64,000 nt of DNA from positions 1 to 64,000 of the forward strand of contig NW_021833238.1 of NCBI RefSeq assembly GCF_006345805.1. The letters run 5' to 3'. Every line of letters starts with the position of its first letter. Positions within the stretch are counted from its first letter, which is position 1. Origin of the DNA: Octopus sinensis. Lineage: Eukaryota. Under the pieces are notes generated by a model, which was given only the letters and a program-made list of their open reading frames with translations, was not told the origin of the DNA and made no database searches. Positions 1 through 64,000 of this stretch are shown one piece after another. Made by a program: the position numbers and the translations under genes.

Positions 1-893
1 ACACACCACCACAACACACCACACACTACACACCACACACACACACACAACACACACACACACATATATATATATATATTATATATATATTATATATATA
101 TATATAATATATATATATAAATACAAGCAGAGACCCAAAGACACACACCAAACAAACGCATACACACATATATATGGAGAAAACCACCAATTGGGCCCAC
201 ATTTATAGCTTATTTTTGAATACAAAGCATGACATAAGAAAAAGGTGACATTCATATCTAAGGGCCGTTACTGATCGGATGCCAAAATGCAATCTATAAA
301 TTAAATGCGAGAATAAAGTTCTTCAATCTTCATAGGGCATTCGAATTAAGGCAACGGATGTTCATCAGAGTGAAAACAGGCGCATACAACATAAACAAAA
401 AGAAGAAGGAAAAGGAGGATAATACAGGTAACAGATTCCGACAGTACATACGGACATTTTATCCCTTAGTCGGTTACTATAACCGCTAATTCAGTTTATA
501 TATATAAATATATATAAGAGTTTTGACTGTTATTTCCAGCAGGTAGATATCCTTAGTATGTCCTTTGATTAATTTTAATCTTTCAGCTATTTAATGCCTG
601 CAATCGCCTATATTATTGATTCTGTTATCATCATTTGTAAATTGTTACACTAGGTAATAACAGATTCAATAGTATCTTCGCAAATTATTTATTCGTGACG
701 TGAATTGGACTACATACAAAAGATTCCTATCCACTCTCCCACCAGACAGATTAAATTTAATCTGTCTTAAATTTAATCTGTCTTGATTATTACTAAACAT
801 GATCACTCAACCGTGTCGGTTCTCTTTTTAGGCGCAAAATATACTGTCATGTAACACTAACGTACGGATGTTATATATAATATTAGAGAAAAT

Positions 894-979
894 ATATATA
901 ATATATAAATTAGAGAAAAAGGCACTATTATGCAATTCAAACAAAAGTGCCTTTTTTCTCTAATTTATATATTATATAT
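894..979. repeat. Fold-back inverted repeat, ~33-bp arms
   Basis: atatataatatataaattagagaaaaaggcact ... agtgccttttttctctaatttatatattatatat. Confidence 0.85.
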
Positions 980-1079
980 TTATATTATTAAATTTGATTT
1001 AATACTAAATTGAATTTTTCCCTGTAAGTTTGGAGTTATACTCCCTAATATCATTATCATATATATGTACACACACATA

Positions 1080-1114
<35 letters not shown>

Positions 1115-1257
1115 ACACACACACATATATATATATAGTTATTGAAATATGTCCTTTGAAAACAAAGTGTAGTGGATTTCAGATAAGTGCTCTTGGTATG
1201 AGAAATGTCTAAAGCCTTAAAAGCTATTTAGAGATTCAATGATTCAATTAGAGCGAT

Positions 1258-1495
1258 TATATATTAGAGAGTAAAAGTAGGGAAAGTTATAGCTTAAAAA
1301 TCACAGTAGAGATAATTCCATATTATAAGCAATATTGCATTAATAAATAAATGGATTAAGTACAGCCATGATCATTAAAAAATTTTTCATGATCATAGCT
1401 GTACTTTATTTATTTATTAATTAATACAATATTGCTTATATTATGGACTTATCTCTACTGTGATTTTTAAGATATAGCTTTTCCTACTTTTGCTC

Positions 1496-1504
<9 letters not shown>
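1258..1504. repeat. ~245-bp imperfect palindrome abutting (TA)n
   Basis: tattagagagtaaaagtagggaaag...gtacagccatgatca mirrored by tgatcatagctgtac...cttttcctacttttgctctctaata. Confidence 0.9.
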
Positions 1505-1542
<38 letters not shown>

Positions 1543-1545
1543 ATA

Positions 1546-1790
1546 CAGTTAATCCAAACAAGAAAACAAAAAAAAAACACAACAACGCGAGGACGTGGAA
1601 CAAATATAGTATTATTGGACGCTCAGGAAAGAAGGGAAGAAGGAGGGTTTAACATTTCGAGCGGAGCTCTTCGTCGGAAACATAGGAGAAGGAAATATCC
1701 CGAGAAGGGAAAACAGAGGAAAAAAAATCGACAACGGTACACGCGAGGTCTCATGAGTTAGAGGTTAAGCAACCATCTACGGGATAATGG
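1546..1790 (-). mobile_element. Penelope-like pLTR fragment with degenerate hammerhead motif
   Basis: Minus strand ccgacgaa-gagc-tcc-gctc-gaaa; shares blocks with 62742-62950; starts at (TA)n. Confidence 0.55.
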
Positions 1791-1927
1791 ATATCCAATA
1801 TACTACTGGATGTATACAGGCTGATGTGTGTCGATTGATTATCGTCTTTATTTTCTTATTTGCCTTACACACAACATATATATAAATATAAGTATAAATA
1901 TCAATATATATTATATATATATATATA

Positions 1928-2320
1928 CTAGGCAGTATCGCCCGGCGTTGCTCGGGTTTTGTAAGGGAATAACTATAAAAAGCATTTTTAGAGAGTTTAG
2001 CCAAAAAATAGCAAAAAATGCATTAAAAATGGAAAAAAAATTATGGTAAATTTTTTTAAATCGTTGACTCATCGTAGACATTTTTGAGAGTTACTTCCCT
2101 TATATTTAAAAAATATGCATTAAAATGGAAAGAAATGATGGTAAATTAGTTTTAAAATCGTAGACCTCATCGTAGACGCGGCGCTAATACCCCGAAGGGC
2201 TTGATATGAATCACGACTATAAGATACCCGGTTATGGTTAAACTGCAACCGCAAAATGTGGGAGTAGTTAGGATCTAAATCGGAGTAGACAGACCCACAC
2301 CTTTCTTTTATATATAAAGA
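1928..2320 (-). mobile_element. Non-autonomous Helitron
   Basis: Minus strand begins TC(tttatatata), ends with hairpin cccgagcaacgccggg then CTAG; inserted between A and T, no TSD; internal ~115-bp duplication. Confidence 0.85.
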
Positions 2321-2412
2321 TATAATATATTATAACAGCGGTGGTGTAATTCACGTTAAGTTGACAGCATACCGCACCTCTCAATCTCTCTCTCTCTCTC
2401 CTCTCTCTCTCT

Positions 2413-2460
<48 letters not shown>

Positions 2461-2468
2461 TATATATA

Positions 2469-3082
2469 TTTAAAATCTTAGGGTAGCAAGAATATTTATC
2501 GAACATTTCTTAGTTACCAGTGGTCTAGCGAGAAGGGAAAAATTTAGTCCATAGATTATACATTATTCAGTGTACATTCAAACACATAAGAGATACCCAG
2601 GAAATGGGATATCTGACTCACTAGAAAGAGCAGTTAAACTCCAAGTCACTAATTGTTGTAATTCCGAAAGTGATTGAAAAATAAAAACTCTTACCTTAAT
2701 TATCCTAGACCCTGCAAGGTTTCTGCAGACTTAAATACAGATTGAAATAAAATAATTTCAATCTATATCTGGCGCTGCGTCTTCAGTAGGTTGACAGGAA
2801 TGAACGCATAGACACGGAGCGATAAATGATCAGCCACGTGTCTATATGCTCTAATTTTTCGAATCCACCGCGCAAATGCGGAACTCAACCGACATTAAAT
2901 AAATAAATTGCCGATTTTCTTCCAAAATTTGCCAAAAAACATTTTATCATTAATTAAAATCTTAGGGTAGCAAGAATATTTATCGAAGAATTTCTTAGAT
3001 ACTAGTAGTCTAGCGAGAAGGTCTAGTGAGTCAGATATCCTATTTCCTGGGTTTCTCTTATGTGTTTGAATGTACACTGTAT
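2469..3082 (-). mobile_element. Penelope-like element fragment (direct repeat plus inverted segment)
   Basis: 2470-2537 repeated at 2954-3021; 3022-3080 is the inverted copy of ~2566-2624; contains a hammerhead; flanked by TA runs. Confidence 0.7.
2704..2790 (-). ncRNA. Type I hammerhead ribozyme motif with extended stem II
   Basis: Minus: CCUA-CUGAAGA-c-GCAG[long hairpin]CUGC-a-GAAA-CCU-UGCA-GGG-UC|UAGG; stems I and III close; 10.1-11.1 pair is a C/A mismatch. Confidence 0.7.
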
Positions 3083-3124
3083 TCTTATATATATAGACAA
3101 ATATACACCCACCACACATATAAG

Positions 3125-3270
3125 TCTGTATTAATTCATTTTTTCATCCTGAAAGGATGAAAGGCAAAGTTGACTACAACGGTATTTGAACTTAGAATGT
3201 AAATGATCGGAACAAATGTCGCAATACAAAACTTCCGACGCTCTAAATATTCAGCCATCTTTCCACTTTC
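3125..3270 (-). mobile_element. SINE type C, degraded
   Basis: gaaaggatgaaaggcaaagttgac...atttgaacttagaatgtaa matches the type C body. Confidence 0.7.
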
Positions 3271-3377
3271 AATAATAATGATAATAATGGAAATACTGAA
3301 AGCTTTAATGATTCCACTAGATTGAGGGCATAATATATCTTCTCTATTATTAATAGATCTTCTATATTATTAATACA

Positions 3378-3632
3378 GTGGAGGCGCGTGGATTAGTGGT
3401 TAGTGTGTCAGCATCATGATCGTAAGATTGTGGTTTCGATTCCTGGACCGGGCGACACGTTGTGTTCTTGAGCAAAACACTTCATTTCACTTTGCTCCAG
3501 TCCACTCAGCTGGCAAAAATGAGTAACGCTGCGATGGACTGGCGTCCTGTCCAGCTGAGGAACACATACGCCATTGAAACCGGGAAACCGGGCCCATGAG
3601 CCTGGCTAGGCTCTAAAAGGGCGCATTTATTA
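3378..3632 (+). mobile_element. tRNA-derived SINE type B (head B, tail beta)
   Basis: Pol III A box tggattagtgg, B box ggtttcgattcc; near-identical to 26487, 41663 and 60278 copies. Confidence 0.9.
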
Positions 3633-3644
3633 ATTTTTTTTAAA

Positions 3645-4410
3645 TTATTGGTACAAGGTCATAACTCTTGAGGGTGTGTGGGAAAGTCGTTTACATCGAA
3701 CCTAGTGCTTGACTGAACTTAATTTTCTTGATTCTTAAAAGGACGAAAGGCGAAGTCGAGTACCGCGGCATGTAAAATAGAACGTAAAGAATCGATAGAA
3801 ATGCATTTTGTCCGACGTGCTAACGGTTCTGCCACTTCGCCGCCTTTACGTATGTATTAATAATGGTTTCAAATTTTGGCGAAAGATCGGCAATTTCCAA
3901 GAGAAGTTATGCTGTTTATATCAATCCCAGTATTCAACTAGTACTTATTTTATCGATTCCGATCGATGAAAGGGAAAATCGACCTCGGTGGAATTTGAAC
4001 ACGGAATGTAAAGATAGTCGAAAACCCGTAAGCATTTTGCCTGGCACGTTCGTGATTCTGCCAGCTCGCCGCCTTCACGTATTTACTAATAATGATTTTA
4101 AATTTTGGCACAGAGCCAGCAATTCGATGGATCGATCCCAGTACTCAACTGGTACATATTATCTCGACTCCGATAGGATGAAAGGCAAAGCCGACCTCGC
4201 GGGAATTTGAACTCAGAACATGAAGATGGATGACATAAGGCTAAGCATTTCGCCTGTCGTTCTAACGATTCTGCCAATTCGCCACCATACATGTATGTAT
4301 TAAAAATCCTTTTCACTGGAGGCACAAGGCTTCATATTTAGGGGGAGGGGACTACATCGACCCCAGTACTTGACTGGTACTTAATTTATCAACCTCTAAA
4401 GGATTAAAGG
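3645..4410 (-). mobile_element. Head-to-tail cluster of ~4 SINE type C copies
   Basis: Repeated aaggcaaagtcgacctcggcggaatttgaactcagaac-like blocks, three ending in ctgccagctcgccgcc-like heads near 3845, 4075 and 4286. Confidence 0.85.
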
Positions 4411-4994
4411 CACATATATGCACATGCACACTTAGACATATATATATATATATATATACACCCACAAAAAAAATACATATACATATAAATATGTATGCGT
4501 ATATATGCATATATATTTATATATACATACATATATATACGTACATGTGTCTATATGTATTTTACGTACATATACACATACATAAAAAACATACATATAT
4601 AAATATATGTGTGTGTATATGTTGTAAGTTTATGTATGTATAATATATCTGCATATATTTATATATAAATGCATAAACATACGTATATGTATGTATATGT
4701 GTGCGTATATATATATATATATATATATTCATATATCAAAAGGATGTGTTATAATACTATTCCACATGTACAAAAACAGCCATACCAACAACCCAACATA
4801 CTCCATCATCAATGTAAAATGCATATAAATGTAGGTACATACATAATAGACATCCGTGCTCATATATTTATCCACAACATGCATACATTTATACATACAC
4901 ATACTTATGCGCATGCATGCATACATACATGCATATATGCATGCATTGCTGTACGTATCATGCTGACACTGAATGCAGTCATATACATATACAC

Positions 4995-5052
<58 letters not shown>

Positions 5053-5611
5053 ATTAATGTACAGCAGCTGTCAGCTGTTCAATAATATATTTCTCCACCA
5101 AACTCACTGGTGGATTCCAGCTACGCTTTCAACAGTCGTTCTATTTCTATCGATCACTTTTCACACACTAATCCTCTAACTTGCAACATCGCATCACTAA
5201 AATTAGATCATTGCATTCAATAATTATTACAGATCGAAGAAGCGTAAGTTAGCTTCGGTAAATATATCAATCTTGATGAAAAAAAGTAAAAATTTAATTA
5301 TGTTGAAACGTAAACCAAAGACTTCCTATCGTTTTGTTATTGATTTTCCTGTCATTTTCTCTTCAACGCTTTAATGAATTTCACACAATCCTTCTTCAAG
5401 GCTGAACGTATTTCTCAAATTCATACAAACTTGTCGAGTTCATAAACTGCAAGAAAATTACAAATTTATTTCATTTTTCTTGACGATATTCGACCTGGAA
5501 AGTTCTTAGGTTATATTTAGGGTTACGCTCGAAATTGAACTGATGTAGCTCACATCTGCACACTGATTTTTATATTGAAAAAATAGCTAAGAGTTTAGTA
5601 ATGCTATGCTA

Positions 5612-6000
5612 GAGTGGAGGCGCAATGGCCCAGTGGTTAGGGCAACGGACTCGCGGTCATAGGATCGCGGTTTCGATTCCCAGACCGGGCGTTGTGAGTG
5701 TTTATTGAGCGAAAACACCTAAAAGCTCCACGAGGCTCCGGCAGGGGATGGTGGTGATCCCTGCTGTACTCTTTCACCACAACTTTCTCTCACTCTTACT
5801 TCCTGTCTCTGTTGTACCTGTATTTCAAAGGGCTGACCTTGTCACTCTCTGTGTCACGCTGAATATCCCCGAGAACTACGTTAAGGGTACACGTGTCTGT
5901 GGAGTGCTCAGCCACTTACACGTTAATTTCACGAGCAGGCTGTTCCGTTGATTCGGATCAACCGGAACCCTCGTCATCGTAACCGACGGAGTGCTTCCAC
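5612..6000 (+). mobile_element. tRNA-derived SINE type A (head A, tail alpha)
   Basis: A box tggcccagtgg, B box ggtttcgattcc; 12-bp TSD aatgctatgcta (5600-5611, 6001-6012). Confidence 0.92.
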
Positions 6001-6018
6001 AATGCTATGCTATGAAAA

Positions 6019-6314
6019 CTGTGAAGGCACGTGGCTTAGTGGTTAGGGTGTCCGACTCACGATCGTAAACTCGCGGGTTCGATACTTGGCGGCGTATTGT
6101 GTCTTTCCGCAAGAAACTTTATAAAATGAGTTGTACCTGTAATTCGATGGGCCAGCCTTGTCACGCTCTCTGTTACACTGAATCTCCCTGAGAATTACGT
6201 TAAGGAGATGCGTGTCTGTGGAGTGCTCAGCCACTTATGTTATTTTCACGAGCAGGCTGTTCCGTCGATCGGATCAACTGGAACCCTCGTCGTCGTAACC
6301 GACGGAGTACCAGT
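6019..6314 (+). mobile_element. SINE with head B and tail alpha
   Basis: gtgaaggcacgtggcttagtggttaggg head followed by the 3' module of type A; TSD-like tatgaaaa on both sides. Confidence 0.8.
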
Positions 6315-6337
6315 TATGAAAATTATATGTACATAGT

Positions 6338-6632
6338 AGTGGCTGAGCGATAAGTAGTTTTCTTAGCAACGACATGATTCTGGGTTCAGTCTCACAGCGT
6401 TGCACCTTGGGCAAGTGTCTTCTACTATAGCCTCGGGCCGACCAAAGCCTTCAGAGTGGATCTGGTAGACAAAAACTGAAAGAAGCCCATCGTATATATA
6501 TATATATATATATATGTTTGTGTATTTGTGTTTGTTCTCCCCCCCCCCACATCACTTGACAACTGATATTGGTGTGTTTACGTCCCCCTGACTTAGCGCT
6601 TCGGCAAAAAAGCAACTGATAACATAAGTGCT
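6338..6632 (+). mobile_element. SINE type D (CORE-like), 3' truncated
   Basis: ccttgggcaagtgtcttctactatagcc block; internal (TA)n; matches 28216 copy. Confidence 0.85.
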
Positions 6633-6927
6633 AGACTTGTGGTGGTTGTATAGCGATGAAGGTAGTGATGGTGGAGCACGGTGGTGGTTGTCGTGTTGCG
6701 ATGGGGATAGTCTTAGAGGAGCGATAGTGGTGGCTGCCTTGTAGGACTGAGTTTTGTCTAGTGATTGTGATGTTTACAATGTAAAGAAAGATATAGGGTT
6801 GTGGTTGTTCCACCATGTCGAATGCTGTAATGTATGGATGGTCGTTATAATGATTCGAGAACATGGACAGTTGAAGTGTAGTAGTGGTTGTTGTGACATT
6901 TATAATAATTTAATGTTGGTTGTATGT

Positions 6928-7230
6928 GTGGAGGTACATGACCTAGTAGTTAGAGCTACAGACACGCGGTCAAAGGATCGAGGGTTCGAATCTCAGATCG
7001 AGCGATGTGTGTGTTTATGAGCGAAACACCTAAGTTCCATGCGGCTCCGGCAGAAGGTAATGGCGAACTTCTGCTGCTTTTTTCGCCACAACTTTCACTC
7101 TTTCCTCCTGCATCTAGCAGGTCACCTGCGACGGACCGGCGTCCCGTCTAGGTAGGGAACTTATACACCAATGAAACCGGGAAACCAACACTTATGAACC
7201 AGGCATGGCTCGGGAAGGAACAAACACAAA
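6928..7230 (+). mobile_element. SINE with head A-like and tail beta-like modules
   Basis: gtgtttatgagcgaaacacctaag...ggctccggcag (A) followed by gcgacggaccggcgtcccgtc...gaaaccgggaaacc (beta). Confidence 0.75.
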
Positions 7231-7286
7231 CACCAACAATGTTGGTTGTATAGTGCCGGCTACAGTGTTGTCATATTTGTGAAGTA

Positions 7287-7502
7287 AGGCGGTGAGCTGG
7301 CAGAAGCGTTAGCACGCCGGGCGAATTGTGTAGCAGTATTTCGTCTGTCTTTGCGTTCTGAGTTAAAATTTCGCCGATGTCGACTTTGTCTTTCATCCTT
7401 TCGAGGTCGATAAATTAAGTACAGTTGCATAATGGGGTCGATCTAATCGACTGGCCCCTCCCCCAAAATTTCGAGCCTTGTGCTCTAGAGTAGAAAAGAA
7501 TA
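7287..7502 (+). mobile_element. SINE type C
   Basis: ggcggtgagctggcagaagcgttagcacgccgggcg...ccccaaaatttcgagccttgtgctctagagtagaaaagaat. Confidence 0.9.
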
Positions 7503-8450
7503 TTTGTGGTGAAGTGATGGTTATAGTGTACAGATGATTCTGATTTAAGTATTAATCTCACGAAGTCTAATCTTTCGGCTAAGCTCCCTATTTTACTGTT
7601 ATACACGTTAAAGAATGTCAAGTCAGATTTAGAGCTGTATATAAGTCTATGAGTTTCCCTCTATATACATTTATGTATGCATATATAGCAGTCACCCCTC
7701 ACTCAACGTTTTTTGGGCAAAGGATGTAACTCTTTATGAAATCGCATCATTTAATTGCCTCCTGCCACATCACTTTGTCTTTCTCATAGCATCCACAGTC
7801 CAAGCGTAGAATTTCATCACCTCCTGTAACAGAGAGTAGTTGCTATTTTTTTCCATACCAGCCACTCTGACGAGTGCAGTTATTAGATATGTATATATAT
7901 ATATGATGTATGTATACACATATAGATAGATATTATGTACACTAAATGAAGCGTATATTACCCAAAATATATTTATTAAAATAAATATGTATTATATACC
8001 AGTGTTCTTATGCTGACTGAACGTATCTTAAATACAAACGAGAATGTTTTTCAGCCAGAAGATGAATGAAAGACGTTTTATCTTTGAAAATACTGACTTC
8101 ACCGCTTTGTGTGCAGATAATTTACGGCAAAAGGTATCATCAAGTCCAAGTTTAATGTATGCTTGGAGCTATAAATCATAAGTATTTCTGAAAGTACAAA
8201 AAAAAAAAAAGAATATTATATTTCATCTTTGCTAAACCTACCACTGGATGAAGTAAAAGATTAGCTTTGAGTAGTTTAAAATTATTTCATATATTTTGAA
8301 CAATTATATACTTCAGTACAATGTTTCGTAGAGCGCTTGATTGTTTAGTTAGCTCTCTGGTCAATTCAGCAAAAAACAAAATTCTTCTTTTAAACAATTA
8401 TGTATGTATGTATGCATGTATGTGTATGTATGTATGTATGTATGTATGTA

Positions 8451-8830
8451 GGAGGCGCAATGGCCCAGTGGTTAGGGCAGCGAACTTGCGGTCGTAGGAT
8501 CGCGGTTTCGATTCCCAGACTGGGCATTGTGAGTGTTTATTGAGCGAAAACACCTAAAGCTCCACGAGGCTCCGGCAGGGGATGTGGTGATCCCCGCTGT
8601 ACTCTTTCACACAACTTTCTCTCACTCTTACTTCCTGTTTCTGTTGTACCTGTATTTCAAAGGGCCGGCCTTGTCACTCTCTGTGTCACGCTGAATATCC
8701 CCGAGAACTACGTTTAGGGTACACGTGTCTGTGGAGTGCTCAGCCACTTACACGTTAATTTCACGAGCAGGCTGTTCCGTTGATCGGATCAACCGGAACC
8801 CTCATCGTCGTAACCGACGGAGTGCTTCCA
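8451..8830 (+). mobile_element. SINE type A inserted in (TATG)n
   Basis: Near-identical to 5612-6000; (TATG)n on both sides. Confidence 0.92.
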
Positions 8831-9000
8831 TGTATGTATGTATGTATGTATGCAGATATATCCATATATATTATATTATACAAACATCTATATATATACA
8901 ATATTCTTGGCATGTGTGCTTGCATATGTACAATTATAAAGATACATACATAGATACGCACATATGTGTATGCATATATATATATTATATATATATATAT

Positions 9001-9290
9001 ATCACGGGATCACGGGACCGACCAGACCATCAGATGTTTTACACATCGCTGGTCACAATGCGTTCGCATTGTTTTAGCCTTCAAATGACGCCACCACGCT
9101 GGTAAGCGAGCAGGCCGACAGAAGAAAGAGTGGTGTGAAAGACAGCAGGGATCACCCACCCCTGCTGGAGCCTCGTGGAGCTTTTAGGTGTTTTTCGCTC
9201 AAAAAAAAACACACTGCCCGGTCTGGTAATCGAAACCGCCATCTGCGACCGCGAGTCCGCTGCCCTAACCACTATGCCATTGCGCCTCCA
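9001..9290 (-). mobile_element. SINE with head A and a distinct tail (epsilon)
   Basis: Head A reverse complement at ~9125-9290; 3' module ends ...ggtctggtcggtcccgtgatcccgtgat and is unrelated to tail alpha. Confidence 0.8.
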
Positions 9291-9322
9291 CACACACACA
9301 CACACGCACACGCACGCACACG

Positions 9323-9376
<54 letters not shown>

Positions 9377-9454
9377 ATTAATAGTTAGGGAATGTAATAA
9401 TTCCAAGCCAATAGGGAAATAAATTCAATTTAGCACACTAAATCAAAATCCACA

Positions 9455-9492
<38 letters not shown>

Positions 9493-9559
9493 TGATGGAA
9501 TAACGAAATAGTGGTTTGTCTCTAAATTATATATATATATATATATATACATATATATA

Positions 9560-10449
9560 CTTAGTCAGATCAATGAGAATCCGGACTGTTACCATAGTAA
9601 CGAAGCTAAAGCACGTAAAGTGAAATCGCTTGGCACAGATTAACCTTAAAGTCTGTTGTGCATGTGCACTAAATTTTAACGTTCAAGCTCACTTCCGCTG
9701 TTTACAGCAGTGCTTGGAAGGAAGACGTGTAACGTGTGATCGTCGCATTGATCATGACAGATAAAGTTGAGCAGAGAATCTGCATCACATTTTACCAAAA
9801 GCCAGGCGATACTTGCTCAGTGGCCTACGCAAAGTTTTCAAAATGTTTCCATCGTTCTCTACATAATCAAGGAGATCTTACGCTACTGAAACCAGTGTGT
9901 CGTTTTCGTTAGCTGAGAGCAGTTTTGGCACAAACGTGGCAGACACGCGTCTCATACCCAAATTGTTAATGATAATGGATTGAAATGGACCGTAACTTAT
10001 CTGCACATCCTCAACTCACGGATGATGATTCGATGAATTCCCCTCACATCTGCACGCACTTCTGCGATGTTTTTCTCAGTTCTTCTGGTTGTGGGTCTCA
10101 CAGAACGTTTGTCAATATTGACATTTTCCGGCCATCTTAGAAACGTCTGAACCACTCATAGACTTGTGTGAGGCTCATATACTCCTCTCCACACACTTTA
10201 TGCAACTTTGCGTAGACGTCTGAGCAGGTATCGCCATGACAACTTTCTCTATCATGGTCAATGCGAGGATCAGATGCTACATACCTTCCTTCCAAGCCCT
10301 GCTGTAACCAGCGGAAGTGCGTTAGAACATTGGAACTTATTGCACATGCACAGCAAAGTTGAAAGTCAATCTTTGCCCGACATCTTCACTTTGCGTGCTT
10401 TAGGTTTGTTACTATGGCAGCGATCTTGATACTTATTGATCATACCTCG
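9560..10449 (-). mobile_element. Mariner derivative made of two inverted 5' ends
   Basis: TA flanks; ~250-290-bp inverted arms; + arm encodes MTDKVEQRICITF; minus strand gives MSLTQVYEWFRRF...LGMRRVSATFVPKLL (HTH and WVPHEL-type linker). Confidence 0.85.
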
Positions 10450-10551
10450 TATTTGTGTGTGTGTGCGCATGTATGTGTGCGTGCACGTCTGTGTGTATGT
10501 ATAGATACACATATATAAATATAAATAAATATATATATATATAATATATTA

Positions 10552-10747
10552 ATTACTATGAAAATGGAAAAACCTAAAACTGTCATGTTATATGACAGTT
10601 TTTGTATGTATGCATGTATGTTTATATATAAATATATAAATATATATATATATATATATTAATTTATATATTATATATAACATACTGCATACATACAAAA
10701 AATGTATATAACATGACAGTTTTAGGTTTTTCCATTTTCATAGTAAT
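10552..10747. repeat. ~195-bp palindrome centred on a TA run
   Basis: attactatgaaaatggaaaaacctaaaactgtcatgttatat ... atataacatgacagttttaggtttttccattttcatagtaat. Confidence 0.9.
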
Positions 10748-11083
10748 TTTTATTAGGTAAACAGCAACTAATTTTCAGTGAATATGACAGGAAGTATGCA
10801 ATACAGAATTCCATAGATCCACGATCAAAATCACCATAGGAACCGGAAATAGATTCCATAAGTAGATTATTTACCGAGAGTTGAAACTATCGATAGTTTT
10901 CACCATGTTTGGTTAATGACTCCAGCCAGGAAATAACCATATTAATGTGAACATTGTTGATGAAAGAGCATTGAAGTTGCATGTCAAAACTACATTTTAG
11001 ATTCATGCATCCGACAGCGTAATTATCAAATATTGCACCGTCAGACTTTTAATAAACACCCATACACGCACACGTACGACGCA

Positions 11084-11116
<33 letters not shown>

Positions 11117-11236
11117 GTGTATACATACATACACACATATGCATGTATAGATACAGAAACACATATGCATATATGTAGGTAGTAACGAATGTGAGAAAGT
11201 GAAAAAGAGAATTTACCTCCATGGTTGTATATAATG

Positions 11237-11750
11237 TTGGGTTGTCCGGAAAGTTCATGCCGATTTTTAAAAGAAAGAAAAAGGTCAATAAATACTTGCC
11301 ATTACCCCAGGTGCTCCTGAACGACGGATTTTGATAGGTTGAGGCTTTCTGCCAATTCTCGAGTTGTGCAACGTGGGTTATTCTCAATTAATGACTTGAT
11401 TTGGTCATCATCTGTAGTGGATGGTCTGCCTAATCGCTCTTCATCAATAAGGCTACAATCTCCAGCTCGGAACCTTGCGAACCACTTCTGTACAGTTCTT
11501 TCGGATAAAGAAACATCACCGTAAACTGCGCATATTTCTTTGGTTGCTTGAACTTTCTTATCTTCCGTTTTAAAGGGTTACAGAATTAACACAGGTTATA
11601 GGAACATAAACCTTCTTCCACGAAAATACAGCTTAAAATGTGCTCTAAATGGAGGTGTAGTCAAATCCTATTTCATGAACAGAAACATGTTCTAAAATAA
11701 GTCGAAAGGTAAGCTACTATAAATCGACACGAACTTTCCGGACAACCCAA
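11237..11750 (-). mobile_element. Internally deleted mariner retaining the N-terminal transposase
   Basis: TIR ttgggttgtccggaaagttc; minus frame ATKEICAVYGDVSLSERTVQKWFARFRAGDCSLIDEERLGRP. Confidence 0.9.
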
Positions 11751-12017
11751 TAATTCTTTTGACTGAATTACTCAGGTGCTTCGCTAACCTTTAGGTAAAT
11801 TTGTCCGATCGACTGGAAAAGTACCTGACTAACAGCAACAAGCAACTATACCTGGCAAAATGTGTACACGCACGCACGCACGCACGAACGTAGACACATT
11901 TAAATGTACGTGTATGTGTGTGAATTTGAAGTGTGTGTGTGCGTGTATATATATGTATGTATTATTTTATATATATATATAATATATATATATATTATAT
12001 ATATATATATATATATA

Positions 12018-13080
12018 TTAAGGTCATGTACATACAACATGGACAAGAACGTATAACTCATAGAAGACGATACAATAAACATGGACAGGACATTCGAACC
12101 CCTCATTCTTCAGTCAAGAACCGGATCATCGTAGTAAATTTCGGCTGATTAATCTTGAGATTACTAGATCACGGCCATCCCTCCAAGAAAAACTAAGCTG
12201 GAAGCGTAGATTTCCTGGAAGAAGGATCGAATGCATACGAACACCAGGACAGCAAAAGTGACAGATATAAAAAACAAAAACAATAATGGAATACAGAAAC
12301 ATGAAATACAGAAGCATTAACGTTGAAAACACAAGTGTCTTACGACTGATAACAAGCAAAAAATTTTTTCTCTGGCGCATTGGAAAAAGCCTTTATAGCG
12401 GCGGACGAAGAACAACGATGTTAACACGACGAGGGTCAGGAGCTGAAAGGCAGATTTCGGCCAACAGTCCGTGACAGAGAAGAGGGAAAGAAAAGAAAGA
12501 GAAGCAAAGGGAGAGAGAGAGAGAGAAAAGGGGACAAAACGCAACAAGAGAGAGAAGAGAGAGAAAGAAGGAATCAGAGAGGAAAGGATGGGTGTCCGAA
12601 GAATAACCTGTGAGTGCAGAGCGAGACAAGAAATAGGAGGGTAGTGGAAGACTAGACCGAAGGATCAGAGGAAAGAGAAGGGAATAGAGAAAGTAAAAAT
12701 GAGAGAGAGAGAGAGACAAACGAGAGTCGTACCAATTATTAGAATATGTGTTCACATTAATGATAAAGGGGGTACGGGGCGCCTGGAATATATGTTAAGG
12801 TATGTAGAAAATACAACATGGACAAGAACGTATAACTCATAGAAGACGATACAATAAACATGGACAGGGCATCGAACCCCTCAGTCTTCAGTCAAGAACC
12901 GATCATCGTAGTAATTTCGGCTGATTAATCTTGAGATTACTAGATCACGGCCAGCCCTCCAAAAAACTAAGCTGGAAGCGTAGATTTCCTGAAGAAGGAT
13001 CGAATGCATACGAACACCAGGACAACAAAAGGGACAGATAAAAAAACAAAAAAAATAATGGAATACAGAAACATGAAATA
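12018..13080 (-). mobile_element. Element with two ~290-bp direct repeats, probably Penelope-like
   Basis: 12018-12308 repeated at 12795-13080; (TA)n on both sides; weak ctgaaga...gaa hammerhead-like motif in each repeat on the minus strand. Confidence 0.6.
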
Positions 13081-13359
13081 TATATAATATATCTATATCT
13101 ATATATATATATATATATAATATATAATAATACAAACATACACATATATATATGAGTGTGTATGTATGTGTATGTGTGCTGTGTGTGAATACATACACAT
13201 ATACTTACATGCATTCGACTAAATCCTTCAAGACTGTGCTTGAGGCAGGCTACGGTAAAAGAAGGTATATATATATATACACGGCACACATACACATACA
13301 TACACACTCATACATATATAATATATATATATATATATATAATATATATGTGTGTGTTG

Positions 13360-13393
<34 letters not shown>

Positions 13394-14394
13394 TAGATAG
13401 AGAGAGAGAGAGAGAGAGCGATAGATAGATATATAGATAGAGAGAGAGAGAAAGAGAGGGAGAGAGAGATGGGAGAGAAAGGGGGAGAGACAGTTTCTTG
13501 TCCAGTTGAAAATTTACTCGGACGCAGTCTTTCAACAACACGCACACATAACCTGTGCTCTCTTTGATCTGTCAGCCCAGACAAATTTAACCTTCCCGCA
13601 CATGTGTTTACGTGAATGCTTGAATGAACCCAAACACGAATATGAAATCATTGAATATAAAATCATTAATTTTCTTTACTAATACTTGTTAGGGATATGA
13701 TAGCTATACAACATGTAATAAAGAGATTGCTATCATTCAGAATAATGTCTTCCCAACACTGCTGTGCCTCTCGACTTTCACTCGATATAGGTTCGTCCTT
13801 TCCCTCTTCTTTTCATCTCCGCATTCTTCTTTTTATCCTTCTTCCAGTAACTCTTGACTAAACTATCAGCCAAATAAGCTATCCACAAAGATGTTTGTAT
13901 GCCACAAAAATTCGCACCTCCGAAACAACTATGCCTCACTCACAAGATGAACCAAAAGGTATATAAGAAACTTGAAAAAAGGCTCCTATTGAAGGTAGTT
14001 CTCCAATGTCGCCGCAATCCGATGACAGAAACAAGACAAAAAAAATGTGTGTGTGTGCGCGTGTAAAATTAATAACCTTTTTCCCCATGGAAATTCTGAA
14101 TCATTTTACTCCAATCATATATTCAAGTCAGGTCTGGTATTTTTTAAAAGAAAAATCGGTTTGTAGTTATTGCTTATTATAATTATATTCTGAGTTATAT
14201 ATTTGTATTATTAGATAGCTTGATAATAAATGAGACAGTCCCAAGTAATTTATTTTCACTATTAACAATAATCAATTTAGTTTCAATGCTAATTTGAAAT
14301 GAAGCTTCTTGATAGCCTTCAATCAAGGCTACCAAACATTTAACGTTCACATCGTGCTTCATAAAATTAGGTCACACACACAATACACACGTCC

Positions 14395-14475
<81 letters not shown>
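14395..14475 (+). repeat. (CTAT)n microsatellite, left flank of Tx1 element
   Basis: ~20 perfect units. Confidence 0.95.
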
Positions 14476-15825
14476 CAACGCATCCTCTTTCGCTTCTTGT
14501 GGAAAGGATGCGTCCCGATGGTCAGGCGATCCATTTGCTGTCAACACCCGTTAAAAGGAGGGCTGGGCATGCCGTGGTTGATGATGCGCAGACACGCGCT
14601 GAGAATGCGACATCTCTGGCTCTATGTAGACGACGGTGAACAGGTGTGGTCGCCGTTTGTGAGGCACGCTTTCCCGCAGCTCGTCTCCATGACCGAACTG
14701 CAGTCGTGGATCAAAAAGAGGCCGAGGAAGGGCGAATGGCACCGCGAGTGTCGCGTTGCTCTCAAGCAACTCTGCCGTCCTGGGTCGACCTTAAGTGACT
14801 TCAACACAACAAAGCATTCTATAGGGGTTTAGTGGAGGGGAGGACGACGACGAGCTCGGGGCGAACCTGGACGTCGACGAGGACTACCTGACCCGCCTGT
14901 TCAGGACGACTTTCGGGCCGGGCCCATGGACAACTTCCAGAGATCCCTGGCCTGGCAGTGCTACCGAGAAGCGCTACCCGTTCGGGATAAGCTCTACAGA
15001 CACGGCTCGAGAAACACGGGGCCGACCTGCCCGAGATGCGGTCAGAGCGACGAAACCGTTCTGCACGCACTCGTTCAGTGTCCAACAATTTCCGACCTGT
15101 GGCTTATGTCGAACAACTGCTGTCACGTGTGGGACGAGTCGGTTTATCAGCTGAGTCTATCGTCAATATTGTCACGCCTCCTCTCCTTCAAACGGGAAGG
15201 AAGAGCTATTTTCATCATCCTTGTGGCTATGGCGAAAGAATGTATGTGGTGGACGCGTCTGAAAGGATTGAGAGACAAACACTTTCCTCTCTGGTCAATC
15301 TCTCATCAACTTCTTCAAGTACCACTTGAAAAGGAAAGTGAGAGTAGAGAGGCAAGTTTTGTCTAGCGAATGTTTTAAAAAAAGATGGGTGAATGTAGCA
15401 AGAATGGCACGTATGAATGACGAAGCCACCTTGAGCATGATCCTATGAACCCAGAATCGAAAACAAGAGAGTTGCTTATTTGCAAAAAAAAAAAAAAAAG
15501 AAATATAAAATGTAACTTCATTGACCGAGGTTACCGTGGTCTTTTCCGTAGGCTTTTTCTTTCCACGGGTAAACCTCACCTGTCCTCCCCTTTACACTTC
15601 ATATTGACATTTCTGTGATAACGATCCCTATTGATCAATTTTTTTTTTTTCTCCTCTCCCCCCCCTTTTTTTTACCCCCCCTTTTTTGTCCTCTTTCTCC
15701 TCCTTTACGATCCCTTTTGATCGAACTACCCCCTTCCTTTTTTTTTTTTTAACCCTTCAAAAGAAAAGCTCTACCTTGTAATTTGTTCTATCTGTGTGCA
15801 GCCCTGTGTGGCTAATAAAGAAACA

Positions 15826-15826
<1 letters not shown>
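14476..15826 (+). mobile_element. 5'-truncated L1/Tx1-clade LINE (ORF2 C-terminus and 3' UTR), frameshifted
   Basis: FRFLWKG...PLKGGLGMP, LPVRDKL, zinc knuckle CPRC-X7-H-X4-C; stop ~15448; pyrimidine-rich UTR; aataaa at 15814. Confidence 0.88.
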
Positions 15827-15884
<58 letters not shown>

Positions 15885-15951
15885 ATATCTATCTATCTAT
15901 CAATCTCTCTCTCTCTATCTACCTATCTATCTATCTATCTACCTACCTATC

Positions 15952-16023
<72 letters not shown>

Positions 16024-16050
16024 CACATGTGTATATACATGTGTGTATGT

Positions 16051-16086
<36 letters not shown>

Positions 16087-16130
16087 CGTGTGTGTGTGTG
16101 TGCGTGTGTGTTTGTGTGTGTGTGCGTGCA
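15827..16130 (+). repeat. (CTAT)n followed by (GT)n
   Basis: Direct reading. Confidence 0.95.
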
Positions 16131-16461
16131 TGCGTAGGTATATTTCTATGGTCGAAATTGTCAAAGTAGTTTCTTCAAATGTCTTAGAAATTACTACCAA
16201 ATTTTGTGTAATTTTTGAAATACTGACCCCCATCAACGTCATTCGCACGAAAAAAAAACTGTATTAAAGAATATATTTTCTCAAGATAACCAGCTGATAT
16301 GTACAACATTTTAATACAGTTCTAATATGATATTAGTGCAAACAAATCACAATAGAACAAGGCTTTTAACAGCTTGGTTATCTTCCCTACTCTGAAATTA
16401 TAAACGATTTTAATGTGTTAAAACGTCTAAAAATGTTCGTATTATTATTAATTTTGCTTTA

Positions 16462-16910
16462 AGACTGCGAGCTGGCACAATCGTTAGCACGCCGGATATA
16501 ATGCTTAGCGGCATTTTGTCCGTCCTTATGTTCTGAGTTAAAATTCCGCCGAGGTCGACTTTGCTATTCAGCTTTTCGGGGTCGATGATTTAAATACCAG
16601 TGAAACACTGGGGTCGATGTGATCGACTAGTCCCCTCCACCAAAATTTCAAGCCTTGTGCTTTTAGTAGATAAGAATATTAATTTTTGCTTTAAGGCAGC
16701 GTACCTACAGAGTCGTTACCGCGCCGGATAAATTGCTTAGCGGCATTTCGTCCGTCCTTACGTTCTGAGTTCAAATTCCGCCGATGTCGACTTTGCCTTT
16801 AATCCTTTCAGGTTCGATAAATTAAGTAACTGTGAAATATTGGGGTCGATGTAATCAACTAGTCCCTTCCACCAAAATTTCAAGCCTTGTACCTTTAGGA
16901 GAAAGGATTA
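16462..16910 (+). mobile_element. Two tandem SINE type C copies
   Basis: Two ~225-bp units, each with the ttccgccga.gtcgactttgc block and caccaaaatttcaagccttgt tail. Confidence 0.88.
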
Positions 16911-18167
16911 TTAGCTTTACTTTCGTATTAATCTTCAAGGTTGGCCATAATTATAGAGCGAGATATGAGTTTTTAAGGACCTAATGCCGCAATCTATATT
17001 TGAATCCCGTTTGAAAGCAATTCATTTCACTTCACATGATCGCTAAAGCTCTTCGGAAAGGCATGTAGATCACCATATGACTAGATATTCTTCCATATAG
17101 CACAAATGGCTTCGTGCACAGTTACAAAGAACTAAATTTTATGCAACTGCCGTATGAGATGCTTTCAAGCTAAACTCATGCGATGTTTAATACAGTCTCT
17201 CAATCCTCTAGGATTGTTGAAATACTGGGATTGATTAAATCAAATGTTAGAAATACTCCGTTTCCAAGAGAATAGTGTACCTGTTAACCAAAATCAATAA
17301 TTCTTAATCTGATTAGAATTTAAAATCCAACTATAGAGAAAATTCCACTGCGTCTGTTCTGGTGCACAATGCCTTTCCTTTGATGAAACTTTTGCTATTG
17401 ATTTCGATTCATGGCTTTTTATTCATGACAATATTTTTTGCTGTGTTCTAATTGTTATCGCTTTTTTTCCTTCTCATAGAATCTAGGTTAAGGACGTTTT
17501 TTTGTATGTGTTTTGTCAAACTATTAACTATTGAGATACTGTTCTATAGAACTGAATAGCGCTAAAGTACAAAAGTAGATTAGTCTTAAAGGATATAGTT
17601 TGCCATTGTGTTGTATAGGCTTTTATAGATTCAGTCACGTAAAAGAAGTTACAGGACGGATAATGAAAGTGAAAATGAAAATGATAATGAAATATGTAAT
17701 TTGTAAGGAGAATTAAGATAGGTAATAAAATACTCGTTAAGTAACAATTTCTTTAAATATTAACTTAAACATAAAGTAGACCGAAGCTTCGAAACATCTT
17801 GCAGAAATATCACCTGGCTATGTATCAATGGAGAAATGTTGTCGATAGGTAGGAACTGCTTCCTTTAAAGGAAATCTAGCTGGAGTAAACGATTATAAAT
17901 AGAAAAGTCAAGGAGACGCAATGAGAACTAAGGAGGGAATTAATAAATGAATGATCGATAGGGAAGAACACACAAACACACACACGCATGCACACGTATA
18001 TATTCATGTATATATTCGTGTGTGTGTGTGTGTGTGTATAGACACATTCAAATTTACATATATATTCATATTTACCTTGTCTTTTATCTCTCAGTAAACT
18101 CTCTCCTACCCTTACTCCGGAAGCAACCGTAGGTGGCAGTATTCCCCAGTTAAAATTCCCCTCTTTT

Positions 18168-18553
18168 ACATGTTTCAGTCATTTGACTGCGGCCATGCTG
18201 GAGCACCGCCTTTAATCGAGCAACTCGACCTCGGGACTTATTCTTTGTAAGCCCAGTACTTATTCTATCGGTCTCTTTTGCCGAACCGCTAGGTGACGGG
18301 GACGTAAACACACCAGCATCGGTTGTCAAGCAATGCTAGGGGTACAAACACAGACACACAAACACATACACATACATATATATACATATATACGACAAGC
18401 TTCTTTCAGTTTCCGTCTACCAAATCCACTCACAAGGCATTGGTCGGCCCGGGGCTATAGCAGAAGACACTTGCCCAAGATGCCACGCAGTGGGACTGAA
18501 CCCGGAACCATGTGGTTGGTTAACAAGCTACTTACCACACAGCCACTCCTGCG

Positions 18554-18556
<3 letters not shown>
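18168..18556 (-). mobile_element. SINE type D, full length
   Basis: Reverse complement of 28216-28623. Confidence 0.92.
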
Positions 18557-18587
<31 letters not shown>

Positions 18588-18775
18588 TATAAGAACTCAC
18601 CTGTAATACCCATGTAATAAATTTTTTCTGAATTTTCAGATTTTTCTATATGCTAGGCTACTGGTTTTTATTGGTTTTAAACTGATGTTAAATTGATAAT
18701 CAATTTATCACCCTCATTATTTAAATCACACACACACACACCACACACACACACGCACACATACACACACACACA

Positions 18776-18848
<73 letters not shown>

Positions 18849-18851
<3 letters not shown>

Positions 18852-18940
18852 AATGAAAAGAATGGAGTCGAACGAAGATTTTAACAAAAGTAAAGGAATT
18901 TTGTTAAAATCTTTGTTCGAGTCCATTCTTTTCATTTATT
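18849..18940. repeat. Hairpin with ~40-bp arms next to (CA)n(TA)n
   Basis: ataaatgaaaagaatggagtcgaacgaagattttaacaaaa ... ttttgttaaaatctttgttcgagtccattcttttcatttat. Confidence 0.88.
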
Positions 18941-19448
18941 CATATAATAAAACACACAAATTTCCACACACGAACACGGGGTTCTGCCCTTGGCATGTAG
19001 CTTCAACCGTGTTTGACTGATGTGAATTTGCTACCCAGGTATCGATTAACCGAATTATCCATACTAGGATAATTCATTCACCTACTTATACATATATATA
19101 TATATATATATATATGTACATATATATGTATGATATATGTATGTATGTGTGTGTATGTGTGTTTGCGTGTGTGTGTGTGTGTGAATTTTCCAAACCGTAA
19201 GAAAGCCATTTACTGTGTTTTGTCACGGATATATCGGTGTAAGCAAATAGGTGTAAATACATTGAAGTAGTTCACAGCGCCCCCTAACAGCATGGTTATC
19301 TCCTCTCCACCCACAGAGATCGCAAAGATACTGGAAATATTAACTTAACAGAAGTGATGTTTAAGAAAAGAAGATAGTATGGTAAATGTAAAAGAGTTCT
19401 CTACAGAACCGAAGATAAAATGAAACAGATACATTGAATGTGTGTAAG

Positions 19449-19482
19449 ATATAGATAGATAAATAGATATATAGATAGATAA

Positions 19483-19515
<33 letters not shown>

Positions 19516-19551
19516 CAGACAGATAGATAGATAGATAGATAGATAGATAGG

Positions 19552-19624
<73 letters not shown>
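19449..19624 (+). repeat. (GATA)n-(GA)n microsatellite
   Basis: Direct reading. Confidence 0.95.
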
Positions 19625-19627
<3 letters not shown>

Positions 19628-20067
19628 GGGAGAAAAGCGATGAATGAAAATGTCACGTGGGAGTTGAAGAAAATAATTGTGAAAATGGCGAGATTGGAAT
19701 GGAAAAGGGGAAGATACAACATAGAGGAAGATAAAATGGATCGGGAACGATATTATAAGTGTGTTGTATAAATGAAAACAAATGAAGATATATTATATAG
19801 TTATGTAATTTATCTCGCCTAGAACGAAATGCCAATAGAGGAACTAATATATTATCTTGATTCTACAAAAATATATCAATTATGTGTGCACAATTGCAGA
19901 GACACAGCATAGCAACATCTCGCAGGTAAAAGAGTAAACTAGCATAATTCCTAGTTACAATAATGTATAGCAACAAATAGAAATTTCTAGTTCACTCGAG
20001 AAACAAGTATATATCTAAGCTTCGTAGTGCACTGGAGATGTTGTAAACTCACAGCAGAACAATAATA

Positions 20068-20481
20068 CATTTCTTTATTGCCCACAAGGGTCTAAGCATT
20101 GAAGGGACAAACAAGGACAGACAAACGGATTAAGTCGATTACATCGACCCCAGTGCGAAACTGGTACTTTATTTATCGACCCCGAAAGGATGAAAGGCAA
20201 AGTCGACCTCGGCGGAATTTGAACTCAGAACGTAACGGCAGACGAAATACCTATTTTGTTATTACCCACAAGGGGCTAAACATAGAGGGGACAAACAAGG
20301 ACAGACATAGGTATTAAGTCGATTACATCGAGCCAGCGCGTAACTGGTACTTAATTTATCAACCCCGAAAGGATGAAAGGCAAAGTTGACCTCGGTGGAA
20401 TTTGAACTCACAACGTATCGACAGACGAAATACCTCTAAGCATTTCGCCCGGCGCACTAACGTGTCTGCCAGCTCCCCGCC
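20068..20481 (-). mobile_element. SINE type C dimer (Tx1-like tails) within one TSD
   Basis: Full copy plus 5'-truncated copy; flanks cacagcagaacaataata (20050) and cacagtagaacaataata (20481). Confidence 0.85.
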
Positions 20482-21417
20482 ACAGTAGAACAATAATAGA
20501 GCTCTTTTCGTGAGGTAATTTGTATGAAACCGCAAGGAGAATTATTCGGTATGTATATTCTTTCCATGAGAAATGCAACGGGTTATACATCATGACAGCA
20601 ACGTTTAGAGTTCCTGTGATGATGATAAATATTGTCTGTTCCTATTAGCAGATCATGACAGAGTGATTTTAATTTCTTTGATGATGTTAAATATTGATTG
20701 CGTCGGTTAGTAAATCACGATAGTATTTCCCTGGTAGCAGAGGAAATGAAAAAGAAACAAAATAATCCAGACCACTTAGGAATTGGATAAGCTAAGGATC
20801 AAAATTACAGTCAACATAATTACAGTGGAAATTGCTGATGGTCTTAAACGCTACTCCATCGATATAACCGTTAGTAAATATTGAGTTACTTTCAAGCATC
20901 ATCAATTGAAATTTCGGTTCAATGGACATTTCCCTTATTTACAAAGATTAGCTTGTTATTGGTCGAAAGAAGACCCATTGTGAAAGCACTTTCCTTTTAT
21001 CATACTATAGCTACATTCATCTCTGTAATGAACAATTTTACAAGTGAATATTGCTTCTAATCTCAATAATAGATGTTCCAATACTCTCGGAAATGATGGA
21101 GCTAGAACTGTCCAAACAAATTTAACGGTAAATATTTGTTGATCTATACAATGGAAAAAAAAACCCAATAAGGTATAGTGTATATAGACATTTCGTAGTA
21201 GTGTGACATATTGACAGAATGGTGGCAGTTATCCAACAAGTGAATATTTTAATCTGAATATAATACAGAATGTAGGATCTTATAGTAGATAATAGATCAC
21301 AGGATGTGAAATTTTGCTGTTAACGAATGTAAAGGACATTTGGAAGCACTCTTTTGGGCTATATTTTTATGTATTTAGTTTCAAATTTACTTTATTTGCT
21401 GATAATATTTCTTTCTA

Positions 21418-22890
21418 AGGCAGCCACCTGACGGAATCATTAGCACACCAGTCAAAACGTTTAATGGTATTTCGTCCGTCTTTACGTTCTGACTTCAAAT
21501 TCTGCCGAGGTCAGTTTTACGATTCCTTCTTTCAGAATCGATAAAATAAATATTGGGTTGGCAAGAAAGTAGTTTCGGTTTTTAAGTGTAAAATAAGAGT
21601 CATTTTTTTTTCATACAAAGAAGAACTTGAATTACATATTTTCCATTTTATTCGATGCCCTTTGGCCATCTTTCTGGCAACTTTATGATTCCGCGCTCAT
21701 AGAACTTCTCGTCTTTATCAGTGCGATTATAAATCATCATCATTATTGAAAGTTTTACCATTCAAAGAATTTTGCAAACTTCGAAATAAATTGTAATCTG
21801 ATGGTGCCGGGCTATATGGTGGATGTGACATCATTTCTCAACAAGCCCCAATAATTTTTCATGAGTTAGCAAAGATTTGTGTGGTCTAGCGTTGTCTTGA
21901 TGGAATACGACTCCTTTACGATTTGCCAATTCTGGCCTTTTTATTTTTGTTTGCTTCCTCCAGTTTCATTAGTTGTTGACGGTAAACATCTGAATTGATG
22001 TTTTGCTTCCTTGGAAGTAACTCAAAACACACAACACCTTAGTAATTCCACCAAACTGACAGTATGGCGTTCTTTTTTATGCAATTCAGCTTCCTATGTG
22101 GTTTATAGTGGTTCATTACGCTTGGACCATGATCGATGTCCGATTGATATTGTGGACATGCCATTTTTCAGCACCAGTGATTATTCGTTTCAAAAAAGGT
22201 CGATTTCATGGCGTTTGAGGTGCATATCGCAAATAATGATTCGTTGTGTTAAGTGAATCTCTTTCAACCTATGTGGAACCCAAATATTGAGCTTCTTAAC
22301 GAATCCAAGACATTTTAAGTGATTTTCAATTGTTGTGTGTGATACATTTAACCTCTCTGCAATCTCCCGCACAATTATATGGCAATCAGATTCAGTTATG
22401 GCTTTGATTCGGTCATCATCAACTTCAGTAAGTCGACCAGAACGTTGGTCATTTTTTAGTGAAAAATCTCCGGAACGGAATTTTAAAAATCATTTCTGAC
22501 ATGTGCGGTCTGTTAATCAATCAACACTATAAACTTCACACATCTCTTTGTGAGCCCCAGAAACTTTCTTGCCTTTACGGAAATAAAAAAAGCAAAATAT
22601 GGCGAAAATGTTCGTGTTTGCATTTCGTGTTAAAATTGACACTGAACTAACATATGTAAACAAAATTACACGCAATTTGCTTCTAAAGTAAGCTAAAAGT
22701 AGCGGCTATCAAATGTTAAAAGGAAATCAAAATGATAACATTAACAAAAGTCATTAAAAAAAATCGTAACTCTATCTATTTGCGAAACACGAAATTACTT
22801 GCCAACCCAATATCAGTTGAACAATGGGTTTGATGTAATTGATTTACTCCCTCCCCCGAAATTGCTAGCCTCCTACCAAAAATTGAAACA
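21418..22890 (+). mobile_element. SINE type C split by a mariner insertion
   Basis: 5' part 21418-21552 ends gataaaataaata; 3' part resumes at 22813 tcagttgaacaatgggtttgatgtaattga. Confidence 0.75.
21553..22810 (-). mobile_element. Full-length-size decayed mariner (1.26 kb)
   Basis: TIR ttgggttggcaag with TA TSD; minus-strand motifs IWVPHRL, FHQDNARPH, HPPYSP, PSDYNLFRSLQNSLNG; stops and frameshifts. Confidence 0.92.
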
Positions 22891-23350
22891 AATGTTTCTT
22901 GTCGATGAAGAAAATATTAATTTTGTAAATTAATTTATAGCGAATTAATTTTCTCAAAGTATGATTTAAAGAACTGTGTAGAATCCGAAACGCAAATGTA
23001 ATGCTGAAAGACACTGCAGTACTAATAGTTCATTGAGTTCTGAGTTCAAATCCTGCTTTGGTCACTTTTAACTTTGACGCTGATACGATAAGCATTTGTT
23101 TAGTTCCGAGAATCCCCCAAATTATGGACTTGTACTAATGCAAGAAGTTCTTATTTAGATTAGTTGAATGTGGAAGAGTGGCAGAAAGAGTAGCGTACTG
23201 GAGTAAATCCATTTCAGAATTTTGTTCCAATCATTCATTCACGTTTTCAGTCCCGAGCATTCATTGAAGAATTCTCTTGATTCGAAAGAATGATTATTGA
23301 TATAATAACTATTCAAATGTGTGGAAGAATGATTGGTTAAGGATAGTGTC

Positions 23351-24270
23351 TCTTATTCAGATATGTTTGTGGTGAGCCCTTCAGAGAAGTAACTATCAAG
23401 ACCGTATCTTGACTGTTGATATTTACCTTTCTAAGTATGCCTTCATTTCAGATAAAACGTAGCTGAGCTCAACAAAGAAGTAACAATCTATATCCTGTAA
23501 GAGAGGAGACCAGTAGAAAAAGTAACCCACCAGTTTGTGTTTATTCTTTTCTACGAGGCCCGAAATTTTGGGGGAGGGGCCTGTCGATTAGATCGACCCC
23601 AGTACGTAACTGGTAATTAATTTATCGACCCCGAAAGAATGAAAGGCAAAGTTCACCTTGGCGGAATTTGAACTCAGAACGTAAAAACAGATGAAATACC
23701 TCTCAGCATTTTGCACGGCGTGCTAACATTTCTTATTTCTTTATTGCCCACAAGTGGCTAAACAGAGAGGGGACAAACAAGGACAGACAAAGGGATTAAG
23801 TCGATTACTTCGACCTCAGTGCATAACTGGTACTTATTTAATCGACCCCGAAAGGATGAAAGGTCAAGGCGACCTCGGCGAAATTTGAACTCAGAACGTA
23901 AAGATAGACGAAATACCGCTCAGCATTTTGTCCGGCGTGCTAACTTTTCTGCTAGCTCGCCGCCTTTATACTTTAAATATATTAAACGTGAATTTGATAA
24001 GGAAATAATCTCTAAATTGCGCCTGTTATTTTCGGTATTTTGGATTTAAGGGAACAAGGAGGCATTCCATCTGATCATTGCCTTCACTTCAGATTGTTTT
24101 GGGTTGAGATTTATGAGGAAGTAACCTTTCATATTGTGCCTTTTCGCTTGAGATACATTAGAGATAATGTCAGTATATGTTATTTGGGAGACTTAACTGA
24201 GATTTAACCCTCTACATTTTGATCCTTCACATTAGATATTTCAGAGGTGAGTTTATCAGGGAAGTAACCT
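23351..24270. repeat. Degenerate fixed-spacing motif array (4 clear units) interrupted by SINEs
   Basis: AGAT-N9-nTGAG-N9-GAAGTAAC at 23359, 23450, 24091, 24234. Confidence 0.65.
23543..23965 (-). mobile_element. SINE type C dimer with two different tail subtypes
   Basis: Full copy 23965-23733 with Tx1-like tail joined to a 5'-truncated copy with the ccccaaaattt tail. Confidence 0.85.
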
Positions 24271-24789
24271 ACTTCACTTTTGAAACATTCTGAAGATATT
24301 CAGAAATGTAGACTCAGAGATGGTGTTCTTCGAGTAGCAGTACAAACGTGAGTCTATGTTTGTGCTGTAGAGTGTGTATGTGTGTGTGTGAACATAGTTA
24401 CATATGGAGAACATTCAATTGCTATAATAAAAACATACGTTCTCTCTCTAACAAGAAAGATAGACTCTTTTAGAAAATATAAATGCATGCTACTTCGTTG
24501 TTTTCTCCACAACATTTTTTTTTTACTTTCAATTGTAACCCCACCACCATCACACATACACACACACTTACTTTATCCTACAGTACCTGTTGCCCTCTTA
24601 TATTTCTATTTCGTAGAATTGAACTTTCGAAATGTTTTCTCATTTCTATTCAACTAACGTCAGTTCCTGTTTACATTATTTCAAGACACAAAACAACATT
24701 TTTTATCTCGATGTCAGATCGGCCTAGATCATTCAACATCTCATACAGTAGTTCTTCTTTTTTTTGTTTTATTTTATTTTGATATATAT

Positions 24790-25124
24790 CCTAAAGACTA
24801 AAGACTCCGCCGGTTACGACGACGAGGGTCCCAGCTGATACGATCAACGGAACAGCTTGCTCGTGAAATTAACTTGCAAATGGCTGAGCATTCCACAGAC
24901 ACGTGTACCCTTAACGTAGTTCTCGGGGATAATCAGCGTGACACAGAGAGTGACAAGGCTGACCCTTTGAAAATACAAGTACAACTCATTTTTGCCAGCT
25001 GAGTGGACTGGAGCAACGTGAAATAAAGTGTCTTGCTCAAGGACACAACGCGTCGCCGGGAATCGAACTCACAACCTTACGATCATGAGCCGAATGCCCT
25101 AACCACTAAGCCACGCGCCCTCAC
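24790..25124 (-). mobile_element. SINE with head B and tail alpha
   Basis: 12-bp TSD tttgatatatat (24778, 25125); switches from B to alpha after ggcaaaaatgagt; (tctttag)n tail. Confidence 0.88.
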
Positions 25125-25526
25125 TTTGATATATATACAATAAAAACGAAGAACTGCTGCTGTAAACAACTTATTTCACCAATCAAATTAACGTGTAGGT
25201 TGCAGTACTTAAACCAGGTCATGTACGGTTAATAATCACAATGCACTTGTGACTTGAATTCAAATTATTATGAAGTATATCATGTAAATCTAACTGATCG
25301 CCTTTTAGAAGCAGCATCTTTCCTCCATACCAGCAGCACAAACTCCATTGTATTCTTTCTTTTGTTACCTCGCAGCTTACCACTTCTCCAACATTGACGC
25401 TGTGAGAATATTCCAGATGGAAATAACAGCTTGTGGCCATTAAATTTCATTCCTGGCATGTTCTTTCGGTATCGTTCTGTTTATCTATTTATTTGTTTCT
25501 TGCTCCGTCTGTTTGCACCGATTTGT

Positions 25527-25528
<2 letters not shown>

Positions 25529-25569
<41 letters not shown>

Positions 25570-25773
25570 ACACACACATACACTCACACACACACATACA
25601 CACATACATTTTATATATGTATGTATGTACATATATATATATATATATATATACATACACACGTACATTTTCTATATGTATGTATGTACATATATATATA
25701 TATACATACACGCATACATTTTCTATATGTATATATATATATATTATATATATACACACACACATATATATAC

Positions 25774-25815
<42 letters not shown>

Positions 25816-25850
25816 ACATATATATATATATATATATATATAGATATATA

Positions 25851-25889
<39 letters not shown>

Positions 25890-25897
25890 GCACACCC

Positions 25898-25945
<48 letters not shown>

Positions 25946-25947
25946 CC

Positions 25948-25980
<33 letters not shown>

Positions 25981-26010
25981 CATACATATATATATATATA
26001 TAATATATAC

Positions 26011-26066
<56 letters not shown>

Positions 26067-26100
26067 ATATATATGTATGTATATTTGTATGTATGTATGG
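25529..26100 (+). repeat. Compound (CA)n/(TA)n array with higher-order repeats
   Basis: Direct reading; repeated tacattttctatatgtat and atgcacacccatatat units. Confidence 0.9.
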
Positions 26101-26341
26101 CTATAAAACCTATTGATGTATTCATCAGGCTATCTGTACATAATTTATTCTTCCAGGCGCATCTCCATTGTTTGTAAGTGCAAGTTTACATAGTCTTATT
26201 TTCCAATATCGGTTTTAAAATATATTTTTATGTTAGCACTATTTCCAAACCAAAGTGTAATGCTTAATCCCTCCAAACAATGCGCTATGTTTCAATTATA
26301 AAAATACACACCGTATAAAAAAGATACAGTTTCATTTACAT

Positions 26342-26966
26342 CAGAGGTACCCAAACCGGGTTCATATGGCCCCTGAGGATCTATGTAAGATTTTCGGGGG
26401 TCCACACAATAAAAGAGTAAATTCGGGGTTCACAATATTATTCTAAGGCCTCCTGTAAACATTTTGCTTTATATGTATGTATTGGTGTGGAGGCGTGTGG
26501 CTTAGTGGTTAGGGTATCAGCATCATGATCGTAAGATTGTGGTTTCGATTCCTGGACTGGGCGACGCGTTGTGTTCTTGAGCAAAACACTTCATTTCTCG
26601 TTGCGCCAGTCCACTCAGCTGGCAAAAATGAGTAACGCTGCGATGGACTGGAGTCCCGTCCAGCTGGGGAACACATACGCCATTGAAACCGGAAAACCGG
26701 GCCCATGAACCTGGCTAGGCTTTAAAAGGGCGCATTTAAAAAAAAATTATGTATGTATTGGTATGTATCGTAAGAAACAGCCTGGTTTCTTTCTCTAACG
26801 ATTTACATTGTTCAAACTATACAAGTTAATGTGTTAAGAACAAAATAAGGATTTTGAAAGAAGTTTCCTTAAAACTAGGTTTTAAACATCGAATGGCTAT
26901 AGGGGTCCGCCAGAATAATGTTGTAATCGAAGAGGTCCATTGGTAAAAAATGGTTGAAAACCCCTG
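26342..26966. mobile_element. hAT-type MITE carrying a nested SINE
   Basis: Termini cagaggtacccaaacc / ggttgaaaacccctg; 8-bp TSD atttacat / atctacat; subterminal ggggtcc repeats. Confidence 0.8.
26487..26747 (+). mobile_element. SINE type B nested in the hAT MITE
   Basis: 15-bp TSD tatgtatgtattggt (26472-26486, 26748-26762). Confidence 0.92.
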
Positions 26967-27650
26967 ATCTACATCAACATTTAGTCATTTTAGTTATCAA
27001 CTAAATGTTTATTAGGGTATTTACTGTAATTAATCCTTTTTAATGTAATCTTAGACTGATGGATTATGATTTATTCAACATTTACTAATTGAGGAACTAA
27101 TACATCTTGAACACAAATCGTTTGAAATAACATAGATTCGGCTACTTATTGACATTTGAAATCCTGTTAATTATACCTGTTAATTAACAGGTATAAATAA
27201 TTAATGCTTTGTATCAATTCTCTCATATCAGTACAAATAAGATGTATTTGTACATCAATGACTGTATAATTCATAGACGTCAATAAATGAATACTGAAAC
27301 ACAGTTTGATAAAGCGATAAAAGTAATGTGAACAGGAAAAGAGAGTTGATACAATAAAAGATGGCTCGCTGATAATGAAAGAGACAGGGAGCTATCGATG
27401 TATAACACGATGACAGAACAAAGAAAAATGACAGAGTGAAAAATAATTTAGTCAAAAGTGATAAAAGTACAAGGTATTTGGCCATATTTCTAACGAATGT
27501 AGGACAGGAAATAAATATAAAATAGTATTGTAATTTGCTTGAAGCATTGTACCAAGTAAATGATATAAGTGTTATTTTTAAATCTTTGAACGATATAGGT
27601 GAGAAATTTGATAAAATAGGTAAGGTGACATCAATAGATAAAATCAAATT

Positions 27651-27957
27651 GAAGGCGGCGACTGCTTGGCAACTGCTTTTAAAGGCACAGTTGGTATTCG
27701 CCAGTATGCGTAGATATGTCTATACTCTGTATTTCACAGGGCGGCGAGCTGGCAGAAACGTTTGCACGCCGGGCGAAATGCTAAGCGGTATTTCGTCTGT
27801 CTTTACGTTCTGAGTTCAAATTCCGCCGAGGTCGACTTTGCCTTTCATCCTTTTGGGATCGATAAATTAAGTACCAGTTGCGTAATGGGGTCGATCTAAT
27901 CGACTGGTCCCCTACCCCAAAATTTCGGGCCTTTATGACTAGAGTAGAAAAGAATAA
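27651..27957 (+). mobile_element. SINE type C with a 75-bp foreign insert in its head
   Basis: TSD ataaaatcaaat (27638, 27958); insert matches 29876-29950. Confidence 0.8.
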
Positions 27958-28215
27958 ATAAAATCAAATACAAGATATTGCATTCCCTTACATATATTGT
28001 TTAATGTTTCTATTATATTTCGGAAAAGATTCCCCTTATTAAATATAAACGGAAATAATCCATGAGTTCGAAGTATAAGTGTTATTATGGGTATATATGT
28101 AATATATTGAATGAAATTTAAAGGAAAATAACATGGAAGGGAATAAAACCTTTTTTAGTGTTATATGAATTATCTTAACTCAAGACTAAAGTATGTTATA
28201 AAAGAAAGTGACAGT

Positions 28216-28623
28216 AGGCGCAGGAGTGGCTGTGTGGTAAGTAGCTTGCTAACCAACCACATGGTTCCGGGTTCAGTCCCAAAGCGTGGCATCTTGGGCA
28301 AGTGTCTTCTGCTATAGCCCCGGGCCGACCAATGCCTTGTGAGTGGATTTGGTAGACGGAAACTGAAAGAAGCCTGTCGTATATATGTATATATATTTGT
28401 ATGTGTGTGTGTTTGTGTGTCTGTGTTTGTCCCCCTAGCATTGCTTGACAACCGATGCTGGTGTGTTTACGTCCCCGTCACTTAGCGGTTCGACAAAAGA
28501 GACCGATAGAATAAGTACTGGGCTTACAAAGAATAAGTCCCGGGGTTGATTTGCTCGACTAAAAGGCGGTGCTCCAGCATGGCCACAGTCAAATGACTGA
28601 AACAAGTAAAAGAGTAAAAGAGT
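28216..28623 (+). mobile_element. SINE type D, full length
   Basis: A box tggctgtgtgg, B box gggttcagtcc, CORE-like cttgggcaagt, tail (agtaaaag)n. Confidence 0.92.
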
Positions 28624-28683
28624 ATTTCATAACATGTCAGCATAGAATAAAAATAAGATCCCTTAAAAAGTGACTACATACAT

Positions 28684-28958
28684 ATGTATGTATGTATGTA
28701 TGTATGGTTATAAAACCTATTGATGTATTCATCAGGTTATCTGTACATAATTTATTCTTCCAGGCGCATCTCCATTGTTTGTAAGTGCAAGTTTACATAG
28801 TCTTATTTTCCAATATCGGTTTTAAAATATATTTTCATGTTAGCACTATTTCCAAACCAAAGTTAAATGCTTAATCCCTCCAAACAATGCGCTATGTTTC
28901 AATTATAGAAATACACACCGTATGAAAAAGATACAGTTTCATTTACATCAGTGGTACT
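28684..28958 (+). repeat. Local duplication of ~26085-26350
   Basis: ~270 bp with few substitutions, ending inside the hAT TIR (cagtggtac). Confidence 0.92.
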
Positions 28959-29946
28959 CATTATTTTTATTTCAATTCCAAGATATTAAAAAGTTGCAAA
29001 AAACGGGAAAAAGAATTGGTGTAGTAATGAAACTGAAATGATTAAAACTTGCCTTATACAGGAAAAAAATCGCAACAAAACACCATATTGATCACTGTAA
29101 TAAAATATACAATGAAATTTCTGACATTGTCACTGGAAAATGACATTTAGAGTAATTCATCCATTTTAAATCCATTCTATATCTTCGAATTAGCCTTTAT
29201 ATTGTTGGCAGTTTTATGCCTTTGTAGCATAATAATTCCTTATGCCTTTGTAACACTCTCGTCCTTTTGAAGCTGATTTCTTCGTGCGATCCACACGTCA
29301 TTGCATTTCTTCGTATTCACCTCCTATAAATAACCTTTATTGATATTAAAATATTTTAGAGGGTCACTCACCTTAAACCAAGGCCATCATTAATTCCCTT
29401 TCACTCGTCTATACATCGTTTGTAATCAGTAAAAATTGCCATATATTGATCCTCTCGAAGTTACACATAACCTTAATCCTATAATCAATTTCCTATATAA
29501 GGATTGGTAATTTGCATTACTAAAATTAACACTAAAATACTTAAAGAAACGCAGTAAATTAGCTACGAAGGTCGATGATGTGTATTTGTGCCCATTCTTG
29601 AGGAAGGGGATTGAGAGAAAATGACTTGCATTTCATTAAATACCTTCAAATATTTAGCTTTTTTTGTATTCTGATTTCGAACTACACCGTAATAATTATC
29701 TTTGGTTTGGATTTCGAAATTTACTATAATAATTATGTTTTGGTCTTTCGTTATTTATTGAATAAATTCCATTGAATTTTTGACTCCTGTATGAACGTAA
29801 CATTTTAGAAACTCAGTTTATGTGCACGGTCTATATTTTCTGTTCCCCTCTTTCACTTCTTATTACATAATCTGATTGGCAACTGCTTTTAAAGGCACAG
29901 TTGGTATTCGCCAGCATGCGTAGATATGTCTATACTCTGTATTTCA

Positions 29947-30181
29947 CAGGGCGGCGAGTTGGCAGAATCGTTAGCATGTCGGGCGAAATGCTTAGCGGTA
30001 TTTCGTCTGCCGTTACGTTCTGAGTTCAAATTCCGCCGAGGTCGACTTTGCCTTTCATCCTTTCGGGGTCGATAAATAAAGTACCAGTTTCGTACTGGGG
30101 TCGATGCAATCGACTTAATCCGTTTGTCTGTCCTTGTTTGTCCCCTCTATGTTTTATCCCCTTGTGGGCAATAAAGAAATA
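29947..30181 (+). mobile_element. SINE type C with Tx1-like tail
   Basis: 16-bp TSD tatactctgtatttca (29931, 30182). Confidence 0.92.
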
Positions 30182-32696
30182 TATACTCTGTATTTCATTG
30201 AATGTAATATTTGACTTTGATTCTCAAAGAAGTTTATGAATAAATACATCAAAAAGTAAGCTACTTGATCCGAAAGGGTTATACATCATAATGGGATCTA
30301 TCGAACAACAAAACTGAACCTTCAGAAATCTAATTGCGATACTAACCATGCCATCATTAATCAGATCATTTTGTTTCATCACTGCTTTCTGCCATTTGAT
30401 ATTGATGAGTGTTTGCATAGGTCTTGAATCTCAGACACAATAGTTCAAACTGCTTTGTGTATATCTTGTCCTTGCAATGGTGCACTAGATCAGTAAATAT
30501 CATTAGTTTTCACTCTTTGATCTTGATATAGAGATTGATTTTTTTTCTGTGCTGTCAGCTTGTGTGAGATTGCTAACTGGTTAACAGAGTAGCAAAATTT
30601 CAGTCATTGTCAAAAATGTGCAACTTTTTCATTTATCCTTGCAGAGCACAAACAGAACTCATAAGAGTGTGTCAGGCTCACCGAGGTAAAAGTAATTAAA
30701 GTAGACGTATTCAGACTGGGAACTTAGAAAATGCGTAGAATGGAAGCTTCGCCCGGATATAATTCATTGAAGAAAAGAATCTATCAAACGTTCTTAGTAC
30801 AGTGTCTTGGGTTAAGTGTCGAAGAGGGACGAGGTTTTCGGTTGAAATTCAGATGTTCACTGTATATGTTGCAAAGTTTAGTGAAGATATATTTGTAGAA
30901 CTCAAATAGAAGACGGAGAAATGATAAAAGAGACAATTGTTCGTATTTCGAAAGTGCAAATATGTAAAGTGAATGATAATTTTCTTCTAGACGGCCTTAT
31001 CCATATTTTTTTCACTATACTGTATAAAATTTCCATAATCTTTCTATTTCTATCACATACATTTCGTCCAATCCCAAGCTTTTTATATAAATATCAGGAA
31101 AAATTCAATTCTCCTCCATATTCTTCGTTACCGTGAATAGACATCTGCAGGCTCTTAAATTATTTTATTTTCGCTAAGTTTTTTTCTTTTTTACATTTAA
31201 TACAAACCGCAAACCACTTAGCATACTTTCTTTTATCAAACATCGCTCCTTTGCTGCCAGCAATAACAAGCGTCAATTCATATACATGTTAAAAAAAGTA
31301 AATAATGAAATATCGAAACTCCTCTCTGAGTCAGGCAATTATTTAGTTTGAAAAGATAGAGTTCCTCGTTCAATGAACACTATAAAACAAGGTACAGGAT
31401 ACAATCTTGGTTATAATATTATTTCCAATCTTACCGAGAAAATTATTCTGAGTGCATATAAAAATATAAATGTTATTTAAATAGCCGACTCTGTATCAGT
31501 ACAAGTTTATCAAAAAAAAAAAAAAAAAAAAAAGAAAAAAAAAGAAAAGAAAAAAAAAAAGAAGCATTCTCTATTAGTATTCTTAATTTGTATAATTGAA
31601 GATGAGCGACTGCTGAATACGGACATACCTCACAGATGGAAATCGTTGATTCTATGACTGCTGATATTTATTTGAAATTGTTCTGTCGGCTACTGTCCAC
31701 AAAATCTCATAGGATTTCTGCTTGAATAAAGTCAGACTTTGATCAATGTGAGTTTTAAATCAAAGCAGACGTAGAAAAAAAATGAATAAAACCATTTTTA
31801 CATTTGGAAATGCGTAATAAACTTAAAAGAAAGTACTACAATTGAACAAAAATATTAAACTGAATACACAAATGTATTTTAAACAACAGCGGTCTCTCCA
31901 TTACTGAAGCAATAAATAGTCTAATATGGAACACCTAAAGGAAAATATTCATAAATCATGGATATAGTGTACAATAGAATAACTATAGATATTAGATAAC
32001 ACTGTATGTATAGACAGATGTAAGTAACTTATAAACGCTTGTTGAAAATACAATATTTTCGATATATTCGTAGAAAGTAAAGGCGTTATCCGGAGCAGTT
32101 TCAGTCTACTTAGTGACAGAATACTCTCTTTTAATTAGCCACAATGACCCAGAGAGACACTGGCTATAAACTTGCTATTACTAAGGGTTAAAGTAAACCG
32201 GTTATTGTGATTTGCATATATAAAACATTCTTGGCAGTTCGAATGATAAATTTACTGGTGTTTTAACAATGTTTTGTTTCAATGCTATACTGTATTATAA
32301 ATGTATCTATAGATTTTAAACCAATAGTATGTATAGAGTGATGGTATAAACGTCTCTTCTTTCTATATAATATCTTTGTGGACAAAAAATAAGGAATCAG
32401 CAAGCCTTATAATTTTCAAAAGAATATAGTGTAATCTATCTGTCACAAGAAGCTGTTATAAACCAGTGTTTGCAAGGAACCATACCAAATCTTTGATTAC
32501 AGATCTCTGGAAAGATTACTGAGATAGAATATGTTGTCTAATGTAATGTATTCGTTATTGTTTAATACCACAGCTCAGTTAATAGATCAACTTACTGACT
32601 GAAGTTAGTAAAAAGGGCTATATCGATCATTACTGAATCCACTCCATCATTCCTTCATTTGATCACTAAGCAAAATATCACTGTTGGATCTTTTCC

Positions 32697-33073
<377 letters not shown>

Positions 33074-33328
33074 GATCCAGAAATAAATTTTTTGTAACTA
33101 AACACTTTCAAACTTCGGACACTGGTAGAATGTGTCATATAAAAGATCTTTTACTCTTTGTGTTGTTAAGAAAGGTTTATATTTTCAAAGTTATTTCGTG
33201 TTAAAATTGTATTTTAAACAAACAGCAATTGTTTCATTGCAGAAACAGAAATGAAGTGTAGGCAAGCAACAACTAATAAAATGTATTTATAGGATTTATC
33301 AAGTATGACTCTTCACAAGTATAACAAT

Positions 33329-33759
33329 AGGCGTAGGAGTGGCTGTGTGGTAAGTAGCTTGCTTAGCAACCACATGGTTCCGTGTTCAGTCCCACTGCAT
33401 GGCACCTTGAGCAAGTGTCTTCTACTATAGCCTCGCGCTGACCAAAGCCTTGTGAGTGGATTTGGTAGACGGAAACTGAAAGAAGCCCGTCGTATATATG
33501 TATATATATATACATTTATTTGTGTGTCTATATGTTTGAATGTCTGTGTTTGTCCCCCCCCCCCCAACATCGCTTCACAACCGATGCTTGTGTGTTTACG
33601 TCCCGTAACTTAGCGGTTCGGCGAAAGAGACCGATAGAATAAGCACTAGGCTTACAAAGAATAAGTCCTGGGGTCGATTTGATCGACTAAAAGGCGGTGC
33701 TCCAGCATGGCCACAGTCAAATGACTGAAACAAGTAAAAGAGTAAAAGAGTAAAGAGTA
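33329..33759 (+). mobile_element. SINE type D, full length
   Basis: Matches 28216-28623. Confidence 0.92.
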
Positions 33760-34216
33760 AATCATTTTGTGCACGAAACTAAAGAAATGGTTGTTCAAAA
33801 TGAAATTGCAATGATTTATAGAAAGAATATTTTTCTATCCAACCATTATTACATTTCTCCGGGTCTAACATTAGCCACAGTTTTACGCCCTTATTTATTT
33901 CTAGCGTTATCTCTTTTAAACTATTACAATATAAATCTATAAAAGCAATCTCTGTCAAGAGGTCAATGTAGGATGCTATATACATTATGTAGGTTATCTA
34001 AACTTTTACACTCGTTAAACTATTCAATGTCACTTTAAATATCATGGTGTATGTTGGCATTTTAAAACAAACCACAGATTTTTTTTCACGTGGCTCGGGA
34101 AATAAATTACCAGCAGATGAGCGGAACCAAACTGGCTATGAAAGATTACGTCTTAAGGTGCAATTATAATTCGGAAACTAATTTAAGATTTTTAATGTCA
34201 ATTGTGTGGGCTGAAT

Positions 34217-34257
<41 letters not shown>

Positions 34258-34291
34258 TATTATCATTATTATTATTATTACTATCATTATT

Positions 34292-34346
<55 letters not shown>

Positions 34347-34372
34347 CCACCACCACCATCATCATTATTATT
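34217..34372 (+). repeat. Compound (CAT)n/(TAT)n microsatellite
   Basis: Direct reading. Confidence 0.95.
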
Positions 34373-34696
34373 AATTCAAAGTGAAACTTAAGAAATGTTT
34401 TCTCCAAATATCAATTATAACCCGGAAAAAGCAACATTAATTATTTGCTCTTTATCATATCTCAAATGTGAGATCCTTTGTTCCTGGCAATTTTTAATAA
34501 TTCAAAAGAAATTTCACGTTTTGAAATCTTTACGATTGACATTTCAGACGTCCTTCGGTTTAAAATTCTAATTAGATATTTCATTTTCCACATTTTTCTG
34601 TAAAATAATTATAATACTAATACGAACAGGTGGCATACACTGCTGTATCACTCAGTGATGATACTACTACTACTAATAATAATAATAATAATAACG

Positions 34697-34743
<47 letters not shown>

Positions 34744-34745
<2 letters not shown>

Positions 34746-35206
34746 GAACTAAACAGCTTAGACAGAAAGACAAGGAAGTTGCTAACTAGATATGGGTCAC
34801 TCCACCCAAAAAAGTGACACAGGCAGACTGTATGTAGCAAGAAAATGAGGGGGAAGAGGACTTATTGGATGTGAACACGGCATTAGAGAAGAAGAAAGCA
34901 ACATGGCATGGTATGTAAAAATGCCATAGAACCGCTATTATTAGAAGTAGGAAGGTCAGGCTTGTGTAGGATGAAATATTGCAAAGATAAAGCACTATAC
35001 AAGAAATTGAAAACGAATGTAACTGAAAGTAGGTGGGTAAAGAAAAGAATGCGTGGTCAATTTCATAGGGATGTTGAAGATAAGACAGACAGAAAAAAAA
35101 ATGACTGTGGATGACTAAACGTGATTTAAAACCGGAAGTGGAGGCTCTAATCTGTGCTGCCCAAGAGCAAGAACTAAGAACAATCTACATAAAATACAGA
35201 ATAGAC
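34744..35206 (+). mobile_element. R4/Dong-clade LINE fragment, family 1
   Basis: LDRKTRKLLT..LHPK, RLYV..GGRGL, MRGQF, LKPEVEALICAAQEQ; 5' end abuts (AAT)n. Confidence 0.85.
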
Positions 35207-36230
35207 TCCACTTAAGGGCAGAAGTAGCAGGATTATACCTGACTAGAAAGGAAGGTGAAGGAGAGTTAATATCAGTAGAAGACTGCGCGGAGTTAGCGAG
35301 AGTAGATATAGACTCCTAAGAAGAAAGTTTTTTAAATACTGCAAGAGTCACAGCAAGACATAACGAAACCGTAACCCCAAACAAACTTAAAAATCAGACA
35401 AAAGTACAGAAATTATCTGACTGACAGGAGAAGGCGTTGCATAGTAGATTCCCAAAGATATTTGCAGCAAATAGTAGTAATGAGACACGGTTATAGTTAC
35501 AGAAAGGAAAGCTGAAGAGGGAGACAAAAAGTTTGTTAGTAGCTGCATAAGATCAAGCATTAAAGACTAATTGGATAAAAGCCAAGTTAGACAAAAATCA
35601 AGTATATTTCCAATAAAGGTTATGCAAATCAAAGGAGGAAAACGATATTCATATAGTAAGTGAATGTAGCATGCTGGCACAGAAAGAATACAAGAAAAGA
35701 GACAACGATCTAGGGAGAGTAATCCACTAAGAGCTATGGAGAAAGATAGGATTTGAAAATTCTGATAAATGATACTAGAAAGTAAGAAATACAAGATGTT
35801 GTGGGACGTTAACATTTAAATACTGACAGAGTATTAGAAGCTAGAAGGCCTGATTTGGAAGTAGTAGGTAAAGACAATAGAAAGTGCCAGATAATTGACT
35901 TTACAGTCCCAAATAATGAAAACATTAATATGAAAAATATAGAAAAAATAGCAAACTACCAGGACCCATGTATTGATTTACAGAGACTATGTAAAGTGCG
36001 GATAAAATGTATCCCAGTAGTTATAGGTGCATTGGGAACTATCGCTAAAGATCTGAACAGAAGGATAGAGGAAATAGGCATAACACCCAGTTTAGTACAA
36101 CTCCAGAAAACAGTGTTATTAGGGACAGCTAGGATACTTAGGAGGGTTCTTGGCATCTAAGGTTACTTGTTGTTGCCCGATGTTAGGATTTTTTCTTTTC
36201 CAACAGTCTAACCAGACTAACAGTGATGAT
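35206..36230 (+). mobile_element. R4/Dong-clade LINE 3' part, family 2 (restriction-like endonuclease region)
   Basis: RRPDLEVV...IIDFTVP...KIANYQD...IPVVIGALG...LQKTVLLGTARILRRVLGI* (ORF 35855-36160); ends in (AAT)n. Confidence 0.88.
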
Positions 36231-36298
36231 AGTAATAATATTAATAACAACTACAAATAATAATTATATTATACACCAATAATAATAATAATAATAAT

Positions 36299-36330
<32 letters not shown>

Positions 36331-36442
36331 CAGGAAAGTATTAGATAGCTGAAAAAACGAATAGCATGGCACCGTATGCTGCAGGTAGTAAGCCCGCTAC
36401 TCGTGCAAGACTCCAGGAGCTCTAACAGAACCTGTGATAAAG
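36331..36442 (+). mobile_element. Very short R4/Dong 3' end in (AAT)n, family 3
   Basis: agg aaa gta tta gat agc tga = RKVLDS*, then ~90-nt UTR; AAT on both sides. Confidence 0.6.
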
Positions 36443-36469
36443 AATAATAATAATAATAATAATAATATA

Positions 36470-36537
<68 letters not shown>

Positions 36538-36568
36538 AATAATAGTAATAATAATAGTCATAATAATA

Positions 36569-36599
<31 letters not shown>

Positions 36600-36604
36600 T
36601 GATG

Positions 36605-36670
<66 letters not shown>

Positions 36671-36673
<3 letters not shown>

Positions 36674-37089
36674 GACCTACTCATTGAAATTAAAGACCTA
36701 CTCATTGAAACTAAAGACCTACTCATTGAAACTAAAGACCTACTCATTGAAATTAAAGACCTACTCATTGAAATTAAAGACCTACTCATTGAAATTAAAG
36801 ACCTACTCATTGAAATTAAAGACCTACTCATTGAAATTAAAAACCTACTCATTGAAATTAAAGACCTACTCATTGAAACTAAAGACCTACTCATTGAAAT
36901 TAAAGACCTACTCATTGAAATTAAAGACCTACTCATTGAAATTAAAGACCTACTCATTGAAATTAAAGACCTACTCATTGAAATTAAAGACCTACTCATT
37001 GAAATTAAAGACCTACTCATTGAAACTAAAGACCTACTCATTGAAATAAAGACCTACTCATTGAAATTAAAGACCTACTCATTGAAATT
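36671..37089 (+). repeat. 21-bp tandem array x20 (aaagacctactcattgaaatt) derived from the Dong ORF
   Basis: Unit reads KDLLIEI; the last unit continues in frame into EKMWHLKEV. Confidence 0.95.
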
Positions 37090-37440
37090 GAGAAAATGTG
37101 GCATCTCAAGGAGGTTACAATACCAGTGATCGTAGGAGCACTAGGACTGATCAAGAAGGGAACCGAAAATTATATGAGAATGATCCCTGGCGTACCATCA
37201 CTGCAAGAAGTGCAAAATATTGTCTTAACTGGTACATCACACGTATTGAGAAGAGCATTGTCGATGTGAGAACTGTTGCTGCTCATGTATTTTAATTTAA
37301 CTTAAAAAAAAAAAAAATGAACGAACTATTGAGTTTGGTTTAATGGCCTACCAATATATACTATGAGTTTCTTTGCCCTAGGAGTCGGGAAGACACTCGG
37401 CAAGAAATGGAAGCAAATTTGAAAGAAGAAAAAAAAAGTA
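37069..37440 (+). mobile_element. 5'-truncated R4/Dong LINE 3' end, family 4
   Basis: KDLLIEIEKMWHLKEVTIPVIVGALGLIKKG...LQEVQNIVLTGTSHVLRRALSM* (stop 37267-37269), UTR, then (AAT)n; a related 67-bp 3' end follows at 37455-37521. Confidence 0.88.
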
Positions 37441-37533
37441 ATAATAATAATAATCTGCCATAGGTGTATGGAAAACACTCGGCGAGAAACGGAAGAAAAT
37501 TTGAAGAAAGAAGGAAAAAACATAATAATAATG

Positions 37534-37610
<77 letters not shown>

Positions 37611-38149
37611 AAGAAAAGAAGAAGATGATGAAGAAGAAGAAGAAGAAGAAGAAAAGGAAAAAGAAGAAGAAGAAGAAGAAGAAGAAGAAGAAGAAGAAGA
37701 AGAAGAAACAAAAGAAATGAAGGAAGGGAGGTATATTTGATGAACGATTATAGATTAAAGAATAGAGTTCGTTGCCAAGTATACGCTTTCTTTTCATTTA
37801 ACAATCACTGGAAACTTTCCTGTCATCTCAGTTCGTTATTTTTGGCTTGTTCGTTATTTTCTATTTTATTGCCTTATTAGCTTCTGTAAGGTAATAAGAC
37901 GACTTGGGAATGTAATACCAGGAAGGTTTTGAGTAAATACTACAAAGCGTAGTTGTGGTATACCTTACTGATTCTTAAAATTTATTTAGCAAATCAATAT
38001 CGCTCTTACGTTCGATTTTGAATTTGTTTGGCAAGAATATTGATCTGGAAGTGTGTTGTAACCAATATAGTTATATATGGAATAAGTAAAGAGAAAAGGC
38101 TTAAATAAATGGCTAAGTATAATAATAATATAATATAATAATAATAATA

Positions 38150-38187
<38 letters not shown>

Positions 38188-38257
38188 AATAATACCAACA
38201 ATAATAATAATAATAATAATAATATAATAATAATAATAATAATAAAATAATAATAAT

Positions 38258-39159
38258 AAAGACCTACTCATTGAAATTAAAGACCTACTCATTGAACTAA
38301 AGACCTACTCATTGAAACTAAAGACCTACTCATTGAAATAAGACCTACTCATTGAATTAAAGACCTACTCATTGAAATTAAAGACCTACTCATTGAAATT
38401 AAAGACCTACTCATTGAAATTAAAAACCTACTCATTGAAATTAAAGACCTACTCATTGAAACTAAAGACCTACTCATTGAAATTAAAGACCTACTCATTG
38501 AAATTAAAGACCTACTCATTGAAATTAAAGACCTACTCATTGAAATTAAAGACCTACTCATTGAAATTAAGACCTACTCATTGAAATTAAAGACCTACTC
38601 ATTGAATTAAAGACCTACTCATTGAAATAAAGACCTACTCATTGAAATTAAAGACCTACTCATTGAAATTGAGAAAATGTGGCATCTCAAGGAGGTTACA
38701 ATACCAGTGATCGTAGGAGCACTAGGACTGATCAAGAAGGACCGAAAATTATATGAGAATGATCCCTGGCTTACCATCCCTGCAAGAAGTGCAACAAATT
38801 GTCTTAACTGGTACATCACACGTATTGAGAAGAGCATTGTCGATGTGAGAACTGTTGCTGCTGCTCATGTATTTTAATTTAACTTAAAAAAAAAAAAAAT
38901 GAACGAACTATTGAGTTTGGTTTAATGGCCTACCAATGTATACTATGAGTTTCTTTGCCCTAGGAGTCGGGAAGACACTCGGCAAGAAATGGAAGCAAAT
39001 TTGAAAGAAGAAAAAAAAAGTAATAATAATAATAATCTGCCATAGGTGTATGGAAAACACTCGGCGAGAAACGGAAGAAAATTTGAAGAAAGAAGGAAAA
39101 AACATAATAATAATGATAATAATAATAATAATAATAATATATAATAATAATAATAATAA

Positions 39160-39190
<31 letters not shown>

Positions 39191-39742
39191 AAAAGAAGAA
39201 GATGATGAAGAAGAAGAAAGAAGAAGAAGAAGAAGAGAAGAAGAAGAAAAGAAAAAAGAAGAAGAAGAAGAAAAAGAAGAAGAAGAAGAAAAGAAGAAGA
39301 AGAAAAGAAGAAGAAGAAGAAGAAGAAGAAGAAACAAAGAAATGAAGGAAGGGAGGTATATTTGATGAACGATTATAGATTAAAGAATAGAGTTCGTTGC
39401 CAAGTATACGCTTTCTTTTCATTTAACAATCACTGGAAACTTTCCTGTCATCTCAGTTCGTTATTTTTGGCTTGTTCGTTATTTTCTATTTTATTGCCTT
39501 ATTAGCTTCTGTAAGGTAATAAGACGACTTGGGAATGTAATACCAGGAAGGTTTTGAGTAAATACTACAAAGCGTAGTTGTGGTATACCTTACTGATTCT
39601 TAAAATTTATTTAGCAAATCAATATCGCTCTTACGTTCGATTTTGAATTTGTTTGGCAAGAATATTGATCTGGAAGTGTGTTGTAACCAATATAGTTATA
39701 TATGGAATAAGTAAAGAGAAAAGGCTTAAATAAATGGCTAAG

Positions 39743-39778
<36 letters not shown>

Positions 39779-39827
39779 TAATAATAATAATGATGATGAT
39801 GATGATGATGATGATAATAATACCAAC

Positions 39828-39871
<44 letters not shown>

Positions 39872-39887
39872 TAATGATAATAATAAT
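38258..39887 (+). repeat. Tandem duplicate of 36671-38257 (~1.6 kb)
   Basis: Same 20-unit array with the same variant order, Dong end, (AAT)(AAG) tract and unique DNA; differs mostly by 1-bp indels. Confidence 0.92.
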
Positions 39888-39889
39888 GG

Positions 39890-40152
39890 CTTCTTTTATT
39901 TGCCACCAGGGCGAACGATGAGTGTGGACAATACAAAGACATACTTAGGGTGCATCAAAAGCCACGGCTTGCCTAAGCTGCCACTCAGAGGGAGCTGACA
40001 GCAGATTGACCGCCTCGCCATTGGAACGCGTCCCTTCCACAAGAACATGAACAAGAGACGTTCCAATTGATCAAGCAATAACTGGGGTAAAGCACGACGG
40101 TTAGACAATAAATGATAACGGAGGCGATGTAGGCTTTCACCACCTCTGCCCG
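39890..40152 (-). mobile_element. Internally deleted Tx1/L1 fragment
   Basis: LERLLFMFLWKGRVPMARRSICCQLPLSGSLGKPWL, homologous to 14476-14590, joined directly to a 3' tail gccctggtggcaaataaaagaa. Confidence 0.8.
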
Positions 40153-40512
40153 ATTATCTGACTGATAAGAGAAGGCTTTGCATGGTGGATTTCCAAAGAT
40201 AGTAGCGGAAAATAGTAATAGTGAGACATAATTGTGGTTCCAGAAAGGAAGACTGAAACAGAAGTTTATTAATAGCAGCTCAAGACCAGGCATCGAGAAC
40301 TAACAGGATAAAAACTAAGACAAAAATCAAGTAGATTCCCAATGTAGGTCATGTAAATCAATGGAAGTGTCAAATAATCGGACACAGATGGGATACAAAA
40401 AAATATATGACAACCTATAGAGGATAATCGTCTGGGAGGTATGTAGAAAGCTAGAACTTGACCACATTGATAAGTGGTATGAAAACGAACCTAGTAAAGT
40501 GCTAGAAAGTGC
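40152..40512 (+). mobile_element. R4/Dong fragment related to family 2
   Basis: Aligns by eye with 35412-35790 (EKALHG, AAQDQA, WYENEPSKVLE). Confidence 0.75.
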
Positions 40513-41662
40513 TGAACCCGAAACCACAAGGCTGCAAAGTGAGCTTCGCTTTTATCAAAAGATGTACGATCAAACTTTATAGGCGGATACTCTAAACATA
40601 TTACTGTTATTGCTTTTATATACGTTAAAAAAGTATAGTGAAATAAATTCCACCGCGAATTGTACATGGTGAGTTAGCTAAAGTCTTGTAGTAAATCATC
40701 TACTGTCATTTACTTACGACTACACTAAATTAACCACCATTTTTGTTTTGGCTATAAAATTATTTTTATAACTGTTGGAGGGGGATCGAAGGATTGTTTT
40801 ATACGTTAAAGTACGGGCACTATTCAGTTACGTCCCTCTACGCCCTGGCTCTGAACCTAATCGAAATTTATTTCCAGGTACGATATAGAATCGCTAACTG
40901 TAGCTCCTAAAGAGTTCTATTACAGAGTGTGAAAATGGAGGTTAATAATTTAAAGAGGGATCAACAGAATGACATAAAAAAATGAAAAGGAAGAAAAGAG
41001 ACTCAATTCAAAATTTACCTCGTAGTTTGATTAGAAAAACAAGATCCTAAAGGTTAGCGACTCCCAAAGAAAGGAGAAAATTTTATAAAATTAAGAAATA
41101 TTTTCATAAAATTCATTGACATTCGAGTGAGGAAAGGTAATCTTTACAAATACGAAAGGAGAGAGCTCCGGACATGTTTCAGTCCTATTGTTCCTCATTA
41201 GCATAGCATAGTTAAACTCAGGTCTGCTTTATCAGTTTAGAAACAATATTACATGCAAAGAGTTGCAAAAATGTTTGTTAGTAGTAATTTGCATAATTAA
41301 GAAAAAATAATTAAATGAGCCACATGAAATAATTCATATGGGTAAATAGCATGCAGTTAGAAAATTAAGTTAAGGTGATATACTAAATGATGCATACAAA
41401 AATATCTTTGTTAATTAAAAACCTCTTTATTGGAGAAAGAAAAGAAGGATCTAGCGGTAATTCTTAGCCACTATCCAAGAAAAGGAGCGATAATTTGCAC
41501 CCATCATTTAATATGTCGCCCTTTACCTCATCTAAATCCAAGCTATCGGCATATTTGAGATATTTCATTCTGTTCATTTTATTTATAATTGTGAAGAACA
41601 TTTGATCAAAAGGCCGGTCTCTCTTCTTGATAAAGAAATTCATCACAGTAATTTTGGTTGAT

Positions 41663-42178
41663 AAATAATAAAATAAATGCGCCCTTTTAAAGTCTAGCCA
41701 GGCTCAAGGACCCGGTTTCCCGGTTTCTATGGCGTATGTGCTCCCCAGCTGGACGGGACGCCAGTCCATCGCAGTGTTACTCATTTTTGCCAACTGAGTG
41801 GACTGGAGCAACGTGAAATGAAGTGTTTCGCTCAAGAACACAACGCGTCGCCCGGTCCAGGAATCGAAACCACAATCTTACGATGATGATGCTGACACCC
41901 TAACCACTAAGCCACGCGCCTCCACTCATGCTCTTTTTTTAAAAGCATAGCCATACTCATGGGCCCGGTTTCCCGGTTTCTATGGCGTATGTGTTCCCCA
42001 GCTGCATGGGACGCTAGTCCATCGCAGCATTACTCATTTTTGCCAGCTGAGTGGACTGGAGCAACGGGGAATGAAGTGTTTTGCTCAAGAACACAACGCG
42101 TCGCCCGGTTCAGGAATCGAAACCACAATCTTACGATCATGAAGCTGACACCCTAACCACTAAGCCACGCGCCCCCAC
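41663..42178 (-). mobile_element. SINE type B dimer within one TSD
   Basis: Two head-to-tail copies; 13-bp aattttggttgat at 41650 and 42179. Confidence 0.9.
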
Positions 42179-43167
42179 AATTTTGGTTGATGTAGTTTCT
42201 TAACATTTTTCTCTTCGGATTCTACTGATTTATTTCGTCATTTCTTCACATGGCTGTAAATCGGTCGAAAAATTCTTCCATTCAACGCGTGAACTACGAA
42301 TATCCCCGCTTTTAGCAAGTCAAAATGTGTTCCTATTAAATGTCAAAAAATTTCATTTCCTTCCCCCTCTCTCTTTCTCTCTCCCTCTGTTTTTATCTGC
42401 CTCTCTCTTTCTCTCTCTCTCTCTCTGTCTCTTCCTGTCCCTCTGTCTCTGTCTCTTTCTCTCTCTTCAACACATTCTTTCGTTATATTATTCCACAACT
42501 TACACTGCAACCCGTTTGACATGTAGCTGAACAACTCTTACAACAGACAAGTATCTACCCAGTCCTTTGTTTGCTTTAGTCACACCCAGAGTTAGTTACA
42601 TTTTTAAACCAATCTATTCAATCCCCTCTTTCTCGCTCTCTGTTTCCTTCACTCCCCCTCTCTCCCTTTGTACTCTAAGCATATTGCTATTAGTCATGCT
42701 TCCAATTCACCGACCCGTTGTTAAAACAACTGCCATATCGAATACACCTGCCATATTAAAATCTTCTATTCTGGGAAAGGTTTAAAGATAAGATTTCATC
42801 GTAAATATTTGCATTCTAGTTCTATATGTTTAACCACTTACGACCATGAACTCTGCTATAGACTTCAATAAATTACTGAAACTTGCACTGCATAATTCAC
42901 CGCACTATTCCCGGCTTTACTACAGTACTATAGGACTTCACTACTATAACCTCAACCACACGACTATATATTCCATTACACTATAACAGCCTCCTACATT
43001 ATTACTTCCATTACAGTACTTCATTAACTACTGCAATTCTGAAGCCTCCAGTGCATTAAAAACTATAAGGCGGCAATCTGGCAGAATCGTAGCTGGGCAT
43101 TTCACAAAGAAACGCGCGCTCACATAAATACACACACAGGCATGCACGTGCAGGTATATACGATGAA

Positions 43168-43707
43168 GTGGAGACACAATACCCCAGTTGTTAGGGCAGC
43201 AGACTCGCGGTCATAGGATCGTTGTTTCGATTCCCAGACCGGGCATTGTGAGTGTTTATTGAGCGAAAACACCTAACCTGCTCCGGCAGGGGATGGTGGT
43301 GAACCCTACTATATTCTTTCACAATTTCCTCTCAGTTTCTTCCCGTTTCTGTTATGCCTGTATTTCAAAGGGCCGGCCTTGTCATACACTGAGTCACACT
43401 GAATCTCCACGAGAACTACGTTAAGGGCACACATGTCTGTGGAGTGCTCAGCCACTTGTACGTTAATTTCACGAGCAGGATGTTCCGTTGATCGGACCAA
43501 CTGGAACCCTCCTCGTCGTAATCGACGGAGTGCCAAGATATACGACGGGCTTTCACACCGTTTCAATTAACAAATTCACTCAAAAGACATTTGTCGGCCT
43601 GGGTTTACAGCATAAGAATTTTTCCCAAGGGGCCGCGCAATTGAATTGAACCAGAAACCACGTAGTTCCAAAGCGATCTTCTTAATCACACGGCCATGCC
43701 AGCGCCT
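43168..43707. mobile_element. SINE type A (+, 43168-43533) followed by a type D fragment (-, 43540-43707)
   Basis: Similarity to the 5612 and 18168 copies. Confidence 0.85.
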
Positions 43708-44066
43708 ATTATGCTAACATTTGTTGGGTATAACTGATTTCCACTACAGCGCGCATTTTACATTATTCTATACAAGATCGTATTTGGTCTTTTATACCGA
43801 AGCTTTATTGAGATTGTGGCAAGATCACTCTACCATTATTCTTTCGTATTATAAGGAAGTATGCATCTCCACTTCACATCAGAGCAGCTTCTGGTATTTT
43901 TATCTTCAGGACTATCCTTTCTATGGATTGCATTGTATAATATAATAGCTTGGCCACAAAATCAAACTTCATAGGCAGTTGGTTTCTATATATGTATGAA
44001 TGTATGTATGTATATATGTATGTATGCATGTATGTATGTATGTATGTATGTATGTATGTATGTATG

Positions 44067-44105
<39 letters not shown>

Positions 44106-44734
44106 TGCATGTACGTACGTATGTATATATGTATGTATGTAGGTATATTGGAACGTATCTATATATGCGTGTATGTATGCATTTATGTAAAAATGTATGT
44201 ATAAATGTACACAAAAATGTAAGTAACAATTCATATATCTAAGAATATATACACATTTCTATTTCTATATGAATTTATGTATGTCTTGTGTTGTGTTCTG
44301 TTGTCTTGTGTATGTGTGTGTCTGTGTGCGTGTGTATGTGTGTGTGTGTGATCATTTTATATTCGTCTACGTCGTTCTCTGTCTGTGTTTTCAGTAAATA
44401 ACCATAGAAGTAAAAGTTTCTATGTTTAAAGTATTATTCCGATTATTTGTTTATTAACTTTTATCTAATTAGAAACATAATCTAGAAGTCAAAGTCACTG
44501 CAGTTGCACAGAGTTAGGTTAGACAGACATAAAAATACATACATACACGTGTGCGCACTATATAGATAGATAGATTGATAGAAATCCTTGCATATAAATT
44601 TGTGTGTATATATAAACACACATGCATATATACATATGTGTGTGTGTATATGCATATATATTAAAAATGTATATATATACATATGAATATATATAAATGT
44701 ATATATAAATGTATATATATATATATATATATAT

Positions 44735-45487
44735 TTATATAGAGGGCATTATACATACATGCCGAGGGCATTATATACTGCCACACGCTAAGAAGGACAA
44801 TTAGTCATTTCTACCAAAAATTTTACAATCCACCGAATGCAATTTTTCAAAGTAAGATATTTAAAAATATAGATGTATCACTGTGATTTCATACCTCTGT
44901 ATTCATCAGCAAGCCTGGATGTATCATAAATAAACGACCCTGCCTCGCTTAAGCCGAGCAGCTAACCGGTCACATCAACGAAGCACATGGGTGAGTTACA
45001 TATATACATCCGGTAAATGCAGACTTTTACGAATTGCATTTCGGGAAAGGAAAAGTTTTTTCGGAATAAAAATTTAGCAATTAAGGACAACTACTTAATA
45101 GGAAAACTTAACAAGAAATTGTCAGGTAGATAGCGTGAAAGACCTCATAGAGAGAAAAAAATTTCGAAAATAATTATTTCTTATTGAACATATTAATTTA
45201 TATATAGAGGGCATTATACATACATGCCAGGTATACCGGTCTAAGATTAATTCTGTATTTTGTATATTTTCATCTGTCTTACCCGCTTATGTTCTGGTGT
45301 TTGCGGAATTTCTCTGGAGAACATTCTTTTCTTTGTAGTTAGAACGTAGGGGATCTTCTTCTAGCATATTGGATGTCCACTTAGTGGTCCTATTACAATT
45401 TTTCTGAATTTCCAGATTTTTCTATATGCTAGGCTACTGGTTTTAAATTGATATTTATTAAATTAATATTCAATTTATAACCCTCAA
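44735..45487 (-). mobile_element. Penelope-like fragment with intact hammerhead core
   Basis: Direct repeat gagggcattatacatacatgcc (44742, 45207); minus 44874-44911 CUGAUGA-AUAC-agag-GUAU-GAAA-UCACAGUGA-UA; 45400-45487 matches 18621-18716; TA flanks. Confidence 0.65.
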
Positions 45488-45493
45488 AGATAT

Positions 45494-45545
<52 letters not shown>

Positions 45546-45546
<1 letters not shown>

Positions 45547-46575
45547 GAGAAGTCAAGAATTATCCGCACTTTTGCCATAACATATCCTTATTATGTCACA
45601 CTGCCTTCTGCGCATGCGTGCTTATAGTCGGTACTATTGTGGTCACGTGATCAAAGTTTGGGCTTCATCGAGCCGTTTTTTCTTTCTGGATTTACAGTGT
45701 AAGCATGGCCGCTCCACTACCAATGGGCACCAAAGAAGAATAAAGAGCAGTGATCAGATTTCTCTGGTCGTGAGGGGTGTCAGGTGCTGAAAATCATCCA
45801 CGATGAGCTCGGCTTCTATAAAACCTGTGCAAGATGGGTGTCAAGAGAGCTTACTGCAGAGAACAACCGCAAATACCTTGAGGTTTGCCAACGTTTACTC
45901 GATCGCTACAAGAATGAGGGCGAGGAATTTTTGAACAGAATAGTCGCAGGAGATGAAACGTGGGTCCATCATTATGAGGCAAAAGCCAAAAGACAGAGTC
46001 TGGAGTGGAAACATCCTGGCTCACCAGCGACGAAGAAATGCAAGACTCGGTCTTCTGCAGGAAAGGTGATACTAAGGCTTTTTTGGGATTCAAAAGGTCT
46101 ATACTGGAAGATTACCTGGACAAGGGTGTACGATCAACAGTGCAAGATACAGTGCTTTGCTGGCCAACCTAATGAAGCCAGCATTTCGCACCAAACGCCG
46201 AAGCCTATTGTCGAAAAAACTGTTTTGTTGTTGCATTACAATGCATGCCCACCCACGGCCGCCCAGACCGTTGAAGCCATTAACCAAATGTGCTAAATAG
46301 TTCCGATGAATTTTAGAACCTGGCACACCTTCTGACAAGAGAAATCGGATCACTGCTCTTTGTTCTTCTTTGGTGCTCATTGCTAGTGGACCAGCTATGC
46401 TTACACCGTGAAGCCAGAAAGAAAAATGGCGCGATCAGGCTCAAAGTTCGATCACGTGGTCACAATGGTACTAACTATAAGCGCACATGCGCAGAAGACA
46501 GTGTTTACAAAGCAGTTTTTACAATAATAAAGATATGTTATGGCGAAGGCACGGATAATTTTTGACTTCCCCTCG
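45546..46575 (+). mobile_element. Mariner derivative made of two inverted 5' ends around a deleted transposase core
   Basis: TA flanks, TIR cgaggggaagtcaaaaattatccg; ORF 45784-46296 ARWVSREL, VAGDETW, AGKV..FWDSKG; minus ORF 46380 MSTKEEQRAVIRFL. Confidence 0.92.
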
Positions 46576-47086
46576 TATATACACGCGCGCACACACAAAC
46601 ACACAAACACAAACATATACATATGCATACATAAATACAAACTGACAAAGGGAAAGAGAGAGAGAGAGAAAGAGACAGAGGAAGGAAGATTAATGAAAAG
46701 TACGTGTGTACCACTGATTGCAATTATCATAATCCTGTCAAAGGTTTAAGACGTGATTATCTGTCTGTTATCAATTCTGTAGTATATCTACTCTCAAGTT
46801 CATTAACTCAGCACTCCTTATCAGCCACTTGTATTCAATATTGTTGTAATAGGCTTTGCAGTCTTACAGATCGTGCGTAGATAAATATAGTTGAAATACA
46901 ACTGAACAACTTACTGAAATAGAATTGTGCATGGTTGAAAGAAAATAATTGGTTTCTAAGTAGACACAGAGCAAGACAGCAAGCTAACAGAACCGTCAGC
47001 ACTCCGCGCAAAATCCTCAGCAACAATTTATCCTTCTTTGCATTCTAATGTTTTACGTTCTTGTCCCAGTTTGTATTTTTTTACAT

Positions 47087-47148
<62 letters not shown>

Positions 47149-47193
47149 ATATATTATATATATATATATAATATATATATATTATATATATAT

Positions 47194-47246
<53 letters not shown>

Positions 47247-47250
<4 letters not shown>

Positions 47251-47457
47251 ATGGCCTAGTGGTTAGGGCAGCGGACTTGCGGTCGGAGGATCGCGGTTTC
47301 GATTCCCAGACAGGGCGTTGTGTGTGTTTATTGAGCGAAAAAAACACCTAAAAGCTCCACGAGGCTCCGGCAGGAGGTGGTGATCCCTGCTGTACTCTTT
47401 CACCACTCTAAAGGCGGTGCTCCAGCATGGCCGCAGTCAAATGACTGAAACAAGTAC

Positions 47458-47470
<13 letters not shown>
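47247..47470 (+). mobile_element. Chimeric SINE: head A joined to type D tail
   Basis: Head A to ctctttcaccactct, then aaaggcggtgctccagcatggccgcagtcaaatgactgaaac and poly(A). Confidence 0.85.
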
Positions 47471-47494
<24 letters not shown>

Positions 47495-47620
47495 CATGCA
47501 TACAAATACATATACATATGCATATATATCACATCATAATGTCATTTAAGCACACAAAGAACTTGTGCATGAAAATATTAGCGCGTATTAGCTGACATGC
47601 AATCTCACCGGTAAAATTGT

Positions 47621-47852
47621 AGGCGGCGAGCTGGCAGAGACGTTAGCACGCCGGGCGAAATGCGTAGCCGTATTTTGTCTGTCGTTACGTTCTGAGTTCA
47701 AATTCCGCCGAGGTCGACTTTGCCTTTCATCCTTTCGGGGTCGATAAATTAAGTACCAGTTACGTACTGGGGTCGATGCAATCGACCTAATACCTATGTC
47801 TGTCCTTGTTTGTCCCCTCTGTCTTTAGCCCCTTGTGGGTAATAAAGAAATA
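47621..47852 (+). mobile_element. SINE type C with Tx1-like tail
   Basis: 15-bp TSD ggtaaaattgtaggc (47610, 47853). Confidence 0.92.
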
Positions 47853-48233
47853 GGTAAAATTGTAGGCAATAGATCCTCCATAAAGTTATCCACACCAAAA
47901 CAAATTAACCCGTGAATAATGATCAAAATAATTTTTACGATTAAGTCCACACGATTTTGCCCGCTATAAAGGAACCGATACAAACGTCAAGTCTGTACAT
48001 TACCTGACGATGAGACAGTGATGATCTTGGAACGTTGAATATGGATTTAGGAACTTTATTGTTCAAAATTCATTGTCTTCACTGTAATTAAAAGGATTAA
48101 ACAACAACATAGTCGTTTATTTAATGGAAAAGACATATCTCTATCTGTGAATGTGTGTACTTGTGTGTGTGTGGTGTACAAGTATATATATGTTTATACA
48201 TATGTATATACATACACACAAAATCTATATGTA

Positions 48234-48450
48234 CAGGGTGGCCCAAAAGTAAGCTTACAGTTATTCAACTATCTTTCGCATTCATATATTAACAGTTTAG
48301 ATCTTAATTATAGAAAAATATGAAAGCATTATTCTATGCTTATTTATATAATAAACAATATGACTGCAAGATAGAAATTTAAATAAAATGTTTTAAAAGA
48401 AATTTAAAGTGCGTACGTGATAACTGTAAACCTACTTTTGGGCCACTCTG
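48234..48450. mobile_element. Tc1/mariner-type MITE (217 bp)
   Basis: TA TSD; ~30-bp TIR cagggtggcccaaaagtaagcttacagtta / taactgtaaacctacttttgggccactctg. Confidence 0.9.
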
Positions 48451-48741
48451 TATATCTATATTAATTAATTAATAACGAAAGAACAGCAATTACGTTTCCA
48501 AATTAATTAGCTTATAAGAAGCGGCGCACTCGGAGGCGAGTATGAGTGCAACATCTTGCAGTCTCCTTGCAGGCATAGAATCGAAGTGTATGTTTAGTTT
48601 GGAAAGCATTTAAAGGCATAGAAATATATAAATAATCTAATGCGGTTTACCATATGTGTGTTTGTGTGTGTGTGTACGTGTGCGTGCGCGCATGTGTGTT
48701 TGCGCGCGTGTGTGTATGTGTGTGTACATATATATATATGT

Positions 48742-48781
<40 letters not shown>

Positions 48782-50190
48782 TCGCGCACAAACGAATATA
48801 CACGCTCACGCAAATATACACAGCGAGAGAGAGAGAGAATGAGAGAGAGAATGAGAGAGAAAGAGGGATAGAGAAAGCGGGAGAGGGAAAGAGAAAGAAA
48901 GAAAGAGAGCGAGAGAGTGATATGTTGATAGATAGAAAGATAGATAGATAAATAGACAGGAATACTTTTTGTTCATCAAAATGACAAAATTAAAGTTTAC
49001 TATGTTGGACTTTGTTGATTTAGAATTAATAGATTTTGGTATTGAATACGTTCGAAGACAATTCGTTTTGAAGCAAAGATTTGAATTTTTCAGCGGAAAC
49101 AGCAAGATATAGTAATTAGTCAGAGAAATGAAATAAATAATTTATTAAAAAATAAATCACCAAGATTAATTATTCTGAGACGCCATTCACAAGAATAACA
49201 ATGATTAAGTTTAGATCTAAATACTTAACGAATTAAACTCCACCAGTGCAATTAGAAATACTCAGATATTGAAGAGAAAGACATCAGTAGTTCAATCATT
49301 GATTGCATTTTAACCATTTCGGTAACTACGGGAGACAACTGCATGCATGTTTTGGTCCGATCAGACCTCAATAGCAGATTGTAGATTTTTACTGTACTTT
49401 TTAAGTACAGTTCAGAATATTTACAGTATAATATTTACAGTATTCTGTTGTGTCTGGGGAGAGTCATTTTCTTTTTGTGCCTTATAATATAACACACTCA
49501 CCGGTAAAATTTCCACTTTTTCTTATTTTTATTTTCTTAAAATATAAAGAATCTTGCAAACCAAATCCAAAAACGATATATTTACAGTATTTTCATGGCT
49601 TCTGAAACAATCATTGATTTATAAAGAAATCATCTGAGAGAATTACAGATGCTTATACAATTCATGGGGAGAAATGTTAAAAAAAAAGAACAATAATAAT
49701 TTTGAGTGTTTTATGCATTTCTTTAGCAACCATCTCTGTTTAAATACTTCATCTACTTATTTAGTAATTTAGATTATACTACATTATTCTTCTACCGATG
49801 AATGATGTCTTTATTAAGTTGCTTATCATCACAACTATTATTAAATATTTACGTCTTGTATAATATTTAGTCGTTATCTTTTAGACACGTCTCTTCCTGT
49901 CGTCACTGTGTAACCCAAAGGCATAGTTACTTGGTACTCAACAACCGAGCAGTTGCTGTCGTTGTTATCACCGTAAGTGTTGTTGCTGTTGTTTAGATTC
50001 AGGTTGGCATACATAGAGGAACTCGTATTGAAAGCAAATCCAACCGTAGTTGGACTACATTATTTAATGCGTTCAGTTTTATATTTAAAGTGGTATGGTG
50101 TGAATAGAGATTTTACTGTTATTTTAATTTCCAACTATAACACGAAAGATAATAAGGGAGGTCATTAATTCAGAAATTTTGAATTAAATA

Positions 50191-50761
50191 TTGGGTTGTC
50201 CGGAAAGTTCGTGCCAATTTATAGTAGCTTACCGTTCGACTTATTTTAGAACGTAGTTGAGTCCATAAAATAGGATTTGACTACACCTCCATTTAGAGCA
50301 CAGAATAAGCTATCTTTTCGTGGAAGAAGGTTTATGAACATTGTTCATTAACCTGTGTTAATTCTGTAACCCCTTAAAATGGAAGAGAAGAAAGTTCATT
50401 TTCGGCACTTGATGCTTTGGGAACCAGACAAAATTGCTGCAGCTCGGCTGGGGTGTGTTACCCCACCCTCCATATTCACCAGATATTGCTCCTTCGGACT
50501 TCCACTTATTCAAGTCTCTGCAGAATAGTCTTAATGGTAAAAATTTCAATTCCTTGGATGATGTAAAAAGATACCTTGATGAATTCTTTGCCATGAAACC
50601 ACCTCAATTCCGGGAAGAGGGTATTTTCAAGTTAAAGGAAAGATGGAGACGCATTGTGCAACAAAATGGTTCACATTTGGTTGATTAAAAGTGTAAAGGC
50701 AAGTATTTATTGACCTTTTTCTTTCCTTTAAAAATCGGCACGAACTTTCTGGACAACCCAA
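50191..50761 (+). mobile_element. Internally deleted mariner retaining the C-terminal transposase
   Basis: TA TSD, TIR ttgggttgtccggaaagttcgtgcc; ORF 50434-50688 LPHPPYSPDIAPSDFHLFKSLQN. Confidence 0.93.
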
Positions 50762-52639
50762 TATATAGGCACACACATAATTTATAAAAAAAAAAAAATC
50801 AAGCGTATCTCATGTATATAAATTCTCTTAAATTGATGAGCGCAAGATAATTGAAACAACCTTCATATCATAATGACTGTGAAATTTGAGAATCTGTCAC
50901 AACTTCACGTTCTGTTCCTAATTTACATCCCCCCACTCTCTCTGTAACTCTCTCCTTTTCTCACACTCTGCATATTTCTCTTTCTCTCTCTCTCTCCATT
51001 TTCGCGCTCTCTCATACCGAACCATTTCCATCACTCAACGCCACCATTAAAAATATTTTGTTATCTTATAAAACTAACATTGTTGAAAATAAGGACATTT
51101 TTAATTAAAAAGTAAATCATAAAAGAGAAGCAAACAAAATTATGATTCTGAATTCATAAACATCTCTTCAGAATACATAAAAATATATAGGGTTTTTTTT
51201 TCTGTTTACTTTCCATAAGTTACTGTTTAAAGATGTCACATCTTCTATCTATCCATTTTCTTTCCCTCTTTCATTCTCTCTCTCACGCTCTTCCATTTCT
51301 ATTTCTTTGTTATTCCTTTGTTTCCTTCCTGTCTTACTTATTTGCACCCCTTTCTCCTTCCTTCCTTCCTTTCCTTTTTCCTCCTTTCTCTCGTTCCCCT
51401 TTTGTCTCTCCCATTTTTGCTCACCCAGACATTATTTGATTGTCAAATATTTACTGCGTTTCTGCAATTCACAACATGAGAAGTATTAAATAAATGGCAT
51501 ATTATATAACAAAAACGGATCAGTTACTTGCTGAACTAACGTTAAACATTTTAGAAGTAGTTTAGAATGGTTCTTATTATATTTACCATTATTTCCACTT
51601 TCTGGAAATTTTCAATACCTTTAGTGCAGATTTACTTGCATTTCTCCTTAGTATATAACTCCATAATTTACACTTGAGTACAAAACATATAAACAAGCTC
51701 GAATGCATCTAGAGGAAGCAACTTTATATATCTTTTAATATATCATTGACAAAATTAGGCTAATTTTGATGGTTGTGGCCGGCTCTGATAGAGCAGATAA
51801 ATGGTCAAAAACATTCCAAGTATGACCATCTCATCTTTGTTTTAGATATTTCATAACTAGGACTACATTACCCAACGCGTACCTTTTTAATATGGCGGGG
51901 TGCAGTTTCGGGTGATTTTTTTCTGCTATTTCCAGTAAACCACATAAAGGCTTGGTTTTATTCGGTTGTTAATACAATTAATTTTTCTCATTAAATTTCT
52001 CATTTAGATAAAGATAAAATATGATATGCCCAGTTATTCTTCCTATTTTCGCCATAATGTTTAGTGAGTGATAGCTACATCAATAGCATCATGACTTCAG
52101 CCAAGTAATCAGTATTTCTTTAGAGTCCAAAGCAATTATTGCGGAATTCAGGAAGTTGGATACATTGATTGGTTTTCTCCTCTTATTAACTTCATATTTT
52201 GTATTTTGTAGTTTCACTTACGCATTTCAATCATTTCAATTGTTAGTTTTTCCATTTCCCTGTGGTTTTGGACAAAGATGTCCATATTCCTTGCTTAGAC
52301 ATGAATATTCCATGTTCAAATTCAGTCAGAAACAATGTTCATATTCACGTTGATGACGCCTGGCGACGATGAGAGTTGGAACTAATTGAAAATGTGCGTA
52401 ATTTGGAAACACGAAAGATAAAATTATTAGCCTGTAAAACTTTAATTTTCACCTCAGGAGCTTTGACATAATTAATCAGATAATTGTAGAATTTTTCACA
52501 TCACGACTGTCACTGAAGAAAATGAAGTACATTTGAAATTAATGAATTTATTCAAATCATTTATGTTGATTGCCAAAAGAGTGCTCTAGATAGCGAGTCC
52601 GGGTAACGAGCTAGCATTTGAATAATATTTTTTTTCTAA

Positions 52640-52912
52640 CAAAATCAATGGGGTGGCAAGCGCAAACAAGAAATGATTCATCAAAATGGGATGCTGTGAG
52701 TTTGCAGTCCAGTCCCTATATAGAGCTTACAACATGCTGACATCACAGAGGGCCAGTTAGCAGAAGGCCATCAGGCTGGTTGTGGAGGTTGTAGAGGTTG
52801 CCTTAAGGTGGCTGCGATTCAGGAAGTGTGAGCCTACGAAAGAGTAATGCTCTCAGTTGTAGTACTAAGTGGACATAAGCTGGGACTTGATCAATCCTGA
52901 CTGGGTCACCTT
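52640..52912 (+). mobile_element. Hero-clade-like (RLE) LINE 3' remnant
   Basis: GCCEFAVQSLYRAYNML...QKAIRLVVEVVEVALRWLRFRKCEP resembles the GCRGF...AS.WLW C-terminus; UTR ggacataagctgggacttgatcaatcctgactgggtcacct. Confidence 0.6.
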
Positions 52913-52984
52913 TGTTCAACCACTCGCAGCGCTTAAGTCAACCTAAGCGCTTAAGTCATCATCCTAAGAGAATCACCGACTATT

Positions 52985-53197
52985 GATTTCAAATATTGGT
53001 ACAAGGCCAGTAATGTGGGGTGAAAGGGCAAGTCGATTACGTCAACCCAGTACTTAACCGGTACTTCTTTTATCGATTCTGAAAGGATGAAAGGAAAAGT
53101 CGACCTCGACGAAACTCGGACTCAGAACGTAAAGATGGTCGAAATGCTGCTAAGCATTTTGTCCGGCGTGCCAACTATTTTGCAAACTCGCCACCTT
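52985..53197 (-). mobile_element. SINE type C
   Basis: Type C body in reverse. Confidence 0.85.
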
Positions 53198-53859
53198 CAT
53201 CGACTATTAGTATTATTGATAATGCGCTTACATGAGGTACTGTATTTGTATTTCATCATTCTTGCCTTCCATTTCTAAGTGAAAGGAAACACAAACCATT
53301 GAACAACTCCCTAACTGGTCATTGCGGCACACTCTTAACTAGATCTTTACCTTTTCTATTTGCAGCCATACCAGTAGTTCTACCCTTCAACCGGTTCCAA
53401 TATTTTATTCCCTCGTACTATGAAACATCTCAAAGTATACAATGTATGCATAGCCTCCAGTCAGCGATAAATACTTCTGGGTTACTGGCGATGTTGTATC
53501 GGAAAATTGCAGATATTTATATAACGAAATTGCAATTTCTCATTTTAAAAATATGCCGAGGCCTGTAAACTAGCCAAAATAATTTTGGAAACGTTAGAAG
53601 TTCTCATCATGTGAGAATATTAAATTATCAAACAACATAACAACTTACCCTTAAACAGTGCGAATTATCTTTTGCTACCTATTGTAAAATTCTATTGTTG
53701 GCTGCGTTTGCAAAAAATAAAAAAATAAATGAATATCTTTCAGAGAAACCAATTACGAAAATCGAATGTAAAACAAAAAAATGAAAAGTAATATATAAAG
53801 ATGTTTTAGATAGAAGTGGCCAGGGATGTGTGTGGAAATGTCTTCCCTGTGCTGTACCA

Positions 53860-53908
<49 letters not shown>

Positions 53909-53915
53909 CATATAT

Positions 53916-54317
53916 AGGCGACGGAGTGGCTGTGTGGTAAGTAGCTTGCTTACCAACCAGATAGTTCTGCGTTCAGTCCCACTGCGGGGCACCTTGGGCA
54001 AGTGTCTTCTACTATAGCCTCGGGCCGACCAAAGCCTTGTTAGTGGATTTGGTAGACAGAAACTGAAAGAAGCCCCTCGTATATATGTATACGTATATAT
54101 ATATGTGTGTGTGTATTTGCGTGTTTGTCCCCCCAACATCGCTTGACAACCGATGCTGGTGTATTTACGTTCTCGTCACTTAGCGATTCGGCAAAAGAGA
54201 CCGATAGACTAAGTACTAGGCTTACAAGAATAAGTCCTGGGGTCGATTTCCTCGACTACAATCAATGGCTACAAGTATGGCTACAATCAAATGACTGAAA
54301 CGAGTAAAAGAGCAAAA
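53916..54317 (+). mobile_element. SINE type D
   Basis: Matches 28216-28623. Confidence 0.9.
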
Positions 54318-54661
54318 GCGAGATATATATATATATCTTATAATATATATATATATTTATGTGAAATAGAAATGAATATCTTGTAGTAGATTAATCAAAA
54401 GTTAACCGATACCTTAGTAGCAAAATCACAGCAGTGAACAGCACGGTTGGAGGTACAACCATCTGGCGTTGCAACCGTGCGTTGGTGCGGATAATTGAAA
54501 TTAAAACATTATTGGTGAATTGAAGAAATGGAGCTGAACGCAGATTGAACAGAAATCGTTTTATTTCATTCTACACGTGTTTCGAAAGGCACAAATTACC
54601 ACAATATATATATATATATATAATATTATATTATATATTATATATATATATAATATATGGA

Positions 54662-54883
54662 CAGGGTGTTCAAAAAGTCTCCCGGCAGTGATTCTTTCAT
54701 CCTGCGCATCACCATGGCGCTACTTCAAGAGTTTTTCGGTGAACGAATTATTTCGAAGGGAGCTTGGACACCAAAATCACCTGATTTAACACTTCCAGAC
54801 ACTTTTTTTTCTAGGGAGCAAGTAAGGATTAGTGTACAGAATCGCCCGAATACCTACTGCAGAGAAATTTCTTAAACCCCCTG
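54662..54883 (+). mobile_element. Small Tc1/mariner-superfamily deletion derivative
   Basis: TIR cagggtgttcaaaaagtctc vs cagggggtttaagaaatttc (15/20); encodes [26 protein letters not shown] (WPxxSPDL motif). Confidence 0.75.
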
Positions 54884-54935
54884 TATATATATATATACAT
54901 ATATATATGTATATATATAATATATATATATATAT

Positions 54936-55015
<80 letters not shown>

Positions 55016-55044
55016 TATATATATTATATATATATATATATATA

Positions 55045-55075
<31 letters not shown>

Positions 55076-55218
55076 ATTATATGATATTTATATATATACA
55101 TACATATATAATATATATATTATATAAATATACATACATATAATATAATATATATATTATATTAAATTATATATACATAGATATATATATATATATATAT
55201 TTATAAATATATATATAC

Positions 55219-55262
<44 letters not shown>

Positions 55263-55284
55263 TAAATATATATATACATATATA

Positions 55285-56525
55285 TACTTGATACTTTGAT
55301 AGGTTTCGGCCATTATTGGCCCAGGCCATGTCTAACTTAATAGCACCACCTGGTGAAGTCTTTCAAGTCAGAATTTGGGCACTATGGCCCACTCAAGTAG
55401 AGAGTTATTGTTTACAGAGACATATCCGGGTGTAGGGGGTTTATCCGGGATTTCTTGAAGGAATCTGTCCAAAGACTTCTTGAACCCTATAGGGTCAGTT
55501 TCTGTTTTAATGTTGTTGGTGTAATGTTAAAGAGAGCGGGGCCAATTGAGGTGAAATAATTGTGCCGTATTGTTTTTTATGAGATGAGAGTGCGATTTTT
55601 GTTTGTGGCGGATGGCACGGGGCCCAAGCCTTGGATGTACTTAAAGGTGATGCCAACATCATTTGGGCAATGCTGATGGAATATTTTCCACATCATGCAG
55701 ATGATGTAGCGCTCACGACGACGTTGGAGAGAATAGAGTTTTAGCTTTTCTAGTCGACCCCAATAGTCGAGGCCTGTCATGCCATCTATCTTTTTTGTGA
55801 TTGGCCCTTGAGGTGCTTCAACTTTTATGATACCTTGTATTGTGTGGGGAGACCACAGTGGACAACAGTATTCAAGGTGGGGTCGGGCAAAAGTGGAGAA
55901 GAGAAGGATAATGGTGTGGATATCTCTCGACTGGAAAGTTCTGGAATCCAGGAACACATTCTGCGGGCCATGTCAACTTTGGTGTTTATATGAGTGGCCC
56001 AGCTTACGTTGTTGTCCACAATTACTCCCAAGTCTCTGATGTTGTTGGACGCCGCGAGAGTTTCACCTGAAGGAAGGGAGTATGGGAGTTTCAGGGCATC
56101 CTCTTTTCCAAAGTGGATTAGCTCAAATTTATCCTCGTTCAGCAGCATATTGTTTTTTTCTGCCCATTGGATAACAGCCAGTAGATCTGACTGAAGGCAT
56201 GTCCGGTCACTCGCCTCATTTATGACCTTCTGTAGCTTGGAGTCATCTGCAAAGATTTTTATGTTGCTGTGCTTGATGATGTCATTAATGTCATTAATGT
56301 AAATGATGAAAAGAAGTGGGCCCAGCACAGTTCCTTGCGGAACGCCACTACTGACTTTGGCTGGGCTTGATTTTACCCCTTCAACTACAACATGTTGAGA
56401 TCTGTCTGTCAGGAAACACTTAATCCATTTCAGTAACTTTCCAGAGACACCAAATCTGTCTGTCAGGAAACACTTAATCCATTTCAGTAACTTTCCAGAG
56501 ACACCAATCTGTCTGTCAGGAAACA
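55285..56525 (-). mobile_element. 5'-truncated CR1-group LINE (RT C-terminal half) in (TA)n
   Basis: SGVPQGTVLGPLLF, FADDSK, RDLGVIVD, RPHLEYCCPLWSP, LYSLQRRR; 3' tail tatcaaagtatcaagta. Confidence 0.93.
56400..56525 (-). repeat. 54-bp unit x2.35 at the CR1 5' truncation point
   Basis: Units 56400-56453, 56454-56506 and partial 56507-56525. Confidence 0.92.
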
Positions 56526-56633
56526 TATATATAATATATATATATTATATTAAATATATATATACATATATATATATATATATTATATTAAATATATATA
56601 GCAATATATGTATATATATATATATATATATAC

Positions 56634-56667
<34 letters not shown>

Positions 56668-56701
56668 ATATATATCTATAGTATATGTATATATATATAT
56701 A

Positions 56702-56746
<45 letters not shown>

Positions 56747-57388
56747 TGCATATATATATATATCTATATAATCTATATATTCTATATATATTATATTATA
56801 TATATCTCACTTCGTTGATTTTTCTGTGCTCTCTTATTCCCATTAGTGGAGTTTTTTTTTTTTTAATATGGTCATCTGCCAAAAAAGTAGCAAATATTGC
56901 CATACTTTATTAAAATTTACGTGAGAAAAATTAGAATACCTTACAAGACTGGAATGTCAGTATTGTTGCTGTTGTTGTTCCAACTGACCTTATCTGTGAT
57001 CCCAATATTACTCATGCTATTGTTTCTGCTATTTACTCATTATTTCCTTTTTTTTTAAACCTAAACTGTTATCGATACTAATATTATTACCGTTGTTGTT
57101 ACTCTTACTTTTTAATTTTTATGGTGTTGTTTTGGTTTATCTTCTTTTGTTTTAACTGCTGCTACTGCTGCTGCTGCTGCTGCTGCTGTTATAGCTATTT
57201 TGGCTGCAAGTATTCCTTTAAGAATTGCTGTTTCTCGATATTAGTACTGACACTGCTGCTGCTGTTGTTGTTGTTGCCCTCTTTTTTTGGTTTTTTGTTT
57301 AAATTTCTATTAATATTACTGATGGAAATATGTAGCTTCTCAATTACCAACATCGCTACGGCTGCTACTAGTCTTCTCCTCCCCTTTT

Positions 57389-57420
57389 TACTACTACTAC
57401 TATTACTACTACTACTACTG

Positions 57421-57467
<47 letters not shown>

Positions 57468-57560
57468 GCTGCTACTGCTGCTGCTAGTACTACTGCTAAT
57501 ACTACTACTAGTATTACTACTACTACAACTACTACTACTGCTGCTGCTGCTGCTATCATT
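57389..57560 (+). repeat. (CTA)n/(CTG)n microsatellite
   Basis: Direct reading. Confidence 0.9.
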
Positions 57561-57574
57561 ATCAATAATAATAC

Positions 57575-58340
57575 TTTACTTTCTACTAGAAGCACAAGTC
57601 CTGAAATTTCAGTGGGAGGGGATAAATCATTTACATCGACCCCAGTGTTTCACTGGCAGTTAATTTATCGACCCCGAAAGGATGAAAGGCAAAGTCAACC
57701 TCGGCGGAATTTGAACTCAGAACGTAGCGGCAGACGAAATACCGCTATGCATTTCGCCCGGCATGCTAAACCATCACCAATAATAATAATATAATAAATA
57801 CTTTTCTCACTATAAAACAAGGTTGGGAAGTTTGGTGAACGGTGCTAGTCGATTACATCGACTCGAGTACATAACTGGTACTTATTTATCGACTCCGGAA
57901 GGATGAAAGACAAAGTCGCCCTCGGTTGAATGTGAACTTAGAACACAAACAGACAAAATAGCATTAAGCGTTTTTCTTTGCAAACGATTCTCCTAGCTCG
58001 CCGCCTTACAACCAATTATAATAATGGTTTATGATATAGGCCCAAGGCTAGCAATTTTGAGAGGTGGGAGTCAGTCGACACCATCCCATCGATCCCATAC
58101 TTAAATGTTAGTTTATTTTATCAATATTGGTTTCAAATTTTGGCACAAGGCCAGTAAGCTAGGGCGCGGGTGAGTTGATTGCATCAACTCCAGTGCTCAA
58201 CAATTACTTACATTATCGACCCCGAAAAGACGAACAGCAAAGCTGGCCATGTCAAAATTTGAACTCAGAATGTAAAGACGGACGAAGCGCCGCTAAGCAT
58301 TTTATCCGGTGTGCTAACGGCTCTGCCAGCTAGCCCACTT
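57575..58340 (-). mobile_element. Head-to-tail cluster of ~4 SINE type C copies
   Basis: Repeated type C blocks separated by short AAT runs. Confidence 0.85.
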
Positions 58341-58343
58341 AAT

Positions 58344-58399
<56 letters not shown>

Positions 58400-58433
58400 T
58401 AATAATAATAACAACAACAATAATAATAATAAT

Positions 58434-58468
<35 letters not shown>

Positions 58469-58483
58469 TAATAATAATAATAA

Positions 58484-59030
58484 TGCAGGCATTGGCTTCC
58501 ATGGCTTCTGATCTTAACTGATTGGAAGTGATATCATGTACATTGCTATGTCTTGGTATAAAAGATGGGCTACAGCAAATATTCTGCTCAATACCACAGA
58601 TTTGCTTGTTAGTTGTTTGACCTTAACCAGTTGAGCATGTCCCTTAGTGGCTGATGATATGTGCATCTCAGATCACGAGCAGAAGTAGTGGGGGGGGGGC
58701 ATCATAGCCATGTGTTAAGAATAATTCTTTGGAGTTTGAATAATTCACTTCTGGAAGCATGGACGTTTCATTCAACGTTCTGAAACAAACCTTATCCAGG
58801 GACTTTTTGAGTAAGATGGGCTACTCGACCTGAATAAAATTCTAACTGGGTTCCACCTGCAAGGTCATGCGATGTTTATGGTGATATGAGATCAGCATGT
58901 CGCGCACATATGGTTGTGATGCATGTGCTTGGTGTACCCTTATCAGACGAGCAGTGATGACGGGTATACTGGGCTTCGTATATTTTACCCCAGTATTACT
59001 TTGATGGCAAGCAGTGCTCTCTCACTCAAT
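58484..59030 (+). mobile_element. Non-coding interspersed element in (AAT)n/(GAT)n, possibly Dong-mobilised
   Basis: Trinucleotide flanks; 3' end gatggcaagcagtgctctctcactcaat resembles ggtggcatacactgctgtatcactcagt at 32714 and 34629, which also precede AAT runs. Confidence 0.5.
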
Positions 59031-60277
59031 GGTGATGATGATGATGATAATGTTGATATTGGCGACATCGATGATGATGACAGTAATAATATATCTTCTC
59101 TTTATTAGCATCAGTGAGCAATTTTTTTCTTTATATGAAACGTTTATGCTCACATAGAGATTGGATTCATGAAGGTTTTTGCCGTAATGTCAGAATTCTG
59201 TTATGAAATACCTGTGTTCTTATCGACTTCCGTGTTATAAATTGTGATGCATTTTCTATGAAAGTATTTCACAAAATAAAAAAAAAAAGACACTGCAACT
59301 ACTTCTATGATCATATCTATATTTTCTGTAAGTTGGGTGATGTTCTTTTTCTCCTATTTATCGTCTCTAAAAAAGAAAAAGAAATGTTTATTTTACGTTC
59401 GTCTATTTTTTGTTTTTATTCCTTGTCTGTTTATATTAGTGCTACCCCTATTCCTGTGAATACTGTCATAGAAAGAAGCCATTATTTAGCAAGTAGTAAA
59501 TAAGCGTTTTTCGAATGCTGCACTTTCTATTAGGAAATTCTTGGTTAAGTGCTTGTATGATCAACTATCAAAACTGATTCCAGTGAAGTGAAAGTTTTCC
59601 CATTTACCCTGAACAGCTACAGTATTATATATGGAAATCATCTAGCCACAAAATGTTTTCTTTCCGAATAGGAGAAGCACTGGCAGCCATTTTGTCTTCC
59701 GCTACAATGAACCGAAGAATTATGGGTACATCACCCACCAATGACATTCTATGATTATGAATATTCTGCCTGTCTGCTCGTTGTAATATGGTGTAATAAC
59801 GTGAAACATGCCAAGTGTTTAACATTTGTACTTTTGGTGATTAAATTACATTTTTCCTTTTTTTCTCTCGCTGGTATTACTAAGAAATTTTGTGAATACT
59901 GACATTTTACCGTTGAGAAATCTAATAATTTTACCAATGCACAGCTAATTCCTAAACATTAGTGGTCATGATTTCCTTTCGGGGAAAAAATGCATTGGTG
60001 TAATCTTATAATTCCATCAACGAGCACAAGGGAATGGTGCTGTTTAACACCATAATCCAGAATCAAAAGATATTTCAACCGTCCTTCTTGGGCAAAGTAT
60101 ACATTTCTTATACCACAGTTACTTTGTAAGACAGTTGAATGTGATTCAATGACGATTTAACATCTATTTCTATATGACGTGCGATCACATAAGCGCTTCT
60201 TCTATCCTGAAATAGACGGTGGCAGTCCAGAAGTTACCAACAGTTTCCCAAAAGTTTTCTGTATAATGAGCAATATA

Positions 60278-60538
60278 AAATAAAAATAAATGCGCCCTTT
60301 TAAAGCCTAGCCAGGTTCATGGGCCTGGTTTCCCGGTTTCAATGGCGTATGTGTTCCCCAGCTGGACGGGACGCCAGTACATCGCAACGTTACTCATTTT
60401 TGCCAGCTGAGTGGATTGGAGCAACGTTAAATGAAGTGTTTTGCTCAAGAACACAACGCGTCGCCCGGTCCAGGAATCGAAACCACCATCTTACGACCAT
60501 GATGCTGACACCCTAACCACTAAGCCACGCACCTCCAC
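60278..60538 (-). mobile_element. SINE type B
   Basis: 13-bp TSD aatgagcaatata (60265, 60539). Confidence 0.92.
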
Positions 60539-62104
60539 AATGAGCAATATACTGCTGATATAATGAGCAAAACTTATGAACGAAACAAAATAAGTTGTAC
60601 ATTTACATCCGCACGGAGATGTATCTTTGTACTTAACTTCCACACAGAAAAGCGTCAATATTGATACTTGCGTATTTACGGCACGTTGATAAAATTAATT
60701 ACAAGATAACTCAACGGGAAAATATTTAGTATTTAAAAAATAACTAGTTATACACACGAGAAAAAGGAAATGATTTGCTCAACAAAAAATTGAATATTAT
60801 GCTTGCAGTGTTTTTCTACGATTTGTTGCGCGTTGCTATGCATTGTTGTACTGTTTACTACGGCTCCTGCATGTCTGACAAAGATTTGAGGAGATTCAAC
60901 GTTAACACATTCGATATTAATGTGTTTGACAGTTACATATTTATGCATATCTTACCGAATATCTAAAGAGTAAATCATCGTGCTAAATAAGAAAGGAAGT
61001 GTCTCAGAGTATGAAGTATTTATCTGCCTTTATCAGTGGGAAAGAAAATGTGTCTCGAATTGCAACAATTCGCTATAATAGCACAAAGCTGTGATATTTT
61101 AAAGTGGAATTTATACGATAACAAATGAAAGAACTCATGTGAATTGTTTCTTATCTGAATAATATTAAAAATGTCACGTTATTAGCTTGACCTGCTGGGA
61201 AAAGCAACTAAATCTCCCTCAAATTTCACTACACCATCTTACAAAAGAAATGACACATTTAGTAATATGTTCACTGTTTGAAAAAAATAACAACTACAAC
61301 AAAAATACGACAGATTAAAATAGTAATCAACCAAACAAATATTTTATTCATCATTTTGTGAAGTAACTCTGATCAAAGTCATTGAAAATGCAACCAACTT
61401 GTTTTAAAATAGATACAGATAAGCTGATAAAATACCAAGTACCTGAGATTACGATCTTTTTGTGTTGCAGTTTGAAGTATGTCTAGAGTATAAAGAAAAA
61501 TACATTTTTACTACGAGAAATTTTATAACTTAACAAATTGAATATATTGTATTTCATGTTTATTATTAGAAAATAATTGACTGTTTTTAAAGACATCTAA
61601 CATAATTGATGAGCCGCTGTGACAAAGATCCACCTCATAAGAGAAGAGACTGTAGTTGAATGGCGGAAGAAGTTTTCTTAGTGAATAAATTGAATGGCTT
61701 CTTTGTTATATCTGCTGTTACGAAATCATATTGTCTTTTGAGTTTATAAAAAGCATCTGCTGTGATTGATGAGACACTGAACAAATATCTTCCTTACGAT
61801 TGATCAGTCTTTCAAGTACGTTATAAATATGATGCCAAGTTAATGCAAGCAATAGCACTGATGCTTTCGTTCTCTACGTCTTCAGTTTATTTTTGCTTTC
61901 AGATCAAGTCCATGCTGGGAAAACGCCTACAGATTGGTTCGAGCATATTTTTGTTATCGTGGATTGAGCCGTAGTGGAAAACATCTTTAGATTTTTATTT
62001 CAGTTCGTGTTAGCGATCGCAGTTGGGGACATGCGCGAGCAACATCAATGGATTTATTTTAGAACGTTTCAACCCTTACAACAAGGTTAAAGTGGCATAA
62101 TGCA

Positions 62105-62240
62105 CATGGTGCTTCCCAGCCACGTGGTTCCGGGTTCAGTCCTACAGCATGGTGCCTTCGGCAAATGTCTTCTAGTATAGCCACGGATCGAGCAAGTTTT
62201 GTGAGTGGATTTCGTAGAGGGAAACTGAAAGAAGCTCGTA
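62105..62240 (+). mobile_element. SINE type D 5' half running into (TATG)n
   Basis: ggttccgggttcagtcc...ggaaactgaaagaagctcgta. Confidence 0.8.
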
Positions 62241-62321
62241 TGTATGTATGTATGTATGTATGTATGTATGTATGTATGTATGTATTATGTATGTATGTAT
62301 GTATGAATATATATATATATT

Positions 62322-62374
<53 letters not shown>

Positions 62375-62664
62375 GAAGAGAGAGATAGAGAGAGAGAGAC
62401 GAAGAGAGAGAGAGAGAGATGGGCAATTATGCAGATAGACAAATAAGACACATAAATTTTTTTTATCCGCATATTTGGCTCTATAACCGCTCAACTCGAT
62501 CCCTCTTATAGCCTTTTTTTACCTTGTGGAATCGATCACTTGTAAACACGTCAGTGTCAAATTTTGAATCTTTTGCGCATTACTAAGTGCCGTCTATAAG
62601 TGTGTGTGTATGTATGTGTGTATGTGTGTGTGTATGTATGTATGTATGTATGTATGTATATATA

Positions 62665-62739
<75 letters not shown>

Positions 62740-62741
62740 AT

Positions 62742-62946
62742 AACGGGAAGGTTGACGAAAATAACAAAAGACGAAGGCAGGTGGAGTACAAACAAACAAT
62801 GTATTAGTGTGGCGCTCAGGAATAGAAATAAAACAAGTCTTTTACGTTTCGAGCCTACGCTCTTCGACAGAAAGATACACAGAAAAAAACAAGGTGAGAA
62901 ACAAGGAGAGAAAAAAATGCGTGTAGGAGCTAACAATCTATCATGG

Positions 62947-62950
<4 letters not shown>
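62742..62950 (-). mobile_element. Penelope-like pLTR fragment in (TA)n
   Basis: Minus ctgtcgaa-gagc-gtag-gctc-gaaacg; related to 1546-1790; TA runs on both sides. Confidence 0.6.
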
Positions 62951-63012
<62 letters not shown>

Positions 63013-63243
63013 TGCATGTATAAGTACATATATACATATATACGTACGCATTGACAGAAAAGACGAAACTAGACGTCTAGTCTCAGGATTCCTGAAGCGG
63101 TTACCCCCTCTGTTCAGCATGTGTGTATACATTTGCGCGCTTAGTACAGCATTAAGCGTATTTTAACTTTTACTTCTAGTAATGAATATGTTTGGCACTC
63201 TTAGTCACACTTAGCGACGACTGATTTTTTCTTTATATAATAC

Positions 63244-63313
<70 letters not shown>

Positions 63314-63552
63314 CTTGCAGAAGGAAAAGATTACTATTAATATTTATGTTTGAAACTTTTTTTTCTCAGCTCCATTTTAATGTGGGTGCTTCTTCAGGTG
63401 TCGCATTTTCATTAATCTCAAGTTGAAAAGAGTTCCACGTGTGTTACCATACGATCGGATTTCTCAGAGAATTAACAGGTGGTAGCCAATAAAGAAGCAC
63501 AGGAGCTTTTAAGAGCTTATCCTGAGGCTTTTGTCCGACAAACTAAACATGT

Positions 63553-63653
<101 letters not shown>

Positions 63654-64000
63654 ATACATATTGACATGTTTTCGAAAAGATAATTAAAAGAGCTCGCGCA
63701 CTCTAAAAAGAAACTTCTTTCCAAAAAGATTAGTGACGTTCTGATAAAGAACTTACATTTTTAAAAAAGTGATTTGAAGAAAAATCTTTTTTACACTTAG
63801 TAAAACTGTACCTAGTAATTTTCACAAAGATTAATGTGTGTGTGTGTGTACGTGTGTATATGTGTGTGTGTGTGTGTGGTGGGGTGTGCATGGTAATGCT
63901 TCCACTAGTAGAAAAGCACTCGATTAACTAAGGGAGTAAAGATAATCTTAAATTAAAAGTCACACATCTTGCCAATAGCTTCCCAAGTTTTCCTGGTCGA

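Follow-up and report, generated by a model that had tools for sequence, protein, structure and literature searches.

The window analysed here, 64,000 nt of Octopus sinensis DNA, opens a short unplaced contig (NW_021833238.1; 83,998 bases) in a 2.72-Gb assembly. It contains a 21-nt unit repeated 20 times head to tail (TRF score 798, 97% matches), flanked on the 5′ side by an (AAT)n tract and on the 3′ side by the final 370 nt of a young R4/Dong-like LINE (Table 1). Decomposition of the array yielded 14 standard units among the 20, four units with a C at the joint (36711, 36732, 36879, and 37026), a single 20-nt unit (37029-37048), and a single unit with an internal G>A (36842). The final unit is in frame with the ORF of the element (DLLIEIEKMWHLKEV...RRALSM*; stop codon 37267-37269). 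TRF and the decomposition both bear out the preliminary description of this DNA, which had placed 20 copies of 21 nt, the last of them in frame, between (AAT)n and a 5′-truncated element. The exact unit-unit joint has 22 matches in the assembly, 21 of them in the window, and a reversed-pattern control gave 0 matches; because the exact joint recurs at one other locus only in 2.72 Gb, a chance origin of the array is excluded.

Table 1 Features of the array locus, its flanks, and a second LINE junction in the window
Feature	Position	Strand	Remarks
(AAT)n/(GAT)n tract, upstream target	36443-36670	+	ATAA common to the tract and the start of the first unit
20 copies of the 5′-terminal 21 nt of the insert	36670-37088	+	Last unit passes directly into the element
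Single ORF, 3′ end, for the C-terminal portion of the restriction-like endonuclease domain	37068-37269	+	R4/Dong-like LINE
3′ UTR of the element with internal A-run	37270-37439	+	
(AAT)5, tail or downstream target	37440-37454	+	
Short stretch like the 3′ end of the element, then (AAT)n(AAG)n	37455-37521	+	Stretch also lies upstream of L119
Whole ~1.6-1.75 kb block, second copy	38119-39887	+	Second 20-unit array at 38258-38670
CR1-like LINE 5′ junction after (AT)n	56400-56525	-	Partial unit, extra 54-nt unit, and body copy; joint T/TT

We read the short stretch downstream of the (AAT)5 as the 3′ remnant of a sister family of greater age. Dong-like fragments that are older and belong to other families, nested in (AAT)n, lie at 32900-33110, 34745-36160, and 39890-40520, among them an endonuclease-like C-terminus (35813-36160). 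Overlapping ORFs on both strands at 45754-46434 have, by their motifs, the look of what we presume to be a decayed mariner transposase.

The block that holds the array (36536-38257) is present a second time, which the preliminary description did not include. The unique part of the two blocks (412 nt) differs by 0 substitutions and 1 indel and the LINE part by 5 substitutions, and the two arrays are 1 substitution and six 1-nt deletions apart, the deletions being in the second. Both arrays have 20 units in the same order save one joint. Either the block was recently duplicated in tandem or a haplotype has been falsely duplicated, and both arrays were counted as one locus. Truncated elements in their entirety, or blocks at a junction, were frequently repeated in tandem (x2 to x4; 0.1-1.7 kb) between microsatellites (L110, L151, L217/L218, and L123), which represents either true duplication or assembly error.

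Contigs from short reads of run X16 contained the unit-unit joint at a summed depth of ~1,775 and the C joint at 165.5, and the array is therefore not a pure assembly artefact; run X16 may be the source sample, hence no independent support. Contigs of run X1 showed two other joint types only, which match locus L157 on contig C4, and no exact window joint. The joint was present at depth 8 in X2 contigs, and X3 and X4 contigs had no exact joint, with the reservation that such contigs show presence, not absence; in X1-X4, a missing insertion and a single-unit allele are not distinguishable. An assembly artefact, or descent from a source element that already bore an array, is an extremely improbable explanation. 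An artefact would suit the short unplaced contig and the second block, whose 1-nt deletions are typical of long-read error, but the X16 contigs hold both the joint and its C variant, and comparable arrays lie on the large contigs C1, C11, and C13. Inheritance would suit the identical units at several loci, but 1,746 copies of the family read through the site of the array, and loci that share a unit differ in their subfamily, as described below.

Reiterated 5′ junctions in the LINE family

At least 1,196 candidate copies of the 370-nt body exist genome-wide, the best of them 96-98% identical, and 2,327 exact matches to a 34-nt 3′ anchor were found. Long copies of the family exceed 4.1 kb and are 98-99% alike; a natural near-full-length copy (L084) served as the ruler sequence. 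The reverse transcriptase (RT) of L084 matches RVT_1 (E=1e-29), and among solved structures R2 proteins come closest to it (E=3.5e-28). C-terminal of the RT, P0002 contains motifs (CRFC..H..SGC, HD, KPDIVV..LIDMSIP..K..KY; by eye) that we take to be a CCHC knuckle and a restriction-like endonuclease (RLE) of the PD..D..K type. The match to zf-RVT in the element protein was weak (E=0.007), the N-terminal piece P0003, where the R4/Dong clade has a diverged Myb/SANT domain and no zinc fingers, gave no significant Pfam match, and none of the 120 listed of 1,581 homologues was named Dong or R4. (AAT)3 occurred within 30 nt of 67/83 unselected 5′ junctions, and 3′ ends run into (AAT)n. TAA repeats are the described target of Dong (PMC7998251), and in Octopus, Dong-R4 LINEs are described as abundant, with recent activity (PMC13282606, PMC8967140). 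By RT type, endonuclease motifs, and (AAT)n target, the element thus behaves as an R4/Dong-like LINE, in agreement with the assignment to an R4/Dong element at TAA repeats in the preliminary description. Family copies that read through the site of the window junction carry a single unit, and an exact match to the intact site was found in 1,746 copies (a handful of these being last units of arrays). This rules out that the array is part of the family sequence, a possibility that the preliminary description had raised against its own reading.

The frequency of reiteration was determined in an unselected sample, the first 100 of the 2,327 anchors, all on contig C1. Excluded were 6 copies with the junction beyond the fetched DNA, 7 extending past the 5′ end of the ruler, and 4 whole-block tandem copies, which left 83. 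The 5′-terminal segment was reiterated in four of these 83 truncated copies (4.8%; 95% interval 1.3-11.9%), a rate that holds for the subfamilies other than the one left out by the 34-nt anchor. The four cases were L074 (21 nt x2), L080 (10 nt x4), L117 (~20 nt x9), and L149 (9 nt x3). An apparent excess of one subfamily among the array loci was rejected as an artefact, as the anchor had left that subfamily out of the background. When internal windows were put through the same test, 15 of 1,548 matched, of which 12 were native to the ruler and 3 were chance 9-mers without insertion, leaving 0/1,548 true duplications. The junctions (4/83) differed from the internal windows (3/1,548) with a Fisher p=2e-4, or p=0.013 with all 15 internal matches. 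When 95,704 nt of element bodies were scanned for tandem duplications that were nearly complete, one weak 9-mer was found. In about 1 in 20 sampled truncated copies, the first 9-47 bases are repeated head to tail at the start of the copy.

Seven genome-wide probe patterns were also used, in each of which a 9-mer recurs every 13-26 nt; one was taken from the window unit, three from spaced positions, and three from positions where truncations cluster. Loci were counted after removal of unrelated repeats, which made up most matches of two probe runs, and after merging L203/L205 and L284/L315, each pair apparently one locus assembled twice; L160 was left out, its matched letters being the same as those of the non-element locus L159. 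The probes found 32 element-derived loci (14, 0, 3, 2, 2, 9, and 2 per pattern), one spaced probe having 0 element matches among 3. The reiteration was in the 5′ junction position in 31 of the 32, the sole internal one being L193. This enrichment at junctions in the sample and the probes, with units that vary by truncation point, is what the preliminary description had expected of a process tied to 5′ truncation. Copies truncated exactly at the window junction gave 18 matches at 15 loci, and five of the 15 were reiterated, compared with 0/1,746 site-spanning copies (p=2e-11); an internal duplication of period 13-26 at the window's site was found in none of the 1,746 spanning copies.

Of all reiterated junctions seen (n=37, counted by hand), 18 had two units and 12 had three to five; six to nine units were present in four, and 18-20 in three. 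The three longest are the window array (20 x 21 nt), L210 on C11 (19 x 19 nt), and L273 on C13 (18 x 21 nt), and the long arrays other than that in the window (9, 18, and 19 units) are built from different units. The four longest arrays (window, L210, L273, and L117) have periods of 19-21 nt, and three of them end at 18-20 units (~360-420 nt); this stop may be a geometric limit of the enzyme or chance.

Unit boundaries, joints, and cycles of synthesis

Units measured 9-47 nt and derived from many positions in the element. Their 5′ start is common within 1-2 nt, and their 3′ ends can be up to 30 nt apart inside one array, as in the mixed-end arrays of L153, L190, L204, L207, L284, and L314; slippage of one unit is therefore insufficient to explain them. 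At 11 loci, a partial 5′-most unit is joined to the target (L117, L163, L165, L190, L197, L201, L203, L207, L210, L231, and L284). Most joints have 0-2 nt overlap or one extra base, and blunt joints occur in L074, L163, L197, L203, L206, L258, and L273. The window joint has an overlap of 1 nt, and the realignment on aat/att microhomology put forward in the preliminary description finds no support in such short overlaps. The joint base of the window array is T, C, or absent, and the att/act variant is exactly this base. The joint base was likewise the site of 8/11 variant types in six longer arrays (hand tally; p=6e-9; 3e-5 for a 3-base zone), so that the att/act variant is no evidence of the later unit duplication that had been read from it. 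Untemplated joint bases showed no strand bias (top-strand purines about equal to pyrimidines). Mixed ends and mixed joints therefore indicate several separate cycles of synthesis and release, as copying of one finished unit cannot yield them, and at least three to four re-priming cycles likely took place during insertion.

The same unit boundaries are found at independent loci, with 19-, 21-, and 26-nt units at 4, 3, and 3 loci, respectively. Because loci with the same unit carry markers of different subfamilies, they arose independently; the differing markers also rule out a single array-bearing source copy, and the identical units across subfamilies show that the boundaries are set by sequence, not descent. 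Truncation points cluster at AAT-like positions of the element (ruler L084, 3′ 600 nt). An RNA hairpin was considered as a pause site and rejected: a 5-6-bp hairpin lies just upstream of the site, yet the region is no more stably folded than shuffled sequences (z=+0.88).

It is also conceivable, although improbable, that insertion left a short mixed seed of 3-4 units and that most of the 18-20 units were added later by replication slippage or unequal exchange. Such growth would fit the heavy-tailed unit counts (18/37 loci with two units, three with 18-20), and an expanded 3-4-unit seed would likewise have variants at joints only. Hints of block copying come from L273, where four consecutive joints are G (p=0.027), and from the even, 5-unit variant spacing in L210 (p=0.07), but the spacing of the C joints in the window is unremarkable (p=0.24). 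The two window copies, alike in unit number and in order save one joint, and the young age of the element, which is 97-98% identical to its closest copies, also argue against expansion after insertion, and the seed itself would still require iterative synthesis.

Candidate enzymes and strands

On balance, we lean towards an origin of the 20-unit array during integration, by the element's own RT cycling on a fixed template end. Briefly, the prematurely ended cDNA would anneal to the upstream (AAT)n via 1-4 nt, and second-strand synthesis would start abortively, the short AT-rich duplex melting again. The released 3′ end would then re-land, blunt or with 1-2 nt, on the cDNA 3′ end, and one unit of 10-47 copied nt would be added per cycle until synthesis turns processive. 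The mirror image of these steps on the first strand would give an identical product. We tentatively place the cycles on the second strand, with a slight preference because landing of a blunt 3′ end would fit R2 chemistry and the microhomology priming proposed for R2 second strands (PMC3774820, PMC2718515). An R2-type RT is described to make a non-templated addition and then to jump, with +1/+2 overhangs, to the 3′ ends of templates (PMC8857657).

Cycling on the first strand is the less probable form of this RT reading, and we consider it unlikely. Here, the RT would run off the 5′ end of a truncated RNA or pause at it, add 0-1 nt, melt ~20 nt, and re-prime on the same RNA before joining the target. 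The fixed 5′ boundary of the units fits such a run-off point, but a 1-3 nt further 5′ reach of the first unit in L258, L265, and L281, partly explained by target overlap, does not. The T/C joint of the window would be A/G on the cDNA, both of which could pair with a U at the landing site, and the extra T in the joints of L165 and L210 would represent a non-templated A, the base described as most often added by R2 RT (PMC8857657); L155, L190, and L314 have G/A joints, which suit the top strand instead. A group II intron RT switched to internal RNA positions in vitro (PMC3280974). Many joints are blunt, however, and for these precedent is better for landing on 3′ ends than inside a template. The missing stable RNA structure at the site (z=+0.88) also speaks against the first strand. 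The preliminary description had the RT re-copy the last 21 nt of the RNA, so that a minisatellite was born at insertion. Of this, the tie to the junction is retained and cycles at insertion are likely, and both the RNA strand and the RT remain proposals.

The window contains a second LINE with a comparable 5′ junction (Table 1). This LINE, presumably CR1-like judging by its motifs, encodes an RT (RVT_1 E=3e-12) and is very young, with copies up to 99.7% identical and 2,120 exact 3′ anchors; 29/29 other copies have a single unit. From 93 unselected anchors, 80 were scored (9 cut, 4 past the ruler), ~10 of which are subfamily breaks and not junctions. Seven were flagged: one true reiteration (L419, 19 nt x2), one sequence native to the element, and five cases of AT-repeat noise. 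The resulting 1/~70 is not different from the 4/83 of the Dong-like family (p=0.38). A CR1-like probe found one internal duplication, in a diverged subfamily. Reiteration after (AAT)n was further seen in other families (L021, L061, L077, L137, and L150). About one-fourth of the CR1-like anchors (L348-L437) belong to copies of only 33-45 nt that start just upstream of the anchor, possibly a non-autonomous partner or the product of a strong truncation site.

The shared architecture at the CR1-like junction speaks against the RT and equally fits a host enzyme, and it takes away the specific role that the preliminary description had assigned to a Dong RT. As two LINE clades are affected, a host polymerase stays a candidate: an end-joining enzyme of the polymerase theta type could anneal, synthesise a short stretch, and release repeatedly while the cDNA is joined to the target (SD-MMEJ). 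We regard this as possible but somewhat unlikely. Occurrence of the reiteration in RLE-type and CR1-like LINEs and in other families after (AAT)n would follow naturally, as would the target-like AAT repeats between units in L162, L204, L222, L233, and L307. 5′ extra nucleotides of fish LINEs are reported to depend on the host cell (PMC4245944), and PolQ is reported to provide extra nucleotides at Drosophila cDNA junctions (PMC3280974). SD-MMEJ is described as multiple rounds of annealing and synthesis (PMC5728401) and, like the process considered here, leaves direct repeats at the break through annealing, short synthesis, and release (PMC5728401, PMC3280974). Its primer repeats are, however, mostly 1-4 nt (PMC5728401), whereas many joints here have none, and neither long in-register arrays nor frequent blunt joints are described in the accessible text of these two papers. 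For a polymerase of this type, the accessible parts of the literature contained no account of 19-21 nt being copied in register over 18-20 cycles. All four arrays of at least 9 units are Dong-like, though the CR1-like family was probed less.

Comparison with known systems

5′-end joining and second-strand priming of LINEs are described as open questions (PMC3774820, PMC11371274). The nearest precedent is found in the legend of Fig. 5 of Eickbush, Burke, and Eickbush 2013 (PMC3774820), where R2 junction inserts include a threefold 20-nt repeat and shorter reiterations of 5′-terminal 28S-derived sequence, the multi-copy cases being left uncommented in the accessible text; a 13-nt tandem duplication is reported there for ~5% of the R2 junctions of flour beetle B. 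R2 is likewise an RLE-type element with reiterated 5′ junctions. The R2 cases, however, are described for full-length copies, are mostly single duplications, and are explained by ribozyme cleavage upstream in the 28S sequence (PMC3774820), whereas the arrays described here start at arbitrary truncation points, consist of element-internal units in up to 20 copies, and belong to a family at thousands of dispersed loci. In fish LINEs, 5′ extra nucleotides are copied from the flanks, are common in truncated inserts, and were proposed to stabilise end joining (Yamaguchi, Kajikawa, and Okada 2014, PMC4245944). Both systems have templated additions at the 5′ junction from element or target (here 31/32 loci, with AAT in five loci), but the fish additions are several nt long and host-dependent and the accessible text does not use the word 'tandem' (PMC4245944), in contrast to the ordered multi-unit arrays with a fixed boundary reported here. 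Terminal reiteration is absent from the four junction classes given for R2 insertions in human cells in the accessible text of PMC11371274 and PMC11331408. Elements with internal duplications were excluded in PMC2912911, as far as its accessible text goes, which makes that study uninformative here. RT template jumps, as far as they are described, resemble the present joints in their 0-2 nt overlap or extra base and in occurring serially, but target the 3′ end of another molecule, whereas here one terminal segment is re-copied. No account of long junction arrays or of their frequency was found in the literature covered, with subscription journals, figures, and supplements outside its scope, where one may exist.

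Telomerase copies a short segment many times from one fixed template boundary. The same short template was also copied in tandem, in one event or more, in the arrays of 9, 18, 19, and 20 units. A dedicated template, a fixed unit, and an alignment region are not found in these arrays, whose units range over 9-47 nt with variable 3′ ends and 0-2 nt overlap. The bacterial DRT2 and DRT10 systems likewise copy a short segment many times (PMC12039810, PMC12632851). In contrast to telomerase and these systems as described, the LINE arrays have no dedicated template RNA or fixed unit, have only one end fixed, show little realignment pairing, and give no sign of function. The array is best read as resembling repeat addition in its working while being a by-product of integration, not a member of the telomerase type. 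It is a tentative proposal that a LINE RT performs processive, telomerase-like repeat addition in the germ line, in ~5% of truncated insertions and sometimes with 18-20 cycles per event, so that minisatellites are born full length.

Likely new here is the family-wide, junction-restricted reiteration that seeds minisatellites at LINE insertion; templated 5′-junction additions and up-to-threefold R2 reiterations were known before. It represents a frequent and concrete route to minisatellite birth. Should the RT be responsible, this would be repeat addition by a non-LTR RT within a genome, with a bearing on the origins of telomerase and on how faithfully junctions form in R2-based gene insertion; natural junctions in the thousands would record second-strand priming. 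From 2,327 anchor copies and a rate of 4.8%, the Dong-like family alone is expected to contain tens of arrays to a few hundred. The genome is thus a large natural record of LINE 5′ joining, with enough arrays to test strand and enzyme by joint-base statistics. Junctions of the same family also include 5′ inversions, short and long, of the snap-back or twin-priming type (L107 ~3700, L090 ~1450, and L104 ~3925).

Follow-up and report, generated by a model that had tools for sequence, protein, structure and literature searches.

We identified a tandem array at the 5′ junction of a truncated LINE in the window (the whole 64,000-nucleotide stretch of Octopus sinensis DNA analysed here), and found comparable reiterations at 5′ junctions in two unrelated LINE families. 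Duplications at a family-wide truncation hot spot formed during insertion, and our leading explanation, for and against which we are evenly divided, is that the repeat arose as a stutter at the time of insertion, with the reverse transcriptase (RT) of the element re-copying the last short piece of its RNA through run-off and template jumping.

Tandem array at the LINE 5′ junction

The 2.4-unit repeat at 56400–56525 is real, being called by TRF at period 54 with 98% match and a score of 243. Read on the minus strand, (TA)n is followed by a partial unit of 19 nt, then by a full 53-nt unit and the native 54-nt unit, just as the original prediction had described; beyond these lie 1.1 kb of LINE, 8-nt repeats and (TA)n. 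All three copies of the 54-nt unit end at the same terminal base, and the outermost partial begins 34–35 nt 3′ of where the inner copies begin. The features are as follows.

54884–55286, unstranded: (TA)n microsatellite, the 3′ flank and likely target (3′ flanks are TA-rich in 96/111 family copies)
55286–55301, minus strand: tail of about 2 short 8-nt repeat units at the 3′ end
55290–56453, minus strand: 5′-truncated LINE body of 1,164 nt, positions ~3470–4631 of a 4.63-kb element of a young APE-RT family
56400–56453, minus strand: native 54-nt unit, with which the continuous body begins on its 5′ side; blunt joint to the middle unit
56454–56506, minus strand: middle 53-nt re-copy, with the same end base as the native unit and 2-nt (AT) microhomology with the outer partial
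56507–56525, minus strand: outermost partial, the last 19 nt of the unit, abutting (TA)n
56526–56805, unstranded: (TA)n microsatellite (TRF), the 5′ flank of the LINE insertion

Joints were scored against the native sequence of intact copies. The window copy has 40 other matches at 97–99% identity in the 2.72-Gb assembly and is 99% identical to a full-length natural copy (L140); 28 of the 29 other near-identical copies carry native sequence at the array site, and the remaining one (L025) is truncated 21 nt further on. The joint pattern of the array has two matches in 2.72 Gb, both inside the window, which rules out inheritance of the array from a source element.

An artefact of assembly or sequencing at this locus, or inheritance of the repeat from the source element, is very improbable as the origin of the array. 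The window lies on an unplaced contig of small size that contains single-base errors, a noisy tandem duplication of ~1.6 kb is close by, and the joint is unbridged by reads (no contig spans it in three public runs, X15, X1 and X4, a result that we did not count against the array); however, the joint is unique in the genome and hence not inherited, and this architecture recurs at more than 45 loci, most of them on contigs of chromosome scale. Furthermore, a joint of this go-back kind at the truncation hot spot described below is present in a contig of the independent run X4, which gives modest assembly-independent support to the class of reiterations, not to the window locus. The assembly held no empty allele, the insertion flank being single-copy. 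The difference between the 53-nt and 54-nt units could be a consensus error, since the window copy is without single bases that many family contigs carry.

The two back-jumps of ~54 nt that had been proposed are not demonstrably independent, since one slip between two 19-nt direct repeats lying 53 nt apart takes 1.36 units to exactly 2.36. This leaves room for a history in which a single event at insertion left 1.36 units or duplicated sequence across the joint, after which replication slippage amplified the array; the single-base difference between the window joints may itself be an assembly error. We regard this history as improbable. The first non-native joint cannot come from slippage, given that the inner copy extends 34–35 nt further 5′ than the final junction, and no duplication lies within an extended copy; variants in longer arrays, discussed below, also count against it.

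The array also doubles a 17-residue peptide, which occurs twice in the stop-to-stop frame 55825–56544, as originally noted for ORF 55825–56526. That frame matches RVT_1 (E 8e-12) and is a 5′-truncated RT fragment, no gene, and the peptide duplication is without coding meaning; the product as a whole has no function and is a molecular fossil seeding a minisatellite.

A young APE-type LINE family

Full-length copies of the family measure 4.63 kb and carry ORF1 and an endonuclease-RT ORF2; in one of them (L139), a 1,043-aa frame matches Exo_endo_phos_2 (6e-14) and RVT_1 (2e-30), with a 467-aa frame upstream. Copies are 3′-anchored with variable 5′ truncation, their junctions falling anywhere from position 1 to ~4600. 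By both its ORFs and its truncation pattern, the family is an APE-type LINE (a non-LTR retrotransposon). It is young (97–99% identity among copies), and the assembly holds 1,472 exact matches to its 3′ end, at which an 8-nt unit in 1–4 copies precedes (TA)n. Flanks are TA-rich on the 5′ side in 82 of 111 copies, as on the 3′ side in 96; (TA)n targets are strongly preferred by this family, and the second family described below was found in (AAT)n.

Elements of the CR1 clade end in a short tandem-repeat 3′ tail in place of poly(A), and their ORF1 is of the PHD, esterase or RRM type. The ORF1 of this family gave sub-threshold matches only, to Myb/SANT (1e-4) and CCCH (0.14). We tentatively place the family in the CR1 group by its motifs; together with the repeat tail, these make the label plausible.

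At least three sister subfamilies carry the hot-spot motif with different 3′ tail repeats, and reiteration was seen in all three. Internal deletions of ~20–520 nt occur in seven copies (L069, L071, L081, L087, L091, L110 and L134), and near the 3′ end of L043, 16 nt are duplicated. Two very short neighbouring copies in opposite orientations (L045 and L046, contig C1, ~30.4985–30.4992 Mb) were also observed, one of which carries, at its 5′ junction, 22 nt of its 3′ end in inverted form, resembling twin priming. In public run X21, 0 of 12.9 million reads fell on the family despite a species label shared with a family-bearing run; the label or the organism may differ.

Reiteration recurs at other 5′ junctions

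We surveyed the first 100 of the 1,472 3′-end matches (all on contig C1), the 39 best other matches, and copies found in the same stretches. These 156 3′-anchored matches gave 120 distinct copies with enough flank and 111 after filtering, which took out the index copy, duplicates, copies lying at N gaps and a single 85% copy; nine more were read separately. Reiteration was present at 8 of 120 other family junctions (6.7%, 95% interval 3–13%), each a direct re-copy of the first bases of the element (L025, L030, L070, L073, L084, L086, L109 and L139). This set derives from 11 forward matches of at least 8 nt, from which L062, L067, L078 and L122 were dropped as flank or chance matches, and to which L073 (7 nt × 4) was added by eye; the null rate for matches of at least 10 nt, from shuffled partners, was 0.06%. 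L030 has 8 units of 33 nt, and L070 shows the opposite polarity.

Natural full-length 5′ ends are reiterated too, 8 of 10 pattern matches there being family copies. At one full-length 5′ junction (L210, C9:33178648–33178695), the sequence runs from a direct copy through an inverted copy to (TA)n, a path with three switches.

An R2-type family with the same architecture

A second clade within 20 kb, likewise inserted in a microsatellite, had been claimed to show such a junction, and the window bears this out with 20 units of 21 nt at 36670–37089 in (AAT)n.

36670–37089, plus strand: 20 × 21-nt reiteration (TRF) at the 5′ truncation of an R2-type element in (AAT)n
38257–38670, plus strand: twin 20-unit array inside a ~1.6-kb tandem duplication

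In the first of these arrays, the joint base is T or C. Since the twin lies inside the tandem duplication, we count both arrays as one event. The duplicated copies (window ~36440–39890) differ mostly by single-base indels and may be an assembly artefact.

The best PDB matches of the element at 37069–37440 are R2 proteins (1e-13), with its endonuclease stretch aligned weakly, and the family carries RVT_1 and zf-RVT domains. Its RT precedes a zinc motif and a restriction-like endonuclease of the PD..D/K kind, which makes it an R2/R4/Dong-type RLE element; an RTE identity was ruled out by the R2 protein matches. The (AAT)n setting resembles the TAA target of Dong (PMC3774820). Reiteration was found at 3 of 19 other 5′ junctions of this family (L177, L192 with ~82 nt, and L202). 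The process is thus general in the sense originally proposed, occurring in two unrelated LINE families (8/120 and 3/19) and at dozens of loci.

Duplications at a truncation hot spot form during insertion

Truncation in the APE-type family is concentrated at a hot spot ~60 nt from the 3′ end, where 34 of 93 junctions in the C1-based sample fall and copies are only ~50–62 nt long.

Element positions ~4569–4582 (window ~55340–55355), family-wide: truncation hot spot

Folding of the family 3′-end RNA did not clearly account for the hot spot; protection of the 3′ RNA end by a protein is one option. Many of its junctions share one short snap-back inversion (L037, L041, L061, L092, L126 and L129).

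A genome search for the hot-spot duplication pattern, which requires exact matches and units of 11–41 nt, gave 36 matches at 35 loci. All 35 duplications end at the 5′ junction, whereas at least 1,829 of 5,236 motif-bearing copies extend past it (p about 3e-7), and this confinement indicates that the duplications formed during insertion. Ordinary post-insertion duplication is ruled out as their origin, with no duplication in any extended copy. Among the other ~3,400 copies with the hot-spot motif, the duplicated share is about 1%, which is a lower bound.

The outer copy starts later than the inner at 23 of the 35 loci, at the same base at 8, and earlier, by 1–2 nt, at 4 (sign test p = 3e-4); these counts follow hand correction of four parses broken by point variants, the raw parse giving 24/6/5. 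What looked like an extra G at L143, L155 and L156 is native in a sister subfamily, and it was recoded. Starts are more tightly spread for inner copies (SD 1.7 nt) than for outer copies (SD 3.1) or single junctions (SD 3.7); compared with the single-junction distribution, inner starts match (p = 0.71) and outer starts lie later (p = 0.04). Since the outer copy tends to be the shorter one, sequence 5′ of the final junction must still have been present in the template, and a later duplication is thereby excluded.

The claimed polarity, with the outermost copy partial, is therefore a genuine bias. The claim that polarity marks RT re-copying fares less evenly: re-copying remains the leading mechanism, but polarity alone cannot separate re-copying of RNA from re-priming on cDNA, because a second-strand zig-zag from the target 3′ end gives the same sequence. 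The direction of synthesis is not readable from sequence, and all the statistics given here for RT re-copying are also compatible with repeated priming from the target end.

Joint chemistry

Across 49 unit-to-unit joints, 15 were blunt, 6 had a 1-nt overlap and 6 a 2-nt overlap; 15 had one extra base, 3 had two, and 4 carried longer flank-like inserts. Overlaps of 0, 1 and 2 nt (15/6/6) agree with chance (15.2/7.6/4.2; p = 0.58), revealing no microhomology excess, and 33 of 49 joints are blunt or have 1–2 extra bases, the homology-free form with 0–2 untemplated bases that template jumping leaves. As a test of direction, we scored the extra bases, 10 of 15 of which are pyrimidines (p = 0.30), with no significant bias. 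All base calls derive from an assembly with single-base errors.

In the regular arrays, both unit ends are fixed and the joint base varies; L152, with 7 units of 19 nt, has the joint bases A, A, C, T, A, C. Variants in six arrays (picked for regularity, the counts entered by hand) number 10 at joints versus 2 in ~920 internal positions, and this concentration argues against slippage as the amplifier of longer arrays. Two loci favour slippage: the joints of L216 are identical throughout, and L084 has a private extra base common to both of its units. Rolling-circle copying of a ligated RNA circle is disfavoured, since joints differ within arrays.

Other junctions are less regular. Flank DNA lies between the copies at L025, L073, L109, L154, L206, L207 and L209; the spacer of L148 matches unique upstream flank; the inverted (snap-back) segment of L092 is itself reiterated; and L160 keeps its end point without progressive shortening. 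The duplicated unit of L203 is composite; because its composite start recurs at two other loci, we do not take the unit as proof of a DNA template.

Re-copying by RT and re-priming at the DNA level

Joint chemistry is better evidence for RT re-copying than polarity is, the joints being homology-free, with single extra bases that vary within arrays. A short fixed template with hard limits at both ends, and a single untemplated base in each cycle, favour RT run-off with end-to-end jumping. Under this mechanism, the RT would run off the 5′ end of a broken RNA and add one non-templated base, while host RNase H would cut the RNA behind it, leaving a terminal fragment with a free 3′ end. This fragment would measure 7–80 nt, mostly ~20 nt (53–54 nt at 56400–56525); the RT would jump to its 3′ end and copy it again, from once up to about 20 times, and the last cycle would be cut short or trimmed before being joined to the (TA)n target. 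We infer the severed fragment rather than observe it. A role for RNase H2 in first-strand synthesis is part of the model for L1 (PMC10830420).

Several observations tell against RT re-copying. L148 is more simply explained by a one-step DNA duplication across the joint, the reiterated snap-back in L092 needs a DNA template, and flank DNA between copies fits a DNA-level step. The pattern of inner and outer starts is explained no less well by first priming events that abort during second-strand synthesis. The lack of significant bias in the extra base, the identical joints of L216, the opposite polarity of L070 and the unshortened ends of L160 also count against it.

A strong rival is that the copies arose by second-strand re-priming at the DNA level, carried out by polymerase theta or by the LINE RT acting on DNA; we consider this possible, if on the doubtful side. 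Polymerase theta-mediated end joining leaves scars enriched in microhomology at their joints, and the present joints show no such enrichment. Re-priming also offers no reason for 6–19 stops at one internal base (L152, L030 and the window array at 36670). In its favour are the interleaved flank repeats and snap-backs at the same junctions, the outer starts lying later than single junctions, and a pattern shared by two unrelated LINE clades, which suggests a host enzyme. Polymerase theta is known to switch among non-templated, cis-templated and trans-templated extension (PMC4912351), and is required for extra nucleotides at the 5′ joints of Drosophila retroelement cDNA (PMC3280974); however, units of 33–82 nt are well above the 7-nt median reported for its inserts (PMC4912351). 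Both RT re-copying and second-strand re-priming may operate.

If RT re-copying applies throughout, LINE RTs of two distant clades would perform telomerase-like processive repeat addition in vivo, using a severed 5′ RNA fragment, with up to 20 recopies, one untemplated base per cycle, and de novo minisatellites at ~1/15 insertions. We put this forward tentatively, leaning slightly towards doubt.

Relation to known systems

In the literature searched, we found no account of regular arrays with several units at LINE truncation points, and prior description is possible. Ichiyanagi 2007 and Kajikawa 2012 are said to analyse LINE 5′ extra nucleotides in detail, and may cover such re-copies.

Extra nucleotides at LINE 5′ junctions and template jumps are themselves established (PMC2666801, PMC4245944, PMC11331408). 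Extra sequence at the 5′ junctions of truncated ZfL2-2 and L1 elements has been reported (PMC2666801, PMC4245944), much of it being ascribed to template jumps on the basis of unpublished data (PMC2666801); the portions of these two papers drawn on here contain neither direct re-copies of the element's terminal segment nor multi-unit arrays. A precedent is R2, whose junction inserts include 3 tandem copies of ~20 nt from the 5′-terminal segment of the RNA (PMC3774820, Fig. 5 legend). There, the repeated segment is also 28S target sequence, and the accompanying passages explain simple duplications only (PMC3774820), whereas in the octopus arrays the segment belongs to the element only, lies at internal truncation points and reaches up to 20 units.

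Non-templated addition followed by template jumping into concatemers has been described for L1 ORF2p (PMC10830420) and R2 (PMC11371274, PMC2718515). The RTs of L1, R2 and group II introns share with the present arrays run-off, the extra base and a homology-free jump, and their 'snap-back', 'extra template' and tandem 5′ junction classes also have parallels here (PMC10830420, PMC11371274, PMC2718515, PMC3280974). In the sections concerned, those jumps took place in vitro or to another RNA molecule, and the RT junction classes given there contain no genome-fixed repeated jumps on a short fragment of the same template. End joining by polymerase theta likewise yields iterated break-proximal copies, direct and inverted, mixed with untemplated bases, but regular arrays with two fixed ends are absent from the part of that report used here, which gives a 7-nt median insert (PMC4912351).

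Telomerase and the bacterial DRT2 system resemble the arrays in that an RT jumps back at the template end and produces tandem cDNA repeats; both employ a dedicated structured RNA with an alignment sequence, exact joints and a function (PMC12039810). The octopus arrays, in contrast, have accidental template ends and imprecise joints, and since one insertion differs from another in its unit ends and joints are variable inside arrays, the parallel is at most an analogy, not membership.

These junctions bear on how LINE 5′ ends are finished and why they are so frequently truncated, and they preserve, untrimmed, the points where synthesis ended and restarted; the hot spot, moreover, permits base-by-base comparison of events at one site, alongside dozens of loci. 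If the RT is responsible, processivity in repeat addition would lie latent in ordinary retrotransposon RTs and would give rise to minisatellites directly, with a bearing on the origins of telomerase and on the quality of the junctions that R2-based gene insertion produces. Were polymerase theta responsible instead, the arrays would form a large natural collection of regular theta scars.

Elsewhere in the window, a fragment at 50413–50688, for which Pfam gave no match, and a second at 54654–54875 carry motifs by which we take them to be Tc1/mariner transposase-like.
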